Assembly (NCBI GenBank): GCA_964519305.1
Contig: CAZFHY010000006.1
Span: 64,001 to 128,000, forward strand
Direction of reading: 5' to 3'
Origin: Candidatus Undinarchaeota archaeon
GTDB taxonomy: Archaea > SpSt-1190 > JASMDC01
DNA: 64,000 bases
Shown: piece by piece, positions 1 through 64,000 of the stretch
Layout of the letters: each line of letters begins with the position of its first letter
Position numbering within the stretch: position 1 is the first letter of the stretch
Made by a program: the position numbers and the translations under genes
Notes under the pieces: generated by a model
What the model saw: only the letters and a program-made list of their open reading frames with translations
The model's database searches: none
Told to the model about the DNA's origin: nothing

Positions 1-378
1 CCCTCGCTCGTAGACCCGGAAGTGGGTGCCGTACTTGAGCCCGGATTTCACTACGTATCCGCGGACCCTTAGGTCGCGGTACACGCGGTAGCGCAGGAAG
101 AAGTCCTCCTCTACCGTCGAAGCATGGCGCACGAGCCCGTCGATATCGAGTTTCTTACCCTCCTCGTCCACCACTTCGATGCGCTCACGCTCCAGAAGGA
201 AATGGGCCTCTGAGAGGGAGAGCACAAGTGACGGGGAATCCTGGAACCACCCAAAGGAGCTCTTTGTGTGGAGTTCTTCGGAGAGGACCGGATCGCGCAC
301 GGTGACAGTAGCACCGTGGACGACCGCTATCAGGTCCGCGGGCCCATCCTGGCCGGATTTGTCCGCGGATGTGCCCAC
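1..378 (-). CDS. endA: tRNA-intron (splicing) endonuclease, 3' end truncated by window edge
   Basis: Hand translation from GTG at 378 (not in ORF track): ...LSLSEAHFLLERERIEVVD...EDFFLRYRVYRDLRVRGYVVKSGLKYGTHFRVYERG, the EndA catalytic-domain signature. Confidence 0.9.
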   Translation of the reverse strand, partial: MGTSADKSGQDGPADLIAVVHGATVTVRDPVLSEELHTKSSFGWFQDSPSLVLSLSEAHFLLERERIEVVDEEGKKLDIDGLVRHASTVEEDFFLRYRVYRDLRVRGYVVKSGLKYGTHFRVYERG

Positions 379-380
379 GA

Positions 381-812
381 TCAGCCCACCACGAAGGTGT
401 CCCTTAGGAGCTTGAACCGTTTTGACTCAGGGTCCATGGCGATGTAGCCCTTCTGGACGGCACCGCGGAGCCGCATGAGCGTCGTCTTCGCGTCCTCCTT
501 GATCGAGCGGCTCTTGGCGAGCTGGGCGTTGATCTCGTGGATGGACGCATCGCCGCCCAGTTCCCGAAGTCCCATGCACGCCGTCAGCTCCATCTCCTTC
601 AGGGGCTCACCGGAAGGCTGAGGGGGAGCACCGTCCTCGACAGGCGGTTCCGCTCCTGCCTTGGCAGGTGACGCTGCCTGCAGGTTGACGCCGCTCTGTC
701 CGGCCACCAGCTTCTCCAGCTCGGCCACGCGCTTCTCCAGCGTTTCGTGACTGCGCCAGAGCTCCTGTATCCTGTGCACCCAGTAGGTCCAGTAGTGATG
801 CTCGGTGTCCAT
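381..812 (-). CDS. Hypothetical protein, N-terminal coiled coil + C-terminal winged-helix
   Basis: ATG at 812; HETLEKRVAELEKLV heptads; C-terminal LRELGGDASIHEINAQL...LRGAVQKGYIAMDPESKRFKL wHTH-like; stop lies 2 nt upstream of the endA start. Confidence 0.6.
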   Translation of the reverse strand: MDTEHHYWTYWVHRIQELWRSHETLEKRVAELEKLVAGQSGVNLQAASPAKAGAEPPVEDGAPPQPSGEPLKEMELTACMGLRELGGDASIHEINAQLAKSRSIKEDAKTTLMRLRGAVQKGYIAMDPESKRFKLLRDTFVVG

Positions 813-842
813 CGCCCTCAACGACGGGACCGGTGGCGGAGA

Positions 843-852
843 GATTTAAATG
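843..852. promoter_or_regulatory. TATA-like element (TTTAAAT) in divergent intergenic region
   Basis: AT-rich ATTTAAAT about 30 nt from both divergent starts (812 and 883) in a GC-rich background. Confidence 0.5.
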
Positions 853-882
853 TTCTCCCCCTTCCCCCGTGCGGGAGCACCC

Positions 883-1413
883 ATGACCCATCATATCGGC
901 GCCCTCTCGGGCCAGGAGATACGCGACCTCATCGACTCGAACGCGCTAATCACCGACTTCAAGAACATCGACGTCCAGCTCCAGAGCGCTGGGTTCGACC
1001 TGCGTCTTGCGGACGTTGAGGAGTTCGCGGACGTGCTCTCCATGGGCCACCTCGATTTCAGCAACGACAAGCGACGCATCCCCGGTACCCGGCCTCTCAA
1101 GCGGGCGAGCGGTGGATGGAAGCTCGAGAAAGGTGGCTACTATCTGGTGCGCGTCGCCGAGGTCATCAATATGCCCCGCGACCTAGTGGCCCAGTTCAAG
1201 CCCCGATCATCGTTAATCCGTATGGGTGGCACCGCCACCAACGCCTGGGTGGACCCAGGCTACCGTGGCCGGCTCCAGTTCGGGCTCGTGGCCCACCGCG
1301 ACCTGTTCCTGGAGGAGGACGCTCGTATAGTCCAGATTGTGTTCCATCGCACCAAGGAGTCCGAGGCGTACTCGGGTATCTTCCTTGACGAAGGCGTGAA
1401 GAAGGACAAGTAA
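883..1413 (+). CDS. dcd: dCTP deaminase / dUTPase family protein
   Basis: QLQSAGFDLRL, PRSSLIRMG, WVDPGYRGRL, ARIVQIVF motifs of the trimeric dUTPase/dCTP deaminase fold; specificity (dcd vs dut) not resolvable. Confidence 0.8.
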   Translation: MTHHIGALSGQEIRDLIDSNALITDFKNIDVQLQSAGFDLRLADVEEFADVLSMGHLDFSNDKRRIPGTRPLKRASGGWKLEKGGYYLVRVAEVINMPRDLVAQFKPRSSLIRMGGTATNAWVDPGYRGRLQFGLVAHRDLFLEEDARIVQIVFHRTKESEAYSGIFLDEGVKKDK

Positions 1414-1423
1414 CGGTGCCGTC

Positions 1424-1552
1424 GTGAGCTTAACCTATGAGAAGAAGGCTGCGCTGCGCAAGCTCGCGGTCGAGAGGCAGGAGGGATTGATCGATCACGG
1501 TGCCATGGCCGTCATCGGTCCGATCAACAAGGGGGATGGCCGTGAGCGATGA
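1424..1552 (+). pseudogene. Possible N-terminal remnant of tRNA wyosine methyltransferase Taw3/Tyw3
   Basis: 42-aa ORF MSLTYEKKAALRKLAVERQEGLIDHGAMAVIGPINKGDGRER* resembles the Taw3 N-terminus (KK..L.KL...EG.VD.....I..IN) but stops before YTTSSCSGR. Confidence 0.45.
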
Positions 1553-2504
1553 GAAGGAGCTGAGGTCGTTCCTGGATGCGGGCGGTCCGCTGGTCGTTGT
1601 GTACCACTGGGATGCGGACGGTATCTGTGCCGCGGCCTTGGTCGGACATGAGGCAGATGTGGACAAGTTCGTACCCTGCGGCAACCAGCTGGACGACGAT
1701 GTGGCCGAGGAGGTCCTCGAGGCCAATCCCGACCGTGTGCTCGTGGTCGATGTTGGAGGACTACAGCCGGGCGCCATGGCCTACCTTGCCTGCTCCGCCG
1801 ACGTGCTGGTCGTCGACCACCACCAGCGCGATGCCCCGCCCGACGGTATCGGATTCATCCCCCGGAAAGAACCAGTCAGTCTGGCAATCTACCGGCTGCT
1901 CGGGGGCCCTGCATGGATCGCCTGCGCGGGTGCACGAGGTGATAAGGGCGAGGACTACTGTCGCAGGGCGTTCCCCAAGGGCGACCTGCGTATAGCGCGG
2001 AGCATCATGGGCATGCTCAACTCCGGCAAGAACCTAAAAGGGAGGGACGGTGCCCGGGTGGCATTGGACGCGCTGATGTCGGCCAGTTCGCCCCGGGAGA
2101 TGGCCGAGGGCCGGACCCCCGGCGCACGCACCCTTAAAGGCTACGATCGCACCATAGAGCAGGAGACGAGACGGCTCATCTCTGATGCCAAGAAGAACGG
2201 GGATAAGCACGATGACCAGCAGCTCATGTTCTATGATATCCGCTCCGAGCTCAACCTCAGCAGCCGTGTGTCCAGCATCCTACGCTGGCGGATGAAGGGG
2301 TGGATAATCCTCGTGTACAACACTTTGATCGAGCCCGTGCCCCTCTCGGCGCGCACCACTCGCAAGGACATAAATCTTGTCGACCTGCTGACCGGTGCTG
2401 GGTTCTCATCATGCGGGGGTCACCCTGATGCCGTTGGTGGTATGACGTCGGCAGAAGAGCTCGACATGGCGACGAAGCGGTTGACCGAGCTGCTCTCGAA
2501 GTAG
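1536..2504 (+). CDS. DHH/DHHA1 phosphoesterase (RecJ/NrnA-like)
   Basis: YHWDADG, VVDVGG, VVDHH and C-terminal GGHPDAVG motifs. Confidence 0.88.
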   Translation: MAVSDEKELRSFLDAGGPLVVVYHWDADGICAAALVGHEADVDKFVPCGNQLDDDVAEEVLEANPDRVLVVDVGGLQPGAMAYLACSADVLVVDHHQRDAPPDGIGFIPRKEPVSLAIYRLLGGPAWIACAGARGDKGEDYCRRAFPKGDLRIARSIMGMLNSGKNLKGRDGARVALDALMSASSPREMAEGRTPGARTLKGYDRTIEQETRRLISDAKKNGDKHDDQQLMFYDIRSELNLSSRVSSILRWRMKGWIILVYNTLIEPVPLSARTTRKDINLVDLLTGAGFSSCGGHPDAVGGMTSAEELDMATKRLTELLSK

Positions 2505-2506
2505 GC

Positions 2507-4276
2507 TCAGGCTTTCTCTTCACGGTCCTGGTAGGCCTTGAGGTATCCCTCGGTGCCGAAGAGGTACGTGCCGTCCTCCAGCTCCAGGGTCTTCAGATCG
2601 ACCTTTTTGTTGAACCGCTGGACGAACATCTCGTTGTCGAGGTTGTACTGCTCCTTCATGGTGCGGTTGCCCAGCAGGTGCTTGAGGAATCCACGGTCGA
2701 ACAGCTTGCGCTTGTGCCCCAGTTCGTGCTCCTCGCCATCGCGCGGTGCGATGTGTACGCCCCAGTCGCCCTCGGCCTTGTCGATGCTCACCTTGACCTT
2801 CGCCTTCGAGGCGACCTCGTTCACCTTCAGGAGGTCCTCCATGGGTTCGAGGCCTTCCTCGCCCACCTTCTCGAAGTCGAGCGTGTAGCCGTTGTCGAGC
2901 TCGATACCGTTGGCAGTGGGGAGGTGCTCGGTGGCGTTCACCTCGAACTGCACGTCGGGATTATGTTTGTAGCAGGTCCACAGGCTCTTGCCCACGTACC
3001 ACGCGCCAAGGGCGCCCAGCGAGACGGGGAACACGACCTCTGGGAAGAGGGCCGAGAGGCCTAGGCCAACGCCCGCACCGACCATGTGAGTGGCATAGGA
3101 TACTGTCTCTTCGGTACCGATCATCTGGAAGAGCTCCCGGTCGTAGCCCTCCTTCTGGTATTCGGGGTTGTTCTGGATGAGCTCCTCGCGGATGGCCACC
3201 TGGGTCTTGGGGGATCCGGCGTCCTTGATGGCCAGCGTCAGCTGCTCAGCGGCGAAGATGGTCCCGAGCGCACCTGCGGCGGGGACGACCTTGCTCAGCG
3301 GCTTGATGACCTCTGGCTGCATGAGGACCTTGAATGTCCCGTTGGCGCAAGAGAACCCGACCTCACGCACACGCTCTACCGCGCGCAGCTCCTCGAGGCT
3401 GTTCTCCTTCTGTCGCGCCTCATCGACCTTGCTGCCCCAGATGGGAGCAACGAGGCTCATGGTTACCTTGGGGACGAACTTGCTCATGATACCCATGGCA
3501 CCGGCCAGACCGTAGATGGCGCCCTGTGAGAATATGAGACCGGTGACGAGACCGTTGAGCATACCCTCGGCCCCCTCGCCGATGACCTCCGAGATCTGGA
3601 GTGTGCGGTACTCGTCATCCTTCTTGAGGATGTCGATGTAGTGCCCCAGTTTCTGGAAGAACCCGAGCTCCTCCTGCTCGTACGCATATACCTTCGTGTT
3701 ACGGTCCGTCTCGAAGAACGTCGATAGTGACTCCATATAGCGGTCGGATGCGCCCATACCGCTCATGACCCCGCCCAGGCTCTGCTCGCCTTCTATGGGC
3801 TTGTAGAGGAGGTCGAGCAACCGGTCCTCTACGCCCTGTTCCTTGGTGGCTGTGTACACCTTGGGGGCGTTCAGCTCCATGACGTTCATGGGGACCGTCT
3901 CGTGGGACGTGCCGTAGAACGCGGCCTTGTTCTTGCCGACGCGGATGCTCTCGATGTCACCTGCGCTGATGGCGTCCTCGCCCTCCTCGCTGTTCACGGG
4001 CTTGTAGAGGCTGATGCTCTCCTTCCCGTTCTCGCTGGAGAACGTGGCCAGGTAACCGCGGATAGTGGGGTCGGAGCGCGGGCCGTCGGTTGAGTAGAGG
4101 ACGTTGAAGTGGACATCACCCTTCAAACCCCCGGACGCGTACAGGAGCTCCTCGAAGGCCGGGTCCATGCCCAGGCGCTCCGCCCACTCCTGGTTGTCTT
4201 GGGTTATCTCGATGGTGTCCAACGCATATGCCATGAAGCGCACCGTCCCTACTATGACTGAGGGGGTCTCGCTCAA
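2507..4276 (-). CDS. Hypothetical protein with central Gly-rich hydrophobic segments
   Basis: 589-aa ORF with strong GC3 codon bias; several Gly/Ala-rich hydrophobic stretches; no family recognised; start uncertain (TTG 4276 or ATG 4234). Confidence 0.7.
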   Translation of the reverse strand: MSETPSVIVGTVRFMAYALDTIEITQDNQEWAERLGMDPAFEELLYASGGLKGDVHFNVLYSTDGPRSDPTIRGYLATFSSENGKESISLYKPVNSEEGEDAISAGDIESIRVGKNKAAFYGTSHETVPMNVMELNAPKVYTATKEQGVEDRLLDLLYKPIEGEQSLGGVMSGMGASDRYMESLSTFFETDRNTKVYAYEQEELGFFQKLGHYIDILKKDDEYRTLQISEVIGEGAEGMLNGLVTGLIFSQGAIYGLAGAMGIMSKFVPKVTMSLVAPIWGSKVDEARQKENSLEELRAVERVREVGFSCANGTFKVLMQPEVIKPLSKVVPAAGALGTIFAAEQLTLAIKDAGSPKTQVAIREELIQNNPEYQKEGYDRELFQMIGTEETVSYATHMVGAGVGLGLSALFPEVVFPVSLGALGAWYVGKSLWTCYKHNPDVQFEVNATEHLPTANGIELDNGYTLDFEKVGEEGLEPMEDLLKVNEVASKAKVKVSIDKAEGDWGVHIAPRDGEEHELGHKRKLFDRGFLKHLLGNRTMKEQYNLDNEMFVQRFNKKVDLKTLELEDGTYLFGTEGYLKAYQDREEKA

Positions 4277-4327
4277 CAGGCGGTATATATAGGTTATGGT
4301 TGGGAATAGGGACTAGGGGATCGAAGG

Positions 4328-4570
4328 ATGACCGACAAGGATAAGGCAGGCTGGCCCGATGGCGAGCGATGGGGAGATCCGCCGGATATGCAGGAACTTG
4401 TGTACCGTATCCTGCGGGGGCTCAACACAGGAGACATAGATCTCAAGCATAACGAGCGGCCGCTCACTGACAAGGAGGTGCACGAGGTGCTGGCAGGCGA
4501 GATCGTCGGCGCCTTCGAAGCGGCCCGTTTCACAGGTGGCGCTATCCCACTCCGGCCACGCGCATCGTGA
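4328..4570 (+). CDS. Hypothetical protein (possibly 5' part of an interrupted ORF extending to 4906)
   Basis: ATG with purine-rich upstream sequence; TGA is in frame with downstream ORF 4592-4906. Confidence 0.4.
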   Translation: MTDKDKAGWPDGERWGDPPDMQELVYRILRGLNTGDIDLKHNERPLTDKEVHEVLAGEIVGAFEAARFTGGAIPLRPRAS

Positions 4571-4591
4571 GCGGTCTCACGCGTCAGGCCA

Positions 4592-4906
4592 GTGGAAGGC
4601 GTCCCCGGAACATACGTGGGTTGCGATCCATGCGTATCCGACGCCGATCCGACGCGCGAGCCCGGCGTAGAACGCTATGGCTTTCTGCCGATCGATCTCG
4701 ACCTGGATGAAGTGACTGATCGGTGGTGCCGTCCGGACGATGGTCGCCCGTCTTGTGACAAGTTCCAGAAGGTCATGGAGGGTGGACATACCCCGATACC
4801 TGTAGAAGAGGAGCGACCGCCGGTTCAAATATGTTGCGACTATACAACATATACATTATTGGCAGGCCCCGCGTATAGCGTTCTGTTTGTTGGGGTGAGA
4901 CCCTAA
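4592..4906 (+). CDS. Hypothetical Cys-containing protein (CDPC motif)
   Basis: 104-aa ORF, same frame as 4328-4570. Confidence 0.35.
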   Translation: MEGVPGTYVGCDPCVSDADPTREPGVERYGFLPIDLDLDEVTDRWCRPDDGRPSCDKFQKVMEGGHTPIPVEEERPPVQICCDYTTYTLLAGPAYSVLFVGVRP

Positions 4907-4961
4907 AAAAACTGTCCGGTTAAAAAGGCCCGAACGACTTCGTACTTGTAGGTGAAGCGAG

Positions 4962-6155
4962 ATGCTATATGAAAGCGAGAAGGGAACATACCGACTGGCC
5001 GTCGGTTTTGTAGCAGTACTGCTATTGGCCGCGGCCACAGCGACCATGGCCCGCGAGGGCCTGAGACCACAACTACCCGCCGAGCTGCCGGAGGAACCGG
5101 TCGTCGGCCTGCCGAACCCGGCGGCCGTGTACTGCCTGGAGAACGGTGGCACGCTCGAGAGCCGGGAAGGCACGTACGGCCAGCACGGCGTGTGTATCTT
5201 CGACGACGGCTCGGAGTGTGGCCAATGGGAGTTCTTCCGGGGCGAGTGCGCTCCCGGGGACACTGACCAGTTCGTGCCTCCGGTACCGGAAGAGCCTGTG
5301 CCCGCCCCGGGCGAGGGTGATTCTGATAAGGAGTACTGCGAGAACCCGCGCCCCATGATCTGCACCGCGGACTACCGCCCCGTGTGCGGCTCCGACGGGA
5401 AGACCTACGGTAACGCCTGCGGAGCTTGCGGCAGCGAGGCTGTCGAGTGGCATGTCCCCGGCGAATGCGTCGAGGACAAGGCCGAAGCTGTAAATTGCAT
5501 AGGCCCCAAGCCCACCGGTCCCGTGGCCTGCACCATGGGATGGATGCCTGTGTGCGGCTCCGACGGTGTGACCTACGGCAACAAGTGCGGCGCCTGCGCT
5601 GCGGCCGATGTCGAGTACTACCTGCCCGGCGAGTGCGCCCCCACCCTCCCTGAGGACGCCGTCGCCTGTGAAAGCCCCAAGCCCACCGGCCCAGTCGCCT
5701 GCACCAGGGAATGGATGCCTGTGTGCGGTTCTGACGGTGTGACCTACGGTAACAAGTGCGGTGCCTGCGCGAGCCCGACCACCGAGTGGTACCTCCCCGG
5801 CGAGTGCCAGAATGAGATAGACTCGTTCGAGGAGTGCATCGCCGCTGGTAATCCCGCGATGGAGAGCTACCCGCGCCAGTGCCGCAGCGCCGAAGGGCGG
5901 ACGTTCACCGAAGAGATCACCGAGGCCCTTCCCATCAAGGACCTAACGGTGACAGTCTGTGAAGAGCCCCGCCGCTTGGCCTGCACACGCGAGTACCGCC
6001 CCGTGTGCGGCTCTGACGGTATGACCTACCCCAACTGGTGCACCGCGTGCGCGAACGACGCGGTGGCCCACTACACTAACGACGCTTGTGCCGAAGACGC
6101 ACAGGTCGTCGTGGAGGAGGTGGCCCCCGTGGCCATCAGCGCCTCTGCACCCTGA
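4962..6155 (+). CDS. Secreted multi-Kazal serine protease inhibitor with DUF333-like domain
   Basis: N-terminal hydrophobic helix; [14 protein letters not shown]...[11 protein letters not shown] (DUF333-like); four C-T-x-x-[YW]-x-PVCGSDGxTYxNxC Kazal repeats; [20 protein letters not shown] module. Confidence 0.88.
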
Positions 6156-6184
6156 ACTGCCTATGCCTCAACCACCATTCCCAC

Positions 6185-6226
6185 GGGGCGGCGGACCCCA
6201 CTCCCCCGCCGCCCCACCCCTTTTTT
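6185..6226 (+). terminator. GC-rich hairpin followed by T-tract
   Basis: GGGGCGGCGG (6185-6194) / CCGCCGCCCC (6206-6215) perfect 10-bp stem, then TTTTTT at 6221-6226 after the Kazal gene. Confidence 0.6.
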
Positions 6227-6334
6227 CCCTACAGGGTCGACATGGACGGAACATGCTACAAGCCTGCCATGGATACCGGCACGCCGCCCCGCAGAACGAT
6301 ATACCGCGCGAACGACAATGACCAACACTTACAG

Positions 6335-6445
6335 ATGGAATCCCAGGCGATGACCGTGGACGAGATGGACATGACGATCATCGAGCTAACACCGTTGCTG
6401 GTGATCACGGTGTTGTCGGCCGCCATGGCCGTATCCTGCCTCTAA
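6335..6445 (+). CDS. Possible small membrane peptide
   Basis: MESQAMTVDEMDMTIIELTPLLVITVLSAAMAVSCL: single hydrophobic helix; start uncertain. Confidence 0.3.
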   Translation: MESQAMTVDEMDMTIIELTPLLVITVLSAAMAVSCL

Positions 6446-6502
6446 GGACCGCGCGGCCCCTTAACGCGTCGCATAAATATCTTGAGGCATTAAGATGGGC
6501 CG

Positions 6503-7123
6503 ATGGCGGGTGACCTGAGGAGGCGGGACGCAGAGGAACTGTCCATGGAGCGGCGGTTCCTGCGGCTCATCCTACAGCCCGTGGCGTTCTTCGACCGGCT
6601 CGGGCTCGATACACCGTTCGACCGGGTGCTCCCCTACCATGCCCTCCTGGTGTGGTCCGTGGCAGTGTTCCATCCCCAAGGCGTACTTGGGATGTCAGGA
6701 AGCTCGGCCGCTCTTTCCATGCTCCTTGCCCCATTGGGCGCGCTGGCGGCCAACGCACTTCTTGCCGGTCTCTCCCATGCGTTGGGCTCGATCCAGGGTG
6801 CCGGTGCAGAGCTGCGAGAGACGCTCAAGGTGTACCTGTACGCCTTCACCCCCGCGCTCCCATACCTGGTCGTGGTCCACGCGACCGGGGGCGCTGTCCT
6901 CCCCATCGCCCCGGGAGCTTTCGTTGCGGGGAACCTGTTCGCCGTTGACGCCGTCGCCGCTTTCTTCTCCGCGTGGTGGGCCGTCCTCGTCCTGATCGGA
7001 CTGAAGGAGGTCCACACGATACCGACCTATCGGGCCCTTATCATGGCCCTGCCGGCCGTGCTTTTCGTGATCATCACCGCTGATCCCGTGGCCCTTGTCA
7101 CCCTCTGGCTCGGATGGGTGTGA
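6503..7123 (+). CDS. Yip1-family membrane protein
   Basis: LILQPVAFF N-terminal motif, ~5 TM helices, GLKEVHTIPTYRAL C-terminal motif. Confidence 0.7.
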   Translation: MAGDLRRRDAEELSMERRFLRLILQPVAFFDRLGLDTPFDRVLPYHALLVWSVAVFHPQGVLGMSGSSAALSMLLAPLGALAANALLAGLSHALGSIQGAGAELRETLKVYLYAFTPALPYLVVVHATGGAVLPIAPGAFVAGNLFAVDAVAAFFSAWWAVLVLIGLKEVHTIPTYRALIMALPAVLFVIITADPVALVTLWLGWV

Positions 7124-7174
7124 TCCGGCGCCACCTGCGTCACCTTCAAAAAGGTTCACACGAATTTCTGGACC

Positions 7175-7819
7175 ATGTCGCCCCAGTCGGAGGTGTTCGA
7201 CAGCGAGGACTTAGGTCTGGACGGCCGTTTAACGAGTATCCTGCTCAAGCCTGTCTCGTTCTTCAGAAAGATCGGGCTGGGTACTCCCATCACCCGGGTG
7301 GTGCCGTATTACGCCATCCTGGCCCTTGCCATGACCCTGCTCCGCCTCCACATTACCGACCGGTTGGAGAACCGTCCCGAAGTAATCCTGCTGATATTCA
7401 TCGCCCCGCTCGTGGGCGTTATCGTCAATGGTGTACTGGCCGGACTATCCCAGGCACTGGGGGCCCTCGTGGGTGCTGGCGCGGATATACCCGAGAGCAT
7501 GAAGGTCTACATGTACGGTTCAACACCGCTCCTGTTCCCGCTCCTTGTGGCCGTCGCTGGTATAGCTGTCCCCTGGGTCCTTGCCCCCGGTCTGGCTCCG
7601 ACGGACGGAGTGGAGGTCCTAGTCTCTCTCTGGTTCATGGTCCTGATAGTAATAGGATTACGGGAAGTGCACACCATCTCGACCGCCCGCGCTATCGTCA
7701 TGGCGGCCCCGGCCCTTTTCCTCCTCCTGGTGAGCCTGATAGCCGCGGGAACCCCCTACTGGTGGATCAGCTGGCTCTACATCGTGCTGGTCCCGCCGGG
7801 AGCGGTACCGCCGGGCTAG
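7175..7819 (+). CDS. Yip1-family membrane protein (tandem paralog)
   Basis: ILLKPVSFF, KVYMYGSTP, GLREVHTISTARAI; collinear with the upstream paralog. Confidence 0.7.
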   Translation: MSPQSEVFDSEDLGLDGRLTSILLKPVSFFRKIGLGTPITRVVPYYAILALAMTLLRLHITDRLENRPEVILLIFIAPLVGVIVNGVLAGLSQALGALVGAGADIPESMKVYMYGSTPLLFPLLVAVAGIAVPWVLAPGLAPTDGVEVLVSLWFMVLIVIGLREVHTISTARAIVMAAPALFLLLVSLIAAGTPYWWISWLYIVLVPPGAVPPG

Positions 7820-9108
7820 AAGAAGGACGTCAGAGTCCGCTGGTACAGGCGGTTCTTGAGGATAGATGAGTTATCTATCCAGCGCTTCAGGCCGGTGCCC
7901 GTGCGCGGAGCTGCTGCCGCTAGGGCCGTTCTCAGGTCAGGGAACCGTTCTGGGGTGTTCTGCATGGCGCGCCTCACGTTCTCCCGCACCTCCCACACGC
8001 CCACGGGCAGGTAATAGGTATTATCGATCTCTCGTAGGGCCACCGCTACGGCCTGGCGTCCCATGCTGACCAGTGCCTCGTACACTGCCAGACGGGCCGC
8101 GTAGTATCCGCCACCTTGCTTCGTAGCGTAACTGGTCCGGCCTTCGCTGGGTTCGTACTCCTGCACGACCGTCCAGTCGTCACCTGCGCCCCACGCGCTC
8201 CCACCCGCCCATGATTCGAGGTGCTCGAACTCCAGGCGCCCGGGTATGAGGATGATCTCGTAGTGGTTGCCCATGTACTCGTTGGAGAAGAGCAGCACCT
8301 CGTCGAGCTCTGGTAGGTCACGCAGACGGGCGGCCAGGTCGCGGCCTACGATATCGTCGGTCGCAGTGATGGCCCAGCGGGTGGGCACGAGGGTACGGTC
8401 CTTCCCGCGGCCTAGGAGCCCGGCCGACAGCACCTTCTGGACATGGTAGACGTCCATACCGGCGTCGAAGAGGTTCGCTACTCCCTCCTCGGCCGGGAGG
8501 TCCGTATCACTGGTCACCTTGTCGGCGGCCCGGGGCACGGCGGGATTCCCCACAAGATCGAAGCTCTTGAGCTCGGCCGATGGACCCATGGGCTGGGCGA
8601 CGGCAGAGAAGGCTATGTGGAACCGTGGTACTTGGCGCAGGTGGAGCTCAACGTCGACAGGCCGCGATGAGAGCACCAGGTCCTGGTAGTCGCGGAGCGT
8701 GGCCGGAGGATCGCGGGCGGCGTGGATGTCGACCGACTCACGCGAGCGGACCAGCAGGGACCGGAACCCGACCACTTCCTGGATGGTGGCGCCGTACCAC
8801 CGTGCGGGATCGTCAAGGAAAGAGGGGTCCTCGTGGGGGACGGCCAGGCCCATGGGCCCCAAGGACACCTTGGGATAACCCTTCCATCCGACGAAGAATC
8901 CCGGCGGACTGGGAGATGCGATGTCTTTCCGCAGCTTGCGGGCGATGTCCGAGTGGGCCGAGGCCTGGGCCGTGATGGGACACCGGCTCTTCCCGCACAG
9001 GAGCTTGCCTCCTTTACAGCGCAGGCACAGCTCTCGCCGCACCTCGGTGCTCGGTCCATCGACCTTCGCACCCTTGCCCAGGGAACGTAGGTCGTCCTGT
9101 CGGTCCAC
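7816..9108 (-). CDS. nreA: Archaeal DNA repair protein NreA
   Basis: LCLRCKGGKLLCGKSRCP Zn motif, SPPGFFVGWKGYPKV, LVPTRWAITATDD, GGYYAARLAV, C-terminal PIP box QRTLTSFF. Confidence 0.92.
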   Translation of the reverse strand: MDRQDDLRSLGKGAKVDGPSTEVRRELCLRCKGGKLLCGKSRCPITAQASAHSDIARKLRKDIASPSPPGFFVGWKGYPKVSLGPMGLAVPHEDPSFLDDPARWYGATIQEVVGFRSLLVRSRESVDIHAARDPPATLRDYQDLVLSSRPVDVELHLRQVPRFHIAFSAVAQPMGPSAELKSFDLVGNPAVPRAADKVTSDTDLPAEEGVANLFDAGMDVYHVQKVLSAGLLGRGKDRTLVPTRWAITATDDIVGRDLAARLRDLPELDEVLLFSNEYMGNHYEIILIPGRLEFEHLESWAGGSAWGAGDDWTVVQEYEPSEGRTSYATKQGGGYYAARLAVYEALVSMGRQAVAVALREIDNTYYLPVGVWEVRENVRRAMQNTPERFPDLRTALAAAAPRTGTGLKRWIDNSSILKNRLYQRTLTSFF

Positions 9109-9183
9109 GGTCCATCAACGCTCCGTGGACGTTTAAATCTCTTGGTCCGAAGGCACACGGCCCCGGATGAACCGATATAAACG

Positions 9184-9462
9184 ATGTTAACCACCGGTCC
9201 ACCTACCGTGTCGGAAGAGGGCTCTGGAGGATCGACAGGTCTCGAGCTGGCCGTGCTGGCAGGGATGGTATTATTAGCGTTCCCAATCTACCGCACGGTG
9301 GTCCGTTTCCTTGAAGCGGATATGGGCATCACGCTCTGGACAGCCATGCTCGGGTACGCAGCAGTGGTCGTTGCATGCTACGCGTACTACCGCTGCGTCG
9401 GCGTGCTCATGCACTACCTGCACCTAGGATCTTACTCGGACGATGAGAGTAGTGGGCCCTAG
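9184..9462 (+). CDS. Small two-TM membrane protein
   Basis: Two hydrophobic helices; divergent from nreA. Confidence 0.5.
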   Translation: MLTTGPPTVSEEGSGGSTGLELAVLAGMVLLAFPIYRTVVRFLEADMGITLWTAMLGYAAVVVACYAYYRCVGVLMHYLHLGSYSDDESSGP

Positions 9463-12400
9463 ACCGGCTGGCCGCCGCCCTCCTCCTTCTCGATGAGGTC
9501 CACCAGCTCGCTCAGCAGTCCGGTGACCATCGCTTCATCCTCTCCGTACACGGATAGCTCCACCTGTCCCTGGGCACCGTAGACCACCTTGATGCTGGCT
9601 CCGATGAATGCCTTGCTGTACGCACCCTGACCCGAGTACTCTCCGAGCATGCTCGTCCTGTCGGGGGCCACCTCCTCGTGCACGGTATGGATGTTGTTGA
9701 ACCTAGTCTTGACCACCTGGAATATCCTGGTGGGATCGGTCCGGAGGGACATGCTCTTGGTCCCGCTCTGCAGGTACTGCTTCCGCTGGGCGAACTCCTG
9801 TGGTGTGAGGCGGACACGCTCGAGGAACGGACAAACGCTCCCAACGTCCACGGGATCGATCTGGACGACCTTGGTCTCTCCCTTGTTGTTCTCGTAGGTG
9901 GCGTACCCGGTGACGGTACCCTTCACACATCGAGTGGGTACAAGGTGGAAGATTGCGCTCTGGAACTCGTCAGGCCGGATGTTGCCCAGCTCAACGGTGG
10001 GCGAACCGCCCTGCACCTTGAAGGCCTTGGGATAGTCGATGGTGACCTTCACTTCGGTGATCTTGAAGGTTGAGTCGTTCTTCACCTTGATACCCAGCTT
10101 CACGGCGTTGCCCTCCATGGTCTTACCGCGCCGGATCACCACGGCCTCCTCGCCAATGGTCTTGCGCTTGAGCACCTTGAGGTAGTATGCGATGATGCTC
10201 AGTGAGCCGATGAAGGCGGCAACGATCTCCCAGTACTCCTTGAAGAACTTGACGAGGCCGTCCTTGTCGGTGGGGAGGATGCCGAACAGCAGGCCTTCAT
10301 CCTTGTCATCTTTGGGCCCAGCGGTGGGCCCGGGCTTATCGATGGGCTGTTCTTCTCCAGGGGGCGGTTGCTTGGCGGCATCCAGCTCGGTCTTGATGCG
10401 CGCCACGGCCGTGTGCGCGTCGACAAGGTCCTCGGCCTCGAGGCTGGCCTGTGTTTCCATGGTCAGCTCCTCGATGCGCTGGCGCATGCCCTCGTCCTCG
10501 ATGCCTCCGGCCTCCTCGATCGCGGCCTGGAGCTCCATCTGGATCTCCTCGCTCTGCAGGGCCTCGCGCTCCTCGTCCACCGAGCGGTACGCGTCGAGGT
10601 TGACATCGGTGGCCACCACGGCGGTACTGGCCTGGACTTCGGCCTCGCCGATCTCACCTTCGGCTGTGTATGACGTGGTCACGCTCTCCCCCGGCTCGAG
10701 TGCTGAGAGGTCCCAGCCAACGAGAGGGTCGTCACGCAACACCCTGGGCACGGGGCACGGTTGTCCGGACGTGCGCTGGCAGGTGTAGTGCAGCTCGAGC
10801 GCTGACACGGCCGCGCTCTTTGGGATCTCCATGATGAGCACAGCACCATCCACGGTCTCGCTGGCGGTGTTCTCGATAGTGCGGGTCACGACCGTGCGCA
10901 TGCGCTTCGCACCGGATTGATAAGTGGCCTCGATGACCTCGGCCTTCACACGCTGCTTCACCGTCTCCCGTAGCCGCTTGGCCGACTCTCTGACCGATTC
11001 GACCTTCTCCGATGGCGGAGGCGCATCATCTGTTGGTGTCAGGGCTTGCGCGAGCACGTGGTCGATTCTCTCCTCATGGACCTCGGCCTCCCGCTCCTCG
11101 ATGCCATGCATGGGATTAACGTCGACGGCGACCTTATCCTTGGCCCGCTCCATGGCCTTCTCCAGCTTATTCTTGGCCTTCAGGGCCTTACCGGGGTTCG
11201 CGTCCAGCTCGACCTCTAGTTCCTTCAGCTCGTTCAGGAGCTTGTCGATGCGTTCGATCATCCGCTGGTTCCGCTCCTCGGCACCGAGCTTCTGGATGAC
11301 CTCCTTCTTCTCCTCGGACTCCTGGTACATGGCATCGGACAGTTCCCCGAAGCTCTGGGACGTCTCGGCGACCTCGGTCTGGAGCTGTAACATCTCTTGC
11401 TGCATCTGCTCCTTGTCCTCCTCGTTGACCTCCACTGGGACGCATAGGGCAGGCCCTCGGTCACACATCTCGTTATCGCCGCACTGGTCGTCGAACGCAC
11501 AACAACCACGTCCGGCCTCGCAGCACCGCGTGTTCTGGCAGTTGCCGCTGCCGCACTCGTCAGGCTTGAAGCAGGGGGCGCCATCAGGTTTCCCGCCCGT
11601 AGGGCCTGGCGGGGGTTCAGCGGGTATGCAGTAGAACCGGCCCGTGTCGCACATCTCCGTGCGTCCGCAGTGCGCATCGGACTCGCAGCACTTCTCGCCG
11701 CCCGCACAGCACACGCCGTTCTGGCAGTTGCCCGTGGTGCATCCTTCGTTCGTACTGCAGGAATCACCGGGCTCGCTGAGCTTGACCTGAAGGATGCACG
11801 AGTTATCCTGGCAGTTGTAGTTCTCAGGGCATGGGCAGTCATTGCAGCATGTCCGGTAGTTTTCGCCCATCTCGCACTGGGCATCGCCGCACTTGAAGCA
11901 GTCCTCGGCCGGGAGGATGGTCATGGCAGCCCCTCCGTGGGCTGACCGTTCCTCTCCCGCTAAGGAATAGGTACCTTCTAGGCTGACCGATGTGGACCTC
12001 TCCTCGCAGGTATGGTCCGCGGAGATGACAAGGTCCATGGTCCTGACGCCGGTCTCCTCCTGCTCTTCATCATCGTACCATGGGAACTCGTCAAGCCAGA
12101 AAGAGGAGGGTTCGGAACTGATGCCCTCTTCAGTCCCCACATCGACGTCCACACCAGGGATATAACCCTCGACCTCGAACCGACAAGGTACGCTCACGGC
12201 ACCCCCGCCGCGAACGGAGAGCTCGCGACAGAATATTGTGAGCGTGGGCTCACCCTCGGATCCGGGATCGTCAGGCGTCTCGGTCGGTTCGCCCGGACAA
12301 TCGCCCTCCAGTATGAGCACGACCTCGGCGGTGTCGCCGGAGGCCCAGGTATCGCTGTTCACGATCACGGTGAGATCGTCATAGGAGCCCATGATCTCCT

Positions 12401-14336
12401 TCTCGTCAAGGAGGGCCTCGATGTAGTTGGCCGAGAACGTATCTGTGCTGCCGTCGAGTGAGACTACCTCGACCGAGGCGGTCCCGAGCGTATCGATGTC
12501 GAAGAGATTCAGTTTGTACCCGCACAACTCGAAAGGCTCGTTCAGAACGAGCGTCACCTTGTCCTCGTACGTCACGTCAGACGGTGGCTCGTCCGTGACC
12601 ACAGGCGTTTCCGTGACCGTCGGCGGTTCAGGGCCCTTTGTCACCTCAATCGGTTCGGGCTTCGGTGTAGTGGTGACTTGTCCTTCGGTTATCGGTTTGG
12701 ATGTGACCTGGGCCACGGTCTTCTCCCGACATTTGTTAGAGGCGCACTCGTACGTCTTCCCGTCCTTAGGGCAGTCCTCCGGTACGCAGCAGTAGCCTTC
12801 GCCTACGCAATAACCGCACCAGGAGGCGGTCCCTGTACCGCAAGCGTTACAATCGATGTCGTACTCGCACGTTCCGCTATCCGAGCACCACGCGTTGGTA
12901 CAGGTGCCGTACGGCGCCTTAGTGCACTGACCGGTGTCCTTGCACTCTGGAAGGGGGGTCGTGGCGCCTGGTATCGATTCGCACTTGTTGTCGATGCACT
13001 CGTACCCGTCGTCGCACTGGTTGTCGTCACAGCACTCTCCGTACTTGACATGGCCTGTAGTGCAGCAGATGGCCGGTGTCCTGCTGATCGTCACCTGTTG
13101 TCCGTACTTGCTGGCATCGGCGGGATATGTGCAGATGCCTCCCGAGCACTCCTCGAGCGTGCAGGGATCTGCATCTGAGCAATAGCAGTCAGCGCAGTTC
13201 CCGCAATTTTCCCCGGCCGTCGCCTCGCAGTGCCGGTCCATATCGCACGCCGCGGCCTCCCCTCCCGTACCGGTACCCGTCCCTTCAGTGGTCTCCTTGA
13301 CGCACTGATCGCCCGAGACCTCGTACCCCTCGGGGCATGGGCAGTTCGCTTCGTTGACGACGATGTTCCCGGAACTGGCGCAGTACAAAGGGGGATTGGC
13401 CGTGCAGGTGTCGTACGGCGTGCCGTCAGAGCACTCCTTGACGTCCTCTACGCACTTGTCCCCCGATACCTTGTACCCTTCGGGGCACGGGCAGTTCTCT
13501 TCGTTGACGACGATGTTCCCGGAACTGGCACAGTACAAAGGGGGATTGGCCGTGCAGGTGCTGTACGGCGTACCGTCCGTGCACTTCTTGGCCTCCTCTA
13601 CGCACGTGTCCCCCTCGACCTGGTACCCTTCGTGGCAGGGGCAGTTCGTTTCATCGACGACGAGGTTCCCGTCCTTGTCGCAGTACTTCGGCGGCGTCGA
13701 TGTACATGTACCGGTCGGTGTGCCGTCCGTGCACTCGAAGACCATGCACACCCCATTGGAACACTCCTGCTCCGCCGTGCAGGCCTTCGTGCAGGAGCCG
13801 CACCGCTGATGGTCCTTGTCGAGGTCGTAGCACACGCCATCGTCGCAGCGCGTCATCCAGTCATCAGCGCATGGCAGTGGCAGGCAGTCCCCGGACTCGC
13901 ACTTCTGCCAATCCGTGCAAATCTTACCGCACTCACCGCAGTTCACCTGGTCCCACTGCAGGTCGACGCACCCGACGATGGGGCAGTCAGTGAGCTTTGG
14001 ATCACCGCATCCGGCGGGTTCGTCGGCCGCGCACCCGCGGCCATCGGCCCCTTGCTGTCCCACGCCCACGCACCGGGGACGCATGGGATCGTTGCACGGG
14101 CACAGCGCGGGATTGTCCATGCAGTTCATGCCGGCCAGGCAGTCGCCTGTATCCGCCCTGCAGCCCCGGATGTTCGCTTCAGCGTGGCCCGGATCGCAGA
14201 TGGGGCGGAGGGCATCGCAGGCACATTGTGTAGGGTTGGTCTGGCAGTTGTCGCCCGTTGGACATATTCCGGCCGCGAGCGCCAGACCAGCAAATAATAC
14301 GAGCACGAACAGTAGTGATTTCCGCCTCATGAGCAT
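9459..14336 (-). CDS. Giant Cys-rich single-pass surface protein with cytoplasmic adaptin-appendage-like domain
   Basis: Signal peptide; STIG1-like (D..NCGECG..C) and other Cys repeats; coiled coil; TM (WEIVAAFIGSLSIIAYYLKVL); ~220-aa C-terminal beta-sandwich + platform-like domain. Confidence 0.8.
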   Translation of the reverse strand: MLMRRKSLLFVLVLFAGLALAAGICPTGDNCQTNPTQCACDALRPICDPGHAEANIRGCRADTGDCLAGMNCMDNPALCPCNDPMRPRCVGVGQQGADGRGCAADEPAGCGDPKLTDCPIVGCVDLQWDQVNCGECGKICTDWQKCESGDCLPLPCADDWMTRCDDGVCYDLDKDHQRCGSCTKACTAEQECSNGVCMVFECTDGTPTGTCTSTPPKYCDKDGNLVVDETNCPCHEGYQVEGDTCVEEAKKCTDGTPYSTCTANPPLYCASSGNIVVNEENCPCPEGYKVSGDKCVEDVKECSDGTPYDTCTANPPLYCASSGNIVVNEANCPCPEGYEVSGDQCVKETTEGTGTGTGGEAAACDMDRHCEATAGENCGNCADCYCSDADPCTLEECSGGICTYPADASKYGQQVTISRTPAICCTTGHVKYGECCDDNQCDDGYECIDNKCESIPGATTPLPECKDTGQCTKAPYGTCTNAWCSDSGTCEYDIDCNACGTGTASWCGYCVGEGYCCVPEDCPKDGKTYECASNKCREKTVAQVTSKPITEGQVTTTPKPEPIEVTKGPEPPTVTETPVVTDEPPSDVTYEDKVTLVLNEPFELCGYKLNLFDIDTLGTASVEVVSLDGSTDTFSANYIEALLDEKEIMGSYDDLTVIVNSDTWASGDTAEVVLILEGDCPGEPTETPDDPGSEGEPTLTIFCRELSVRGGGAVSVPCRFEVEGYIPGVDVDVGTEEGISSEPSSFWLDEFPWYDDEEQEETGVRTMDLVISADHTCEERSTSVSLEGTYSLAGEERSAHGGAAMTILPAEDCFKCGDAQCEMGENYRTCCNDCPCPENYNCQDNSCILQVKLSEPGDSCSTNEGCTTGNCQNGVCCAGGEKCCESDAHCGRTEMCDTGRFYCIPAEPPPGPTGGKPDGAPCFKPDECGSGNCQNTRCCEAGRGCCAFDDQCGDNEMCDRGPALCVPVEVNEEDKEQMQQEMLQLQTEVAETSQSFGELSDAMYQESEEKKEVIQKLGAEERNQRMIERIDKLLNELKELEVELDANPGKALKAKNKLEKAMERAKDKVAVDVNPMHGIEEREAEVHEERIDHVLAQALTPTDDAPPPSEKVESVRESAKRLRETVKQRVKAEVIEATYQSGAKRMRTVVTRTIENTASETVDGAVLIMEIPKSAAVSALELHYTCQRTSGQPCPVPRVLRDDPLVGWDLSALEPGESVTTSYTAEGEIGEAEVQASTAVVATDVNLDAYRSVDEEREALQSEEIQMELQAAIEEAGGIEDEGMRQRIEELTMETQASLEAEDLVDAHTAVARIKTELDAAKQPPPGEEQPIDKPGPTAGPKDDKDEGLLFGILPTDKDGLVKFFKEYWEIVAAFIGSLSIIAYYLKVLKRKTIGEEAVVIRRGKTMEGNAVKLGIKVKNDSTFKITEVKVTIDYPKAFKVQGGSPTVELGNIRPDEFQSAIFHLVPTRCVKGTVTGYATYENNKGETKVVQIDPVDVGSVCPFLERVRLTPQEFAQRKQYLQSGTKSMSLRTDPTRIFQVVKTRFNNIHTVHEEVAPDRTSMLGEYSGQGAYSKAFIGASIKVVYGAQGQVELSVYGEDEAMVTGLLSELVDLIEKEEGGGQPV
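13300..13735 (-). repeat. Three tandem ~150-bp intragenic repeats (CTDGTP..TCTANPPLYC..GNIVVNE.NCPCPEGY.V.GD.CVE)
   Basis: Near-identical DNA repeats, e.g. ttgacgacgatgttcccggaactggc.cagtacaaagggggattggccgtgcaggtg occurs twice. Confidence 0.85.
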
Positions 14337-14434
14337 TCCCCTTCCTTCTACTAAGTAAGGTGGAGGGAAGGACGATTTAAGTAGGTTTTGAAAAAGGGCC
14401 TCCGTTAACGGGTTTTATACCTCCGGTACGATGC

Positions 14435-14893
14435 TCACTTATTCCCCTTCACTCCCGGGCACTTGATACGTTCCCCTGTCTTGCAGTAGTACGTGAAGCA
14501 GTCGATCCACGGGGGGTCCTTCGGGTTCCCCTGCACGAACTCCAGCAGCTTCCTCAACTGTGACATGGTGGCCGGTGAGATGTGGTGCCCGACCTCGGCG
14601 GCGTCCACCTCAGCCTGCTCCCCCTCCACACCGATCATCTCGAAGAGGGCTGCCAACAGCCGGTGCCGGTCCATGCACTTCTTCGCCAGCTTCTTTCCCC
14701 TGGGTGTCAGAGTAACTCCTGCATAGCTCTGGTAGTTGACCAGTTCCTCGTCCTGGAGCTTGCCGAGCATCTCGGTGACCGATGGAGGCTTGACGCCTAG
14801 GCGTGACGCGAGCTTCCCCGTCCGGGCACGCCCGTCCTGTTTCTCTAACACGAATATGGCCTCTATGTAGTCTTCCTTTGTCTGTTTCCGCAT
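14435..14893 (-). CDS. DtxR/MntR-family metal-dependent repressor
   Basis: EDYIEAIF, LGVKPPSVTEMLGKL, LTPRG, RHRLL, EVDAAEVGHHIS; ATG at 14893. Confidence 0.9.
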   Translation of the reverse strand: MRKQTKEDYIEAIFVLEKQDGRARTGKLASRLGVKPPSVTEMLGKLQDEELVNYQSYAGVTLTPRGKKLAKKCMDRHRLLAALFEMIGVEGEQAEVDAAEVGHHISPATMSQLRKLLEFVQGNPKDPPWIDCFTYYCKTGERIKCPGVKGNK

Positions 14894-14897
14894 ACTA

Positions 14898-15542
14898 TCA
14901 TTCCTCCCCTGTCTTCTTACCTTTCCTTCTGACGAATATGTCCTCACCGATCCCTCTCTCCAGGGCGATGGTCGTCTCTCCCACCTGGATCACCAGGGAT
15001 GGCGATGTCCGGTGCACGTGCACCTCGAGCCCCGGTACGATACCGAAGGACATGAGCTTGTGGAGCCGGGGGTGGCGCTTGGTGTGGAGGTACGACACGA
15101 TCCCCTTCTCGCCGACCCCCAGATCGGTGAGGGGCACCACGATGCTCTTGGCATCGATGCGCCGTTCCTCGCAACACGGTCCCGGGGGGATGGGCGTGCC
15201 GTGAGGGCATACCTTCGGATGGCCCAGGAGCGTGCAGATGTTCTCCTCGACCCCGGGAGAGAGTATGTGCTCGAACCTGCACGCCTGGTCATGGATCTCT
15301 GAGTCGTTCATCTGTAGAACGTCGTGGAGCAGCCTCTCGGCGAGCCGGTGCCGGCGCACGATGGCCCGGCCGACATCCTCGCCCTTGCTCGTGAGGACCA
15401 CACGGTCGTTGACGACCTCGGTCAGCTCCCGCTCCATGAGAGCGCTCAGGTCCTCGTCCCTCACGTCCTTCATCTTGACCTGGGCTCCCTTGTCCTTCTT
15501 GATCCATAGATGCTCGAGCACCTCCTCCAGTTGTTCGATCAT
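14898..15542 (-). CDS. DtxR-family regulator with C-terminal FeoA domain
   Basis: RRHRLAERLL, ACRFEHILS, LLGHPKVCPHGTPIP, then FeoA-like KLMSFGIVPGLEVHV. Confidence 0.9.
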   Translation of the reverse strand: MIEQLEEVLEHLWIKKDKGAQVKMKDVRDEDLSALMERELTEVVNDRVVLTSKGEDVGRAIVRRHRLAERLLHDVLQMNDSEIHDQACRFEHILSPGVEENICTLLGHPKVCPHGTPIPPGPCCEERRIDAKSIVVPLTDLGVGEKGIVSYLHTKRHPRLHKLMSFGIVPGLEVHVHRTSPSLVIQVGETTIALERGIGEDIFVRRKGKKTGEE

Positions 15543-15571
15543 GGTAGTATCCCCCGTTCACCAGTACCGGG

Positions 15572-17752
15572 CTAGAGGCTCACCCCCGTGAGGGTCAGCA
15601 GCGCGTTGAGCACAGAGCCCACGAGCACCGAGTAGATAATGATGAAAGCGAACAATGCAAGGCCGGTCCATCGCCCCTGCTCCTTGAGGATGACGAAGAA
15701 CGCCGCGATGCACGGGACGAAGAGGTTCAAGGTGACGATGGCGACAACGATCTGGTTATTGGAGAGGAGAGAAAGGCCGGTGACCGGATCGATGGTACGG
15801 GCCATTTCCAGGAAGCCCGCGGCCCCGTAATCCCGGCGGATGAAGCCCATGAGGAAGAACCGGGCGGTCTCTTTTGGTAGCCCGAGCATTGAGCTCACCA
15901 CGGGCTGGAGGGCCGTCTCCAGTACCTCGAGCGCGCCGGTATGGTGGAGCACGAAGAGGAGGGCCGTACCGAGCATGAAGAGAGGGATGGCCTCCACGAG
16001 GAACCACTTGGTACGCATCCAGGTCTTGGTGACGATGTTGCGCAGGAACGGCCTGCGGATGGGCGGCAGCTCCATGATGAAGTCCGAGTCGTCGCCGGGG
16101 ATGATACGTGCGGCGAGCCGGCCGACGATGATCAGCTGGAGGAGCACGGTCATGAAGGCAACGATCAGGGCGGTCGTGGATAACCCGGCCAGCAGCCCCA
16201 TCATCACGCCCAGCTGAGCGGAACAGGGGATGGCCAGGGCAATGAGCAGTGTGGCGATGAGCCGCTCCTTCCGCGTCTCAAGGATGCGTGCGGTGAGCAC
16301 GGCCATGGTCCCGCACCCGAACCCGAGCACGATGGGTAGGATGGCCTTGCCCGACAGCCCAATCTGGCGGAACACGCGGTTGGCCATGATAGTGAGCCGT
16401 GGGAGGTAGCCCGAGTCCTCCAGGATACCGAAAGCTATGAAGAACGTCCCGACGATGGGGAGCACGATGGCTATGGCATAGGTCAGGCCCATGCTGATGA
16501 TGCCGAACTCCCCGAGGAGGAAGTCGTACACGATGTTCGTCTCCGGGATGAACAATGCAGCCGTAGCACGGGACCACGGGATGACACGGGCCTTGAACAC
16601 ATCGGTCTCGAGGAAGTCCACAAGGAAACCAGCACCCACTATCCCCACGAACTGGTAGATCAGGAACATGACCGCGAGAAGGATGGGGATGGCGGTGACC
16701 GGGGAGAAGGTCAGCTGCGAGAACCGCTCCTCCACGCTCGTGGTCGAGGGGAGCTCCTGGCGATAGACCTCGTCGTGGACAGCTGATACCTTGTGCTGTA
16801 GGGAGGCATCGAACACCTGGGCGAGCGGTCGCGTGTATTCCTCCTCTAGTCCCGCACCTACTTTCTCCACCTGCACCATGGCGTCCTTGCCGTGGACCTT
16901 CCTGAGATGCTCGTTGAGGGTAGCATCGCCGGAGAGCGCCATGACGGCCTCCTGGACGCTGCTCAGGACATCGGAGAGCTCCTCCACGGCTTTACCAGCG
17001 GCGCCGCGGTAGATGTCGGGCGCCGGGGGCAGCACATCGCTCGCGGCCACATCCGCGAGACGGCGGCGGAGCGTGAAGATGCCCTTGCTCTCCGGGGCGA
17101 CGGTCTTAACGACCGGGATCCCCAGCAGTTGGGAGAGTCGGTCGGTGTCGATCGCGACGCCCTTGGCCAGCGCCTCGTCCCACATATTAAGGGCGAGCAC
17201 AACCGGCTGGCGCATGGAGAGGAGCTGGAGCGTGAGCACGAGGGCCCGGCGGAGGTTCTTGGCATCGGCCACCTGGAGCACGATATCGGCGCCCTCGAGG
17301 AGGATGTCGCGGGTGACCGCTTCGTCCTCGCTCATGGGCACGAGGCTGTTGGTGCCCGGCGTGTCCATAACCTCGAACTCCTCGCCCCCGATTGTACCAC
17401 TACCGCACAGCATCTCTACGGTGGTTCCGGGGTAGTTGGAGGCCACGGCGTACTGGCCGGTGAGATGGGAGAATATGACGCTCTTTCCGACGTTGGGATT
17501 GCCCACCAGCACCAGACGCCGGGGGAGCGGCCTCACGATGACCTTGTCCGCCATCCCCCGTCCCAGTTCGACCTCGTTCCCGTCGACATCGACGGTCACG
17601 GGGCCACTGTCGGGAGGTACGGACACGATCCTGACGAGGATGCCCTCACGGATGCCCTTCTCATCGAGCCATCGCGTGAGGTTACCACGGCCGTCGATGG
17701 ACTCGACGATACCGCTCCGCCCCGTACCGAGCTCGACGAGTGACGGCCCCAT
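15572..17752 (-). CDS. feoB: Ferrous iron transporter FeoB with N-terminal FeoA domain
   Basis: FeoA (GIREGILV...LGRGMADKVIV); G1 GNPNVGKS, NYPGTTVE, DTPG, NMWD; LEDSGYLPR, GFGC, IPCSAQ, FIMELP, PCIAA. Confidence 0.95.
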   Translation of the reverse strand: MGPSLVELGTGRSGIVESIDGRGNLTRWLDEKGIREGILVRIVSVPPDSGPVTVDVDGNEVELGRGMADKVIVRPLPRRLVLVGNPNVGKSVIFSHLTGQYAVASNYPGTTVEMLCGSGTIGGEEFEVMDTPGTNSLVPMSEDEAVTRDILLEGADIVLQVADAKNLRRALVLTLQLLSMRQPVVLALNMWDEALAKGVAIDTDRLSQLLGIPVVKTVAPESKGIFTLRRRLADVAASDVLPPAPDIYRGAAGKAVEELSDVLSSVQEAVMALSGDATLNEHLRKVHGKDAMVQVEKVGAGLEEEYTRPLAQVFDASLQHKVSAVHDEVYRQELPSTTSVEERFSQLTFSPVTAIPILLAVMFLIYQFVGIVGAGFLVDFLETDVFKARVIPWSRATAALFIPETNIVYDFLLGEFGIISMGLTYAIAIVLPIVGTFFIAFGILEDSGYLPRLTIMANRVFRQIGLSGKAILPIVLGFGCGTMAVLTARILETRKERLIATLLIALAIPCSAQLGVMMGLLAGLSTTALIVAFMTVLLQLIIVGRLAARIIPGDDSDFIMELPPIRRPFLRNIVTKTWMRTKWFLVEAIPLFMLGTALLFVLHHTGALEVLETALQPVVSSMLGLPKETARFFLMGFIRRDYGAAGFLEMARTIDPVTGLSLLSNNQIVVAIVTLNLFVPCIAAFFVILKEQGRWTGLALFAFIIIYSVLVGSVLNALLTLTGVSL

Positions 17753-17761
17753 CACACCCGC

Positions 17762-17793
17762 TTGGGGTTACCTAACTTTTTAGGTCTTCCTAT
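17762..17793. promoter_or_regulatory. Two tandem DtxR/MntR-type operator boxes (TTAGG-N4-CCTAA-like)
   Basis: TTGGGGTTACCTAA (17762-17775) and TTAGGTCTTCCTAT (17780-17793), each one mismatch from the palindrome TTAGG-N4-CCTAA, immediately upstream of feoAB. Confidence 0.7.
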
Positions 17794-17855
17794 GGAGGCC
17801 CGCCAAAGCAAACGTTTTTAACCTGCTCTTCCATGGACACCCGCAGGTAATCATC

Positions 17856-18032
17856 ATGGCTGTTAAGATCGATGAAGAAGAGTGCATCGGGTGCGGCTCC
17901 TGCGTTGGCGCCTGCCCCAGCGAGGCCATCGAGCTCAACGATGACAAGGCGAAGATCAAGGCCGACGACTGTGTCGAGTGCCTTGCCTGCATCGATGCAT
18001 GTCCCGTGGACGCCATATCTGAGCCTGAATAG
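17856..18032 (+). CDS. 2[4Fe-4S] ferredoxin
   Basis: Hand translation (58 aa, below track cutoff): MAVKIDEEECIGCGSCVGACPSEAIELNDDKAKIKADDCVECLACIDACPVDAISEPE; two CxxCxxCxxxCP motifs. Confidence 0.95.
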   Translation: MAVKIDEEECIGCGSCVGACPSEAIELNDDKAKIKADDCVECLACIDACPVDAISEPE

Positions 18033-18170
18033 GCCGGATCATCGTTAGGGTCTTTCGGCCGGAGACCGTCCGTGGTCTTCGGCCCAGTTCTTCCATTTCT
18101 TGAGTCTGACGTCTAGGGATAGCGCGATGGATTCGGGTGTACGCGGTGCGTGCGTACCTTCAGATCGGTA

Positions 18171-19133
18171 TCAACCGCAGCCGCCGCAACCGCCGCACGG
18201 ACCGTCGGCGTCGCCGTAACCAGCCGGTGCTTCCATGGTTAGTGGGGCATGGGCATCGTATCCTGCTCCGGCGCAGGACAGGCTCGGGCAGAGACCCAGG
18301 AGGTCGGCGTGCTCGTACTGGCCCTTGAACTCGCCCATCTTGACGACCTTATGCTGAACGACGTCACCCTTGTCCAGCTCGTATGTGGTGGTAAGGGAGA
18401 AGCCCTTGGAGTACTGCGTCACCTCGGGCTCGAAGGCAGCATACCCCTCGCTCTTCATACGTCCCTCGAAGGAGTCGCGCTCGGAGTCGTCGAGCTTGTG
18501 GTCGAACTTCATGATGACCGTGGACTCGTAGATCTTGGCCGCCGGGTTCTTGAGGTTGGCGCCGCATGCCTTGGCGACCACGGTCATGGAGTAGTCGTCG
18601 AAACCGTTGTCGAGGTCCAGCTCGTCACGTAGCTCGATAGAGAGAGTGTCGGCCGTGGCGTATGCGTCGTCGCCCAGGCGGTGAGCGTTCTTCGCCACGA
18701 GATCGGGCAGTTTCTCCAGGAAGCCCAAGGGCACCTTGTCCTGACTCAGCTTGAAGTCGAGATGGCCGCGTTCGAGTTCGTGGATGGCCTGGTAGCTTAG
18801 AGGATCGCGTTCTTCGAGGATGGTCTGACGTACCTCGAACAGGATCTCCTTCTGGGCACGCATCTTCGCGGATCCCGGACAACCGCCGCCGGCAGCATAG
18901 GTCTGGGCCCGCTCGGTGAGCTCCTGCTCCAGCTCGGGCCGGTGGTCGATGATGTACTGCTGCATGTCGGCGTCGATGTCCTCCTGCAGCTCGAACTTGG
19001 ACAGGTCCACCGCCCGCTTAACGCTGGTGGTGTCCAGATACCCGTCCTTGGCCATCCAGTTGGTGACCGCATCGTCCAGCTGTGACAGCAGTCCTTTCGT
19101 AGAATGAGCGTTCTTTGATACCATGATGTTCAC
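18171..19133 (-). CDS. Hypothetical protein with C-terminal CGGCGGCG tail
   Basis: 320-aa ORF with strong codon bias; Cys motifs GGGCPG, LCPSLSC, PCGGCGGCG*. Confidence 0.65.
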   Translation of the reverse strand: MNIMVSKNAHSTKGLLSQLDDAVTNWMAKDGYLDTTSVKRAVDLSKFELQEDIDADMQQYIIDHRPELEQELTERAQTYAAGGGCPGSAKMRAQKEILFEVRQTILEERDPLSYQAIHELERGHLDFKLSQDKVPLGFLEKLPDLVAKNAHRLGDDAYATADTLSIELRDELDLDNGFDDYSMTVVAKACGANLKNPAAKIYESTVIMKFDHKLDDSERDSFEGRMKSEGYAAFEPEVTQYSKGFSLTTTYELDKGDVVQHKVVKMGEFKGQYEHADLLGLCPSLSCAGAGYDAHAPLTMEAPAGYGDADGPCGGCGGCG

Positions 19134-19199
19134 GACCGTGTCTGTTTATGACATGGTCGCCTGGACGCCCGGTTCTTATGTCTTTCCTTTGCCCCGGCC

Positions 19200-19952
19200 C
19201 TACTCCAGGAAGTAGCCCGTGTTCCTGACGAGCACCCGTTCCACGCGCCCGACATCGAGGTCGTACACCGCAAGGAAGCTGAGGAAGTCACCACGCACTG
19301 GATCGTTGCGCAGCACCACGCGACCACAGTCGATACCGATCCTGCGGACGTCGGTGTCAACGAACACGACCTCGTCCCTCGGCTCGAAGGGCAGGGCGTT
19401 GAGGTCCTTGTCGGCGTGCTCGGTCAGGGCCGCTTTGAACCTCTCTGTCCCCTTGTACAGGTTGAGGTCGAAGCCCTTCCGGTTCGCTTCCACATGAGCG
19501 CAGGACTCCCGCACTGCACGCTCGAGCGAGGTGTTCAGTCCGGGTACAGGTCCGAACGACAACGCATCGATGACAGGTCCGCCATGCAGCGTGCCCGCGG
19601 GCTGACAGGTCAGACGCACCCAGGTAGATCGGTGCAACTCCTGGTACATCCGCTCCGTGAGGTAGTACTGTCGGGAGAGCACACGGCCTTCCACCAGACG
19701 ATATGTGCGGAACAGGTTCATATCGCCAGTGTCCTCGATACGACCGACGAGGGTGAGCGTGGTGTTGGTGTCCTCCTCGGTAGCGGTGGTATCAGTACTG
19801 ACCAGTCCCTGGCCGTCCGATATCTCGAAACGTGCAGCAGCGGCCTCAGTATCACTGCCCGACGGATGCCGCTGACAGCCTGCTAGGAGCGCAAGGACGC
19901 CGAGCACGAGGGCCACGGTCGCGAGGATCTGTGGGTCCATGGGGTCCACCAT
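19200..19952 (-). CDS. Putative lipoprotein
   Basis: Hydrophobic signal ending LLAGC (lipobox-like); the longer track ORF runs into the tRNA, so a start at 19952 or 19940 is preferred. Confidence 0.6.
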   Translation of the reverse strand: MVDPMDPQILATVALVLGVLALLAGCQRHPSGSDTEAAAARFEISDGQGLVSTDTTATEEDTNTTLTLVGRIEDTGDMNLFRTYRLVEGRVLSRQYYLTERMYQELHRSTWVRLTCQPAGTLHGGPVIDALSFGPVPGLNTSLERAVRESCAHVEANRKGFDLNLYKGTERFKAALTEHADKDLNALPFEPRDEVVFVDTDVRRIGIDCGRVVLRNDPVRGDFLSFLAVYDLDVGRVERVLVRNTGYFLE

Positions 19953-19963
19953 TAATGATAAGT

Positions 19964-20051
19964 TGGTGCGGGGGACGGGATTCGAACCCGTGTAGGCACT
20001 AAGCCACAGGGTCCTAAGCCCTGCCCCATTGGCCAACTAGGGTACCCCCGC
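19964..20051 (-). tRNA. tRNA-Leu (TAG), CCA encoded
   Basis: GCGGGGG...CCCCCGC acceptor stem, anticodon arm CAGGG-CTTAGGA-CCCTG, long variable arm, GGTTCGAATCC T-loop, 3' ACCA; no intron. Confidence 0.95.
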
Positions 20052-20118
20052 AATGCGTGTTGAGGCGGAGGGAAGGAATTTAAACGTGACGGGAGGTCGC
20101 GCCGGTCACGTCCGTTCC

Positions 20119-23100
20119 CTACCCGTTCAAATTGTTGCTAGTTGAACTGGTGCTAGAGGAGCTTGTGCTCGATGTGCTATCAGTTGTGCCATCTGGCGAC
20201 CAGCTGAAACCGATGTACCCCTTTTCCAGCTCATGGCAATGGGGCTCGACATTGTCCGAGGGGAAGGGCGTCAGCTCCCGCCACAGGCAGTAGCCAGTGC
20301 CGGCGTTGTTCGGTTTATACACCGCGCTCCCGGGGCACTTGTAGTCCTTCGTCACGTCGCTCTCGGTCCAACTGAACCCGATGTAACCGCTCTTGAGGTA
20401 GTGGCAGTAGGGTTTCACGTCGGCCTTGGGCAGGACGATGCCCTTGAAGAGGCAGAACGCCTTACCTGCGCTGGTCGTGTAGCTGGCACCCTCGGGACAT
20501 TTTCTCGTGGGAGCTGCTGTCGGTACGGGAGTAGGAGTGGGGGCTTTGGTCGGCTCTGGGGTGGGTGACGGAGTGGGCACCTTGGTCGGTTCCAGCGTGG
20601 GTTCCGGTGTCGACGTCTTGGTCGGTTCCGGTGTCGGTGATGCCTTCACGACCGTCGGTGTCGGCGTGGATGTCGCTGTGGGTGAGATCCCTGTACCGCT
20701 CCCGAGGATGATGGCAACGCACCTGTCGCTGGAGGAAGCACCGTCCGTCGTGGTTTCCGGCGGTCCGCAGTAGATAACATGGGTGACGATTCCGTGGGAG
20801 TTGAGCTGCTTCACGATGGCCTCCAGGCTCCCGATGAGCACGCCCGCCTTCTCGGCCAGGAGGTCCAGGCGGACCTTGCCGCCGGCCTCGAGCACCGTCT
20901 CGAGCACATTCACCTCGTCCAGGCCCATCCCGGCTGCCAGGAGGCGCTCGGCTACGGCTGTTTCGAAACTGCTATCGTACTTTGTGAGCACGCGCTTGAG
21001 CGCCGCCATTGCCTCCTGTTCCTCGATGGACGGATCGCCTGCCGACTTCTCATCGGTGGGCTGCGTGGCGCTCCTGCCGTAGAAGTAGATGCTGCAGTAT
21101 GAACCGTAATCGTCCGGCCACTTCGTTTCCCGGCCTATGAAGTAGATATCACAGCCGGAGCCTTCTCCTATGGTGCGGAAAATGCCTTCCAGTTCCTCCA
21201 CCGGGAGACCTGCTCCGGCAGCGAGCTTCTCGGCGGGCATAGCACCGCCGGCCTCGATGAGGGTATCGAGCACCTTCCGTCCATTGATACCGATCTCGTT
21301 CCTGACACCTAGCATATGGAAAACGCCCGCCATGTCCGTGGTGCCCGTCGGCTCGAGAGGCTCGACCGTCCCCACCTTGCCGGAGAGGGTACCGCCCACC
21401 CAGATGACGACCACGGGCCTGGTGGCGGTCCCGTCGACGATGGAAAGGGCCTTCGCCTTTCCTATTGCCTCCTCCCTTGACCGGGGCAAGCGCTCAAGGA
21501 GCTGGTCGCCCGGCTGAGACGACTTCTCATCGTCACTGTCGTCCCCGACGTAGATAAAGTGTACGATGATACCGTGGGTATCCATGGTCTCTACCATTCT
21601 CGGGACCTCTTCCACGGCGAGGTCCGTCTTCCCGGCCAGCTCTACGGCGGGCAGTACGCCGCCGGCCTCGATGAGGACCTCCAGCACCGTTCGCGCCTCG
21701 GTACCGATGTCACCCCTAACGCCGAGCATGCGGAACACGCCTGCCTTATCGAGCGTCCCTGTCGTGCCGAGGGGCTCACCCGTCCCCGCCGTTCCGGAGA
21801 GGGTACCGCCCACCCAGATGACGACCACGGGGATGCGGGCCGCCTTCTCGCCACCGTACAGCGCCTCGGCCTTCTTGATCGCGTCCTCCCGGCTTCGGGG
21901 CAGACGCTCCAGCAGCGGCACATCTGGGTCCTGCGACTCCTCTTCAGGATCGTCGCTCCCGATGTAGATGATGTGTATCATGATCCCGTACTCTGACATG
22001 GTATCGACGAATGTGGCCATTTCCTCAACCGGGATGCCTGAACCCTTCATGAACTCGGTCAGCTCCAGGGCCCCATCCGCCTCGGTGAGCATCACGAGGG
22101 CGTTCCTTTCCCGTGCGGGAAGGATCTGCATCACCCTTTCGATGACTCCTGCCGGTACGCCGGATGCCCTCTTCGTGGGGCAGGGCTCCTGCAGGTCATT
22201 GAGCCCGTTGTCGGACAGCTCGCCCACCCCGATGGCGACGATGGTGATCCCCGCCGCTTTACCGGGGTAGCATGGCCTCTTGATCACTTCGATCCCTGCC
22301 ATCGACATCTTCTTCAACAGGCTGCCGACTCCCCCCTGGTCAGCAACGAAACCTTTCGCCGCGTCCGTGAACTGTTCTCTGAACGAGGGGTCCAGTAACT
22401 GCTTCCTGAAATCCGGATCGTTCATCCGCTCCCGGAATTCCGGGATACGCCTGAGCACGCGCCCCTCCTCGGAGCGCTCGACGAATCTCTCCACGTTCCG
22501 GAGCAGTGCCTTGGCAGCGGCCGACTCCCTGAACGCACTATCATCGCTCCCGCTCTCTGCGGCCTCCCTGGCCGATGTGAGCCGCCCCTTGGCCTTTTCC
22601 AGGATACGTCCCGCCGCCTTACTGGTGAGGTTCAGCGCCTCGACCTTGGAAACGAGGGCGGCCAGACGCGTCTCGACGTCACTCATGTCCTTCTGGGCCC
22701 TCTTCACCATGGTCTTTCGACCACGCAGTTCACCCGCGAAGCCATCCCTCCGGTCGTCGAAGGTCAGCTTGATGGCGTCGTATTCCTGTGCCCTGGCCTG
22801 TGAGATCGCCCGCATGGCCTTGCGCAATGCCTCTTCGGTACCATCTACGTCGTCGAAGTCCTGAGTGGATCCCAGGATGTCCTCGATGATCGGGTTCTCC
22901 TCAGGCTCTACTGTCGCAGACCCCTCCAGTTCCGATAGTTCTTCATCGGTCTTGTCGTCGTTCTCTTCTTTCAGTTTCAGCGAATCACGGGCCTCGGCGA
23001 GCGCTTTCTCGCGCATCTTACGGGCCTTGTCCTGAGCTTCCTTCGCCCGTTCAAGGAGCTTCGTCAGACGCTCCTTGATCTTGGTCATCTGCTTCTTGCG

Positions 23101-24156
23101 CAGTTCCTTGGCAGCCTCCCGCTTGGCTTTCCAGACCTCCTTCTCCTTCTCGATACGTTCCCTGACCAGGGCGTGGATAGCCTTACCCGGTCGCACGGTC
23201 TCGATACCGATGTCCTTCAGTGCAGCAGCGACCTTGTCGGCGAGGTCGGGCCTCCCGACGACCTTTATCTTCGATGGTTCGAGCGACTTTACCTTCTCGA
23301 TGAGCGATGAGATATCCTCCTCCGAGCGGATGACGATCGAAGTGACGTGCTCCCCTGCGTCCTGATTTGCCGTCCCCTGAAGCGCGTCAGTGAAGTCCTT
23401 GATGGCCACGATTATTAATGGTCTGTCCGTGGCGCCCTCGGCCTTCGCTTTCTCGATGACCTTCTCAGCGACCGCTTCAGCCACCTCTTCGGGCGTTCCA
23501 CCACCAACGACCTCCTCGGTGACGTTTAGGGCGGTGAGCTCCTCGCGCAGCGTCTCGTTGATATCGGAGCCTACGAGCTTCACCTTCTCGATACCAAGCT
23601 CCCCGATGACGTCCGAGATGTCGGACGGTACGGCATCCAGTGGGACGATTAGAACAGGTAGCTTGAACGCGGTGGCCAGATCCTTGGCGGCCCCCACCTC
23701 GTCCATGTTACCGTCATTAGGTGCCTCGATGTTGTCCGTCACGAGCACGGCTTCCGTGATTCCCTCGAGCCAGAAGTACCGGGCCACTTCGGCACTTGTC
23801 CCGTACCGGGTCATGCCCCAGAGCCGGACGACGGTCTTCCCCTGACCGGTCAGACCCTCCTCGATGTCATCGCTGACCACGGCGGGACCTCCAATGATGT
23901 AGACCGTCTCGGGTTTCAGATCGTCAATGGTCGCAACGGTCTCTTCTGGTAGCGTGTCCTTCTCCGTGAGGAGCAGGGGGATTCCCTGCTTCAGCGCCGC
24001 GGCCCGGGCGACCATGGCATCGGGATAGTTTACTGTAGTGGCAAGCAGCACTGCGTCGACACTTGCAGTCATATCACCGCTATCGATGTCTTCCTGGGCC
24101 AATGCCGTGCTTAGCACGAGCATAAGTACGAGTAATCGAGAAATCCACTTCATCAT
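20119..24156 (-). CDS. Large secreted protein: cell-wall-binding repeat 2 (CWB2)-like N-terminus, coiled coil, wHTH-like repeats, PT linker, Cys-rich C-terminal repeats
   Basis: Signal peptide; LLATTVNYPDAM...IPLLLT...VYIIGGPAVVS...RLWGMTRYGTS (CWB2-like); four internal repeats; (TPEP/PTKA)n linker; two C..YCH.L..GYIGFSW repeats. Confidence 0.8.
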   Translation of the reverse strand: MMKWISRLLVLMLVLSTALAQEDIDSGDMTASVDAVLLATTVNYPDAMVARAAALKQGIPLLLTEKDTLPEETVATIDDLKPETVYIIGGPAVVSDDIEEGLTGQGKTVVRLWGMTRYGTSAEVARYFWLEGITEAVLVTDNIEAPNDGNMDEVGAAKDLATAFKLPVLIVPLDAVPSDISDVIGELGIEKVKLVGSDINETLREELTALNVTEEVVGGGTPEEVAEAVAEKVIEKAKAEGATDRPLIIVAIKDFTDALQGTANQDAGEHVTSIVIRSEEDISSLIEKVKSLEPSKIKVVGRPDLADKVAAALKDIGIETVRPGKAIHALVRERIEKEKEVWKAKREAAKELRKKQMTKIKERLTKLLERAKEAQDKARKMREKALAEARDSLKLKEENDDKTDEELSELEGSATVEPEENPIIEDILGSTQDFDDVDGTEEALRKAMRAISQARAQEYDAIKLTFDDRRDGFAGELRGRKTMVKRAQKDMSDVETRLAALVSKVEALNLTSKAAGRILEKAKGRLTSAREAAESGSDDSAFRESAAAKALLRNVERFVERSEEGRVLRRIPEFRERMNDPDFRKQLLDPSFREQFTDAAKGFVADQGGVGSLLKKMSMAGIEVIKRPCYPGKAAGITIVAIGVGELSDNGLNDLQEPCPTKRASGVPAGVIERVMQILPARERNALVMLTEADGALELTEFMKGSGIPVEEMATFVDTMSEYGIMIHIIYIGSDDPEEESQDPDVPLLERLPRSREDAIKKAEALYGGEKAARIPVVVIWVGGTLSGTAGTGEPLGTTGTLDKAGVFRMLGVRGDIGTEARTVLEVLIEAGGVLPAVELAGKTDLAVEEVPRMVETMDTHGIIVHFIYVGDDSDDEKSSQPGDQLLERLPRSREEAIGKAKALSIVDGTATRPVVVIWVGGTLSGKVGTVEPLEPTGTTDMAGVFHMLGVRNEIGINGRKVLDTLIEAGGAMPAEKLAAGAGLPVEELEGIFRTIGEGSGCDIYFIGRETKWPDDYGSYCSIYFYGRSATQPTDEKSAGDPSIEEQEAMAALKRVLTKYDSSFETAVAERLLAAGMGLDEVNVLETVLEAGGKVRLDLLAEKAGVLIGSLEAIVKQLNSHGIVTHVIYCGPPETTTDGASSSDRCVAIILGSGTGISPTATSTPTPTVVKASPTPEPTKTSTPEPTLEPTKVPTPSPTPEPTKAPTPTPVPTAAPTRKCPEGASYTTSAGKAFCLFKGIVLPKADVKPYCHYLKSGYIGFSWTESDVTKDYKCPGSAVYKPNNAGTGYCLWRELTPFPSDNVEPHCHELEKGYIGFSWSPDGTTDSTSSTSSSSTSSTSNNLNG

Positions 24157-24240
24157 GACGTCCCCTCTCCTCCTTCTAATTTGTATCAGGGACGGATTAA
24201 ATAGTTACCGGGGATCGAGGTGATCGTAGCCAGTTCCGAC

Positions 24241-25809
24241 TTATCGTCCGGTCAGTTCGTAGCGTGCGGGATCGAGCGTGCCGGGAGGCACAAGGACGAC
24301 ATAGGAGCCCCAGTCCCAGGTGTCAAGGATGGTCACCTCGAAGAGGTCCTCATCGATGGGATCCTTGTCCTGATGGTTCTCGAACACCGACAGCCAGTCC
24401 GTGCTCTTGTCGCGAACAAGGAGCGCGATATGATCGCCCCCACGAGCGAGAACGTACCCGCCGTTCACCCGTGTATCATCGTGGAGCAGGTCGATGACCG
24501 TGCTGTCCTTCCTCGTCCGGTCGTGGATCTCGATTGTCGTCTCGCCAGCATCGGTGACCGTCGTCGTGGAAGGACGGAAGTCGAGCAGGAAGAGGTCGAT
24601 GGGCAGGTCGTAGTATGTATGCTGGCCCTGCGCCACCTGGATGGCATACCCGTGCTCGTTCTTCTTGTTCCAGTGAGGGTGCTGCGAGTCCGGGGCGACG
24701 AAGATTACCTGCCATCCCTGCTGTACCAGCTCCCGGGCTATGCCGATACCGCGCTTCCCTGTCCGTGTGTAAGCGCTGAAGAGCTGCTGGTACCGGGAGC
24801 CCAGCCCTGCCTCGTTGTGCGCCTCCTTCAGAACGTCCAGCACGATGCCGATGCACGAGCTCTCACGCGGTATCCGGTCCACGTCACTCGCCGTGGAAGA
24901 TGTGGCGAGGGAGAGGGCCTCGGCCGCGTCCTTCCCTTCCATCCTAAGCTTGTAGTACCGGTACACGCCATCCGTGGTCGGCAGCCGTGGCACCGCCTGC
25001 TCGACCTCTTGAGCTATCCGCTGCTCGAACTGTTCCATGACACGATCCCGGGACTTCGGTTGTAGGACGAGCTGCCCGTAGAGGTCGAAGTTCAGCGTGC
25101 TGAGGTCACCCTGTTTGAGCAGGGCATAGAGGAGGGCCTTGGGATGGCTCCCGCCGAACCTGGTGGTGAGGAGCTCGGCATACTCCGAGTCGTCGCCGTA
25201 GTGGGTGCTGACGCCGAACCCGTGCTGCTCGTCGAGAGCTAGCTTGTGCTCGGAATGGGTCCGCAGCGCCTTCCGGGAGATGAGCTTGCCCATCGATATG
25301 TCAGCAGTCGTGTCCACTGGGGCCGTACCTGCCGGAGCGGAGCCCAGCAGGCACCGTCCGTTCGCGATATACGTGCGTTCCTCGACACGCTGGAACCCGC
25401 GGTCGGCGACCGAGTAGCACTCGCCGGTCTCGAACCGATTGGTTGGACTGCTGACCAGGCAGCACGCGCACGCGAGCCGCAGACCATCGCTCCCTATGAT
25501 GTCGCAATCCAGCCAGTTGTCGAGCCGGCCGTAGAGCTGTGGATAGTGCTTCGTTTTGTCGCCCTGTACCGAGGTCCCGACCACCTTGCCCTCGAAACAT
25601 GTCGTTTCCTGGCCGCTGACCGATAGGAGGTCGGAGCAGATGATGCACGCGTCCTCCACCATCTCCGAGCCGCCGCCATCAGCGTCCATGCTCTTGAGGC
25701 CCGTGCATGTTTCTGCACCACGATTTCCGTTGCATCCGGCAAGGAGCACCAGCGCGACAAGGAGGAGCGCGATGGCCGTTCCGCCACGCTCCGATCCACC
25801 GAATACCAT
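24241..25809 (-). CDS. Putative lipoprotein with C-terminal papain/NlpC-like domain
   Basis: LLAGC lipobox; Cys-rich N-domain; C-terminal SSCIGIV...GGDHIALL...VFENH suggests a Cys-His-Glu triad. Confidence 0.55.
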   Translation of the reverse strand: MVFGGSERGGTAIALLLVALVLLAGCNGNRGAETCTGLKSMDADGGGSEMVEDACIICSDLLSVSGQETTCFEGKVVGTSVQGDKTKHYPQLYGRLDNWLDCDIIGSDGLRLACACCLVSSPTNRFETGECYSVADRGFQRVEERTYIANGRCLLGSAPAGTAPVDTTADISMGKLISRKALRTHSEHKLALDEQHGFGVSTHYGDDSEYAELLTTRFGGSHPKALLYALLKQGDLSTLNFDLYGQLVLQPKSRDRVMEQFEQRIAQEVEQAVPRLPTTDGVYRYYKLRMEGKDAAEALSLATSSTASDVDRIPRESSCIGIVLDVLKEAHNEAGLGSRYQQLFSAYTRTGKRGIGIARELVQQGWQVIFVAPDSQHPHWNKKNEHGYAIQVAQGQHTYYDLPIDLFLLDFRPSTTTVTDAGETTIEIHDRTRKDSTVIDLLHDDTRVNGGYVLARGGDHIALLVRDKSTDWLSVFENHQDKDPIDEDLFEVTILDTWDWGSYVVLVPPGTLDPARYELTGR

Positions 25810-25868
25810 CGTGGTCTCTCTTCGCCCCCTGGTTTGTTATTAAGCGTTTCGGACGGTCGGCGGTTCAA

Positions 25869-26891
25869 TCACCGCTCATAGCTCACTGCACCGAGAGTGA
25901 TGAGCTTGTTGAGCACCATGTCCACGGCAGCGTTCCCAAGCTGTTCGCGAACTGCCGCTTCGACCTCTACCATGTCACGAGTGCCGTCGCACAATTCCAC
26001 GACGGTCAGTCTCTCCTCGTCCTCTGTGATCTCTGTACCAAGGGGGAACCGAGCTTTGGGAAGTGCCCAGGCCTTCCGCGCCACATCGACCTTCATAGCC
26101 GGACCTTTGCTTGGATTTCCCTCGACAGTGATCAGGGTGCCCCGGTTCATCCCGTGGCGTTCGTCCTGTACGGCGATGACACCGCATGCGAGCGTGTAGG
26201 CAGTGGTCCCTCTCGGAGGGTCCACCTTGGCGTCCCGCTTCAGATGGTCGGTGATCCTGAACCGTGCGTCACGGTCTAGGACCACGCGGCCGCCCTCTAC
26301 CTTGGCGGTGAGGGTGGCGATGGGTGCTCGGGCGCAGGCCTTGACGAGACTGGGCCAGCCCTTGGAGTCCAGTGGGAGCACACCCTTTCCGGTATCAAGG
26401 AAAGCACCGTCCCTGCCCTTTATCTGGCCGGATACCGTACCATCGGGCGCAGGAGTGCATGCGGCCGCGAGCTCCAGCAGGCGCCGACCACCGCCCTTGG
26501 CGCGCTTCCATACACCTTCGAAGAACCGTGATGCAATCCGTCCCTTACCCGAGACCACGGCTCCCGCACCGTTCAGTCCCGCAAAAGGATTGGCACCGAC
26601 GTAGGCCCGCTCACCGTCCGCGATCACCAGGCATCCGTCAAGCCCTTCAGCGAACCGGCTGCGGGCTCCGAGGAACCGTCCCTTGAACCGTCGGAGGGCC
26701 AGTGGGTCCAGTTGTCCTTCGGCCAGGTTGGCCACAACCCGGAGGCGTACCGCCGATCGCTCGAACCTCACTCGCGGCTCTTCAAGGAAGATCGGAGCGA
26801 TGATATCCAAGGAGCGTCGGGCACCGGCCATGAGCCGGACCACCTCGCGCGGGAGGGTGTGACGTCCGTCCTCGAGCACCAGGTGGACCAT
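25869..26891 (-). CDS. Degenerate PLD-fold domain protein with C-terminal PqqD/wHTH-like domain
   Basis: ARRSLDIIAP and LDGCLVIADGERAYVGAN (HxK absent); C-terminal ELCDGTRDMVEV...VDMVLNKLITLGAV; ATG at 26891. Confidence 0.55.
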   Translation of the reverse strand: MVHLVLEDGRHTLPREVVRLMAGARRSLDIIAPIFLEEPRVRFERSAVRLRVVANLAEGQLDPLALRRFKGRFLGARSRFAEGLDGCLVIADGERAYVGANPFAGLNGAGAVVSGKGRIASRFFEGVWKRAKGGGRRLLELAAACTPAPDGTVSGQIKGRDGAFLDTGKGVLPLDSKGWPSLVKACARAPIATLTAKVEGGRVVLDRDARFRITDHLKRDAKVDPPRGTTAYTLACGVIAVQDERHGMNRGTLITVEGNPSKGPAMKVDVARKAWALPKARFPLGTEITEDEERLTVVELCDGTRDMVEVEAAVREQLGNAAVDMVLNKLITLGAVSYER

Positions 26892-26934
26892 GGCGTGGTG
26901 AGGGAGCCCAAGACATATAGGTATGACGGTGGCG

Positions 26935-28632
26935 TCAGGCCTGCTCGACGAGCACATCGCCCAGGGCCATGAGGGGGACGCCCGTCTCCACGAACGTCTT
27001 CAGCGCGTCCTCGGGAGTGCACACAATGGGCTGGCCATGGACGTTGAAGGAAGTGTTGAGCACGATGCCGTCACCGGTCTCTTTCCGCACGCCCTCGATG
27101 ACACGTCGATAGGCAGGGTTCTCCTCGCCAAGGATCTGGGGGCGGGAGGAGCCGTCCACGTTGATGACGGCACGGAGCTGGTCTCTTAGACCGTCCTGGA
27201 TCAGATATCCCATGGTCATGAACCTGTCCGGTGCGTCCACGTCCTTGAAGAACCGCTTGCTGTCCTCTTCAAGTACCGAGGGGCAGAAGGGCTGGAACCA
27301 CACCCGCTTCTTCACCTTCATGTTCAGGTCGTGCTTGGCCGTGGGCGAGTCTGCACGGGCCAGGATGCTGCGGTTCCCCAGCGCCCGCGGACCCAGTTCC
27401 ATCCGGCCGTTGTACCAGAACACGATGTCGTTGGCGGCGATGCGCTCTGCGGCTGTGCCGGCAGCATCTTCGGACCGCTCCCACCTTACCTTCCCCTTGA
27501 ACGCCTTGAGAGCAGTGAGCACCTCGTCCTCGCCGTACTCAGGGCCGAGGAATATATGGGGGATGCGCTCCGGGTGGACCACGTCCACCTCCTTGGCCAC
27601 TTTGAGGGCGGCTCCGATGGCCAGGCCCCCGTCTCCCATGTGCGGGAACACGAACCATTCCTTGACATCAGGGAGCAGGCGGATGTGCATGTTCATCTTG
27701 ATGTTGGAAGCGATGCCTCCGTTCCATGCCACCGAGGACATCCCTGTCTCCTTCACGGCGTTGGCGAACAGCTGGCTCGTGAAGTGCTCGAACGCCCGCT
27801 GGGCCATGTGAGCGAACTGTTCGCGGGGATTGCGCCATAGCGTCCGCTGGAGCAGCTTGTATCGAGCGCCGGGGGAGAGCCGTGCCCGGACCCGCATACC
27901 GTCCACCTCGTAGAGGTCGAAGAAGGGGTTCTTCTCATCGGGCACCTCGTAGGAGAAGTCCGCGAGCGACATGACCTTCCCCTCGTCCTCGAGGACGCGC
28001 ATACCGATTAGGTGGGTGACCTCCTGGTAGAACAGACCCAGTGAGTCGCGGGTAGCCATGGTCTCCAGGTTCCTGACATCGCCGTCCTCAGCGATCCCCA
28101 CGGTCGTGGACACACCATCGCCCAGGGCGTCCATTGTGACCACCAGGCTCTTGCGGAATCCCGAACAGAGGGCCGCAGCGGCAGCATGGGCCTCGTGATG
28201 GTCGACGATGTGGAGGATGTAATCATGGTCGAACCCTGCCCGCGCCAATTGCGTGTGCAGAGCGCGTTTCGACAGAGCATGGAACAACCTGTTCGACCGG
28301 AGCTTTCCGGTAGAGTTCTGGATGAGCCGGTTGATCTCGACGTTCCATGGCGGGTCCACCTTGTGGCGACGGACCGGATAGTAGTCCTCCTTCACCTTGG
28401 GCCACACGCGGCCCAGGGTGACCGAGAAGTCGGATGTGCACCCTGCCACGACCTCGATGTCCGCCGGTTTGAGGTCGGCGGCCCCGAGACACCAGGACAG
28501 GGCCTTGTGGGGGAAGTGGACCTCGAGCTTACGACGTGTGAACCGCTCCTCGTTCGCAGCGGTGATCACTCGTCCGTCGCGGACCACGCAGGCGCCGGCG
28601 TCATGGCCGTCCCACACGCCCAGTATGTCCAT
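26935..28632 (-). CDS. Carbamoyltransferase, NodU/CmcH family
   Basis: GHDAGAC, EERFTRRK, HHEAHAAAA, EGKVMSLA, GRMELGPRALGNRSILA, QPFCPS, LNTSFNVHGQPIV. Confidence 0.95.
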   Translation of the reverse strand: MDILGVWDGHDAGACVVRDGRVITAANEERFTRRKLEVHFPHKALSWCLGAADLKPADIEVVAGCTSDFSVTLGRVWPKVKEDYYPVRRHKVDPPWNVEINRLIQNSTGKLRSNRLFHALSKRALHTQLARAGFDHDYILHIVDHHEAHAAAAALCSGFRKSLVVTMDALGDGVSTTVGIAEDGDVRNLETMATRDSLGLFYQEVTHLIGMRVLEDEGKVMSLADFSYEVPDEKNPFFDLYEVDGMRVRARLSPGARYKLLQRTLWRNPREQFAHMAQRAFEHFTSQLFANAVKETGMSSVAWNGGIASNIKMNMHIRLLPDVKEWFVFPHMGDGGLAIGAALKVAKEVDVVHPERIPHIFLGPEYGEDEVLTALKAFKGKVRWERSEDAAGTAAERIAANDIVFWYNGRMELGPRALGNRSILARADSPTAKHDLNMKVKKRVWFQPFCPSVLEEDSKRFFKDVDAPDRFMTMGYLIQDGLRDQLRAVINVDGSSRPQILGEENPAYRRVIEGVRKETGDGIVLNTSFNVHGQPIVCTPEDALKTFVETGVPLMALGDVLVEQA

Positions 28633-28695
28633 GGCGCGAGTGTTCAGGGCAAGTTTATATAACCATTATCGTGGGAGCCTCTTCAGGTGTGATGA

Positions 28696-29745
28696 CTGAA
28701 CAGAAAGCTCGTGTTCACTGTCGTACTGGGACTGGCCGTTGCCATAGCCATGTTCTGGACTGAGGACCCGACGGAACTGTCGCGTGTGTGGTCGACGGCC
28801 CGTAACGACTACCTGCTGGCCGGCGTGCTCCTCGTCATCATCACCCTCTTCATCAACACGGTCCGCTGGTATACGCTACTCCATCAGCTCGGCTATGATG
28901 CAGGGTTCATCGACGTGTTCTGTCAAGTGAGCGGCCCCTTCGTGGTCTCCTCCCTCACTCCCGGCCGTGCCGGCGAGGTGTTCAAGCTCTATGCCGCAAA
29001 GCGCATCAGCTGCATCGATGTATCCCACTCCAGTGCTGCGCTCCTTATCGAGCGCGCGTGCGATCTGTCCGTGATGACCTCCTTCATCCTCTTGGGGCTT
29101 GTGACCGGCCTCGAACCGCAGTTGGGCGCCTATGCCTCCGCTGCGTACGCCACAGTGGCGTTCACCATGACGGTCATCGCGGTGATAGTGCTCTCGGTGC
29201 GCCACCCGGGCGTGCTGGCGATGGTGGTCCGTGTGCTCGAACTGGGGGGCCGTGTCGGACTGCCCGGGTGCGGACGTGGCGCCAAGAAGATCGATGAGTG
29301 CGCTCCCGCCTTCCACTCGGTCGCAGGACGGATCAACCTGCCTCTTATACTCGGCATCACGGCGTGCGTGTGGGTGCTCGACGTTGCGCGTATGTGGGTG
29401 CTGTTCAAGGCACTGGGCGTCAACGTTCCGCTGGTGCCCATAGGGTTCGTGTACTGTCTTTCCCTCCTGTTGGGCATAGTGTCCTATGTCCCTGGTGGAC
29501 TGGGGGTCACCGAGGGTTCAATGGTCGTGCTGTTCGGGCTGTTCGCCGTACCCGGGACCCAGGCAAAGATCGCCGTTCTCATCGAGAGGGTGTTCTCGTT
29601 CTGGCTGGCCCTCTTCATCGGGAGCATGGCCCTCTCCTACAAGGCCGACGTGCTGCTGTTCGACCTGTCCTCGGGAGATATGCCGGACCTGACCGACGCG
29701 GAAGCCGCCACATGCCCCGCGGACGAGGACGATGAAACTAAGTAA
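28696..29745 (+). CDS. Lysylphosphatidylglycerol-synthase-TM / AglD2-like flippase-family protein
   Basis: TPGRAGEVFK, IERACDL, PGGLGVTEG motifs; homology to the paralog begins at CTG 28696 (next canonical start GTG 28711). Confidence 0.85.
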   Translation: MNRKLVFTVVLGLAVAIAMFWTEDPTELSRVWSTARNDYLLAGVLLVIITLFINTVRWYTLLHQLGYDAGFIDVFCQVSGPFVVSSLTPGRAGEVFKLYAAKRISCIDVSHSSAALLIERACDLSVMTSFILLGLVTGLEPQLGAYASAAYATVAFTMTVIAVIVLSVRHPGVLAMVVRVLELGGRVGLPGCGRGAKKIDECAPAFHSVAGRINLPLILGITACVWVLDVARMWVLFKALGVNVPLVPIGFVYCLSLLLGIVSYVPGGLGVTEGSMVVLFGLFAVPGTQAKIAVLIERVFSFWLALFIGSMALSYKADVLLFDLSSGDMPDLTDAEAATCPADEDDETK

Positions 29746-29779
29746 CTTCTTATAGGAGCGTCGTCTGTCATTCGGACAG

Positions 29780-30832
29780 GTGGACCGCCTGAACAAAAAG
29801 CTCCTGCTCACCAGTGCCTTGGGCGCCGCCGTCCTCGCCGTCATGTTATGGTCGGTCGGCCCCGAACGCTTGACGGAGCTCGTGTCCGGGGCGCGACCGG
29901 GCTATATAGTCGCCGCAGCGCTCGCTATAGTGGTCCTCAACGTGATCGCCACGTTCCGCTGGCACCTGCTCATGTCGTCGCTCGGGTACGTGCTGACCCT
30001 CTGGGACACGTATTTCCAGATTAGTGGTGCTTTCCTTCTCTCGACTCTCACCCCGGGCCGTGCCGGCGAAGTGTTCCGGTTATACCTCTCCAAGCGTATC
30101 AGCGATATCGACGCCTCCCACTCCGGCGCTGCGCTCCTCATCGAGCGCGCATGTGACCTTTCGGTGATGGCCGCTCTCATTCTTCTGGGGCTGGTGACCG
30201 GTATGGGGGCGCAGTTGGGCGCCTTCGGGGACGCTGCCCGGGTCACCGTGGGTGTGACCTTCCTAATCGTCGCCATGCTCGTGCTCTCGGTGCGCCACCG
30301 GTGGGCGATGGGCCTGGTGGTCCGGATCCTCTCTTTTGGAGGGCGACGAGGGCTCCCCGGGTGCGCGCGCGGTGCGCAGAAGATCGAGGAGAGCATCCCC
30401 GCGTTCCTATCGGTTGCACGTCGGGTGAGCGTGCCCGCTGTGTTCGGGATGACCTTGCTGATCTGGGCGTCCCAGGTCGCAAGGATGTGGTTCGTATGTG
30501 TCGCAGTAGGAGCCGAAGTGTCACCGATGGTCGTGGGCCTGGCCTACTGTCTCGGTATCCTTCTGGGTGTCGTGTCCTACATTCCTGGTGGGCTCGTGGT
30601 CACCGAGGGCACCATGGTCGGACTGCTCGTCGTGCACGGTGTGCCGACGGACATAGCGACGGTGGCCGTGGTGATCGACCGGCTGTTCGCCTACTGGGCC
30701 GCAGTAGTGGTCGGTGTGATGTCCCTTTCCTACAAGGCGGACGTGCTGTTGTTCGACTTCTCATCCGGCGAGATGCCGGACATGGTCGACGAGGAGACGG
30801 CGACCTGTCCCCCGGACGATGATGAAGAGTAG
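29780..30832 (+). CDS. Flippase-family protein (tandem paralog)
   Basis: TPGRAGEVFR, IERACDL, PGGLVVTEG; same acidic C-terminal tail as the upstream copy. Confidence 0.85.
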   Translation: MDRLNKKLLLTSALGAAVLAVMLWSVGPERLTELVSGARPGYIVAAALAIVVLNVIATFRWHLLMSSLGYVLTLWDTYFQISGAFLLSTLTPGRAGEVFRLYLSKRISDIDASHSGAALLIERACDLSVMAALILLGLVTGMGAQLGAFGDAARVTVGVTFLIVAMLVLSVRHRWAMGLVVRILSFGGRRGLPGCARGAQKIEESIPAFLSVARRVSVPAVFGMTLLIWASQVARMWFVCVAVGAEVSPMVVGLAYCLGILLGVVSYIPGGLVVTEGTMVGLLVVHGVPTDIATVAVVIDRLFAYWAAVVVGVMSLSYKADVLLFDFSSGEMPDMVDEETATCPPDDDEE

Positions 30833-30850
30833 TGGGACGTGTTCTGACAC

Positions 30851-30955
30851 GTGATAAGTACTGTATAGTTATGATGCAGTGTCAACTTCAGTCATAGTCC
30901 ACTACATCTCTCAGTGATGGTTGGACGCTCCCGGTTTAGAATACTTGCGCGTAAC
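30851..30955 (+). repeat. Left arm of long imperfect inverted repeat (partner 33484-33591)
   Basis: TGCAGTGTCAACTTCA (30875-30890), AGTCCAC, CAGTGATGGTT and CTTGCGCGTAAC all recur in order as reverse complements at 33484-33563. Confidence 0.85.
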
Positions 30956-31276
30956 TGTTTCGCAAAGGTACCGGGACACAGAGAATTACTGAATTTTTGT
31001 TCAGTAACATGTGGATACCCTCTGTCGCCCTCATGGAAGCGAAAGGGCACAAGCTTCCCTTCAACAGTCAGCTAGCCAGAAGTCACCACATAGTACGACC
31101 GTTCCAAAAAAGTACAGTAGACGCTGTATCTTCCTGCCATCACGCGAACATTGCGCGGACGTATCCCTGCCCAATCCTCCCACCTCGATATTGTAGGTGA
31201 CGTGCCAGCAATGTCGCGTCTTGGGGGGCCCGGCCCGGTATCGAAAAGAATATATTATATTCACCCGTTAAGTCCC

Positions 31277-33031
31277 ATGGAAGGTGATCCGGTGGCAAGT
31301 AGAATCCTAACACTTTCATCTAGGAGTAACTCCGCTGGCCAGGCGGCCATGGAGTTCCTGATGAGCTACGGCTGGATGCTGGTGATCATCGTCATCGGCG
31401 GTGCCGCGATGTACTCCATGGGCATCCTCAACCCGGGCACCTACCAGAAGAAGGGCTGCGTCGGGTTCGAGAAGATCCATTACCGCGACCACCTGTTCCG
31501 CGGTACGGGCGAGGTCGGGCTGTGGACGGTGTGGTCGTCAGAGACCGAGCGCGAAAGCCAGTTCCAACTGCGTATGCAGAACGGGGCCGGGATCACCCTC
31601 CGCATCCGGGGCATCGACGTGGAGTATCCCGAGGGCGTGCACGTGACGTGGTCCGAGCGCGGCTACGACTGCGACTACTACAACACCGCTGACGACACCG
31701 ACTCGGGCTGCCAGGAGCAGAACGTGTCCGAGGGGGATCTCGCCACCCTCTCCATCGAGGACGTGGGGCGGGGGACTCTGGACCTGCGACACGGCGCCGT
31801 GTACCGCAGCAAGGTCAAGGTGACGTTCGACGCGTTCAACGCGCTGGAAGATCACTCTGAGGTGGCCATCTGCTGTGGCAAGATCGAGGGCGGCTCGACC
31901 GCGTCCACATCGGGCGGCGGGAGCGGTTCGGGGTCCGGAACCGGTAGCGGTACGGGCTCCGGTACAGGTACTGGCAGCGGTACGGGATCCGGGACCGGGA
32001 GCGGCACCGGGGCGTCCTGGGGCCCCTGCATGGCCACGTGGGAGAAGGACGACGGATCGGACTACGAGATCATGTATGCCTCGTGGAACGGCGCGTGGAG
32101 CACCGCCGCCAAGGTGACCGACAACGCAATCTATGATAGCGCTCCTTCAATATCCTGCACCTCGTCGTCGTACTGCATGGCCGTCTGGTTCGCGTACGAC
32201 GGATCGGACTACGAAATCATGTACGCTACGTGGAACGGCGCCGCGTGGAGCGCCGCCGCCGCGGTGACCGACAACGCGGTCTCCGATACCAATCCCATCG
32301 TGTCATGCCCGACCACGTCCTTCTGCATGGCCACGTGGAACGGGCATGACGGGGACAGCGAGATCATGTACGCTACGTGGAACGGCGCCGCGTGGAGCGC
32401 CGCTGCCAAGGTGACCGACAACGCACTCTCCGAGTCCATGTCCTCCGTGTCCTGCGCCACATCGTCGTCCTGTATGACCGCGTGGCGCGTCCTAGATGGG
32501 AATTACGAGATCAGGTCCGCCGCATGGAACGGTGCTTCTTTGAGCGATGCCGAGGTGACCGACTTCGCGTACAACGACATCCAGCCCTCCGTCTCCTGCC
32601 CCTCGGCGAGCTCCTGCATGGTCACGTGGAGCAGGCACCAGGGGTCCAGCGGCGGGGACTACGAGATCATGTCCGCTACGTGGAACGGCGCCGTATGGAG
32701 CGCTGCCGCCCTGGTGTGCGACAACTCGGACCAAGACTACGAGCCCACCGTGTCCTGCCCGACCACGTCCTTCTGCATGGCCACTTGGCACGCGTCCGGC
32801 GTCGGGATCAAGTACGCCTCTTGGAACGGCGCCTCGTGGGGCGCGGAGGCGACGGTTGTCGGATCGGGGATCAATCCCCAGGTATCATGCACGACATCGA
32901 GCTCGTGCATGGTGGTGTACTCCGTGAACGATATCAAGAGCGCTACATGGAACGGGAGCTCATGGAGCGACGCGGGGACGGTGGACACCGCCGCAGGCAC
33001 GAACTATCCGTACGTCTCGTGCGTGGGGTGA
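31277..33031 (+). CDS. Type IV pilin-like (class III signal peptide) adhesin with GS/GT linker and Cys-containing beta-repeat domain
   Basis: SAG|QAAMEFLMSYGWMLVIIVIGG class III signal; (GSGT)n linker; ~7 repeats of DYEIMYATWNGAAWSAAA.VTDN....P.VSC.T.S.CM..W. Confidence 0.85.
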   Translation: MEGDPVASRILTLSSRSNSAGQAAMEFLMSYGWMLVIIVIGGAAMYSMGILNPGTYQKKGCVGFEKIHYRDHLFRGTGEVGLWTVWSSETERESQFQLRMQNGAGITLRIRGIDVEYPEGVHVTWSERGYDCDYYNTADDTDSGCQEQNVSEGDLATLSIEDVGRGTLDLRHGAVYRSKVKVTFDAFNALEDHSEVAICCGKIEGGSTASTSGGGSGSGSGTGSGTGSGTGTGSGTGSGTGSGTGASWGPCMATWEKDDGSDYEIMYASWNGAWSTAAKVTDNAIYDSAPSISCTSSSYCMAVWFAYDGSDYEIMYATWNGAAWSAAAAVTDNAVSDTNPIVSCPTTSFCMATWNGHDGDSEIMYATWNGAAWSAAAKVTDNALSESMSSVSCATSSSCMTAWRVLDGNYEIRSAAWNGASLSDAEVTDFAYNDIQPSVSCPSASSCMVTWSRHQGSSGGDYEIMSATWNGAVWSAAALVCDNSDQDYEPTVSCPTTSFCMATWHASGVGIKYASWNGASWGAEATVVGSGINPQVSCTTSSSCMVVYSVNDIKSATWNGSSWSDAGTVDTAAGTNYPYVSCVG

Positions 33032-33402
33032 GCCGCGGCGGGGGCACCGTGGACGGGAGCGGGAACGTGTACTTGGTGGATACCGAGAACCACCGCATCC
33101 AGAAGTTTACCTCGACAGGGACCTTCATCACAGAGTGGGGAGGCGGGGGCACGGGCGACGGGCAGTTCTCCACCCCACAGGGAATTGATATCGACACCTC
33201 CGGAAGGGTGTATGTCGCCGACGCGGGCAACAACCGCATTCAGGTGTTCGACACGGACGGAACCTTCATCACGAAGTGGGGGAGTTGGGGTACGGGCGAC
33301 GGGGAGTTAATCACCCCGAGCAATATGATCACGGTCGGGAGCGATACCATCTACGTCGTGGAATCGGGGAACAACCGGGTGCAGAAGTTCACCATATCGT
33401 AG
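33028..33402 (+). CDS. Orphan NHL-repeat module (partial beta-propeller)
   Basis: GNVYLVDTENHRIQKF, GDGQFSTPQGIDID, VYVADAGNNRIQVF; begins mid-blade at a GTG overlapping the pilin stop (GTGA); no signal peptide. Confidence 0.75.
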   Translation: MSRGGGTVDGSGNVYLVDTENHRIQKFTSTGTFITEWGGGGTGDGQFSTPQGIDIDTSGRVYVADAGNNRIQVFDTDGTFITKWGSWGTGDGELITPSNMITVGSDTIYVVESGNNRVQKFTIS

Positions 33403-33483
33403 CGGACCGTTGTAAGTGGTGCCCCTGTCGCGTCCAGGGGGGCGGACCTACCTGACCGCTGGACGTGAGGTCATCCCGCGACC

Positions 33484-33591
33484 GTTACACGCAAGTGTTT
33501 TAATCTGGAGTACCTAACCATCACTGTGAGGATGGGTGGACTCTTGTTGAAGTTGACACTGCACAAAAGTTTCTGAGTACCCTTGCATCAC
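33484..33591 (-). repeat. Right arm of long imperfect inverted repeat (partner 30851-30955)
   Basis: TGAAGTTGACACTGCA at 33548-33563 is the exact reverse complement of 30875-30890; AACCATCACTG and GTTACACGCAAG also match. Confidence 0.85.
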
Positions 33592-33605
33592 TTCCTACCA
33601 GAGTC

Positions 33606-34331
33606 CTAGAACTCAACCCTTTCTCCCGGTCGCAGGGTACGCACCTTGATGCCTGGCTCCCGTTCACGCGCCAACCTCTCCAGCTCCTCGGGGCGTCCCG
33701 AATGGAAGGATAAGGGCGGTAGGCTCATCCAGGCACCACCCTCGTGGATGGGGATGACTTTGCTAGCGCCAAGTTCCACTGCGGCCTGGAGGGCCTGGGC
33801 AGGGGTCATGACGATGCGGCGGCCAAGCACCCGGGAGCCGCCTATAGGGAGCATGGCCACGTCGATGGTGAAGCGCCGGCCAATATCGGTGAACCCGTGA
33901 TGGTACTTCGTATCGCCGCCGAAGAACAGGCTCGTGGACCCGTCCTGGAGGACGAAGTTGATCTCGCCGTCCGGATGGTCCGCCTCGGTAGCGGTGATGG
34001 TGACCCCTCCCTGCTCCTGGACGTCGCCCGGGACCATGTCCACGACCTCCTTCGCTCCCAGGTCGCGAGCGAAACGCGCCGTCCCCTCAGGCCCGAGGAT
34101 GGTTGTCTTGGCCAGGTCCATACGGCTTAAAGAGCGCCGGTCGAAGTGGTCCGGGTGGAGATGTGAGGCGACAATCAGGTCGATGGGTGGCAGGTCCTTG
34201 AGCTCGATACCGGGGCGCTGGTAGCAGGGCAGTCCCCGTAACTGCATGCAGAACCAGGGGTCGGTGAGGACCGTGAGCCCCTCGAACCGCAGCAGGAGCG
34301 TAGAGGTCCGGACGAATGTGACGTCCACCAC
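33606..34331 (-). CDS. MBL-fold metallo-hydrolase
   Basis: VLTDPWF, SHLHPDHFD, FFGGDT, MLPIGG, VIPIH. Confidence 0.9.
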   Translation of the reverse strand: MVDVTFVRTSTLLLRFEGLTVLTDPWFCMQLRGLPCYQRPGIELKDLPPIDLIVASHLHPDHFDRRSLSRMDLAKTTILGPEGTARFARDLGAKEVVDMVPGDVQEQGGVTITATEADHPDGEINFVLQDGSTSLFFGGDTKYHHGFTDIGRRFTIDVAMLPIGGSRVLGRRIVMTPAQALQAAVELGASKVIPIHEGGAWMSLPPLSFHSGRPEELERLAREREPGIKVRTLRPGERVEF

Positions 34332-34356
34332 GCTCCCGGGATAGGGGGCAAACGTT

Positions 34357-34875
34357 TTATGTCCCATCCTCCGGCGGAGCACGCAGTGCTGCCCAGGGCC
34401 TTACGCCTCTTGAGACCATCACTGCGAATCCGCCCCATCCGACCGCTAGCAGCAGAAGCTGTGCGGCGATGAATACCTCCCGGGGGAACAGCCCCCACGT
34501 CGACACCAGACACACGGTCTCGGAGAACGGGCGCAGGCACCGAGCATTACCTTCCCAGAGGATAGGGAGGCCTATGCCCAGATCGATAGCGGCGTGGAGC
34601 AGAACACCAGCTAGGCACACGGGCAGGACACGACGGAACCGTTGCGGGTCCCTGGCGAGCATCCACGCGACCACGGCCGCTAGCAATGGCAGAACGATAA
34701 GGTTGCCCATCACGGTAGCATGGGTGCGTGCCAGCACGCTCCACCCGAACACCACCATCACCAGGTCTATGTCCGGTACCACGCTGGCCACGAGGAACGC
34801 GCGGGTCCGCTCCCGGTCCAGTCCCTGTCTAGAGGCGATAAGGAGCGCGAGCATGTAATGTGTGAGCGGGTCCAT
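34357..34875 (-). CDS. Membrane metal-dependent hydrolase (YdjM-like)
   Basis: MDPLTH, VPDID, LLHAAIDL and TM helices. Confidence 0.8.
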   Translation of the reverse strand: MDPLTHYMLALLIASRQGLDRERTRAFLVASVVPDIDLVMVVFGWSVLARTHATVMGNLIVLPLLAAVVAWMLARDPQRFRRVLPVCLAGVLLHAAIDLGIGLPILWEGNARCLRPFSETVCLVSTWGLFPREVFIAAQLLLLAVGWGGFAVMVSRGVRPWAALRAPPEDGT

Positions 34876-34879
34876 GGGT

Positions 34880-36295
34880 TCACCCGCGGCCTAGGAGCCG
34901 GCGGGCGGCCTTGGCACCTGCCCAAGCCATAGTGCGGACCTGAGCGTCACCCTTCAGAGCGGCGAGCGTCTGCCGTCCCACGTACCCGGGGCGCAGGTAG
35001 AAGGCCCGGTTGATGCGCTGCCAGTACTCCCGGAGAAGCTCGGGTGGTGCGGTGGGATTCTCCATCACGGTCTCGTTGAGGAACACGTACCGCTCCCAGT
35101 CGTCCGTCTGCAGGAGATCGTTCTTCTCGGCCCATGCGTGGAGCCCGGTGCCCGGGTACGGTGTGGCGAAGGACACCTGAAGGTAGTCGCAGTCGACCTC
35201 CTGGACGAGCTGGAGCGTCTCCTCCAGCGTCTCCTGGGTCTCCCCCGGCAGTCCCAGCATAAGGAATCCCATGGTCTTGATGCCCTCGTCGTGCGCCAAC
35301 GTGAAGGCGTTCTTGATCTGCTCCACGGTGATGCCCTTGCGCATGGCGTTGAGGAGTTTCTGGGAGCCGGACTCTATACCGAACTCGATGAGGTCGCACC
35401 CCGCTTCGTGCATGGCCGCCAGCACGTCCTTGTCCACGGTGTCGGCCCGCGTGAGGGCCTTCCACCGCAGGTCGTCGGGCAGACCCCGTTCTACGAGCTC
35501 ATGGCACAGCTCGATCGACCATGAACGGTCCACGGCGAACGTGTCGTCCAGGAAAGAGATGAGCTTGACGCCGAACTCGCGCCTGTCCCGCTCTATCTCC
35601 TCGGCGACGTTCCGCGGGGAACGTGTGCGCAGCGTCCCACCGAACACCCAGGGGCATGAGCAGTAGATGCACCGGCCCGGGCAGCCACGGACAGCAATTA
35701 CCGTGGAGAAATGATCAGATTCAGGCGCCCTGTACCGTTCCATGGGCAGGAGATGGAGGGCTGGGAATGGCAGGTCGTCCAGTGGGTCCACCAGCGGTCG
35801 TTGTGGCCCGTGCACTATCCTCTTGCCTTTACGGAGCGACACACCGGCCACCCGGGATAGCTTGCTAGGACCTTCCGGGAGCGAGTCCACCAGCTCGGGG
35901 AGGGTGCGCTCCCCCTCACCACGCACCAGCATATCGATAGATGGGAGCCGTGTGAGGGTCTGGTCCGGGACCATGCTGGCATGGACACCGCCCAGAACTG
36001 TGGTCGTTTCAGGTCGCAGGGTCTTGACACCATGGGCGATGCGGCCGCACAGGTCCGCAGTGGGAGTTGTGGCGGTGAGCCCTACAACGTCGGGTTCGGC
36101 GTCCAGCACCCGACGGACCGCCTCTTCCTCGGAGAGCTGGAGCGCATTGGCGTCAAGTATGTCCACCGGTACGCCGGCCACTTCAAGGCACGCGGCGAGG
36201 TAGGCCAGCCCGAGCGGGGGGCCTACTGATATCTGGGCGATGGCCTCGGTCCGTGACTGGTACGGCGGGTTCACCAGCAGCACGGATGGTGCCAT
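34880..36295 (-). CDS. B12-binding radical SAM protein
   Basis: VLLVNPP, PPLGLAYLAA, GGVHAS, RGEGE, RGCPGRCIYC, GIESGS, GLPGET. Confidence 0.93.
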   Translation of the reverse strand: MAPSVLLVNPPYQSRTEAIAQISVGPPLGLAYLAACLEVAGVPVDILDANALQLSEEEAVRRVLDAEPDVVGLTATTPTADLCGRIAHGVKTLRPETTTVLGGVHASMVPDQTLTRLPSIDMLVRGEGERTLPELVDSLPEGPSKLSRVAGVSLRKGKRIVHGPQRPLVDPLDDLPFPALHLLPMERYRAPESDHFSTVIAVRGCPGRCIYCSCPWVFGGTLRTRSPRNVAEEIERDRREFGVKLISFLDDTFAVDRSWSIELCHELVERGLPDDLRWKALTRADTVDKDVLAAMHEAGCDLIEFGIESGSQKLLNAMRKGITVEQIKNAFTLAHDEGIKTMGFLMLGLPGETQETLEETLQLVQEVDCDYLQVSFATPYPGTGLHAWAEKNDLLQTDDWERYVFLNETVMENPTAPPELLREYWQRINRAFYLRPGYVGRQTLAALKGDAQVRTMAWAGAKAARRLLGRG

Positions 36296-36347
36296 GGTCG
36301 AAAAGGGGCCTGTTACCTTAATAAACGTTACACGGGTTCGTTCCATC

Positions 36348-38102
36348 ATGCTCGGACAGGCAGGGGGGCTTGTGGCAGGTTTCCTGACCTGGACCTATGC
36401 TCTTCTCGTACCGGGACTGCTGTGGGCGCTGGCCCTCTATCCTGGCCGGACGCTCATCTTCACGCTCGTGACAGGCCTGTCGATCGGTCTCTTCGTGATG
36501 CCCGTGGGCGCTTTCATGTTCGCTTGGCTGACCGGCACGGTCGTCTCTGTACCGCTGGTGCTCTCTCTCGCTACCCTGCTCTCTCCGCTGGCCCTTGTCG
36601 TACGATGGCCTCGAGCACCTTCCCGGGGCGATTCCGGGGACGGTGGGGCCGCAGCACTGATCCTGGCGCTCCTTCTCCTAATGGGTGCGCTCTACGAGGG
36701 GACCGCTCTTGGTTACTGGGACACCTACATCGTGGCCCCCGCTCTGTTCATCATCGATGAGCCCATTGCCTTCGTGGACATGAACGGCAACCTCCTGGTG
36801 AACGCCACCCTCACCGGAAAGCTGTTCGACAATCTCAGGGACGATACGACCTATGGCATCATCACAAAGGACCAGCGCCTGGGTGCGGGTGTGCTGGTCT
36901 CGGTCCATGCCCTCCTCCTGGGCGATGTGGGGTTCAGACTGGCCTTCGCCTGCTACCACGCGCTTGGTGCGGCCGCGATCTACCTGGCGGCCCGACTGCT
37001 CTTCAGTTCGTCATGGATGGGCATTGCCGCCGCCACGCTCCTTGGGTTCAACGGGTTCGTGCTCACAGCAGATACCCTCAATCCCAACGCCATCGCCATG
37101 TCCATGAGCGCTGTGATGACCATGTTGCTGCTCCACAGGCCGCGAGGGAGGCAGTGGGCGATCATCGGTCTGCTCCTGGGCACCCTTGGTGGGGTACGGA
37201 ACATCGCACTGCTCTTCGTCCCTGCGGTCATCTGGGCGACCCGGCCCTGGGACCGGCGACGGCTGGTGCTGCTCCTGGCAACGGCCTTCATCCTCAACGC
37301 ACCTTTCCTCGCGTGGAACAGGTTCGCCTTCGGTAGTATGTTCACCCACGCCGCTATGTACGCCGGGTATGAGGGGTGGCGGCCCCAGTTCGAGCACCAG
37401 TTACCGGTCCTGGGCACGTCGTTCAAGTTCAACGGGATGCTCAACTGGCCGTTCTACGATAACATAGTCCGGACACCTCACTTCCCATTTCCTGTGTTCC
37501 TCCTCCTGCCGCTTACTGTCATACGTTCCTTCGGCCTCGTCCTCTCTGCACTGGGGCTCGCTGGCATCGCTTTCCTATGGCGGGACGACCGCGCCGCCAT
37601 TATCCTACTTCTGCTCTGGGCCCTTCCATATTTCATGTTCTTCCTACCGCAGGAGAACTGGTCCGAGCTGAAGATGACCTTCCTCCTCCCTATCTATCCG
37701 GCAATGGTGCTATTGGTCCTGGCCGGTCTGCGCGGATCACGCCCGCTGCACATCGCCGTGTCGCTCCTCCTGCTCATCGTGTTCGTACAAGTGGCCGCGA
37801 CGAGCCAATACGAGCCCGATCCGCGGTGGCCCGAGCGCTTCCCACATTCCATGGCCAACGCGGGCAGGGAGCTGCCCGACGAACTGCGTGATACCCAGTT
37901 CTTCTTCCACCTGCCGGAGAACGATGACGAACTGATCCACCAGCGCCAGCGGTTCACGGCCGGGAACATCTTTCCATCGATCCGCACCGTTCCCCGTGAG
38001 CGTTTGAGCGGTCTGAGAGCGGCCCTCCGGACCGAGATGAGCGAGCGGAACAATGATGGTAGGCGGACCATGATCGCGGTATGGAACTACATCTACGGAT
38101 GA
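36348..38102 (+). CDS. GT-C fold (ArnT/PMT-like) multi-pass membrane glycosyltransferase
   Basis: More than 12 TM segments, WD acidic motif in the first large loop, PFLAWNRFAFGSMF motif typical of GT39/GT83-like proteins. Confidence 0.65.
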   Translation: MLGQAGGLVAGFLTWTYALLVPGLLWALALYPGRTLIFTLVTGLSIGLFVMPVGAFMFAWLTGTVVSVPLVLSLATLLSPLALVVRWPRAPSRGDSGDGGAAALILALLLLMGALYEGTALGYWDTYIVAPALFIIDEPIAFVDMNGNLLVNATLTGKLFDNLRDDTTYGIITKDQRLGAGVLVSVHALLLGDVGFRLAFACYHALGAAAIYLAARLLFSSSWMGIAAATLLGFNGFVLTADTLNPNAIAMSMSAVMTMLLLHRPRGRQWAIIGLLLGTLGGVRNIALLFVPAVIWATRPWDRRRLVLLLATAFILNAPFLAWNRFAFGSMFTHAAMYAGYEGWRPQFEHQLPVLGTSFKFNGMLNWPFYDNIVRTPHFPFPVFLLLPLTVIRSFGLVLSALGLAGIAFLWRDDRAAIILLLLWALPYFMFFLPQENWSELKMTFLLPIYPAMVLLVLAGLRGSRPLHIAVSLLLLIVFVQVAATSQYEPDPRWPERFPHSMANAGRELPDELRDTQFFFHLPENDDELIHQRQRFTAGNIFPSIRTVPRERLSGLRAALRTEMSERNNDGRRTMIAVWNYIYG

Positions 38103-38106
38103 GGTC

Positions 38107-39390
38107 TTAGCTCAACCGAACAAGCTTCTCGCACGGGAACTGGAATCCCTCTGGCATTGGTCGTCCTGTCGGGGGCGCCAAGCAGTAGATGATCGTGTCG
38201 CAGTCCGTGAAGAGGACCGGGAAGCACACCCCCTCGTCCGGAAGCTCGCCCTCATCGGGCTGTGGCAGGTCGAGGCAGATGTTGGTCCCTTTCACCTTCG
38301 ACGGCTTCAGAGGCTGGCCGTCGCAGTAGGGCATCTCGCCCTCGCAGTTGGAGTTCACCGTGTCGCCCGTGAACGTGAGAACACGGGCGTACTGTGTGAC
38401 CGGGATCATGCACGGTAGGTCCTCGTTCGCAGTGGTCGCACACCCGATCTGCTTCCACGCACCGTCCAGGGAACATCCCGAGGGATTTGGATCAGTGGTG
38501 GGTGCTGGGGTCCCGAGCGGCGGTACTTCCCCCCGCTCGAGCTTGAGGCACGGCGGTTCCCCCTCCTCGAGAGGCTCGTCGTCCACGGGACAGAAGAAGA
38601 GCGAGTCGCAGTCGATGAACGTGAAGGGGATGCAGGGCTCACCCTCCTCTCTCTCCATGCAGAGCTGGTTCCCGTCAACGATCTTGCCCGTGAACGCCTC
38701 GTCCTTGTTACAGAAGCTACCGCGGCATCCGAATGTCCCCGTGCCCCCGTCGGTGTAGGTGAGCATCACAGTGGCATAAGCGAGAGGTGCAGGGCTCGGC
38801 ATTTCGCGGCCTTCCAGGTCGGTGTGCCCGGTCTGGACCCATGATCCTGTGAGGGAGCAGCCAGTTGTTCCGGTGGCCGGCGTCGCTGATGGAGACGTGA
38901 CAGGTATCGGGCTGGCCGTGGCCGCGATCGGATTCGGTGTCGGGCTGGTTGTCGCATCTACCGTATTTTCGGTCATGGGCGACGGATCCTCGTCAACGGT
39001 CGGTTCCGGCTCGGTGCCGTTCATCAACGTCTCCCAGGGGACGGACGTGGGAACCGCTCCATCGCCCCCACTGGTCCCCGTGAGCCCGTCCAGGTAACCG
39101 CCCTGGTACCCGATGAGCGCCACGCCCAGAACGAGCACCGCAACCATGCTCAGAAGGACAGGAAGACTGCTGGATGCGGCCTCTACGGCCACGACCTCCT
39201 CGACAGGGGCGGCCGTCGCCTCCACGTACGCGGCCTGGGCCTGGAGCGACTGGAATGCGGTGTCCACGGCGGCGGGGTCGTATCCGGACTGGATCATGTA
39301 GGAGCGTACCTGGTAGGGGGTGTAGCCCTGGTTGAGATACTCCTGGATATAGTTGGCGTAGTAGCTCGTGTAGTCCTGGTACGCCTCCAC
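38107..39390 (-). CDS. Membrane-anchored protein with N-terminal three-helix module and two Cys-rich lipocalin-like repeats
   Basis: YIQEYLNQGYTPYQVRSYMIQSGY; single TM; T/P linker; two C.L.G.W.Q.G...C...F.DCD...C...PC.KL.R repeats. Confidence 0.7.
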   Translation of the reverse strand: MEAYQDYTSYYANYIQEYLNQGYTPYQVRSYMIQSGYDPAAVDTAFQSLQAQAAYVEATAAPVEEVVAVEAASSSLPVLLSMVAVLVLGVALIGYQGGYLDGLTGTSGGDGAVPTSVPWETLMNGTEPEPTVDEDPSPMTENTVDATTSPTPNPIAATASPIPVTSPSATPATGTTGCSLTGSWVQTGHTDLEGREMPSPAPLAYATVMLTYTDGGTGTFGCRGSFCNKDEAFTGKIVDGNQLCMEREEGEPCIPFTFIDCDSLFFCPVDDEPLEEGEPPCLKLERGEVPPLGTPAPTTDPNPSGCSLDGAWKQIGCATTANEDLPCMIPVTQYARVLTFTGDTVNSNCEGEMPYCDGQPLKPSKVKGTNICLDLPQPDEGELPDEGVCFPVLFTDCDTIIYCLAPPTGRPMPEGFQFPCEKLVRLS

Positions 39391-39413
39391 GATATTCGTA
39401 TGGCAGTTGGGTA

Positions 39414-40184
39414 TTAAGTGGATTTGCCTTCGCGGGCCAGCGCCTCGCAGGGCACTTCCACGCCCGCGGCCGGGGGGCGGTCCACTGGCGAGAGGCAGTA
39501 CACCATCGTATCGCAGTCAACGAACTCCAGCGGGTAGCAGAGGCCCGTGGTGTCCATGCAGATGCGGCGACCATCCTCTGTCCTGGCGGACGTGCCCTCG
39601 CCCGGGGGACAGTACGGTTCTTTCCCCTCGCACTCGAGAACGGCGGTCCCGCCCTCATCGATTGTGACTATCCGCGCATAGTCCTCCAGTGCCACAGCGC
39701 ATGGTCGCTCCTCACCGTCTGTGGAGGCGCACCCAATCTGACGCCAGCGCCCTTCGATCGGGCACTCGAGCTCCGGGTCCACGCTCCGTGGCGTTGGTGT
39801 GGGGCTGGCTGAGGCGGTGCGACGCTGTGCGGTTCTTGTACTCGTGACGGCCTGGAGCTGCGTGCGGACAATAGGTTCAGCCTGGATCCCGCTGGTAGAG
39901 GTGAGGTTGTGGAGGAGACCTTGCTGATATGCAACAACAAACCCTCCTATGAGCACCAACACGGCAAGGAGAGCGACCACAGTTCCCCGGGATTGTCCTT
40001 CATTGGTCGGTGTCGGCGGCTCCTCCCCTTTAACGAGGGCCTCCGCAGTGGCCTCGTCGTACCCCATCTCGATGAAGAGCTCCTTGACCTGCTCGGGTGG
40101 GTAGCCCATCTGCAGGTACTCCTGAGCATAGGATGCATAGTAGCTGGAGTACTGGGCATCCCCCATCGGGAGGATACTCATCAC
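39414..40184 (-). CDS. Tandem paralog of upstream gene with one lipocalin-like repeat
   Basis: YAQEYLQMGYPPEQVKELFIEMGY; TM; CPIEGRWRQIGC...FVDCDTMVYC...PCEALAR. Confidence 0.7.
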   Translation of the reverse strand: MMSILPMGDAQYSSYYASYAQEYLQMGYPPEQVKELFIEMGYDEATAEALVKGEEPPTPTNEGQSRGTVVALLAVLVLIGGFVVAYQQGLLHNLTSTSGIQAEPIVRTQLQAVTSTRTAQRRTASASPTPTPRSVDPELECPIEGRWRQIGCASTDGEERPCAVALEDYARIVTIDEGGTAVLECEGKEPYCPPGEGTSARTEDGRRICMDTTGLCYPLEFVDCDTMVYCLSPVDRPPAAGVEVPCEALAREGKST

Positions 40185-40221
40185 TAGTGCTTTAATTGGT
40201 TTCTATGGGACCTCTGCAAGC

Positions 40222-40749
40222 TCAGAGCTTTTCGAAAGTGAGGTCCTTGGGTGGCATGCACATGGAGGCCACGGTGATGTGGAGTCGGTCCTCCTCGCCC
40301 TGGTAGATGGCAAGTGTCCGTGCGTCCATGGCGCGACCCTCGGATACCCGGTAGGCCTTGTTCCTGGAGAGGTAGTGGGAGCCGGTGAACGTCACGTCGA
40401 GCCACTTTTCCTCGCTCATGCCGTTGCCCCGTCCTTGTAGATGGAGCCCCTGCTCGTCCTCGTAGATGAGGAGCTTCGGGGCTTCGGGGAGGAGGGAGTC
40501 GGCCTGGATGAGATAGCCGTTGTCCAGCTCCATGTAAGAACCGTTCTCGAAAAGCGACTCTACGAGGTCGAGCTGGTTGTAGAGGGACTCGAGCGCGGCC
40601 CCGGGCACGGGTCTTAGTGAGCCCGCGAACCCGACGTTGTAGCCGGCGGCGGCGGGCGAGGCGAAGGGTTCGAAGACCTCTAGCCCCGATACGTCCAATC
40701 CGGTCCCGGCCTCGGCCGCGTCCATATCGAGAAGATACATGATCATCAC
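40222..40749 (-). CDS. Hypothetical protein
   Basis: 175-aa ORF with codon bias and its own TATA-like upstream element. Confidence 0.6.
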   Translation of the reverse strand: MMIMYLLDMDAAEAGTGLDVSGLEVFEPFASPAAAGYNVGFAGSLRPVPGAALESLYNQLDLVESLFENGSYMELDNGYLIQADSLLPEAPKLLIYEDEQGLHLQGRGNGMSEEKWLDVTFTGSHYLSRNKAYRVSEGRAMDARTLAIYQGEEDRLHITVASMCMPPKDLTFEKL

Positions 40750-40785
40750 TTGTCCTTGCGGACGGAGGCGACAAGCAATGGTCCG

Positions 40786-40870
40786 TTTTTAAACATTTTC
40801 TTTGGATTTGACACGAAATCGCACGATTTGGGCTTATTCCCCGAAAAAACGGCTATTAAGCCTTAATAAC
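40786..40870 (-). promoter_or_regulatory. Promoter with upstream palindromic operator TATTAAG-C-CTTAATA
   Basis: Perfect 7+1+7 palindrome at 40854-40868; GCGATTTC and GAAAATGTTTAAAAA (BRE/TATA-like) on the minus strand; same layout at 55362-55444. Confidence 0.6.
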
Positions 40871-40921
40871 ATCTTTGAGCGTCTGTAGGGCGTCGAAGCG
40901 CACCGCATACTTTCATGCTAT

Positions 40922-42093
40922 GTGAACTACCCCTCACCAATTAGAGGGGCTTCCCGCTTCGATACTGTTTCCAGCTCCACGGGCGCATCGGGTGGTCCCC
41001 ACCCTGAGCGATTCTGAATGTTGATTGCTGCGTTCAGGTCGCGGTCAATGGTAAGGCCGCAGTTCCAGCAGCTATGTACTCGAACCGACAGGTCCTTCTT
41101 CACTAGCATACCACAACGGCTGCACATCTGAGAGGTGTTTTTCGGGTCAACCAGTACTACCTTCCCACCAGCCTCTTCCGCTTTGTAGGTGGTGTACTGG
41201 ATGACCTTGTTCCAAGAAGCATCAACAATGGACTTTGCTAGATAGTGGTTTTTCATCATATTGAGGATATCGAGTTTCTCGAAGGTGATGGTCGAGTAGT
41301 TATCAGCAAGCTGACGGGAGAGCTTGTGGGCGAAGTCGGTGCGCTGGTTTCGGACCTTGCGGTGCACTTTGGCAAGCGCCTTCTTAGCCTTTTTCCTACG
41401 GTTCGAGCCAATCTTTCTTCTTGAGATCCGACGCTGACGCGTCTTGATATTTTTCTCCGACTCTCGGAGGAAGCGTGGATTCTCGATGACGGCCCCATCG
41501 GAGAGAGTGGCGAAATTCTCAAGGCCGACATCCACGCCGACGGCGATCCCGTCATGTGATCTAGCCTCGACTTTTACCTCACAGGAGAAGACGACGTACC
41601 ACTGATCAACATCGCGCTTGACGGTGCAGGTCTTTATCCTACCTTCGAGCGGTCGATGTAGCTTAATGCGAACGGGACCGATCTTCGAGAGTTTGAGATG
41701 CTGTTCATCCGGAGAAAGTGAGAAGCCGCTCTGCGGATAGGTGAATGAGTCATATCTCCCCTTGCCCTTGAACCGGGGGTATCCGGGAGTTTCACCGTTC
41801 CTCACACGACGGAAGAACGCGTCGAACGCCTTCCTCAACCTCCGGAGGACATCCTGAAGTACTTGGGAGTGGACCTGTTGCTGATACTCATCCCTGTTTC
41901 CCGGGAGGGCGTCCTGTTGGTCCCTGTAGGTGACGCATCGTTGCTCATCCTTCCAGGCATCCGTGCGTTCTGCAAGTGCGTTGTTATAGAGCCTACGGCA
42001 GGTCTCGAGTGTGAATATTAGAATCGATTCCTGAGACTTGTTCGGATACAGACGATATCTGTAGCTACGTATCACTGTTTCCCCGTCCCCCAC
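40922..42093 (-). mobile_element. Solo-TnpB IS200/IS605 (IS1341-like) element; left end not defined
   Basis: Right end GGAAGCCCCTC-TAATTGGT-GAGGGGTAGTTCAC hairpin ending at 40922; no tnpA; lower GC than flanks. Confidence 0.8.
40927..42093 (-). CDS. tnpB: RNA-guided endonuclease TnpB
   Basis: YRYRLYP HTH, GYPRFK, RuvC GVDVG / TFEKL / DRDLNAAINI all intact, Zn finger CSRCG...CWNCG. Confidence 0.95.
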   Translation of the reverse strand: MGDGETVIRSYRYRLYPNKSQESILIFTLETCRRLYNNALAERTDAWKDEQRCVTYRDQQDALPGNRDEYQQQVHSQVLQDVLRRLRKAFDAFFRRVRNGETPGYPRFKGKGRYDSFTYPQSGFSLSPDEQHLKLSKIGPVRIKLHRPLEGRIKTCTVKRDVDQWYVVFSCEVKVEARSHDGIAVGVDVGLENFATLSDGAVIENPRFLRESEKNIKTRQRRISRRKIGSNRRKKAKKALAKVHRKVRNQRTDFAHKLSRQLADNYSTITFEKLDILNMMKNHYLAKSIVDASWNKVIQYTTYKAEEAGGKVVLVDPKNTSQMCSRCGMLVKKDLSVRVHSCWNCGLTIDRDLNAAINIQNRSGWGPPDAPVELETVSKREAPLIGEG

Positions 42094-42140
42094 CAGATAT
42101 CCTATTGGATGAAATAGTATTGCCGTGAATAAATAGGACT

Positions 42141-42196
42141 GGGAGGTGGCGTGCCAGTACTCGTTCAGGAAGTAACTTTCGAGTAAGTCACCTCCC
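42141..42196. other. Structured intergenic hairpin between tnpB and the radical SAM gene
   Basis: GGGAGGTG (42141-48)/CACCTCCC (42189-96) and TACTCG (42158-63)/CGAGTA (42180-85) nested stems. Confidence 0.5.
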
Positions 42197-42255
42197 TCTC
42201 GGAAGGCGACATCCCGCCGAAACGTAGAAAAGAGTTAGTCATCATACGAGTGGTC

Positions 42256-43569
42256 ATGCGGGTGCTCCTCCTGGCCCCACGCGTGACGGAGGGCGAGTCC
42301 ACTCTTCCTTTGGGGCTGGCTTATATCGCCTCCGTGCTCGAGGCCGATGGATGCGAGGTCCTTGGACGCGACCTATCCTTCACAGGACCTGAGGACGTTG
42401 CACAGGAGGCCGCCGACCTAGAGGTGGACGTGGTGCTCGCATCCTCGCTCACCAGCACCCTGGGCCAGGTGTCGGCAGCATGTGACAAGCTCCGACGCGC
42501 GACGGGGGTCCCTATCGCCCTGGGCGGCCCTCACGCCACAGCTCTACCGACCCACGCACTGGACGCCGGTGGCTTCGACGCTGTGCTGGTTGGCGAGGGT
42601 GAGGACCGGGTGCTCCCGCTCGTCAGGGCACTGTCCGGGAGCGGCCGGTTGACACGCGTCCCCGGACTCCGCCTCCCCGATGGTGCGTCAACGGGCCCGG
42701 CTCTGTCGCCTCCCGATCCGGATGCTCTTCCCTTTCCACGACGAGATGCCTTCCCCGAGAGCTTGTACTCGGGCATGCCATCCCGGGGTCCGTATACTCC
42801 GCTCATCACCTCTCGCGGGTGTGGTCGCCGGTGCGCTCACTGTCCTTCCCGTTCCCTCGTGGGGGGTCCGAGACGGCGTTCTCCGGACAACGTGGCCGAC
42901 GAGGTGGAACACATACTCTCGTGCGGGTACCGTGAGGTCCACGTGGAGGATGATGGTTTCACCGAGGACCGGGGCCATGTGCTTGGAATCTGTGATGCCT
43001 TCAAGGAGCGTGGACTGGACATCGACTGGGCGTGCACCAACGGGCTCCATCCGGACGACCTGGACGAGGGCCTTCTAGCTTCCATGGCCGGGGCCGGTTG
43101 TTACTCGATCGCCCTGGGTATCGAGTCCCTTGACCGATCTACCCTGGCCACTCTGTGCAGACCTATGGACCTGGAACGTATCGCAGGACTTGTCCGTGCG
43201 GCCCACGACCACGGTATTGAGGTCTGTGGTTACTTCATGCTCGGCATTCCGGGGATGGAGCTCAATGATGGGGCATCCCTGGCCGACGAGGCACTTGCCC
43301 TTGACCTCGACACCGCCCATTTCTCCGTGTTCTCACCCTTGCCCGGATCACCCATATTCTCCCGTTTGGCAGCTGATGGAGCATCGGTTGATGAGCTGGT
43401 GGCCGGTCGCGTCCCTGGGATGGACCGGGCCACTCTCGAAGTGGAAAGTACTCGGGCGTACCGCCGCTTCTACGCGGGGCACAAGGGAGTTGCCGTGGCA
43501 CGCAAGGCCCTTTCCACTGGCAGACCGCTCGAGCCGATAGTCAAAAAGTTTAAAGACTGGTTCGTCTAA
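42256..43569 (+). CDS. B12-binding radical SAM protein
   Basis: LPLGLAYIAS, GGPHAT, GEGE, SRGCGRRCAHC, GIES, FMLGIPG. Confidence 0.92.
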   Translation: MRVLLLAPRVTEGESTLPLGLAYIASVLEADGCEVLGRDLSFTGPEDVAQEAADLEVDVVLASSLTSTLGQVSAACDKLRRATGVPIALGGPHATALPTHALDAGGFDAVLVGEGEDRVLPLVRALSGSGRLTRVPGLRLPDGASTGPALSPPDPDALPFPRRDAFPESLYSGMPSRGPYTPLITSRGCGRRCAHCPSRSLVGGPRRRSPDNVADEVEHILSCGYREVHVEDDGFTEDRGHVLGICDAFKERGLDIDWACTNGLHPDDLDEGLLASMAGAGCYSIALGIESLDRSTLATLCRPMDLERIAGLVRAAHDHGIEVCGYFMLGIPGMELNDGASLADEALALDLDTAHFSVFSPLPGSPIFSRLAADGASVDELVAGRVPGMDRATLEVESTRAYRRFYAGHKGVAVARKALSTGRPLEPIVKKFKDWFV

Positions 43570-43579
43570 CGCCCACCTT

Positions 43580-44995
43580 ATGGGCAAGCGTGTGGTTTTC
43601 CTTCGGGCCGATCCGGAACGGCTCTCGCCGGGACACCACCCGCGCAACGCCTACCCCTGCATGAACATCCGTTACAGTGCCTCCGTGGCCATGGCCATGG
43701 GGTACGATGTGGAGGTCATCGACATGGCAGCGAGCCTGCCGAGCGGCACACTGGCCGAATCGGTGGCCGCAGCACGACCTGACGCAGTAGTATGCGATGT
43801 CATCACCCCTGCCGTCCAGTTCACTCTTGACGCCGTCGAGCGGATCGGGGTCCCGGTCCTCGCTATGGGACAGCATTCATCGGCGCTACCGCGGACATTA
43901 CTCGATAGAGAGGGGCCGGTGGACGGCTGTATCGTGGGCGAGGCCGAACAAACGCTCCAAGAGGCACTGCCCGCTATCATGGCAGGGGACCTGTCATCCC
44001 TTGCCGGAATGGCCGGGCTCGTTGTCCGGTCACCCGATGGGCCCATCGAAGGACCGCCCCGCGCTCCTCTCGAGCGGCTCGATGAGCTCCCCTATCAGGC
44101 CCATACCTCTCACCACGGGAGCTACTACACGCACTATCCTATTCGGACCCGGGGCCGCCGTCGGTTCGGTTTCATCGAGGCGGGCCGTGGCTGCCCGCAC
44201 TCGTGCTTATTCTGTTCACAGACACTGCGGATATCCTATGGCAACCGGGTCCGGCTACGATCGCACGAGAGCGTGGCCGCTGAGGTCGATTATCTCGTCC
44301 GTGAGCTCGATGTGAACGCGCTCGTGTTCCTGGACGACGCCTTCTGTCTCGATCACAAGTTCGCCCATGGCATCTGCGACTCCCTTATCGAACGGGGGCT
44401 CAACGACAAGGTGTCATGGCTGGTGCAGACCCGTGTAGACGCGGTCGACGAGGACCTACTGACCCACATGCGTGAGGCTGGCTGCTCCTCAGTCTGCTTC
44501 GGTGTCGAGTCAGGCAGCCAGCGTGTGCTAGATGTGTTGCGCAAGGGCGTCAAGCTCGACCAGATCCGGGCAGCGTTCCAGATGGCACATGATGCGGACC
44601 TCCTCAGGGTCGGGTTCTTCATGCTCGGTAATCCGACAGAGACCCGGGAGGAGCTTGAGAGCACCAAGGCCTTCTGCCGTGAGCTTGCCCCGGACTTCAT
44701 TCAGGTCGCGTTCTTCACGGCGTACCCGGGCTCGGCCGCTTGGGCGGAATGGGGCGACACGACCGACTACGACTCCTACACCCACTATAACGCAGTGATC
44801 AGCAACCGGAGCGAAATGAGCAATGAGGAACTGATCGAGCTCCATCGGGAGTTCTATCTCACCTTCCTTTCCCGTCCGGACTTCGTCGCACGCTATGCCC
44901 GCTACCGTCTTCCCAGGGCCCTTGCGAACTGGCGCGAGGAAGCGGAGCTGATGCGGACGGCGTTCGGGTTCTTCACGTCCCAGCACAGTGATTAG
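43580..44995 (+). CDS. B12-binding radical SAM protein
   Basis: MGQHSS, GEAE, GRGCPHSCLFC, GVESGSQ, FMLGNPTET. Confidence 0.92.
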   Translation: MGKRVVFLRADPERLSPGHHPRNAYPCMNIRYSASVAMAMGYDVEVIDMAASLPSGTLAESVAAARPDAVVCDVITPAVQFTLDAVERIGVPVLAMGQHSSALPRTLLDREGPVDGCIVGEAEQTLQEALPAIMAGDLSSLAGMAGLVVRSPDGPIEGPPRAPLERLDELPYQAHTSHHGSYYTHYPIRTRGRRRFGFIEAGRGCPHSCLFCSQTLRISYGNRVRLRSHESVAAEVDYLVRELDVNALVFLDDAFCLDHKFAHGICDSLIERGLNDKVSWLVQTRVDAVDEDLLTHMREAGCSSVCFGVESGSQRVLDVLRKGVKLDQIRAAFQMAHDADLLRVGFFMLGNPTETREELESTKAFCRELAPDFIQVAFFTAYPGSAAWAEWGDTTDYDSYTHYNAVISNRSEMSNEELIELHREFYLTFLSRPDFVARYARYRLPRALANWREEAELMRTAFGFFTSQHSD

Positions 44996-45717
44996 GCGCG
45001 TCCGGTGAGCCGGAGCACGCCTTCCCGGAGCAGGGGGCGGAGGATTGAGTACCAGTCGAGGAAGGGCCGCATCTTGCTATACCCCTTCTTCTCATCGAAG
45101 CGCTTGGTCACGGGGACCTCGGTGTAACGGTAGCGCTTGACCGCCTGGATGAGCATATAGGGCTCGAACTCGTACCGGTCGAGCCACGGGGCCGAGAGGT
45201 CGAGCTCCTTTACCAGCTTGATCTTATAGGCGCGAAAGCCGTTCGAGGCGTCCGTTACCTTCTTCCCGGTCACCAGCCGGAACGTGATCGTGAACAGGTG
45301 GGTGGTCACACGTCTGAAGAGCGGGATGTCCGGGTGTCCCTCGAGGTACCGGGAACCTTGGACCAGATCGTTCCCTTCGAAGAGCGGGTCCAGTAGGTTT
45401 GGTATCTCGGCCGGCTCGTCCTGGTCGTCCCCTGCTATCGCCACGATGATGTCGTACCCCTTCTCCATGGCATAGGCCTGGACGCGCCGGGTGAGGAATC
45501 CCGGGCCACGGTTGACATCATTACGTAGTACGGTCGCACCGGCCTCTTTGGCCTCTTTCCCCGTGCGGTCGGTACTGCCGTCGTCAACGACCACGAACTC
45601 GTCAACGATATCCCAAGGGACCTTGCGCACTGTGCGGCCGATCTTGCCTTCCTCGTTGAAGGCGCCGGTCATGAGCAGAACGCGCTTGCCCCGGTACACA
45701 TCAAGCGGACAGGCCAC
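44992..45717 (-). CDS. GT2 glycosyltransferase (Dol-P-Man synthase-like)
   Basis: AFNEE, VVDDGSTD, IAGDDQD, QGSRY, TDASNGFRAY; start uncertain (GTG 45717 or 45699). Confidence 0.9.
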   Translation of the reverse strand: MACPLDVYRGKRVLLMTGAFNEEGKIGRTVRKVPWDIVDEFVVVDDGSTDRTGKEAKEAGATVLRNDVNRGPGFLTRRVQAYAMEKGYDIIVAIAGDDQDEPAEIPNLLDPLFEGNDLVQGSRYLEGHPDIPLFRRVTTHLFTITFRLVTGKKVTDASNGFRAYKIKLVKELDLSAPWLDRYEFEPYMLIQAVKRYRYTEVPVTKRFDEKKGYSKMRPFLDWYSILRPLLREGVLRLTGRA

Positions 45718-45730
45718 ATGCTTTAAAAGT

Positions 45731-46747
45731 TCAGGGGAAGGGGACCGGTGCCCGGTCCTCGGCCGAGCGCAAGGCCGCTTCCGCCATGCGCACCGACTGG
45801 ACGCCCACCTCACCCGAGGTCCGTGGCGTCTCACCGGTCCTGACGCAGTCCAGGAAGTGCTCTATCTCCAAGCGAAGGGGTTCGTGCTGATCGATAAAGG
45901 GCTGTGAGACGTTCCCCATCCGGCGCATGGCCCTGAACGCTCCGTAGGAATCGTAGCGGTAACCGTTGGACTCCAGGAATGCCAGATAGTCGAAGTCGAA
46001 CACGTTGAGCTGCGGTGTGATGCTGTCGAGCTGCGCCGAGCGCGCCTCTCCCACAAGCCACATCTCACGCACTTTTCGTGGGGTGAGCCAGCTGACTGTG
46101 ATGTTGGCCAGGATGTTATCGGGGAATCGGAGTGTGATGAACGCCACATCCTCGAACGGCGTCTGGGGCAGAACTGAGCTGGACGTTGCGGAGATCTCTA
46201 TGGGGGTCGCGCCCAGTAATAGGCAGACCGTGTCGAAGTCGTGGACGGCGAAATCGAAGATGACACCACAATCCAGGCGAGGTGTGCGGAATCCGATACG
46301 CGAGCAGTGGAGCATGTAGATCTTACCGAATGTATCGGAATCGATCTCTCGCTTGAGCGCCATCACTGATGGATCGAACCTGAAGATATGGCCCACTTGG
46401 AGGGTGAGCCCATCCTTCCTGGCTATCTTCATAAGGTCCTCGCACGCAGGGGAGTTCAGTGCGAAGGGCTTTTCCACAAGGAGATGCTTTCCTGCTTCCA
46501 GAACGGCGCGGGCCACGTCCGCGTGAGTGGCCGCAGGTGTGCAGACGCACACGGCATCTATGTCGCTCCTGGAGAGCAAAGAGTCCATGTCCTCGGTGGT
46601 ATCGACCCCGAAGGAGCGTTCGATCATCCGACAACGGGACCCACTGATGTCACAGACCTGGACAAGGTCGGTATGGGGCAGCTCGGTGAGTACGCGAACG
46701 TGGTTCTTGCCCCACTCGCCGACCCCTATGACCCCGACACCGACCAT
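45731..46747 (-). CDS. Gfo/Idh/MocA NAD(P)-dependent oxidoreductase
   Basis: VIGVGEWG, CTPAATH, GKHLLVEKP, DFAVHDFD. Confidence 0.92.
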   Translation of the reverse strand: MVGVGVIGVGEWGKNHVRVLTELPHTDLVQVCDISGSRCRMIERSFGVDTTEDMDSLLSRSDIDAVCVCTPAATHADVARAVLEAGKHLLVEKPFALNSPACEDLMKIARKDGLTLQVGHIFRFDPSVMALKREIDSDTFGKIYMLHCSRIGFRTPRLDCGVIFDFAVHDFDTVCLLLGATPIEISATSSSVLPQTPFEDVAFITLRFPDNILANITVSWLTPRKVREMWLVGEARSAQLDSITPQLNVFDFDYLAFLESNGYRYDSYGAFRAMRRMGNVSQPFIDQHEPLRLEIEHFLDCVRTGETPRTSGEVGVQSVRMAEAALRSAEDRAPVPFP

Positions 46748-46853
46748 GGGTGGGCGGAGATAAGTTAATTACATAAACCTTCCGCGGGGCCGCCGGGAAT
46801 ACCGGCACGCCACCCCGGTTCGGTTATAATACGATGAACGCCTCCTCCTAGCC

Positions 46854-47147
46854 ATGCGATGGCAGCGGCAATCGGAGATGGTCCTGATCAGGGAGATCGG
46901 CAAGCGTGGGGGTCTTCTGCCCATGCAGGTGGCTTCCCCCCTACTCGCCGATAGCCTGGGCATCTCGCGGGAGTTCGCTTCGGACCTCGTGAGAAGCTTG
47001 GTCCGTTCCCAGAGGCTGGCCGCTCACCAAAGCTTTTTATCTATCAACAACCATATCAGGTGTCAGTGTGGGGCGCGGATGTTCCCCGCCGCCTTGGCCC
47101 GAACGGGAGGCGTGTGCCCGCACTGCAGAAGGATGATGACCACCTGA
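46854..47147 (+). CDS. Small HTH + zinc-ribbon protein
   Basis: LADSLGISREFASDLVRSL HTH-like; CQC...CPHC Zn ribbon; followed by T-rich tract. Confidence 0.55.
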   Translation: MRWQRQSEMVLIREIGKRGGLLPMQVASPLLADSLGISREFASDLVRSLVRSQRLAAHQSFLSINNHIRCQCGARMFPAALARTGGVCPHCRRMMTT

Positions 47148-47155
47148 TCATTATC

Positions 47156-48154
47156 TCATGTTCCCAACCTCCCTTTTTCTTTTTTAGTTCCCCAGGGTGT
47201 GGATTCGGTCCACACCCTGCGGAACTCTTTTGTGAAGCTCGCACCCAACCGTCCGTTTCGGATAACGAGAATGTTCTCGTCGTTCCCCATTAGCCCGCTC
47301 TTGGTCGGATTCGCAGAGCCGGTCACTACAGTCTCACCATCGACGATGAAGGTCTTATGGTGCATCATACCCTTGTTCCCGTCCGCCCTGACATCAGCAC
47401 CTGCAGCCAGGACAGCAGAGCACCGTTCCCAGCGTCTGGCCTGGACGCGTTCGCATACTCCTGATACCGAGACCCCCCGATGGACGGCTCGGGACAACGC
47501 CTCGGCCACAGCACCATCGGTGAAGGAGAATGCAAGGAACTGGACCTCCCGCTCCGCACCGTCTATCGCATCGACGATTACCTCACGGCAGCCATCGTCG
47601 GGGCAGAACGCGACCTGGAGGGAGGTCCCGCCCAGCTCCATAACAGGGGATGACGTGGACCCTCCGGTAGAGAACACACCCGCCCATAGCTCTTCGAACT
47701 CAGCTGTATAGGCGGCCGACAGAAGTCGGGAGCGTACTTGGAGGAGAACGTTATCGTTCCGCGCTGCGCCCCTTCCTGTCGGATTGAATGACCCGGTCAC
47801 GACAAGCTGGTCATCGATGATGCAGAACTTGTTGTGCATCAGGGCACGCTCGGCATGTCCCCGTCGGACTGGGATCCCCGCCGGTACATCACCCCCGTGG
47901 ACTACAACACGCGCGCGGGTCCGTCTTAGGGCGGCGATCACAGCCGGATGATCCACATCATAGAATGCACAGCTCACAGAGCTATGTGCTGAGAGGATCG
48001 CTGCGGCCAGTAACTCCCCGCAAGGTTCATGCGGACAGAAGTGCACAAGGGGTATGGGGGCAGCCTCGTACGGGATGCTGTCGACCTGCCAGCGAGCGGC
48101 CACAGCAGCACATGTCACAAGGACGATAATCGATAGAAGAGGCCTCAGTCGCAT
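47156..48154 (-). CDS. Phospholipase D-family protein with two HKD motifs, exported
   Basis: Signal peptide from ATG 48154; MHNKFCIID...TGSFN and MHHKTFIVD...TGSAN. Confidence 0.9.
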   Translation of the reverse strand: MRLRPLLSIIVLVTCAAVAARWQVDSIPYEAAPIPLVHFCPHEPCGELLAAAILSAHSSVSCAFYDVDHPAVIAALRRTRARVVVHGGDVPAGIPVRRGHAERALMHNKFCIIDDQLVVTGSFNPTGRGAARNDNVLLQVRSRLLSAAYTAEFEELWAGVFSTGGSTSSPVMELGGTSLQVAFCPDDGCREVIVDAIDGAEREVQFLAFSFTDGAVAEALSRAVHRGVSVSGVCERVQARRWERCSAVLAAGADVRADGNKGMMHHKTFIVDGETVVTGSANPTKSGLMGNDENILVIRNGRLGASFTKEFRRVWTESTPWGTKKEKGRLGT

Positions 48155-48209
48155 GAAAAGAAGAGCGGCCTGACAAACCTTTTTAAACCTGCGACGGGAA
48201 CGTTCCACT

Positions 48210-49733
48210 ATGCCTGAGTCCCTGGCGCCATATGTAGCACAGCTGCTACGCCAGGGGTATACGAAAGACCAGGTGCATGACACCCTCAGGGAGCAGGGAT
48301 GGGAGGATAAGGCCATCAGCGAGGCTCTAGAGCAGGCGACAGTGCTCGCTGAACAACCCGAACCGCGGCTCGCCCCCTTTCCCAAACCCATGGTCCCGCC
48401 GGCGGTAGTGGCCGGGGTCTTGGGAATAATCGTAGTGATCGTGTTCGCGTCCATGTTCATGGGCGGCTCGGAGCCAACGCCGGTGGAGCCCACGCCCACA
48501 CCACGCGCTACACCTGAGCCCACCCCTGAGCCCACGGTCGCACCTACAGCCACGCCGAAACCGGAACCGAAGGGATTGGGCGTCGACCTGGTCGGAGTGA
48601 CGGTGCGTTCCAAGGACGAGACCCAGTTCCTCCACCGCGACTTCACTGTTGACGCGATCAAGCTCGTGTACGATGTCCTATCTGCGCCGAGCGCGCAGGA
48701 GCGTTACGAGTCGATCCAGAAATTCGTGGGATATTGTAAGAACAGGACCTTCCCTAATCCCGAGCTCGACCGTGAGCTCGAGGAAATGGACAAGGACATG
48801 GAGAACTACAAGTTCTACTTGGAGACCAACAACATACCCAAGGCCACAGAGGTCCTGGAAAACGATATTTTCGGACGATTCAGCGCGAAGCGTGTCGAGG
48901 GACCATTACCCGTCACCGTCTCGCTGAGCTACGGGACCGGTCTTGTCCTCAACCTGACCTCCACGACCCAGCTCATTGGTTTGAACACGCTCTGGGAGAC
49001 ATCCCATCTCATCCAACCGAACATCCCTGATGACGTGTGGACCGGGGTGTGGGACGAGGCGTGGACGAACACGTTCCCCGCGGGTGCTGAGCGCTCATCC
49101 TTCACCGTGGACATGCTCTATCTTGACCAGACCACGCTCGAAGTGACCCCGCCGCGGTCGGCGGCGTTCAAGTATTACGGGAAGAGCGGCCTGCGATCGC
49201 TACAGGGGGATGGCTACACGATTCCGAGCTTCGAGGCCGTGCTGATCTACCAGATCGGAGGCGAGGTGTGCACCCAGACCGAGCGGACATGGTCCGGCGG
49301 GAATGTCGGACAGTGGGTTTGCCCCGAAAGGGTGAAGGAGGGTGAGTTCTTCGTCAAGAAGAACGTGACCTTTTCGTTCCTGGACCTCTCGCCAGTGCAG
49401 GGGAACCTTACGGCCGTCTATCGTACCGAGCTCAAGGCGAGCATCAGTGGCAATCCCATCGACCTCACTTTCCTGTTCCTTGAAGGGAAGGAGCCATTCT
49501 CCAAATCATCGGCCTCCGCCCTCCTCAAGGACCTGAAGCTCAATATCTATACTGCAGAGACCGAAGGGACGGCAAAATGTCCCGTCCACGTCGTCGACGC
49601 TTACACAAATGCACCGGTCAGCTATGTAGCGGCCGTTGCTGTGGGCGAGTACATGATGGTTATGTACGCCGACGACAAGCCCAATCCAGCCTACTTCCGC
49701 AGTCTGGCCGATGCACTGTGCACAAAGGTCTAG
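48210..49733 (+). CDS. Membrane-anchored hypothetical protein with N-terminal three-helix module
   Basis: YVAQLLRQGYTKDQVHDTLREQGW; single TM; PTP linker; large extracellular domain. Confidence 0.7.
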   Translation: MPESLAPYVAQLLRQGYTKDQVHDTLREQGWEDKAISEALEQATVLAEQPEPRLAPFPKPMVPPAVVAGVLGIIVVIVFASMFMGGSEPTPVEPTPTPRATPEPTPEPTVAPTATPKPEPKGLGVDLVGVTVRSKDETQFLHRDFTVDAIKLVYDVLSAPSAQERYESIQKFVGYCKNRTFPNPELDRELEEMDKDMENYKFYLETNNIPKATEVLENDIFGRFSAKRVEGPLPVTVSLSYGTGLVLNLTSTTQLIGLNTLWETSHLIQPNIPDDVWTGVWDEAWTNTFPAGAERSSFTVDMLYLDQTTLEVTPPRSAAFKYYGKSGLRSLQGDGYTIPSFEAVLIYQIGGEVCTQTERTWSGGNVGQWVCPERVKEGEFFVKKNVTFSFLDLSPVQGNLTAVYRTELKASISGNPIDLTFLFLEGKEPFSKSSASALLKDLKLNIYTAETEGTAKCPVHVVDAYTNAPVSYVAAVAVGEYMMVMYADDKPNPAYFRSLADALCTKV

Positions 49734-50530
49734 ACCGGTATCTGAGGGGACTCGACCAGTCGGTCGATGCCCATGCGCACCAGTTCATCATCACTGGGGA
49801 GAGCATCGTTCTTTGCGAACACGGCACATCCCTTGAGATAGAGGGGGACGCCCATGGTCGGATGGTCGAGGCGGAAGAGCGAGCCCTTACAGGATTGTGT
49901 GCAGGGGAACACTCCCCACTCCGGCCGTCCAGGGCGGGTGGAAGCGAGCCCAATCAAGCAGTACCTGCTGATGGTGACGAACACGTACGGGTGATGGAAC
50001 GAGCCGTGGAGAGGATTATCCCCCTCTCCCAGGCGAAGGGATACGCCTTGGAAGGGATTCTCCACTTCCACCCGGCGGACGCCACGTGAGGCCAGCAGGC
50101 TGCGGACCGCGGGTACGTCCATGTTGGTCGTGCGGAACCGTTCCCAGGCCTCGGGTGTGAGGGCTTCCTTTGCTTGCATGAGCCGCGGACCACGCTTCTG
50201 CTTGTGGATGATGCCGCCCACTACGGGTTCGAGCCGGCCTTCCTCAGCGATAATGTCGATAACGCCCCAATCGTTGGCGACGACCTCGGTGCCGTCAGGA
50301 AGTTCGGCAAGGAGGGATTTCAGCCGGTTAATGCCCTCCTGTGTGACGGGCGGTGTGACGAAGGTTACGGCCACATCGGCGTCATCTGCCCTCTTAAGAG
50401 CATCCGTGAGCTCAGTTCGTGTGGGCATGAGGCGCTGACAATACCCGTTCCCCAGGTAGAGCCGGTCATGCCCGGTCCAGTCGATCGTGTCCAACAACTC
50501 AACCCTGGAGACGATGATCGCACGCTCCAT
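49730..50530 (-). CDS. U32-family partner protein (UbiV-like)
   Basis: RLYLGNGYCQRLMP, VTFVTPPV, EVVANDWG, SRYC, PCTQSC; TGATG coupling to the upstream U32 gene. Confidence 0.75.
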   Translation of the reverse strand: MERAIIVSRVELLDTIDWTGHDRLYLGNGYCQRLMPTRTELTDALKRADDADVAVTFVTPPVTQEGINRLKSLLAELPDGTEVVANDWGVIDIIAEEGRLEPVVGGIIHKQKRGPRLMQAKEALTPEAWERFRTTNMDVPAVRSLLASRGVRRVEVENPFQGVSLRLGEGDNPLHGSFHHPYVFVTISRYCLIGLASTRPGRPEWGVFPCTQSCKGSLFRLDHPTMGVPLYLKGCAVFAKNDALPSDDELVRMGIDRLVESPQIPV

Positions 50531-51627
50531 CACCTCACCACCTCGGGCCAGTAGCATTCAGCGGCCGAGCAGTTCCAGCCATAAAGATCCCTGTACAGGG
50601 TCCGGCATCTTTCCATGTATGCAGTATTATCCTCCGAACCCTCGAGCTCCTCCAGTGCACGGCGCACGAGGATGATGTCGTCCACCTTCTTGCTCGTGGG
50701 ATGGATCCGACCCTGTATCTTTACGACGGTGACACCCGCGTCGCGCATCAAGCCCAGTCCGCAGATGCCGCATCCGCTACCGCCCCAGTTGGGTGCCCAT
50801 TGCAGGCCGAACCGTTCCTGAACGGCCACGGCCAGCTCATCGCTACCCTCCAGGGCTTCGACCTGGACCGCCGAGGAATTTAGACAGAGATGGCTGGAGG
50901 CGACCCGCGCGATCGGTCCAGCGTACTGGACGGTCTTCGGGATATGTCGCATGGCTCGTACCAGATGCGCCCGCATGCTTCCCAGACGAGGACTGAGGAG
51001 GGCGAACATCCCCCTGGTAGTGCTCTTGTGCCGGGCCTCAGTGAGACCGTGGAAGTACGTGCACAGCCCCTCCACATGGGGGCAACGGGCGTTGAGCACG
51101 AATCCCTCGAGGGTGATGTCGGGAGCCGCTTGGGCTATGTCGGCGATCTCCTTGATAGAGAGGTGATGGGGGAGGATCACACGTGAGGCGCCGAGACGTT
51201 GGTAGAACCGGGCGGCTTGGGCATTGAACACCGCGTTGATGGTGCTGACGTGGATGTCGATACCCACATCGTTGTCATGGAGGTGGGACATTAGGCCAAG
51301 ATCGGCAACAATGAGGGCGTCAGCCTCAGCAGCGATGGCCTCATCGACCTCCTCGATTAGATAGGTGAACTGGGCTGCGGAGTAGAAGTCCTGGTTATAG
51401 GCGACGTTCACGCGTACGCCGAGGTCATGGGCGATCGTCAGGGCCTTACGCAGTTCGTCATAGGATGGCATGGAAGAGCGAGTGTACATCTCGCGGCTGA
51501 CACCCCCCATGTGGGTGTAGCGCTTGCGCCACCGGTCGGAGAGAACTGCACAGTACAGTTCAGTAGCTCCCGCACGGACGATGGGTTCCACCTCATCGGC
51601 CCGGTTGATGGGAGCGAGAATATCCAT
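50530..51627 (-). CDS. Peptidase U32-family (Fe-S hydroxylase-like) protein
   Basis: ILAP, AGATELY, DALIVADLG, IHVST, GASRVILP, RCPHVEGLC, CGICGL, VKIQGR. Confidence 0.88.
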   Translation of the reverse strand: MDILAPINRADEVEPIVRAGATELYCAVLSDRWRKRYTHMGGVSREMYTRSSMPSYDELRKALTIAHDLGVRVNVAYNQDFYSAAQFTYLIEEVDEAIAAEADALIVADLGLMSHLHDNDVGIDIHVSTINAVFNAQAARFYQRLGASRVILPHHLSIKEIADIAQAAPDITLEGFVLNARCPHVEGLCTYFHGLTEARHKSTTRGMFALLSPRLGSMRAHLVRAMRHIPKTVQYAGPIARVASSHLCLNSSAVQVEALEGSDELAVAVQERFGLQWAPNWGGSGCGICGLGLMRDAGVTVVKIQGRIHPTSKKVDDIILVRRALEELEGSEDNTAYMERCRTLYRDLYGWNCSAAECYWPEVVR

Positions 51628-51698
51628 CGCCAGCTACCCCAACGGACAGGTTTTTATGTGCTTCGACAGCGCCCCGCTGTGCACATCCAATAAAAACG

Positions 51699-53513
51699 AT
51701 GAACGTGCACCCCTTGATTGGAATGGAGCCCGTGCTCTCGGTAGATGATCACTTCGGTGTGCTGGAACGACTGGAGGCCATGGCCTTCGAGCCATCCGAG
51801 TGGCATGACCTCAACCTCGCTGCTCACGGGCTCTCGCTGACGGGTCAGTTCGAGCGTGCTGCCATCGTAGAGCGTGTCAAGCAGAAGATACGCATCCTCC
51901 CGCACCAGATCGAGACTGCGCTGCGTGTGCTCAACGACCTTGGCCATCGCGCGTTATTGGCCGATGAGGTAGGGCTGGGCAAGACCGTGGAAGCGGGTAT
52001 CGTGCTCAAGGAGTACCTGGTCCGTGGCCTTGTGGACCGCGTGCTCATCCTCACACCTGCTCCCTTGGTCCGTCAGTGGCAGGGAGAGCTTGAAGAGAAG
52101 TTCGGTGAAGGGTTCATCACCCCTCTTGACGATGGGTTCCGTGGGTTCGAGAAGGAGGACCGTCTCATCTGCTCCATGGACAGGGCCCGCCAGCCCAAGA
52201 ACGCACCCTTTGTCCAAGCCCGTCCATGGGACCTCCTTATTGTGGACGAGGCCCACCGGCTGCGCAACGTTGAGACGAAGCTCCACCAGTTCGTGGCCGG
52301 GATCGACGCTCGTTACCTGCTCATGCTAACCGCGACCCCCATCCAGAACAACCTCTTCGAGCTGTTCAACCTCATAGACCTCCTCAAACCGGGTCATCTG
52401 GGTACGCGGAACCAGTTCGGTGTCTATTTCGTAGGGGACCGTAAGGCTCAGACGCTCGAGAACGAGGGGGAGCTGCGCGAGCTTCTGGGCCAGGTCATGG
52501 TGCGCAACCGTCGCGCCGATGTAGGGCTCCAGCTCCCAGACCGCCATGTCCACGACATCATGCTTGATCCTTCTCCCCAGGAGGCCGAACTGTACCGTCG
52601 GGTCATCGGCTATATCGCTGACCAGTACGACGAGGCCGACGACGGTGGGGAGTTCGACGCCGCTGAGGCCCGTGGGACGACACGTGGTATCGACCTTCTG
52701 AGGCTCATGACGCTCGAGCGTGAGCTCGTGTCATCCAGTCAAGCTCTGGCCGCTACCCTGCGCAAGATAATCCCACGAGAGCCCGATCCCGAGAAGCGCG
52801 TGCTTCTGGACGAGCTGTACGAGCTTTGCCTGTCGGCCCGGGACAGCACCAAGGCCCGCAATCTCCTGGAGCTCGCTCAGCGCTTGGACACTTCCCTCAT
52901 CGTGTTCACGCAGTTCATCTCCACCCAGGAGCATCTGCGGGAACGTCTGGATGCCGCAGGCCTGTCGCCCGTGGTGTTCAACGGCAGCATGTCACCCTCC
53001 GAAAAGGAGTTCGCTATCCAGGGTTTCAAGGAGCGGGGCGGTGTGCTCCTGTGCACTGACTCGGGGAGCGAGGGCCGGAACCTCCAGTTCGCCAACGTGC
53101 TGGTGAACTACGACCTTCCCTGGAATCCCATGCGCCTGGAGCAGCGTATCGGCCGGATCCACCGCATCGGCCAAGAGCGGGACGTCCACGTGTTCAACCT
53201 AACGCTCGCGGGCACGATCGAGGACCACATACTCACGACGCTCTATCGCAAGATCGACCTCGTCACCGCGGCTGTGGGCGATATGGACCTGATCCTTTCC
53301 AAGCTGCCCGATGGCGTATCCTTCGAGCGCCGACTGTTCGAGCTGTCGTTGCGCATCAAGGACAAGCGTTCCTTCGACGATGGGATGAAAGAGTTCGCCG
53401 ATGAGATGGCGGAGGCCAAGGAGCTGGCAGCCAAGGTGCATCAGCTGGATGCCCGTGTGCTCGAGCGCTTCGACCTATCGTCACTGGAGAATGCGGGGGT
53501 GCGAATCGAGTGA
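51699..53513 (+). CDS. SNF2-family helicase/ATPase (YqhH-like)
   Basis: LLADEVGLGKT, VDEAH, LTATPIQN, EGRNLQF, NYDLPWNPMRLEQRIGRIHRIGQ. Confidence 0.93.
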   Translation: MNVHPLIGMEPVLSVDDHFGVLERLEAMAFEPSEWHDLNLAAHGLSLTGQFERAAIVERVKQKIRILPHQIETALRVLNDLGHRALLADEVGLGKTVEAGIVLKEYLVRGLVDRVLILTPAPLVRQWQGELEEKFGEGFITPLDDGFRGFEKEDRLICSMDRARQPKNAPFVQARPWDLLIVDEAHRLRNVETKLHQFVAGIDARYLLMLTATPIQNNLFELFNLIDLLKPGHLGTRNQFGVYFVGDRKAQTLENEGELRELLGQVMVRNRRADVGLQLPDRHVHDIMLDPSPQEAELYRRVIGYIADQYDEADDGGEFDAAEARGTTRGIDLLRLMTLERELVSSSQALAATLRKIIPREPDPEKRVLLDELYELCLSARDSTKARNLLELAQRLDTSLIVFTQFISTQEHLRERLDAAGLSPVVFNGSMSPSEKEFAIQGFKERGGVLLCTDSGSEGRNLQFANVLVNYDLPWNPMRLEQRIGRIHRIGQERDVHVFNLTLAGTIEDHILTTLYRKIDLVTAAVGDMDLILSKLPDGVSFERRLFELSLRIKDKRSFDDGMKEFADEMAEAKELAAKVHQLDARVLERFDLSSLENAGVRIE

Positions 53514-54592
53514 GCAACGATCTCGATAGCTTCCTTACTGCCTACAGGCGAGTGGCCGGACTCTCTCCCGGGGAGGCTGACAAGGATGTGGGAGTGGCCG
53601 ATGCCATCTCTGCTGCTAAGGGTAGAGGATTGGTGGCCGTTAAGAGGCTGGTCGAGCCTCCTGGCATGAGCAAAGATCCTTTCGGAGATGTGAAGCTAAC
53701 TCACTGTCGCACGGTCCATCGCTCGACCCGCCGGAGCAGCCGGAACTTCGCACTCTGCTTCTCTTTCCGGGTAGGGATCCGCACGGCCAGTCTTCGGGAA
53801 GCGGTGTACCATGTAGCAGTGGACATGGCCACGATGGAACCGCTGGCCGGGTTCACAGGCTTTGCCGGACTGCACTACGAGAACGTCGACTACCGTCCCC
53901 GTCTTTCACATGAGCTGATCCAGCGTGCTTTCGCAAGGGCGCAGGCGGAGCTCGGTCGTCGGATGCGTCCTATGCAGGAAGAAGAACTGGCGCGCTTGAC
54001 CGTCCAGCACCGGACCGCGGCTACCAGGGTGAAGGCCTACTTCCATCAGCTCCAGAAGGAGGTGCTCGAGGCAGAGCGCCGTGTCCAGCAGCGCATCGAT
54101 TCCACTAGTGCAATGATGGCCTCTGCCACCACGCGAGAACTGAAGGAGAAGCGTCAGAAACGGCTGGTCCAGCTCGAGGCCGAACTGGAGAAGGTGCGGG
54201 ACCGGAACGACTTCACACTCCTTGACTACCGGAAGCGCATGGAGGGCGAGCTCACGAAGGAGGAGGGCCGGTGCGGTCTGGACACCGACGTGACCATCAC
54301 CTCCGCCGTGGTCCTGGAGTACGACACATCGGTGGAAACCTACCTTCTCGTTGGCCGGCATGCACACGCAGAGCTGGAGCGTGCACGTTCGCCCTTCGCA
54401 AAGCCAGATACGCTACAGTGTGCCTGCTGTGGCCAAGAGGCGGTAACACTGGCACTCGATGCAGCAGGACATCTGGTATGCCCCTCCTGTGCCCGGGTCT
54501 GTACGTTGTGCGGTTCCGTGCGCAGTGAACTGTGCTCACAGGGCCGTCCCTCGAAGCTCCTTACCCAGCCCTGTACGCGATGCGGGCTGTGA
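53510..54592 (+). CDS. SNF2-associated protein (YqhG-like), coiled coil + C-terminal Zn finger
   Basis: GTGA overlap with the helicase; RVKAYF coiled coil; CACC...HLVCPSC..CTLCG. Confidence 0.6.
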   Translation: MSNDLDSFLTAYRRVAGLSPGEADKDVGVADAISAAKGRGLVAVKRLVEPPGMSKDPFGDVKLTHCRTVHRSTRRSSRNFALCFSFRVGIRTASLREAVYHVAVDMATMEPLAGFTGFAGLHYENVDYRPRLSHELIQRAFARAQAELGRRMRPMQEEELARLTVQHRTAATRVKAYFHQLQKEVLEAERRVQQRIDSTSAMMASATTRELKEKRQKRLVQLEAELEKVRDRNDFTLLDYRKRMEGELTKEEGRCGLDTDVTITSAVVLEYDTSVETYLLVGRHAHAELERARSPFAKPDTLQCACCGQEAVTLALDAAGHLVCPSCARVCTLCGSVRSELCSQGRPSKLLTQPCTRCGL

Positions 54593-54656
54593 GTGGGACC
54601 CGGTCAATCCCGCGGGTGGCGGTTTTAAATAACAACGGCCGTAACTCTGACCGTCC

Positions 54657-55328
54657 ATGGCCGAGCTGCGTGTCACATGCATCGTTCCCACCAGGAACGA
54701 AGAGCGGACCATCAGTGAGCTGCTAGAACGCATCAGTCCGCACTGTGACGAGATAGTAGTGGTCGACTCGAGCACTGACAGCACCCCTGAACGTGCGGCA
54801 AAGCATGCTCGCGTCGTACGGGAGGATCAACGAGGGAAGGGGATCGCGCTCCGCACGGGAGCGCGGGAGGCCACGGGCGATATCCTCGTGTTCCTCGATG
54901 CAGATGGTTCTCACATCCCTGAGGACATACCCGAGCTGGTCCTGCCTATCAAGGAAGGCCGTGCTGACATGGTAATCGCCTCACGTTCGCTTGGCGGGAG
55001 CGAGGAGCTCTCAGGCACTCTGAACCAGTGGTTCCGGGCTACTGCTAGCGGCGTCATAACCCTAATTATCAATTACCGCTTCGATTCGTGGATCACCGAT
55101 AGCCAGAACGGCTTCCGCGCCATCCGACGGGACGTGTTTCTCAAGCTCGGGACCACTGCCGTCATCTTCGACATCGAGACGGAGATGCTCATGAAGGCCC
55201 TTAAGCAAGGTCACACTGTGGACGAGGTGCCCAGTCGCGAGAAGCGACGACGGTACGGAAGTTCGGGCATCAACCTATGGTGGATGTGGTATCGGTACGC
55301 CTGGACCACCTTCCGCAACCTTGTATAA
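54657..55328 (+). CDS. GT2 glycosyltransferase
   Basis: IVPTRNEE, VVDSSTD, GKG, FLDADGSH, IASR, TDSQNGFRA. Confidence 0.92.
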   Translation: MAELRVTCIVPTRNEERTISELLERISPHCDEIVVVDSSTDSTPERAAKHARVVREDQRGKGIALRTGAREATGDILVFLDADGSHIPEDIPELVLPIKEGRADMVIASRSLGGSEELSGTLNQWFRATASGVITLIINYRFDSWITDSQNGFRAIRRDVFLKLGTTAVIFDIETEMLMKALKQGHTVDEVPSREKRRRYGSSGINLWWMWYRYAWTTFRNLV

Positions 55329-55361
55329 TCATGTCGCGAGTGTCATGCCGTGTCAGGGCAG

Positions 55362-55444
55362 GTTAATAACCCTTAATAACTTATATTCTGCCGAATTAGG
55401 CCGTAAAACGCGATTTCCGGCCGATTTAGAGAAACGTTTATATA
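55362..55444 (+). promoter_or_regulatory. Promoter module homologous to 40786-40870
   Basis: GTTAATAACCCTTAATAA...GAATTAG...GCGATTTC...GAAACGTTTATATA, collinear with the minus-strand copy. Confidence 0.6.
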
Positions 55445-55488
55445 GGGGCGGTGTTGCTCGGGTTCTCACACGAAAAGAGGCGAAGATT

Positions 55489-55923
55489 ATGTTCATGACT
55501 GAAGCCATGTACGACGTTGCGGCTGTTGACCTTGCAGGTCACAACTCAGCGTACGATGGCCGTCTCGTTATTCAGGGCTATGACCGCGCGGGTAACGACT
55601 TCGACTCTGGTCGATACATGGTCGATTTCGACCTTAGTGAGCGTATCGATGGCGAGTTCGACCTAATCGTCCACGGCATCGCTCAGGTTAAGAAGGACTT
55701 CGCTCACCCCAGCTCGCCCGCCTATGGTGGCGCGTGGCTCAAGTACTCCGATCACGACGATGTACACGTCTCCGAGGACACCCAAGAGACCGTCATCGAC
55801 ATCCGATCGGACCGCACCTACAAGATCCACCTCATCGACGAGCCTTCAGGCACCACCCAGGATTATCTCCTCACGAAGGAGGCCGGTGAACTGATCATCG
55901 AACCGGTGCTCGGCGATCTCTAG
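55489..55923 (+). CDS. Hypothetical acidic protein
   Basis: ATG 55489 after GAGG and TTTATATA; codon bias consistent with coding. Confidence 0.6.
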   Translation: MFMTEAMYDVAAVDLAGHNSAYDGRLVIQGYDRAGNDFDSGRYMVDFDLSERIDGEFDLIVHGIAQVKKDFAHPSSPAYGGAWLKYSDHDDVHVSEDTQETVIDIRSDRTYKIHLIDEPSGTTQDYLLTKEAGELIIEPVLGDL

Positions 55924-56014
55924 GGCACCAACGATCTCATAGCGTACTTACCCTATCTAGGTATAGCTATCCCAGTTCTCACTTGGATTGAGGAATGTTC
56001 TCGTGGCCGCGGGA

Positions 56015-56731
56015 TTATCCGATGGTCACGGTCAGCTCTTCTTGTTTGATGTGCCGATAGTTGCCGCCAGTGTCCGAGGTGCACTGAGCTGGCTCGCAGA
56101 ATGCGCATTCTTCACTCATGTAAAGGCACACATCGACGGCGAACGTCCTGGTTCCCACTGTTGTGTTGGCCGGGACCGTGAGCTTAATGTTGCTGAACCC
56201 GATCTTGTGACTCTTCGCCGCGATAGTGCGCTTGCCAGAGAACCAATCCTGTCCTGAGAATGTATCCTCCTCCTTCGGGTGCAGGTTGATACAGAAGCAT
56301 CGCGGGTCCAGATCGTCGTTCTTGACGGCCACATAGAGGGAGCGCGGGGTGGAGTTGGAGGCGGCGATTTCGAAAGAGGAGGTCTCTAATGCCATCAGTT
56401 CGCTCGACATCTTCAGTTTGTCCTCGAGGCGGTCCCGTCGCTCAGCATCAGCACGGGCTTCCGGATCTAGGTTCGCATCAGTCTCGAACTGGGCACCTGT
56501 GATCCACTTCATGAAGGGCGGTATGAGCACTGTGACCATGATGAGGAAGATGATGGCAATGAGCGTTTTGATGATGCGTGGCGGCATCTCCGTCTCATCG
56601 CCCGAGAGGGCCTTCGCCACCTCGGCGGAGCCGACACCCTTTTTGAGCAGCGCCCTGCGGATCTCGGGTTTTGTATGTCCACGCTCCTCGAGCGTACGGA
56701 TCCAATCCCGGAGCTCTTCCTGCGACGGCAT
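56015..56731 (-). CDS. Membrane-anchored protein with N-terminal three-helix module and Ig-like C-domain
   Basis: WIRTLEERGHTKPEIRRALLKKGV; single TM; YVAVKND...LTVPANTTVGTRTFAVDVC. Confidence 0.7.
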   Translation of the reverse strand: MPSQEELRDWIRTLEERGHTKPEIRRALLKKGVGSAEVAKALSGDETEMPPRIIKTLIAIIFLIMVTVLIPPFMKWITGAQFETDANLDPEARADAERRDRLEDKLKMSSELMALETSSFEIAASNSTPRSLYVAVKNDDLDPRCFCINLHPKEEDTFSGQDWFSGKRTIAAKSHKIGFSNIKLTVPANTTVGTRTFAVDVCLYMSEECAFCEPAQCTSDTGGNYRHIKQEELTVTIG

Positions 56732-56791
56732 CTACCGACTGATAAAGACCTCAAGATTAAAAAAATAGATGTTCGGTATCGGGGCAACCGC

Positions 56792-57559
56792 CTACATTTT
56801 CGCGCCGCACCGGGAGCAGAACGCGGTCCTTCGCTTGTTGACGAATCCGCAAGTGTTGCAGGGGAATCCCTCAGGACCCTTGTCCTCTTCAGGTTCCTCA
56901 TCATCAGTCGGTTCCGGTTCCGGTTCGGGCGGCGGTCTTACGACCGCGCCCACGGGAGAGATATGCTCAGCAATGCTGGCACCAGGTGGTGCTGGTGGGG
57001 GCTGAGGTTGTGCCATAGCGCCCCCGTACTCGTCCCTCGTTGTCTCGTTATCGGGTCCTTTCCCGGGTGCGTTGAGCTGCTCCTCAATGGCATCCACGCG
57101 AGCTGCGAGCTCAGTTATGCGTTCGGCCGATTCAGCAGCGCCTGCGCCAGCGCTGTCAAGGCCGTCATGGGCTTCGGCCCGCGCCGTCTCGAGCGCCTTG
57201 CTCAGTTCGTCCACGCGGATCTTCAGATCACGCTCCTCGCTCTCTACTCGGGTGAGGGTATCCCGTTCCTCTTTGGATAGATGGGCCTCCACGGAGCCTG
57301 CTGGCGTCTCGACTTTTGGAGCCTCAGATGGTGCCTTGTGCACAACGACCTCCTCATCGTCCGTATCCCCTGCGGTAGGGGGGAGCACCAGAGCGCTGCC
57401 CAGACCTGCGAGGGCGAACAGTACTCCGACACCCAGGAGGAACGTGGCCTTGAAGTCCATGACCATCTTCTCCACACCGAGCATGAGCATTACGAGGCCC
57501 ACAGCAAGGATGGTAGCAGGGAGGATGGCGAGGATGCGTCGTGGATCGGGTGCTGCCAT
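56792..57559 (-). CDS. Two-TM protein with coiled coil, Pro-rich linker and C-terminal RanBP2/NZF-type zinc finger
   Basis: Two N-terminal TMs; heptads; FPCNTCGFVNKRRTAFCSRCG; ATG directly follows the upstream TAG. Confidence 0.75.
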   Translation of the reverse strand: MAAPDPRRILAILPATILAVGLVMLMLGVEKMVMDFKATFLLGVGVLFALAGLGSALVLPPTAGDTDDEEVVVHKAPSEAPKVETPAGSVEAHLSKEERDTLTRVESEERDLKIRVDELSKALETARAEAHDGLDSAGAGAAESAERITELAARVDAIEEQLNAPGKGPDNETTRDEYGGAMAQPQPPPAPPGASIAEHISPVGAVVRPPPEPEPEPTDDEEPEEDKGPEGFPCNTCGFVNKRRTAFCSRCGAKM

Positions 57560-59404
57560 CTAACGGAACACCCCCATGACCTTGTCAAGTAGACCTTTCT
57601 TCGCTTCGGGGCGCAGGGTCTTGACCAGCTTGGCCACAGTCTTGAGGTCCGTCCGCCTGAAGTGCTTCTGCGTTATGAACTCCTCCTTCACCCGACCGTC
57701 GGCCTCGACGTTATCATTGATGAATGGCTTGGGATCGACGACCGACACCCTTGGGGGGGAGAGGGGGTAGTTCTGTGAGAGGCGGACCTCGTAGTGCACC
57801 TTCTTGAGCTGGGCGCCATAGAGCGCCTTGTACTCTCCGCTCCAGAGGTAGATGTTATTTGCTAGCGGTTTGAACGTGGTGACCATGTCGGACACGAGGA
57901 TGTTCCCGATCTCCTCAAAGAACTCCTCGGAGCTTGTGATCTCGAACTTACGCACCCTCAGACGCTCCTTAACGATCTCCAATGCCTCACAAAGGCTCAT
58001 CTCGCCCTCCCATTCCAGGCCAGAACCGGGGTGTCCGAAGAGAACGAGCCCTGTGGGGGAATGAATGGCGCCGAAGAGGAGGATCCTCTCGGTCACATCG
58101 AGCCGGGAGTCGAACTTGATCATTGGGGGTGTCTGCGGGAAGTACGGGTCCACCAGGACCACGGCCTCGTAGGTGCGGCCGGTCAGCACTCCTTCACCAT
58201 TGATGGTCACGGCCCAGCCTCCCAGGACCTCCCTGTTCAGGTCCTGTGCGTACTTTCCCACCTCATTGTCGGGGATCTGTGTGATGGATGGCTCGTACTT
58301 CTCGAGGTAGCCCGCCTCATAGGATAGACGGGTCGTCGGGTCCATGGAGACAAGGTCCGTGCGCTTTAGGGCCCGGATGTCCTCAAGGACCTCCGCGATA
58401 TGGGTGTCCTCGGTCCATGCTGAGGTGAGGAGGGGGATAACTACTGAGCCCCCCACATCGATATGATCATTAGGGAACACGTTCCGAAGGGACACGCGGG
58501 GGGGTACCCGGGGGAATTCCTTGGGTACATCCACGACAATGTCGAGCGTGATGCCCTGATGGGTCGTCACTGGCCCCTCCCATCGCTCCACGTTGCCCTT
58601 CACGGGACGCAGCTGGCTCTTGCGCAGTAGCTGATAGGTCTCCAGGTACAACCGCGGCACCTCGCGGTGGACCCGCTCGATGCGACGACGTAGGGCGTCC
58701 AGTACACCGCTCAGGTCAGGGTCCTTGTTCCATTGGTAAGTGGCCAGGTTCTCGAGCTTGGCATACCCTTCCTCGTCAGTGAGCCGTGGATGGACAAGCC
58801 CTACCCGTACGGAGGGGGGGCTTTTTGGATACCCCTGAGGGAGGGTCACTATAACGATCTCGCTCTCCATACGTCCCTTGAACGTGTTCTTGCCGGACTC
58901 CTGGAATCCCTGCTTGAGCAGCAGGCGACGGTCCTTCCCAGCCTCGACACGTTCCCCGATATCGTCCAGGCGTGTGTAGATGAACTCACCCGGAGGGATC
59001 TGTTCCTCGAACGAGTAACTGTCCAGTGTGAATCGCGCCGGTGAGCGTGGATAGGCGGGAGGTAGTAGCACCTCCATTCGCTTCCCCTTGTGCTTTCCTG
59101 TTAGCGCGATCCCGCCGGTGTCCTCCTTGTGCGAGAAACCTTCCTCATGCAGAAAGGATACTTCGAGCGTCTTCTTGATCTCGCCATCGAGGAACTGGGC
59201 GAGCGGAAGACCGTCGGGGATTGGGACCTTCCGGTTCACTCCTCCCCCGGAGATGCTCGCGTTCTTGGCACCCTCCACCTGTAGCTTCACCTGGACCATC
59301 TTGCCGTAGAACTCACCACGGAGGTCGTAGATTGAGTCACCTACGAAAGAGAACCCGCTCCCACGGAGCTGATGAATCTCGCGGAGGATACGCGGGTCGG
59401 GCAT
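57560..59404 (-). CDS. Tandem E2/UEV(RWD)-fold repeat protein, catalytic Cys absent
   Basis: ATG 59404; five YP..PP-type motifs (PPAYPRSP, PQGYPKSPP, PKEFPRVPP, DPYFPQTPP, SQNYPLSPP) with UBC-like downstream segments (NDHIDVGGSVVIPLLTSAW; NDNVEADGRV). Confidence 0.75.
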   Translation of the reverse strand: MPDPRILREIHQLRGSGFSFVGDSIYDLRGEFYGKMVQVKLQVEGAKNASISGGGVNRKVPIPDGLPLAQFLDGEIKKTLEVSFLHEEGFSHKEDTGGIALTGKHKGKRMEVLLPPAYPRSPARFTLDSYSFEEQIPPGEFIYTRLDDIGERVEAGKDRRLLLKQGFQESGKNTFKGRMESEIVIVTLPQGYPKSPPSVRVGLVHPRLTDEEGYAKLENLATYQWNKDPDLSGVLDALRRRIERVHREVPRLYLETYQLLRKSQLRPVKGNVERWEGPVTTHQGITLDIVVDVPKEFPRVPPRVSLRNVFPNDHIDVGGSVVIPLLTSAWTEDTHIAEVLEDIRALKRTDLVSMDPTTRLSYEAGYLEKYEPSITQIPDNEVGKYAQDLNREVLGGWAVTINGEGVLTGRTYEAVVLVDPYFPQTPPMIKFDSRLDVTERILLFGAIHSPTGLVLFGHPGSGLEWEGEMSLCEALEIVKERLRVRKFEITSSEEFFEEIGNILVSDMVTTFKPLANNIYLWSGEYKALYGAQLKKVHYEVRLSQNYPLSPPRVSVVDPKPFINDNVEADGRVKEEFITQKHFRRTDLKTVAKLVKTLRPEAKKGLLDKVMGVFR

Positions 59405-59453
59405 GGGCACGTGGAGGTGCGCAAGATTAATAACGGTAGCGTCGACGGTCGGC

Positions 59454-62324
59454 TCAAGCCGGGATGCACTGTCGAGGTAATACCCATGCTCCGGGGTTTC
59501 TTGCGAAGTACACGGCCCGAGTCGCGTTGTGCTCGAACAGTACACCACTACGTTCGGTGATGACAGAGACCGTGAGCTCTTCCCATCCATCCAATGCCTT
59601 ATCGCAGAACCTGAACGGCTCAAAGTGGACGAGATAGCCGCCGGGGGCCGATGTGACGTACAGCGACTCGCGAACGGACCCGTCCAGATATGCCCGCACT
59701 GTCCGGGCAGCAGGGATGATGTCGCGGCCTGCCACGGATACCAGAACGTCCATGTCGAAGCCCCATGCCTGGAGCACCTGGTAGATTGGCTCCTCACGGG
59801 AGCCCGGTCGTACCTCCTCGATGGTCAGGCGTGTCTCTCCGGGCGCTACTAGCGTGATATGGTCGGTGCCGCTTCCAGTGCGGCCCAGACGTGCAACGCT
59901 GACGTCCACGGTGGCGCGGCCGGCGCTCAGGGATCCGGAGACCACGAGCGTCAGCACCCACTGACGCAGAGCGGGCACGTAGCGCATAGAGAAGACCCTC
60001 GATTCCGTACCCCGGATGGACGTTCGCAAGTCATCGCGTGTAAGGGTCGTGACGGGACTCCCGTCCCGGGTATCCACTACGGAGACGTAGGCATGAAGGA
60101 ATATGCCATGTCGTGCTTCCTCGAGCGGGACCGTCCGGGGTTCTATGGACCGGACTGTGACCTCGTAGCCGGGGCTCAAAGGACCGTACCAGAGGGGGAC
60201 GGAGGAACGTGCCGCTCCCATCTCGCCGTCGTGGTCCAGTGTTAGGAACAGCGGGATGGACCCTGGCGTGAGCGTACCTGCAAGGTGGGGTGGGAGCCGG
60301 GCACGGACCCGCCAGACCTCATCACGCCACGCCAACTCTATGTTCTCCGTAGGTAACGGGAGGTCACCCACGACCAGTGTGATCGAGTCTGCTGAGAGCC
60401 CACTGGAGACCGGGCCACCCTGCAGACGCACAGAGAGATCAAGGCTGACGATCACTTCACCAGTGGCAAGGGCGTCCATGTCCAATGCTTCTGGTCGGAT
60501 GTCCTCCACCCGGACCGAGAGCCCCTCCGGCGAGCAGCCGTCCTCGCGACACATCTCGCCCGGACCGCAGACGTGACCGAACGAGGCCGCCTCGTCCGTG
60601 CAGAGGCAATGGGAGGGGCACAGCTCCCACGGGAGGATGGCCGGGATCCGTTGGAGCCCGATCCGCGCCACACGTTCGCCGTCCTCCTCCGCAACGACGA
60701 AGGGTGGTTCATCCCCGCCGCCGGCGCATCCGACGGCCGTGCACTGCTGGCCGTGCTCGCACACGTCAACCAACCGGCCGTCCTCGGTGAAACACGCGCA
60801 CACAGGGTGTCGGTCGGAAGCGGGTACACACTGTCCGCCTGGGCCCATGCAGCGAAGGATGATGTCCCCCGTGCCCAGCGATCCGTCACGGCACAGACGA
60901 TCGTAATCGGTGCCTCTAAGGCCGGTCGGCACCCATTGCTCGACCTCGAGCGGGACGGTGTGAACGCCCGATTCGGAGCCACGGAACGCGGTGAGACGGA
61001 GTTGGTAATGGCCGGGTGGGACCGTTTCGGGGAGGGTGAAGTCGATCTTTCCACAGGGGTATGTACGACGGACGAGGATGCGCGCCTCTGTCCCAGTGTA
61101 GTTGATCAGCGCCACCTCGCAACGCTCACCTGGCGTGTCGATCCACATGCGGACGTCCTCGCCCACCATGTACGATGGCTGCTCGAGCGTGACCGGTAGG
61201 GGCACGGACCTCCCGGGCTTAAGGAAGTGGACGATGGTGTTGGCCGTGGCCGAGAGCCCCAGAGGATTGAACATGGTGACACGCACCACGTACTCCCCCT
61301 CTTCGGACTCTGTCGAGAGCGTGAGCGGGACATAGAGGCAGGAGGGGAGACCGTACTGGGCGTCAATGACATTACCCTCGTGCAGCAGTTCGACGGAACA
61401 GGCAGATATGCCGGCCCCGGCGAAGGCGCCCACGACCATCGTCTCGCCGAGGAGGAACGTGTCCGTCACACGGCCGGCACCGTCACCTACTACAAGTGTA
61501 ACAGGGAAGAGGCGCGGCCTGACGAGCACCTCAGCAGTGGCGTTGATCAGGACATTGAAACCCTTGTACTTGACCAGCGAGTGTATGATGACGGGCGTGG
61601 CAGGGCACTGGCCACCTTCGTACTCCTCGCACCCCATCCCCGCAGGATCGAGCTCGAGAAGGGCGGAGTCACAGGTGAAGCATGCGCGGGGCCGTCCGAG
61701 GGATTGACCATCGATGGAGAACGCACCCCATACGATGAACTCCACCTCGTCGCTGAATGAGAATGTTACGATGTCCCCTGCATAGTACTGGTCGAGGTCG
61801 GTGACCAGCGGGGCGTTGGTGATACAGTCCTCGGTCCCGTCCCGACACTGGAGGGGGAACTCCAGGCCCACTCGCTCCTTGCGTGTGATGTGGCTGGTCG
61901 CCAATCCTGTCGTAGGGAGGGTATAGGTGACGGTGCGTTCGCCGACCTCCTCTGCCTCGTCCACGAGTATGAACCCGCGGGGTGTGTAAGAGAACTTGAG
62001 GGTGGGTCGCAGCTCCTCGAGCGAATACGAGCGTGCCACAGTGAGCAGGGGCTCAACGGTGGTGAACCGTAGCGTGACAGAGTCACCGGTCACGTCGTAG
62101 GTGCACGCGCGAGTGTGCGCGGGTGCGAGCTGGGCACAGGCGCGGTCGAGCACGCCCGGTTTGAGGAGAGTGTCCATCAGTCCATCACCCACACCGTCGA
62201 GGGTCACGGTGATGTGGTTGATGGGAGAGCGTGATACATCGACCTCCTCTAGGATGGTATCCACGACCACAGCTGTCGCGGGAGCGACCACTAGGAGCAA
62301 GGCCAGGAGGATGGCGCTCCTCAT
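59454..62324 (-). CDS. Large secreted multi-Ig/MG-like domain protein with Cys-rich repeats
   Basis: Signal peptide from ATG 62324 (ATGA overlap); TDLDQYYAGD, QPSYMVGEDV, FTLPETVPPGHYQL macroglobulin-like segments; C..GQQC...GC repeats. Confidence 0.7.
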   Translation of the reverse strand: MRSAILLALLLVVAPATAVVVDTILEEVDVSRSPINHITVTLDGVGDGLMDTLLKPGVLDRACAQLAPAHTRACTYDVTGDSVTLRFTTVEPLLTVARSYSLEELRPTLKFSYTPRGFILVDEAEEVGERTVTYTLPTTGLATSHITRKERVGLEFPLQCRDGTEDCITNAPLVTDLDQYYAGDIVTFSFSDEVEFIVWGAFSIDGQSLGRPRACFTCDSALLELDPAGMGCEEYEGGQCPATPVIIHSLVKYKGFNVLINATAEVLVRPRLFPVTLVVGDGAGRVTDTFLLGETMVVGAFAGAGISACSVELLHEGNVIDAQYGLPSCLYVPLTLSTESEEGEYVVRVTMFNPLGLSATANTIVHFLKPGRSVPLPVTLEQPSYMVGEDVRMWIDTPGERCEVALINYTGTEARILVRRTYPCGKIDFTLPETVPPGHYQLRLTAFRGSESGVHTVPLEVEQWVPTGLRGTDYDRLCRDGSLGTGDIILRCMGPGGQCVPASDRHPVCACFTEDGRLVDVCEHGQQCTAVGCAGGGDEPPFVVAEEDGERVARIGLQRIPAILPWELCPSHCLCTDEAASFGHVCGPGEMCREDGCSPEGLSVRVEDIRPEALDMDALATGEVIVSLDLSVRLQGGPVSSGLSADSITLVVGDLPLPTENIELAWRDEVWRVRARLPPHLAGTLTPGSIPLFLTLDHDGEMGAARSSVPLWYGPLSPGYEVTVRSIEPRTVPLEEARHGIFLHAYVSVVDTRDGSPVTTLTRDDLRTSIRGTESRVFSMRYVPALRQWVLTLVVSGSLSAGRATVDVSVARLGRTGSGTDHITLVAPGETRLTIEEVRPGSREEPIYQVLQAWGFDMDVLVSVAGRDIIPAARTVRAYLDGSVRESLYVTSAPGGYLVHFEPFRFCDKALDGWEELTVSVITERSGVLFEHNATRAVYFARNPGAWVLPRQCIPA

Positions 62325-64000
62325 GCAGCGCACCCCCGTACACCTGCGACCTGTACGAATCCGTGGTCGGTCTTTGTAGTGAACAGCGGGTCCATCACCA
62401 CATCGTGCTCGCTATCCCCCTCGATGGTTAGGACGGTGGCGGCGGTGCGCACCTTGTACACCGGGGTGCCGTCCTGGTCCGTTGGTGTCGCAAGTAGGAT
62501 GTACCGTCCGGGGAGCACTCGTGGGAAGGCATACCGCCCGTCAGCATCGGTCCGTACCTCGAGCATCTCCAGGTCGGGATCGACGGGAAGGAGCGTTAAA
62601 CGTACCGCTGCCGGTGGGGAGCCGGGAACGAATACCAGTGGTCGCATGTCAGCGATATCACTGCACGGCCCCTCTGCTACATTTTCTGTTCGGTGGTCAA
62701 GGCAACCTAGTGTGAACGTTTCTGCGCACAGTATGGTGGTGTTCTCGGCCACGATCCCTGTCAGTGAGGCATACTGCGGGAGCACAACGTCGATCGGTAC
62801 TTGGGCGGGGAGAACGACGTTCACGGAGGTACCTCCTACGCCCTCTGTGTCGAGTGGGATCACTGTGAGACGGCGGATACCGCAGGGGAGACCTGAAAGC
62901 AGGGTCTCGCCCGATACATCGAAGGTCAGCGCACCACCACAAGGCTCCACTATGACCTGTACCCGTTCTGCACCTACGGGCCGGATCGTCGCTTCGCAGG
63001 TCCCCGTGCAGGCGAGGTCCACCTCCCGAGGTGGTCCATTGGCGGCCTTAGGTAGGATCGTGCCTCCGCCAGTTACCAACCAAGGAACGATCACGAACCG
63101 CAACCGGAGGGGGCGCATGAGCGATCCGGATGGAAGGCGCCCGGCGGGTGTGAGGTCGGTGAGCTCCACCTCAAGAGGGAACTGGATGTCGTAAACGGCC
63201 CGGTAGCTCTTGTACCATGGAGCGCGACCTGAGCACAGATCGACCGCGCACGGTCGCTCATCCCTGGCGACACCACGCACCGTGATGGTGCGTTCGCCCC
63301 CGTTTACGGAGAGGTTGAGGAGAGGATAAGCGCTAGCGGCCCCCTCTCCCTTGTCGCCCAGGCGGGGCCGTGCCGACCAGGATAGAGACCGCATGAGAGC
63401 CACAGGGTCCGCCGCGTCCTCGTCGACACCGGCCAACTCGGCACCAAGTCGGCTGAACAGACGTTCGGACCGCATGCGTGCTGCAAAGAGGGTCGCGGCC
63501 ACGCCGAGGTCCTCTCCGATAGCTCTTCGCAGGGCCTGTTCGTCCAAGGCCACGTTGCCCTCGTCTGTCATGCAGAAACCAGGATGGCGACGTCCCCTGG
63601 CGTCAGGAAGCGTGAACGGATCGCAGGTGAGGTCCGCAGTGGGGCCCGGTACACGTGGATCACGCTCCATGAGGAACGCGGCCAAGCTCTCGATCCCGCG
63701 GTACCAGAGGTTATCGACCTCGCCTGATTCGGGGCCCGCCTCGGTGTACAGCTGTGTGACAGCACGCGCGATGCGTACAAGGCGGAGTAGACGTAACGGC
63801 AGCTCAACTGCCACCGGTTCCTTGATGGAGGAGCTGGTCCCGTCACGTGTTATTGTCAAAGGGATCTCGGCGGAGAGGCGAACGAAAGCGTCCCCGACCT
63901 CCACGTCACTGGTTCCGAGGGAGATGCGGTCACCGTCAAGCTCCAATCCGTCGATCCCCTCCACGCCCGCGGTAGCGAGCTCCTGGATGTTGGCCTCCAA
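62321..64000 (-). CDS. Large hypothetical (probably exported) protein, 5' end outside window; C-terminal carboxypeptidase-regulatory/PEGA-like domain
   Basis: Open frame to the window edge; VRTDADGRYAFPRVLPGRYIL motif. Confidence 0.65.
   Translation of the reverse strand: MEANIQELATAGVEGIDGLELDGDRISLGTSDVEVGDAFVRLSAEIPLTITRDGTSSSIKEPVAVELPLRLLRLVRIARAVTQLYTEAGPESGEVDNLWYRGIESLAAFLMERDPRVPGPTADLTCDPFTLPDARGRRHPGFCMTDEGNVALDEQALRRAIGEDLGVAATLFAARMRSERLFSRLGAELAGVDEDAADPVALMRSLSWSARPRLGDKGEGAASAYPLLNLSVNGGERTITVRGVARDERPCAVDLCSGRAPWYKSYRAVYDIQFPLEVELTDLTPAGRLPSGSLMRPLRLRFVIVPWLVTGGGTILPKAANGPPREVDLACTGTCEATIRPVGAERVQVIVEPCGGALTFDVSGETLLSGLPCGIRRLTVIPLDTEGVGGTSVNVVLPAQVPIDVVLPQYASLTGIVAENTTILCAETFTLGCLDHRTENVAEGPCSDIADMRPLVFVPGSPPAAVRLTLLPVDPDLEMLEVRTDADGRYAFPRVLPGRYILLATPTDQDGTPVYKVRTAATVLTIEGDSEHDVVMDPLFTTKTDHGFVQVAGVRGCAA

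Follow-up and report, generated by a model that had tools for sequence, protein, structure and literature searches.

An inverted-repeat-bounded pilin cassette in an Undinarchaeota archaeon has arms that copy the front end of the pilin family

The inverted repeat that encloses a pilin-like gene in a Candidatus Undinarchaeota archaeon consists of two orphan copies of the front end of the pilin gene family itself, each pointing outward. The repeat lies near the middle of the window, which is the whole 64,000-nt stretch of DNA analysed here and to which all plain coordinates refer. Because the arms are leftover pilin heads, the 2.7-kb unit that they bound looks like a scar of gene-family shuffling and not like an element that jumps or flips. 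We think it probable that the unit, which is specific to this lineage, was copied from a pilin cassette in an array 77 kb away and is accompanied by an inverted duplicate of the end of that cassette. An earlier note made from the sequence had proposed a mobile or invertible cassette, sites for the exchange of pilus-tip adhesins, or two copies of a small RNA or MITE; it missed that the arms copy the promoter and 5′ end of the pilin family, which became apparent from HMMs and alignments.

Results

Layout of the unit

The unit is flanked by two convergent genes whose 3′ ends face it (ORF list and Pfam), and its contents are a pilin-like gene and an NHL fragment, without recombinase or transposase, as had been noted before. 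Its features and flanks are the following; G001 is the sole congener.

29780..30832, plus strand: left flanking gene, LPG_synthase_TM family (PF03706, E 9.5e-42; G001 ortholog 84%)
30858..30864, no strand: left palindrome half AAGTACT (palindrome intact in the empty site of the congener)
30875..30957, minus strand: left arm, a pilin-family head read outward (model R1, E 2.3e-19)
30962..31054, minus strand: full ~95-nt intergenic repeat with two hairpins (nhmmer E 6.4e-22; fold z −2.0)
31055..31075, minus strand: inner end of the inverted repeat, TAG included, aligning with the first ~20 nt past the right-side stop codon
31076..31211, no strand: spacer without recognisable genomic relative (tblastx and blastn-short, only self matches below E 0.1)
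31212..31229, plus strand: remnant of hairpin 1 of the intergenic repeat, forward (repeat finding; comparison with the region upstream of the propeller paralog)
31245..31262, plus strand: AT-rich TATA-like box ~30 nt 5′ of the GTG start (from the sequence)
31292..33031, plus strand: pilin-like gene, 579 aa (ORF list, paralogs)
33019..33402, plus strand: NHL fragment of 3 repeats, in another frame and without signal peptide (Pfam NHL, E 4.1e-22)
33403..33447, plus strand: 3′ untranslated stretch and partial intergenic repeat, hairpin 1 only (alignments)
33482..33563, plus strand: right arm, a pilin-family head read outward (model R1, E 6.2e-18)
33578..33584, no strand: right palindrome half GAGTACC (palindrome of the empty site of the congener)
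33606..34382, minus strand: right flanking gene, metallo-beta-lactamase-fold hydrolase (PF12706, E 2.7e-24; G001 ortholog 88%)

The left flanking gene has a tandem paralog at 28711-29745. AAGTACT at 30858..30864 is target DNA and lies outside the inserted unit. The hairpin 1 remnant at 31212..31229 is found directly 5′ of the pilin's own promoter. The partial repeat within 33403..33447 scores E 0.31 alone but is clear in alignments. The spacer 31076-31211 has neither DNA nor six-frame relatives in the genome.

Extent of the inverted repeat

The repeat had been given as ~105 bp, 30851-30955 against 33484-33591. It is indeed present there, but its outer 24-28 nt are barely alike: the outermost stretches 30851-30874 and 33564-33591 have just GTACT in common, and this is part of the palindrome already present in the congener's empty site. 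The core is formed by 30875-30957 and 33482-33563 (61/81 positions identical), and repeat finding returns arms of 62 nt, 30875-30936 and 33502-33563, that are 74% complementary. Inward the similarity extends to ~31075 on the left and to ~33400 on the right, where the copy has a 26-31-nt gap. Chance does not account for the repeat: a BLAST search of the 3.63-Mb genome with the left arm has the right arm as its sole other match (78% over 84 nt, E 1.3e-9).

Pairwise alignment reproduces the claimed blocks of identity (16, 7, 11 and 11/12 nt) and their order. When the mismatch positions were shuffled, the clumping of these blocks was not significant (a run of at least 16, P 0.12; the three longest runs, P 0.08), so we rejected selection on them. 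Both arms end at the same base, which coincides with the edge of the block absent from the congener or lies no more than ~12 nt from it, and their outermost 16 nt are identical. A target-site duplication is absent, in agreement with the earlier note: the 12-mers adjoining the arms share 5/12 positions and the junctions carry no direct repeat.

The arms are pilin-family heads

Genes of the pilin family share a head composed of the ~95-nt intergenic repeat, a family BRE/TATA promoter, a GTG start and ~10 signal-peptide codons. The regions ahead of four pilin paralogs can be aligned with the arms over CGTT repeats, BRE/TATA box and GTG start, and the arms keep the family order and spacing of these elements. 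The outward BRE/TATA-like motif described before is real. An HMM of the two arms has one additional significant match in the genome (E 4.7e-10), directly 5′ of a pilin-NHL paralog. With a promoter HMM built from 3 sequences, 8 matches fall below E 0.01, six of them upstream of pilin-family genes and two in the arms, the other 3 of the 11 matches listed having E values of at least 0.56. Model R1 at E ≤0.1 has 8 matches in the genome under study and 3 in the congener; apart from the two arms, all of them (9/11) are followed within ~200 nt by a pilin-family reading frame.

Read outward, the left arm shows CGTT-type repeats, a BRE/TATA-like box weakened to TATTCTAAA, a GTG start position and ~10 degenerate signal-peptide codons up to the unit edge. 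The right arm has a near-consensus BRE/TATA box, a GTG start position and a degenerate signal-peptide remnant. That its promoter is near-consensus despite a divergence of ~20-25% could mean continued use. The last ~30 nt translate as TLVEVDTAQK (right arm) and TMTEVDTAS* (left arm), to be compared with VALVRLKTGRAQAA in a paralog, which over ~10 codons suggests a former signal peptide. An intact pilin frame does not follow either arm: from the GTG they read VDSC* and VDYD*, and the signal-peptide-like codons are read in the +1 frame, no further than the unit edge. We also considered small peptides encoded in the arms and rejected them because the reading frames differ between the two.

Empty site in the sister species

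The congener lacks the 2.7-kb unit, and its flanking genes lie ~100 nt apart around a small palindrome; two metagenome records of the same species as G001 (L035 and L036) show the identical empty-site sequence. Since the sister species is without the unit at exactly this site, it behaves as a discrete inserted or deleted block, which supports what the earlier note had supposed. It sits within the loop of the small intergenic palindrome. We consider insertion the probable direction; the comparison covers one sister lineage and no syntenic outgroup. In more distant metagenome relatives of the flank gene (≤44%) the gene neighbourhood is not conserved, so that they do not polarise the indel. The coding part of the unit has a G+C content of 0.59-0.69, like the flanks, and the non-coding left part one of 0.47-0.52. 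A foreign origin is not supported by composition, as the coding G+C matches the flanks.

The enclosed pilin and the NHL relic

Class III signals comprise a short charged leader and a G/A-Q cleavage motif, with ~20 hydrophobic residues next. The enclosed protein begins with a signal peptide of this type (…SAGQAAMEF…), the motif being …RSNSAGQAAMEFLMSYGWMLVIIVIGGAAMY, and its paralogs have the same motif. A conserved N-domain of ~200 aa, a Gly/Ser/Thr linker (~31900-32010) and a C-terminal part of seven ~49-aa Trp/Cys repeats follow. No curated pilin or class-III-signal model matched in Pfam (up to E 10) or NCBIfam. The genome encodes candidates for prepilin peptidase (4 Peptidase_A24 matches over cut-off) and assembly ATPase (6 T2SSE matches over cut-off). 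From its sequence and position, the TATA-like box at 31245..31262 is probably the pilin's own promoter, and it differs from the family promoter.

The NHL fragment together with the 3′ untranslated stretch is 77-80% identical by blastn to the end of an NHL paralog (C6:15643-17235; positions on the contig, C6, from which the window is taken). The fragment has its homolog in the 3′-terminal part of this paralog's NHL domain and is therefore a relic of a replaced C-terminal module. The "orphan" NHL module of the earlier note is accordingly what is left, at the 3′ side, of an adhesin domain that was replaced. At one orthologous pilin locus of the two species nucleotide identity is 87% through the N-domain and the C-terminal modules differ. 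The exchange of adhesins suspected earlier thus holds insofar as the pilin family swaps modules, but it proceeds through the conserved N-domain/linker and the 3′ region, not through the arms. A 20.7-kb contig of a relative carries four pilin paralogs.

The array on the same contig

The intergenic repeat occurs on C6 only, with 10 matches at E ≤2e-5, nine in C6:7255-15630 and one in the left part of the unit. The array C6:7255-17300, 77 kb upstream of the unit, consists of cassettes of one or two genes (pilins, vapBC, nucleotidyltransferase/HEPN-like pairs), almost all of which point the same way, with the ~95-nt repeat between them and a tRNA gene and an integrase alongside. In front of the propeller paralog, repeat and promoter are joined in the same manner as in the unit. 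The repeat folds into two separate hairpins, the second of which shows compensatory changes, has no GTTRRRY core by eye, and between the two species travels with the downstream and not with the upstream gene. Rfam recognises only the tRNA in the array, together with two matches below threshold that overlap this tRNA. With the integron-integrase model TIGR02249 (cut-off 265) the integrase reaches 36.6 bits; its best model is XerA-like, at 95 bits (cut-off 220). The array of the congener, at G001:C67, has the same layout with different cassettes, and in both species of the genus its neighbours are a tRNA gene and a conserved Xer-like, zinc-ribbon integrase.

Searches for mobility, inversion and outward RNAs

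No MITE or IS family of the kind envisaged emerged: full copies of the arms in the genome are these two only (BLAST, HMM), and no further sequence carrying the terminal 16-mer exists in this assembly, which is rated 99.8% complete. At 3.63 Mb the genome is unusually large for Undinarchaeales. The terminal motif GTGGACT-N5-16-mer had 0 exact matches in the public sets metagenome_contigs and genome_contigs, a kind of matching that misses diverged relatives, and the left arm found only chance-level matches of 14-27 nt in 40 related genomes (best E 0.006). The recombinase search asked for by the earlier reading found none among the ORFs of 28000-37000; the genome has 4 tyrosine recombinases (Phage_integrase), the nearest at C6:5699-7000, ~88 kb from the unit. 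A transposase with matching ends was not found.

Inverted or empty junctions, which the earlier proposal would have favoured, did not appear in Logan contigs from 4 runs of 2 studies, where the reference arrangement stands alone, contigs being prone to drop rare variants. In 4/4 runs contigs bridge both junctions without differences. None of the contig joints crosses 30865/33577, and the strand changes in 0/11 of those listed; the other joints fall inside the pilin gene and fit cross-matches between paralogs. The outward small RNAs suggested before fared no better, with unremarkable folds (z −1.4 and −1.1) and no Rfam family. In 28000-37000 the only Rfam match at E up to 1 is at chance level and outside the arms (cow-rumen-1, 19.7 against 53.4 bits), and a tRNA scan found no gene near the unit. 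The accessible parts of the literature on Undinarchaeota pilins and on archaeal pilin inverted repeats or promoter duplication describe no such unit.

Discussion

Our preferred reading is that a complete cassette from the C6 array, extended into the head of the following pilin gene, was the source of the unit, and that an inverted duplicate of the last ~200 nt of this copy became joined to its opposite end. Either a palindromic duplication, one copy of which was then mostly lost, or the capture of two opposed fragments could have produced this. The product would have inserted into the loop of the small intergenic palindrome, and the signal-peptide codons of the arms would since have become frameshifted. 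In the enclosed gene a propeller-like tip would have replaced an earlier NHL tip, leaving the last three NHL repeats untranslated, and the pilin would be expressed from its own internal promoter. The right arm may still be active as a promoter and direct antisense RNA into the adjoining gene. The arms probably have no dedicated role in recombination. We infer the origin of the inverted copy from the layout, no intermediate having been found. Some observations speak against a scar. Arms that end at the same base, at the block boundary, resemble a transposon with terminal inverted repeats and are not predicted by random rearrangement, and the 136-nt spacer 31076-31211 is left unexplained.

The first of these observations would suit a non-autonomous DNA transposon with MITE-like cargo, whose terminal inverted repeats are, or were recruited from, pilin heads and whose transposase is encoded elsewhere. 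The discrete block absent from the congener, the inverted repeat that reaches the block edges with a perfect 16-nt terminal match, and the insertion point within a hairpin-forming palindrome all agree with it. We nevertheless regard such a transposon as unlikely, given that it left no target-site duplication, that its ends occur only twice in a 99.8%-complete genome and have neither exact terminal-motif matches in the two contig sets nor more than chance-level matches in 40 related genomes, that no transposase with matching ends was found, and that the arms are accounted for base by base as pilin heads. An inverted repeat around a pilin gene also recalls known pilin inversion systems, and the existence of outward promoters would fit a phase- or antigenic-variation switch recombining at the arms. 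Yet neither the unit nor its surroundings encode a recombinase, the arms are only ~75% alike, and all four runs bridge the junctions in the reference orientation, with no strand change among the 11 joints listed. Inversion would not switch the pilin, because its promoter and gene both lie inside the unit and flipping alters nothing for them. A switch is thus highly improbable.

If the arms are instead retained for their promoters, they would be co-regulated with the pilins and direct short or antisense RNAs over the 3′ ends of the convergent neighbours. The family promoter layout and TATA-to-start spacing kept in both arms, the near-consensus box of the right arm and the position of both arms ~45 nt from the neighbours' stop codons would favour such a function. 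On the other hand, the left TATA box is weakened, the predicted RNAs fold no better than shuffles and lack an Rfam match, conservation is not significantly clumped, and the sister species manages without the arms, so retention of both for this purpose seems unlikely to us. Less likely still is an ectopic product of an integron-like system, with the ~95-nt array repeats as recombination sites carried by the arms. The repeat-separated cassettes of C6, nearly uniform in orientation and close to a tRNA gene and an integrase, a matching layout with different cassettes in the congener and the compensatory changes in hairpin 2 speak for it, and archaeal integrons are described in PMC9668308. Against it stand the low score of the integrase in the integron model, the absence by eye of R′/R″ core sites, two separate hairpins in place of one long imperfect stem, a repeat that travels with the downstream gene, and unit edges that are formed by pilin heads, outside the repeat; the array could be accounted for by ordinary homologous recombination between its repeats. 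We give an equally small chance to the idea that the ~95-nt repeats and pilin heads are working junctions of an archaeal cassette-shuffling platform without canonical IntI/attC, of which the unit would be an ectopic insertion and the arms recombination substrates.

A shuffling scar illustrates concretely by what route surface adhesins may be diversified in a marine archaeal lineage that has received little study: a conserved pilin stem with interchangeable tips would be copied together with its promoter and reshuffled, leaving datable scars in the form of orphan promoters and a stranded NHL tail. It also cautions that long inverted repeats around a gene are not necessarily the sign of a mobile or invertible element. 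Should the arms or the array repeats prove to be recombination sites after all, a new kind of archaeal cassette platform would be at hand.

Among known systems, sedentary chromosomal integron arrays and CALINs, whose archaeal cases are described in PMC9668308, resemble the C6 array alone, with its cassettes mostly in one orientation, similar structured ~95-nt repeats, wealth of toxin-antitoxin pairs and adjoining tyrosine recombinase. They differ in that the C6 integrase fails the IntI model, the repeats are unlike attC, the cassettes have their own promoters and the unit is not bounded by ~95-nt repeats. With MITEs and other non-autonomous transposons the unit has in common a discrete block with inverted ends at its boundaries that is missing from a sister genome; in contrast to them it has no target duplication and no other copies, and its ends derive from a host promoter. 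A palindromic segmental duplication with asymmetric deletion offers two outward copies of an end segment, an unexplained centre and a pre-existing palindrome as here, although in our case the layout alone supports the mechanism and no second example was seen. Pilin coding sequence lies between inverted repeats also in the invertible pilin segments and shufflons of Moraxella (Piv) and plasmid R64 (Rci). Those systems rely on short crossover sites and a recombinase encoded alongside, and the protein that is expressed changes upon inversion; here the recombinase is absent, the arms are promoter copies of 80-200 nt and inversion would be neutral for the pilin. In the pilE/pilS system of Neisseria a pilin family is diversified by recombination among paralogs. 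Unlike there, the paralogs described here belong to an archaeon and are complete genes, each with a promoter; entire C-terminal domains that differ in fold (NHL, propeller-like, Calx-beta and others) are swapped, and the events are old (70-87% identity) and not programmed. Common to the pilE/pilS type and the present family are a conserved N-terminus next to a variable C-terminus, numerous paralogs, mosaic genes and remains of segments that were replaced.

Results

The unit comprises the following features, besides an NHL fragment; as the earlier note had claimed, nothing other than the pilin-like gene and this fragment is enclosed.

30875-30957: left arm
30962-31054: ~95-nt element with two hairpins, adjoining the left arm
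31292 (GTG start), plus strand: pilin-like gene (class-III-type signal peptide, N-domain, linker, repeats)
33416-33447: partial copy of the ~95-nt element, ahead of the right arm
33482-33563: right arm

The arms are orphan pilin heads. Read outward, both align with the DNA upstream of four paralogous pilin genes and share with it CGTT-type direct repeats, a ~31-nt spacer and a GTG that occupies the position of the paralogs' start codon; the BRE/TATA-like box previously claimed in each arm likewise aligns with the box of the four paralogs. The earlier note had asked whether arm copies adjoin other pilin genes; a two-arm HMM has one further significant match in the genome (C6:17232-17297, E 4.7e-10), immediately ahead of a pilin paralog with a full NHL domain. 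A promoter HMM made from only three sequences of the arm/paralog upstream set gave eight sites at E < 0.01, six upstream of pilin-family genes plus the two arms, while the remaining 3 of 11 rows had E >= 0.56. The sequence-only promoter model R1 matched eight times in the source genome (G000) and three times in its congener (G001); nine of these 11 matches precede a pilin-family reading frame by no more than ~200 nt, and the two arms are the sole orphans. Past the GTG, the +1 frame of the arms reads TLVEVDTAQK and TMTEVDTAS*, and the signal peptide of one paralog reads VALVRLKTGRAQAA. These ~ten codons are only suggestive of a frameshifted signal-peptide remnant that would end just before the cleavage motif.

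The inverted repeat described around the cassette is indeed present: 30875-30936 and 33502-33563 were paired by a repeat search (62 nt, 74% complementary), 61 of 81 core positions are identical in a pairwise alignment, and a left-arm query of the 3.63-Mb genome hits, apart from itself, only the right arm (78% over 84 nt, E 1.3e-9). The ~105 bp first assigned to each arm hold for this core; the outermost 24-28 nt have little in common except GTACT, and the repeat runs further inward, to ~31075 on the left and ~33400 on the right, where the copy is gapped. Alignment also reproduced the identical blocks of 16, 7, 11 and 11/12 nt, which are no evidence of selection because they clump no more strongly than with shuffled mismatch positions (P 0.12 and 0.08). 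In a genome profile search the terminal 16-mer was present in the two arms only.

An HMM of the ~95-nt element matches contig C6 only, with ten matches at E <= 2e-5, nine of them in C6:7255-15630 and one in the left part of the unit; the right copy has an E of 0.31 alone, yet is clear in alignment. Within C6:7255-15630 the element comes after one- or two-gene cassettes, nearly all on the same strand, including an NHL pilin, vapBC, two nucleotidyltransferase/HEPN-like pairs and a propeller pilin; next to the region are the genes of a tRNA and a tyrosine recombinase. The junction of element and pilin promoter upstream of the propeller paralog is the junction found in the arms, and thus an arm with its inner extension corresponds to one cassette's end plus the next pilin gene's head.

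The whole array (C6:7255-17300, locus L034) lies outside the window, which spans C6:64001-128000 of G000, and holds two pilin-adhesins, vapBC, nucleotidyltransferase/HEPN-like pairs and an AAA_14/DUF4143 ATPase, each cassette followed by the two-hairpin repeat; the recombinase next to the array has 433 aa and a zinc ribbon. The congener array (G001:C67, loci L125 and L126) is laid out in the same way, contains different cassettes and has eight minus-strand repeat matches in 6 kb. Compensatory variants occur in hairpin 2 of the repeat. Two different toxin-antitoxin operons of L034 (C6:13747-14391 and 15038-15493) are preceded by a nearly identical ~120-nt segment, which gives their longest ORFs the same first eight residues; G001:C67 contains copies of the segment as well.

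The enclosed pilin-like gene has its own AT-rich TATA-like box ~30 nt upstream of its start, unlike the family promoter. Behind the N-terminal class-III-type signal peptide, its product has a ~200-aa N-domain common to 14 other loci in the genome (79-85% identity to the four closest), a Gly/Ser/Thr linker and seven ~49-aa repeats. It matched none of the curated pilin models; prepilin peptidases and pilus ATPases are encoded in the genome. The NHL fragment, together with ~40 nt past its stop codon, matches the end of the NHL paralog at 77-80% identity, which identifies the fragment as the stranded tail of a domain displaced by the repeat module.

The N-domain family (window 31292-31900; proteins P0001-P0009) is very narrow, with nine proteins at E <= 0.001 among 5.8 billion in the searched length range, and in none of the nine does the N-domain match Pfam. 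The 20.7-kb contig of one relative carries four paralogs whose tips differ: two are propeller-like, one is NHL and one PF04300. Linker DNA (window 31918-32010) matches repeats at the extreme contig ends C15:2-275 and C5:3-209; such repeats therefore probably break assembly, and the contigs may lack further members of the family.

Modules have been replaced elsewhere in the pilin family too. The pilin locus C10:58960-60366 (L115) is orthologous to G001:C24:18444-21503 (L117, L118), with 87% nucleotide identity across flank and N-domain; from the linker onward, G000 has 703 nt where G001 has 2510 nt of Calx-beta sequence, and the C-terminal modules are entirely different. Another G000 paralog (C14:62983) has a tip similar to that of the G001 pilin.

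Gene calls bear out the reported position between the 3' ends of two convergent genes, for an LPG_synthase_TM protein (left) and a metallo-beta-lactamase-fold hydrolase (right). Their G001 orthologs (84% identity for the left gene, 88% for the right) lie ~100 nt apart without the unit and enclose a 22-nt palindrome, the halves of which are found in G000 12 nt outside each arm. Two metagenome records (L035 and L036) show the same empty site; as their sequence matches that of G001 and the species is the same, they and G001 count as one independent lineage. No target duplication is visible at the junctions, in agreement with the earlier note. The flanking pair is not kept in more distant relatives, leaving insertion versus deletion unpolarised. 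Insertion in G000 is the likelier direction: for the window pilin and the two array pilins, G001 offers nothing close, and what matches there are other paralogs' orthologs or remoter family members.

The LPG_synthase_TM membrane protein has tandem paralogs (28711-29745 and 29780-30832; in G001, C31:11740-12783; 54% identity across species copies), and the upstream copy has an ortholog in G001 with one in-frame TGA. Both genomes measure 3.6-3.8 Mb, versus 0.6-1.2 Mb in 15 other sampled genomes of the class; the completeness of G000 is rated at 99.8%, its contamination at 4.3%.

Discussion

The most economical history derives the unit from an array cassette in three steps. A cassette copy, continuing into the next pilin head, would have landed in the intergenic palindrome, within its loop. 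The cassette end would then have been duplicated in inverted orientation and the centre of the resulting palindrome mostly lost, leaving the unexplained spacer 31076-31211, and the adhesin tip would have been replaced. Judged by identities of 70-87%, all three would be old events.

This history leaves unexplained that both arms end at the same base, near the indel boundary, which leaves some room for a transposon-like origin; we regard such an origin as unlikely. The evidence falls short of the mobile or invertible element proposed earlier: further copies of the ends are lacking, the nearest of the genome's four tyrosine recombinases is ~88 kb away, and inverted or excised joints were not seen. 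Two public collections contained no exact match to the terminal motif, and against 40 other genomes the left arm gave chance-level matches only. The stretch is present in eight DNA runs from two studies; contigs of four runs, which cannot show rare variants, span 29800-31381 and 32891 onward without difference and have no joints inverting or removing the unit. As the pilin gene and its promoter both lie within the unit, flipping the unit would leave expression of the pilin unchanged. The alternative of small RNA copies was not borne out either, since predicted outward transcripts of the arms fold unremarkably and match no RNA family. With its near-consensus promoter, the right arm might drive antisense transcription, which we think quite improbable. 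What stands of the original interpretation is that the cassette is a discrete one and belongs to an adhesin family that recombines.

The event itself is of an ordinary sort; it is the family and the organism that are unusual. The probable source array is reminiscent of a sedentary integron in its conserved structured repeats, its toxin-antitoxin cassettes and an integrase conserved in both species. Integrons have been described in archaea (PMC9668308). The array integrase fails the integron-integrase (IntI) model, and the repeats do not have an attC-like appearance.

Follow-up and report, generated by a model that had tools for sequence, protein, structure and literature searches.

An archaeal gene pair predicted to encode a tandem pseudo-E2 scaffold and its membrane anchor

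The best reading of the five-gene stretch described here is that its functional unit consists of the two middle genes only. One encodes a 614-residue protein built of six tandem UBC-fold units (poly-UEV, the scaffold), and the other a 255-residue protein with two transmembrane segments and a C-terminal zinc ribbon (the partner). Together, poly-UEV and its partner are predicted to form a membrane-tethered, non-catalytic binding scaffold, a reading that we treat as a serious possibility somewhat short of probable.

The window, the whole stretch of 64,000 nucleotides that was analysed, comes from a marine archaeon whose genus is present in low-oxygen water columns. ORF calls and translations confirm that five co-oriented genes, as the earlier note had proposed, occupy the minus strand at its end. 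These are the 3′ part of a gene for a 686-residue exported protein (62321–64000, continuing past the window end; the start lies 381 nt outside and the whole gene is found at G000:C6, L004:6822-8882), the gene of a 956-residue exported protein of family F1 (59454–62324, counted from ATG), the poly-UEV gene (57560–59404, counted from ATG; its longest open frame extends to a GTG at 59797), the partner gene (56792–57559) and a downstream gene for a 238-residue membrane protein (56015–56731). All five are under purifying selection, with dN/dS values of 0.06–0.26 relative to the sister species.

The tight coupling proposed for the five genes holds at two junctions. Read directly in the sequence, the 686- and 956-residue genes overlap by ATGA (62321–62324), and the poly-UEV stop codon TAG (57562–57560) directly abuts the partner ATG (57559–57557), forming a TAGATG junction (57557–57562, minus strand) with the same 0-nt spacing in the sister genome. 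Coupling fails at the other two junctions, where spacers of 49 nt (59405–59453, between the 956-residue and poly-UEV genes) and 60 nt (56732–56791, between the partner and 238-residue genes) each contain a TATA-like box. Neither junction type is rare in this genome: in a crude ORF set, a 4-nt overlap start is possible in 238 and an abutting start in 27 of 1692 co-directional neighbour pairs.

The two spacer boxes, TTATTAAT of the poly-UEV gene (59426–59433, minus strand, 21 nt upstream of the ATG) and the one read in the sequence ahead of the 238-residue gene (56756–56767, minus strand), lie 21–24 nt upstream of the respective start codons. The former sits where A+T content peaks genome-wide, at −25 to −34 upstream of ATG starts (n=1363). 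Inspection of the sequence revealed no TATA-like box between the poly-UEV and partner genes, which with their 0-nt spacing and the one box upstream behave as a unit. We interpret TTATTAAT as the putative promoter of a leaderless UEV–ZnF transcript; the units within the five-gene stretch likely have separate promoters, and the 238-residue gene is probably a separate unit with its own TATA-like box. The string TTAATCTTG, common to both TATA-like regions, was rejected as a special element because its genome count (7) is about as expected (~6). Thirteen sequencing runs contain the stretch, and the RNA runs listed among them number zero.

The six poly-UEV units are encoded on the minus strand at 59141–59404, 58910–59140, 58619–58909, 58295–58618 (unit 4, residues 263–370), 57890–58294 (unit 5, residues 371–505) and 57563–57889. 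The UEV-type fold, claimed from the sequence beforehand, was confirmed, as was the lack of a catalytic cysteine, using Pfam, PDB profile alignment and VIA superposition. Poly-UEV belongs to the UBC superfamily according to the UQ_con model PF00179 (E 9.2e-23, 80.8 bits, cut-off 27, four stretches) and also matches the UEV model PF05743, as expected of a UEV-type pseudo-E2 (E 3e-9, 37.2 bits, cut-off 27), and the RWD model PF05773 (E 2.8e-8, 34.3 bits, cut-off 22.8), the best RWD stretch (residues 530–565) falling in the last unit and covering part of the profile only. A [YF]PxxPP-type motif recurs in five of the six units (residues 118, 192, 297, 422 and 546).

The column of the E2 catalytic cysteine is occupied by valine (GSVVIPLL) in the PDB profile alignment with UbcH7 and UbcH5, and where E2s have HPN, poly-UEV has FPN, HPR or a similar triplet. 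The single cysteine of the protein, residue 472, lies outside any active-site loop, in a helix following the unit 5 meander, and is conserved. Poly-UEV thus lacks the active-site cysteine after HPN that marks a catalytic E2, which contradicts its annotation in public databases as a ‘ubiquitin-conjugating enzyme E2’, and since no unit has a catalytic cysteine it should be unable to conjugate. We classify it, on its sequence, as a pseudo-E2 of the UEV/RWD type. Hydropathy analysis detected no hydrophobic segment in poly-UEV, which is predicted to be soluble and cytosolic.

The secondary structure in the AF2 prediction comprises six α/β-meander units; the model of the whole protein is of low confidence (mean pLDDT 61.7, pTM 0.35), which counts against the main reading. 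VIA superposed residues 250–354 and 355–485 on E2/UEV structures with Z scores of 8–9.8 (best match: Z 9.8 over 99 residues, rmsd 3.0), the matches including the UEV of Vps23 (Z 8.7, residues 250–354) and Mms2 (Z 8.5). The UEV subfamily is indistinguishable from E2 by fold because E2 enzymes tie in VIA. The ESM Atlas returned UBC-like leads only, below 0.9, and an NCBIfam search returned nothing meaningful.

Poly-UEV is extremely rare: only two full-length relatives were found among 1.84 billion representatives. It is single-copy in this genome, as is the partner gene, and neither Pfam UQ_con nor a custom unit profile detected another UBC-fold protein or a catalytic E2 there. The one distant homologue, P0003 (619 residues), encoded on one 4872-bp contig, is 42% identical and has five motif-bearing units at the same positions, from which we conclude that the units date far back and have each been conserved. 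In scans of genome and metagenome contigs, every locus recovered shared 95% identity with the query; these loci lay on one sister-genome contig and two metagenome contigs. Purifying selection on poly-UEV is strong, with a dN/dS of 0.063 relative to the sister species compared with 0.054 for the housekeeping protein LonB; identity to the sister species is 95% for poly-UEV and 79% for the partner. Synteny of the two genes extends to the sister species and probably to a third lineage, and says little because it is confined to such close relatives.

In Foldseek searches with the whole poly-UEV model, the best multi-domain matches were eukaryotic tandem pseudo-E2 scaffolds, namely Mediator-PIC chains (E 2e-5 to 3e-4), probably of MED14, and FANCL chains (E 1e-4 to 9e-4), with TM-scores of only 0.10–0.22 from a low-confidence model. 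Poly-UEV resembles FANCL (an E2-like fold with a double RWD) and Mediator (the Med14/15/17 class) in carrying several non-catalytic UBC/RWD folds one after another per chain, which in those proteins serve as a binding scaffold. Tromer et al. 2019 (PMC6601020) count FancL and Med14–17 among the atypical RWD/UBC-like proteins that take no part in conjugation. These likenesses, which also speak for the preferred reading, together with the above-threshold RWD match of the last unit, favour an explanation in which poly-UEV is a soluble RWD-type assembly platform, comparable to FANCL, MED14 and kinetochore RWD-like proteins, that has no ubiquitin-like or membrane role and whose partner is merely co-transcribed or unrelated. 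We consider this explanation unlikely. The sister species keeps the same stop-to-start abutment, and unit 4 has its nearest single-domain sequence relatives among Asgard ‘E2 variant’ proteins (E 1e-5 to 1e-3), not among RWDs. Poly-UEV differs from FANCL and Mediator in that it is archaeal, lacks a RING domain and adjoins a membrane-anchor gene.

The partner has all the parts that the earlier note had described from the sequence: two transmembrane segments, a helical/coiled-coil region, Pro-rich motifs and a C-terminal CxxC finger, each recovered from the translation and hydropathy. Two hydrophobic segments within residues 6–64, the first preceded by Arg-Arg, form a predicted transmembrane hairpin (57386–57535, minus strand, as are the features that follow). 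A helical region (residues 95–165; 57065–57277), a conserved Pro-rich patch (residues 184–217; 56909–57010), an acidic linker and a zinc ribbon (residues 234–251; 56807–56860) make up the tail, which ends in FPCNTCGFVNKRRTAFCSRCGAKM; the Pro-rich motifs of the protein are APSEAP, PQPPPAPP and PPPEPEP. A word-based search found six orthologues, all close, in whose alignment the transmembrane, helical, Pro-rich and ribbon blocks are conserved in 6/6 and the linkers are variable. With a dN/dS of 0.26 relative to the sister species, the partner is evolving at four times the rate of the scaffold, a difference that would be uncommon in an obligate partner, counts against the main reading and fits a soluble platform with an incidental neighbour; the conserved blocks that remain in the predicted cytosolic tail argue instead for a binding function there.

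The finger of the partner had been assigned to the NZF/RanBP2 type, and what stands of that assignment is the cysteine spacing. Like the fingers of Npl4 and Vps36, it has the RanBP2 spacing C-x2-C-x3-N-x6-C-x2-C and an aromatic residue at position −2 relative to the first cysteine. This spacing occurs in 3 of the 2958 genome ORFs and is not specific to NZF fingers, since the other two are integrase-like proteins. The RanBP2 profile PF00641 gives 12.3–16.2 bits against a cut-off of 27, generic zinc-ribbon Pfam models score as well or better (all sub-threshold), and an integrase ribbon of the same genome reaches 26.2 bits with the RanBP2 profile, above the partner. The ubiquitin-binding NZF subclass is marked by a Thr-Phe dipeptide and a hydrophobic residue in the second cysteine knuckle. 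As had been noticed, the partner has GF in place of TF, and its second knuckle reads C-S-R-C; both GF and C-[SA]-R-C are kept in 6/6 orthologues. Judged from its sequence, the C-terminus of the partner is best described as a generic zinc ribbon and does not qualify as an NZF.

The flanking genes do not belong to the poly-UEV–partner unit. For each of the 956- and 686-residue proteins the genome encodes a family of 22 copies; the two occur as a pair on at least 15 contigs, and the local pair is one of 22 scattered paralogous pairs, while the UEV and zinc-ribbon genes are single-copy. In this genome none of the other 21 pairs is near a UEV or zinc-ribbon gene, including the closest paralogues on contig C27; in the tree of family F1 the local 956-residue copy groups with two C27 copies (support 100/100). 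The exported genes therefore lie outside the UEV unit, and it was a mistake to link this multi-copy cassette of surface-protein genes with it on gene order alone. The 956-residue protein has an N-terminal signal-like segment and is predicted to be secreted; it belongs to no Pfam or NCBIfam family and returned nothing in the ESM Atlas. The 686-residue protein has one N-terminal hydrophobic segment and, judged by eye, a pilin-like look. Downstream of the partner, the 238-residue protein is a predicted type-II membrane protein with a small, cytosolic N-terminal helical module, which shows weak similarity to further membrane proteins encoded in the window, one transmembrane segment and a Cys-rich outer domain.

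These findings bear on the proposal that all five genes form an ESCRT-like sorting or surface-assembly system, in which the UEVs read P(S/T)AP-like motifs and the NZF finger reads ubiquitin to handle the two exported proteins. UEVs of the TSG101/Vps23 type bind both ubiquitin and P(S/T)AP peptides. Poly-UEV shares with ESCRT-I UEVs (yeast Vps23, human TSG101) and with the Asgard UEV-Vps23 or ‘E2 variant’ proteins a UBC fold without a catalytic cysteine, and the superposition on the Vps23 UEV and the Pro-rich partner next door extend the likeness. It differs from them in having six tandem units where they have one, neither the stalk nor the steadiness box of Vps23, a partner in which a motif scan found PxxP motifs only and no P[ST]AP, and a genome without ESCRT-III/Vps4. 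Searches of this genome (99.83% complete) with Snf7 (PF03357) and Vps4_C (PF09336) gave 0 matches each, with the limit that a highly diverged CdvB might escape detection, since the Snf7 model stays below threshold on the Sulfolobus control. The co-orientation of the genes, their conserved order in the sister species, the PxxP motifs and the RanBP2-like spacing of the finger remain in favour of a five-gene sorting system, as does a preprint whose accessible text describes an Asgard UEV tested by SPR against a Vps23 domain with a conserved PXXP (10.1101/2023.07.25.550441). We nevertheless find such a system very improbable: besides the missing ESCRT components and P[ST]AP motif, the RanBP2 profile score is far below its cut-off, the exported pair recurs elsewhere without UEV/ZnF neighbours, TATA-like boxes in the 49-nt and 60-nt spacers part the units, and an 1186-residue gene is inserted between the partner and 238-residue genes in the sister species. 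The earlier interpretation as a whole is partly supported.

A role of the pseudo-E2 units as cofactors in the conjugation of a small ubiquitin-like modifier, alongside an E1-like ThiF protein and in the manner of Mms2/Uev1 towards Ubc13, is likewise very improbable, since the genome has no catalytic E2 by either profile and its one ThiF-family E1-like gene (G000:C9; 240.7 bits) lies on a different contig and is of a common kind (12/14 control genomes positive), even though Mms2 and Uev1 are among the structures matched by VIA (Z 8.0–8.5). The PADLOC models of known anti-phage defence systems gave weak E2-module matches for the scaffold only (E1-E2, 3.6e-7, 27 bits) and no match for the other four cluster proteins or the E2-like protein of the sister genome.

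In the preferred reading, the membrane-tethered scaffold, the partner would be translated in step with poly-UEV and inserted as a helical-hairpin membrane anchor with its tail most likely cytosolic, and this tail would dock the scaffold on the inner membrane face. Recruitment of a soluble UBC-fold protein by a membrane anchor is known from Cue1–Ubc7 and Pex22–Pex4, whose E2s are catalytic and single-domain. Structure entries of Ubc7 with the Cue1 U7BR are among the Foldseek and VIA matches of poly-UEV. The predicted arrangement shares with these pairs a small membrane protein with a cytosolic helical region beside a soluble UBC-fold protein, and differs in that poly-UEV is non-catalytic and six-unit. 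Complex prediction with the full scaffold and partner residues 60–255 scored 0.00 in two runs, the fold of the partner itself being uncertain, and so weighs on neither side of the question of binding.

The six different UBC-fold surfaces of the scaffold may bind other proteins non-covalently, and the unit would need neither ubiquitin conjugation nor ESCRT. Candidate ligands are β-grasp (ubiquitin-like) domains, for example those in the only ubiquitin-family protein of the genome (G000:C8, L013:7564-9426), which comprises 620 residues, adjoins a tubulin homologue and was found in this genus only by the searches run. Of its four putative repeats, one scores above the Pfam cut-off, two give weak β-grasp hints and one gives nothing; its location on another contig, the single repeat above the cut-off and its failed AF2 model (mean pLDDT 30.3) count against the main reading. 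That this non-Asgard archaeal lineage possesses an ESCRT-free, conjugation-free ubiquitin-like recognition machine, in which an anchored hexavalent pseudo-E2 reads the β-grasp repeats of the 620-residue protein, is a doubtful extension that we rate as improbable.

In eukaryotes, UBC folds without catalytic activity (UEV, RWD) serve as key adaptors for sorting, for transcription, for the repair of DNA and for the segregation of chromosomes. Within the texts they reached, full-text literature searches returned no description of a prokaryotic protein of six tandem UBC-type folds. Because its genome lacks a catalytic E2 and ESCRT, poly-UEV offers a simple setting for pseudo-E2 binding without conjugation. 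An origin of UEV and RWD folds from a non-catalytic E2 of archaea has been proposed (PMC6601020). If the recognition machine outlined above were real, it would be the prokaryotic equivalent, or a precursor, of the scaffolds with tandem RWDs in FANCL, Mediator and the kinetochore, which are thought to have radiated from such an ancestor.

Five co-oriented ORFs lie on the minus strand at the end of the window, as the earlier note had claimed: a 238-aa gene (56015-56731), a 255-aa gene for a membrane zinc-ribbon protein (56792-57559; the partner), the 614-aa poly-UEV scaffold (57560-59404, counted from its ATG) and two exported-protein genes, of 956 aa (59454-62324, counted from its ATG) and of 686 aa in the full contig (from 62321 past the window end, which corresponds to C6:128000 of G000; the window starts at C6:64001). 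Both tight junctions described there are present, namely an ATGA overlap at 62321-62324 (minus strand ...GCATGAGG...) and an abutting stop and start at 57560/57559 (minus strand 57562-57557, ...CGTTAGATGGCA...). These are ordinary operon features: in a crude ORF set of the source genome (G000), a 4-nt overlap start is possible in 238 of 1692 co-directional neighbour pairs and an abutting start in 27 of 1692. At the two remaining junctions the genes stand 49 nt and 60 nt apart, and each spacer has an A/T box on the minus strand, TTATTAAT 21 nt 5' of the scaffold ATG at 59404 and TATTTTTTTAAT 24 nt 5' of the 238-aa-gene ATG at 56731. Genome-wide, A+T content is maximal at -25 to -34 relative to 1363 ATG starts, consistent with TATA boxes in front of leaderless mRNAs, as in archaea. 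From the boxed spacers and this peak we infer three putative transcription units, comprising the 686-aa and 956-aa genes, the scaffold and partner genes, and the 238-aa gene.

The scaffold matches Pfam UQ_con in four stretches (E 9.2e-23), with UEV and RWD also over their cut-offs, and carries five [YF]PxxPP-type motifs at residues 118, 192, 297, 422 and 546. Its AF2 model, of low to moderate confidence (3-sequence alignment, mean pLDDT 61.7, pTM 0.35), folds as six alpha/beta-meander units (1-88, 89-165, 166-262, 263-370, 371-505 and 506-614). In VIA, residues 250-354 superpose on E2 enzymes and UEVs (2h2y, Z 9.8 over 99 residues, rmsd 3.0; VPS37A, Z 8.8; Vps23 UEV, Z 8.7; Mms2, Z 8.5) and residues 355-485 on E2 G1 (Z 8.5); since E2 and UEV rows are tied, the fold does not distinguish the subfamily. 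Profile alignments to UbcH7 and UbcH5 place a Val in the catalytic-Cys column, and the single Cys of the chain, residue 472, which is also found in a 42%-identical homologue, lies in a helix; the scaffold is therefore a six-fold pseudo-E2. Both this fold and the missing active site are familiar from textbook UEV and RWD proteins. The scaffold has no hydrophobic segment and should thus be cytosolic.

Two hydrophobic stretches fall between residues 6 and 64 of the partner, with Arg-Arg ahead of them, in agreement with the two transmembrane segments first read from its sequence; in the Asp/Glu- and Pro-rich tail that follows, these residues make up 43 and 23 of 196 positions, respectively. Conserved among six orthologues (74-100% identity) are the hairpin, a helical region at ~95-165, a YGGAMxQPxPPP patch and the ribbon-bearing last 25 residues, with variable linkers and, in one lineage, 10 additional residues in the inter-TM loop. 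We infer an N-in/C-in topology, which would leave the tail in the cytosol. The ribbon, spaced C-x2-C-x3-N-x6-C-x2-C, scores below threshold with every zinc-ribbon profile (Zn_ribbon_NUD 0.026, Zn_Ribbon_1 0.032, RanBP 0.1). Run across the whole genome, the RanBP model gives it 16.2 bits and reaches 26.2 on a tyrosine-recombinase-like protein's ribbon. Of 2958 ORFs, 3 have exactly this spacing, and the two besides the partner are integrase-like; the partner ribbon is thus a zinc ribbon of a generic prokaryotic type. NZF fingers bind ubiquitin through a Thr-Phe motif, which this ribbon lacks; the earlier note had rightly called the finger non-canonical, and its NZF/RanBP2 label is not sustained. 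Nor does the partner offer the proposed P(S/T)AP-type UEV ligand, as it contains no P[ST]AP motif, only PxxP motifs at residues 185, 189 and 210. An Asgard UEV has reportedly been tested by SPR against the Vps23 domain, in which a PXXP motif is conserved (10.1101/2023.07.25.550441); for the PxxP motifs of the partner this is a lead and not evidence. The automatic database names, 'ubiquitin-conjugating enzyme E2' for the scaffold and 'zinc finger Ran-binding domain-containing protein' for the partner, both claim more than the sequences support.

We tentatively favor a reading in which the scaffold and partner form a membrane-tethered, non-catalytic scaffold. In this model the conserved tail blocks of the hairpin protein would keep the six-unit pseudo-E2 at the inner face of the membrane, and its units would make non-covalent contacts with other proteins, possibly with ubiquitin-like domains. 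Less likely, though the leading alternative, is that the scaffold serves as a soluble assembly platform of the RWD type and is not truly tied to the membrane protein. In Foldseek searches with the whole scaffold model, Mediator-PIC chains rank first (E 2e-5 to 3e-4), followed by FANCL (1e-4 to 9e-4) and then single E2s, with low TM-scores (0.10-0.22).

Searched exhaustively with HMMER, 1.84 billion representative proteins yielded 13 matches to the scaffold (E ≤ 0.001). Only two are full-length, P0001 (95% identity) and P0003 (42%, 619 aa); the others are one 53-aa fragment and single UBC domains aligning to residues ~250-355 which, where named, are Asgard 'E2 variant' proteins and one plant E2. 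P0003 has five motif-bearing units at matching positions, so the duplications are old and each unit was kept. UQ_con occurs in 2 of 17 genomes of the class, G000 and its congener, and with the whole scaffold as query 3 genomes gave a match out of 41 archaeal ones, related and other; the third match was weak, to a catalytic E2 that belongs to a RING-Ub-E2-E1 operon in an unrelated archaeon. In the unrelated 1.4-Mb archaeon G028, a compact RING–ubiquitin (…GG)–E2–E1 operon (L003:368-3312) is followed on the opposite strand by one gene for a coiled-coil protein and one for a UEV-like protein without Cys.

The earlier note had joined all five genes into an ESCRT-like membrane sorting or surface-assembly system, a reading we consider unlikely. 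The exported-protein pair forms a cassette of its own that recurs throughout G000: whole-genome tblastn and blastp searches found 22 members of the 956-aa family and, for the 686-aa family, 22 close paralogues, spread over at least 15 contigs and nearly always adjoining each other, often beside a giant relative of the 686-aa family. The scaffold, partner and 238-aa genes match only themselves (blastp E ≤ 1e-5, G000), one weak tblastn match of the 238-aa gene on contig C5 aside (30% identity over 69 residues, E 9e-5), and 21 of the 21 other cassettes therefore lack a UEV or zinc-ribbon neighbour. In a tree of 22 paralogues the UEV-adjacent copy clusters with two copies from contig C27 (support 100/100). 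The cassette proteins belong to no Pfam or NCBIfam family, weak beta-sandwich hints aside, and the 686-aa protein starts with a sequence (...RRGQTVILAIVALALVV...) that by eye looks like an archaeal pilin-type signal. The ~930-aa secreted proteins of the 22 cassettes each adjoin ~610-aa relatives, often together with 1100-3700-aa relatives with a pilin-like N-terminus (examples at 59454-64000 of the window, C27:16069-21191 and C27:32417-37602; about 21 places besides the window), and together they account for a considerable part of G000.

In the sister species gene order is the same, except that a 1186-aa gene (FGE-sulfatase and bacterial TSP3 repeats; L005:5712-9272 of the sister genome, minus strand) separates the zinc-ribbon and 238-aa genes. 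The five-gene order is thus kept, but because of this insertion the cluster is no fixed block even within the genus. Part of the inserted protein is 29% identical to the outer domain (residues 100-217) of the 238-aa protein, whose cytosolic N-terminal helical module of ~45 residues (...RGHTKPEIRRALLKKGVGSAEVAKAL...) bears a loose resemblance to the N-termini of two other type-II membrane proteins in the window (38107-39390 and 39414-40184, both minus strand) and by eye recalls a UBA-like three-helix module (Pfam: weak RecX only, E 0.015). Compared with the sister species, dN/dS is 0.063 for the scaffold, 0.12-0.13 for the cassette genes and 0.24-0.26 for the zinc-ribbon and 238-aa genes. The scaffold value is close to that of a LonB-type protease (0.054; 95% identity to its sister; Lon_C 3e-31, LonB AAA-LID), encoded directly upstream of the cassette and co-oriented with it, just past the window end (L004:9117-10970, minus strand).

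G000 is 99.83% complete and has no Snf7 or Vps4_C match, a further point against ESCRT-like sorting. It contains one ThiF-family gene, on a different contig from the scaffold, and no second UBC-fold protein was found in it with Pfam UQ_con and a profile of 15 aligned units; a role as an Mms2-like cofactor is likewise unlikely and would lack its catalytic E2. The only ubiquitin-family match in G000 lies within a 620-aa protein on contig C8 (L013:7564-9426, minus strand), divergent from a tubulin/FtsZ-family gene with a GGGTGSG motif (L013:9503-10786, plus strand; Pfam Tubulin 1.9e-21). This protein has a zinc ribbon mid-protein, a C-terminal ubiquitin domain (E 1.3e-8) and a ...FLMG terminus without Gly-Gly, and may hold up to three further beta-grasp-like repeats, of which one scores E 8e-4, another has weak matches only and the last has none. 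A word-based search found it, too, in this genus only, and on the grounds of this co-occurrence it is a candidate ligand for the scaffold.

The sister-species genome (G001 C68, L018:463-2437) contains an operon, absent from G000, that encodes a ubiquitin-like protein ending in Gly-Gly, an E2-like protein with a Cys (HPN...C) and a JAB/MPN peptidase, resembling bacterial-type operons for ubiquitin-like conjugation or defence; G001 is listed with 6% contamination, which makes the origin of contig C68 unsure. At 3.63 Mb (99.8% complete, ~62% G+C in the window), G000 is either strikingly large for a group of small genomes or misplaced: every one of the 15 further genomes searched in this class measures 0.6-1.2 Mb, and close homologues are publicly labelled 'Candidatus Undinarchaeales archaeon'.

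What goes beyond the textbook features is the combination of six units per chain, in a prokaryote outside Asgard, with a dedicated membrane anchor adjoining, in a genome without E2 or ESCRT. We found no account of it in literature searches on UEV/Asgard/ESCRT, Undinarchaeota/ubiquitin and Med14/RWD, including passages of PMC10936438, PMC6601020 and two preprints.
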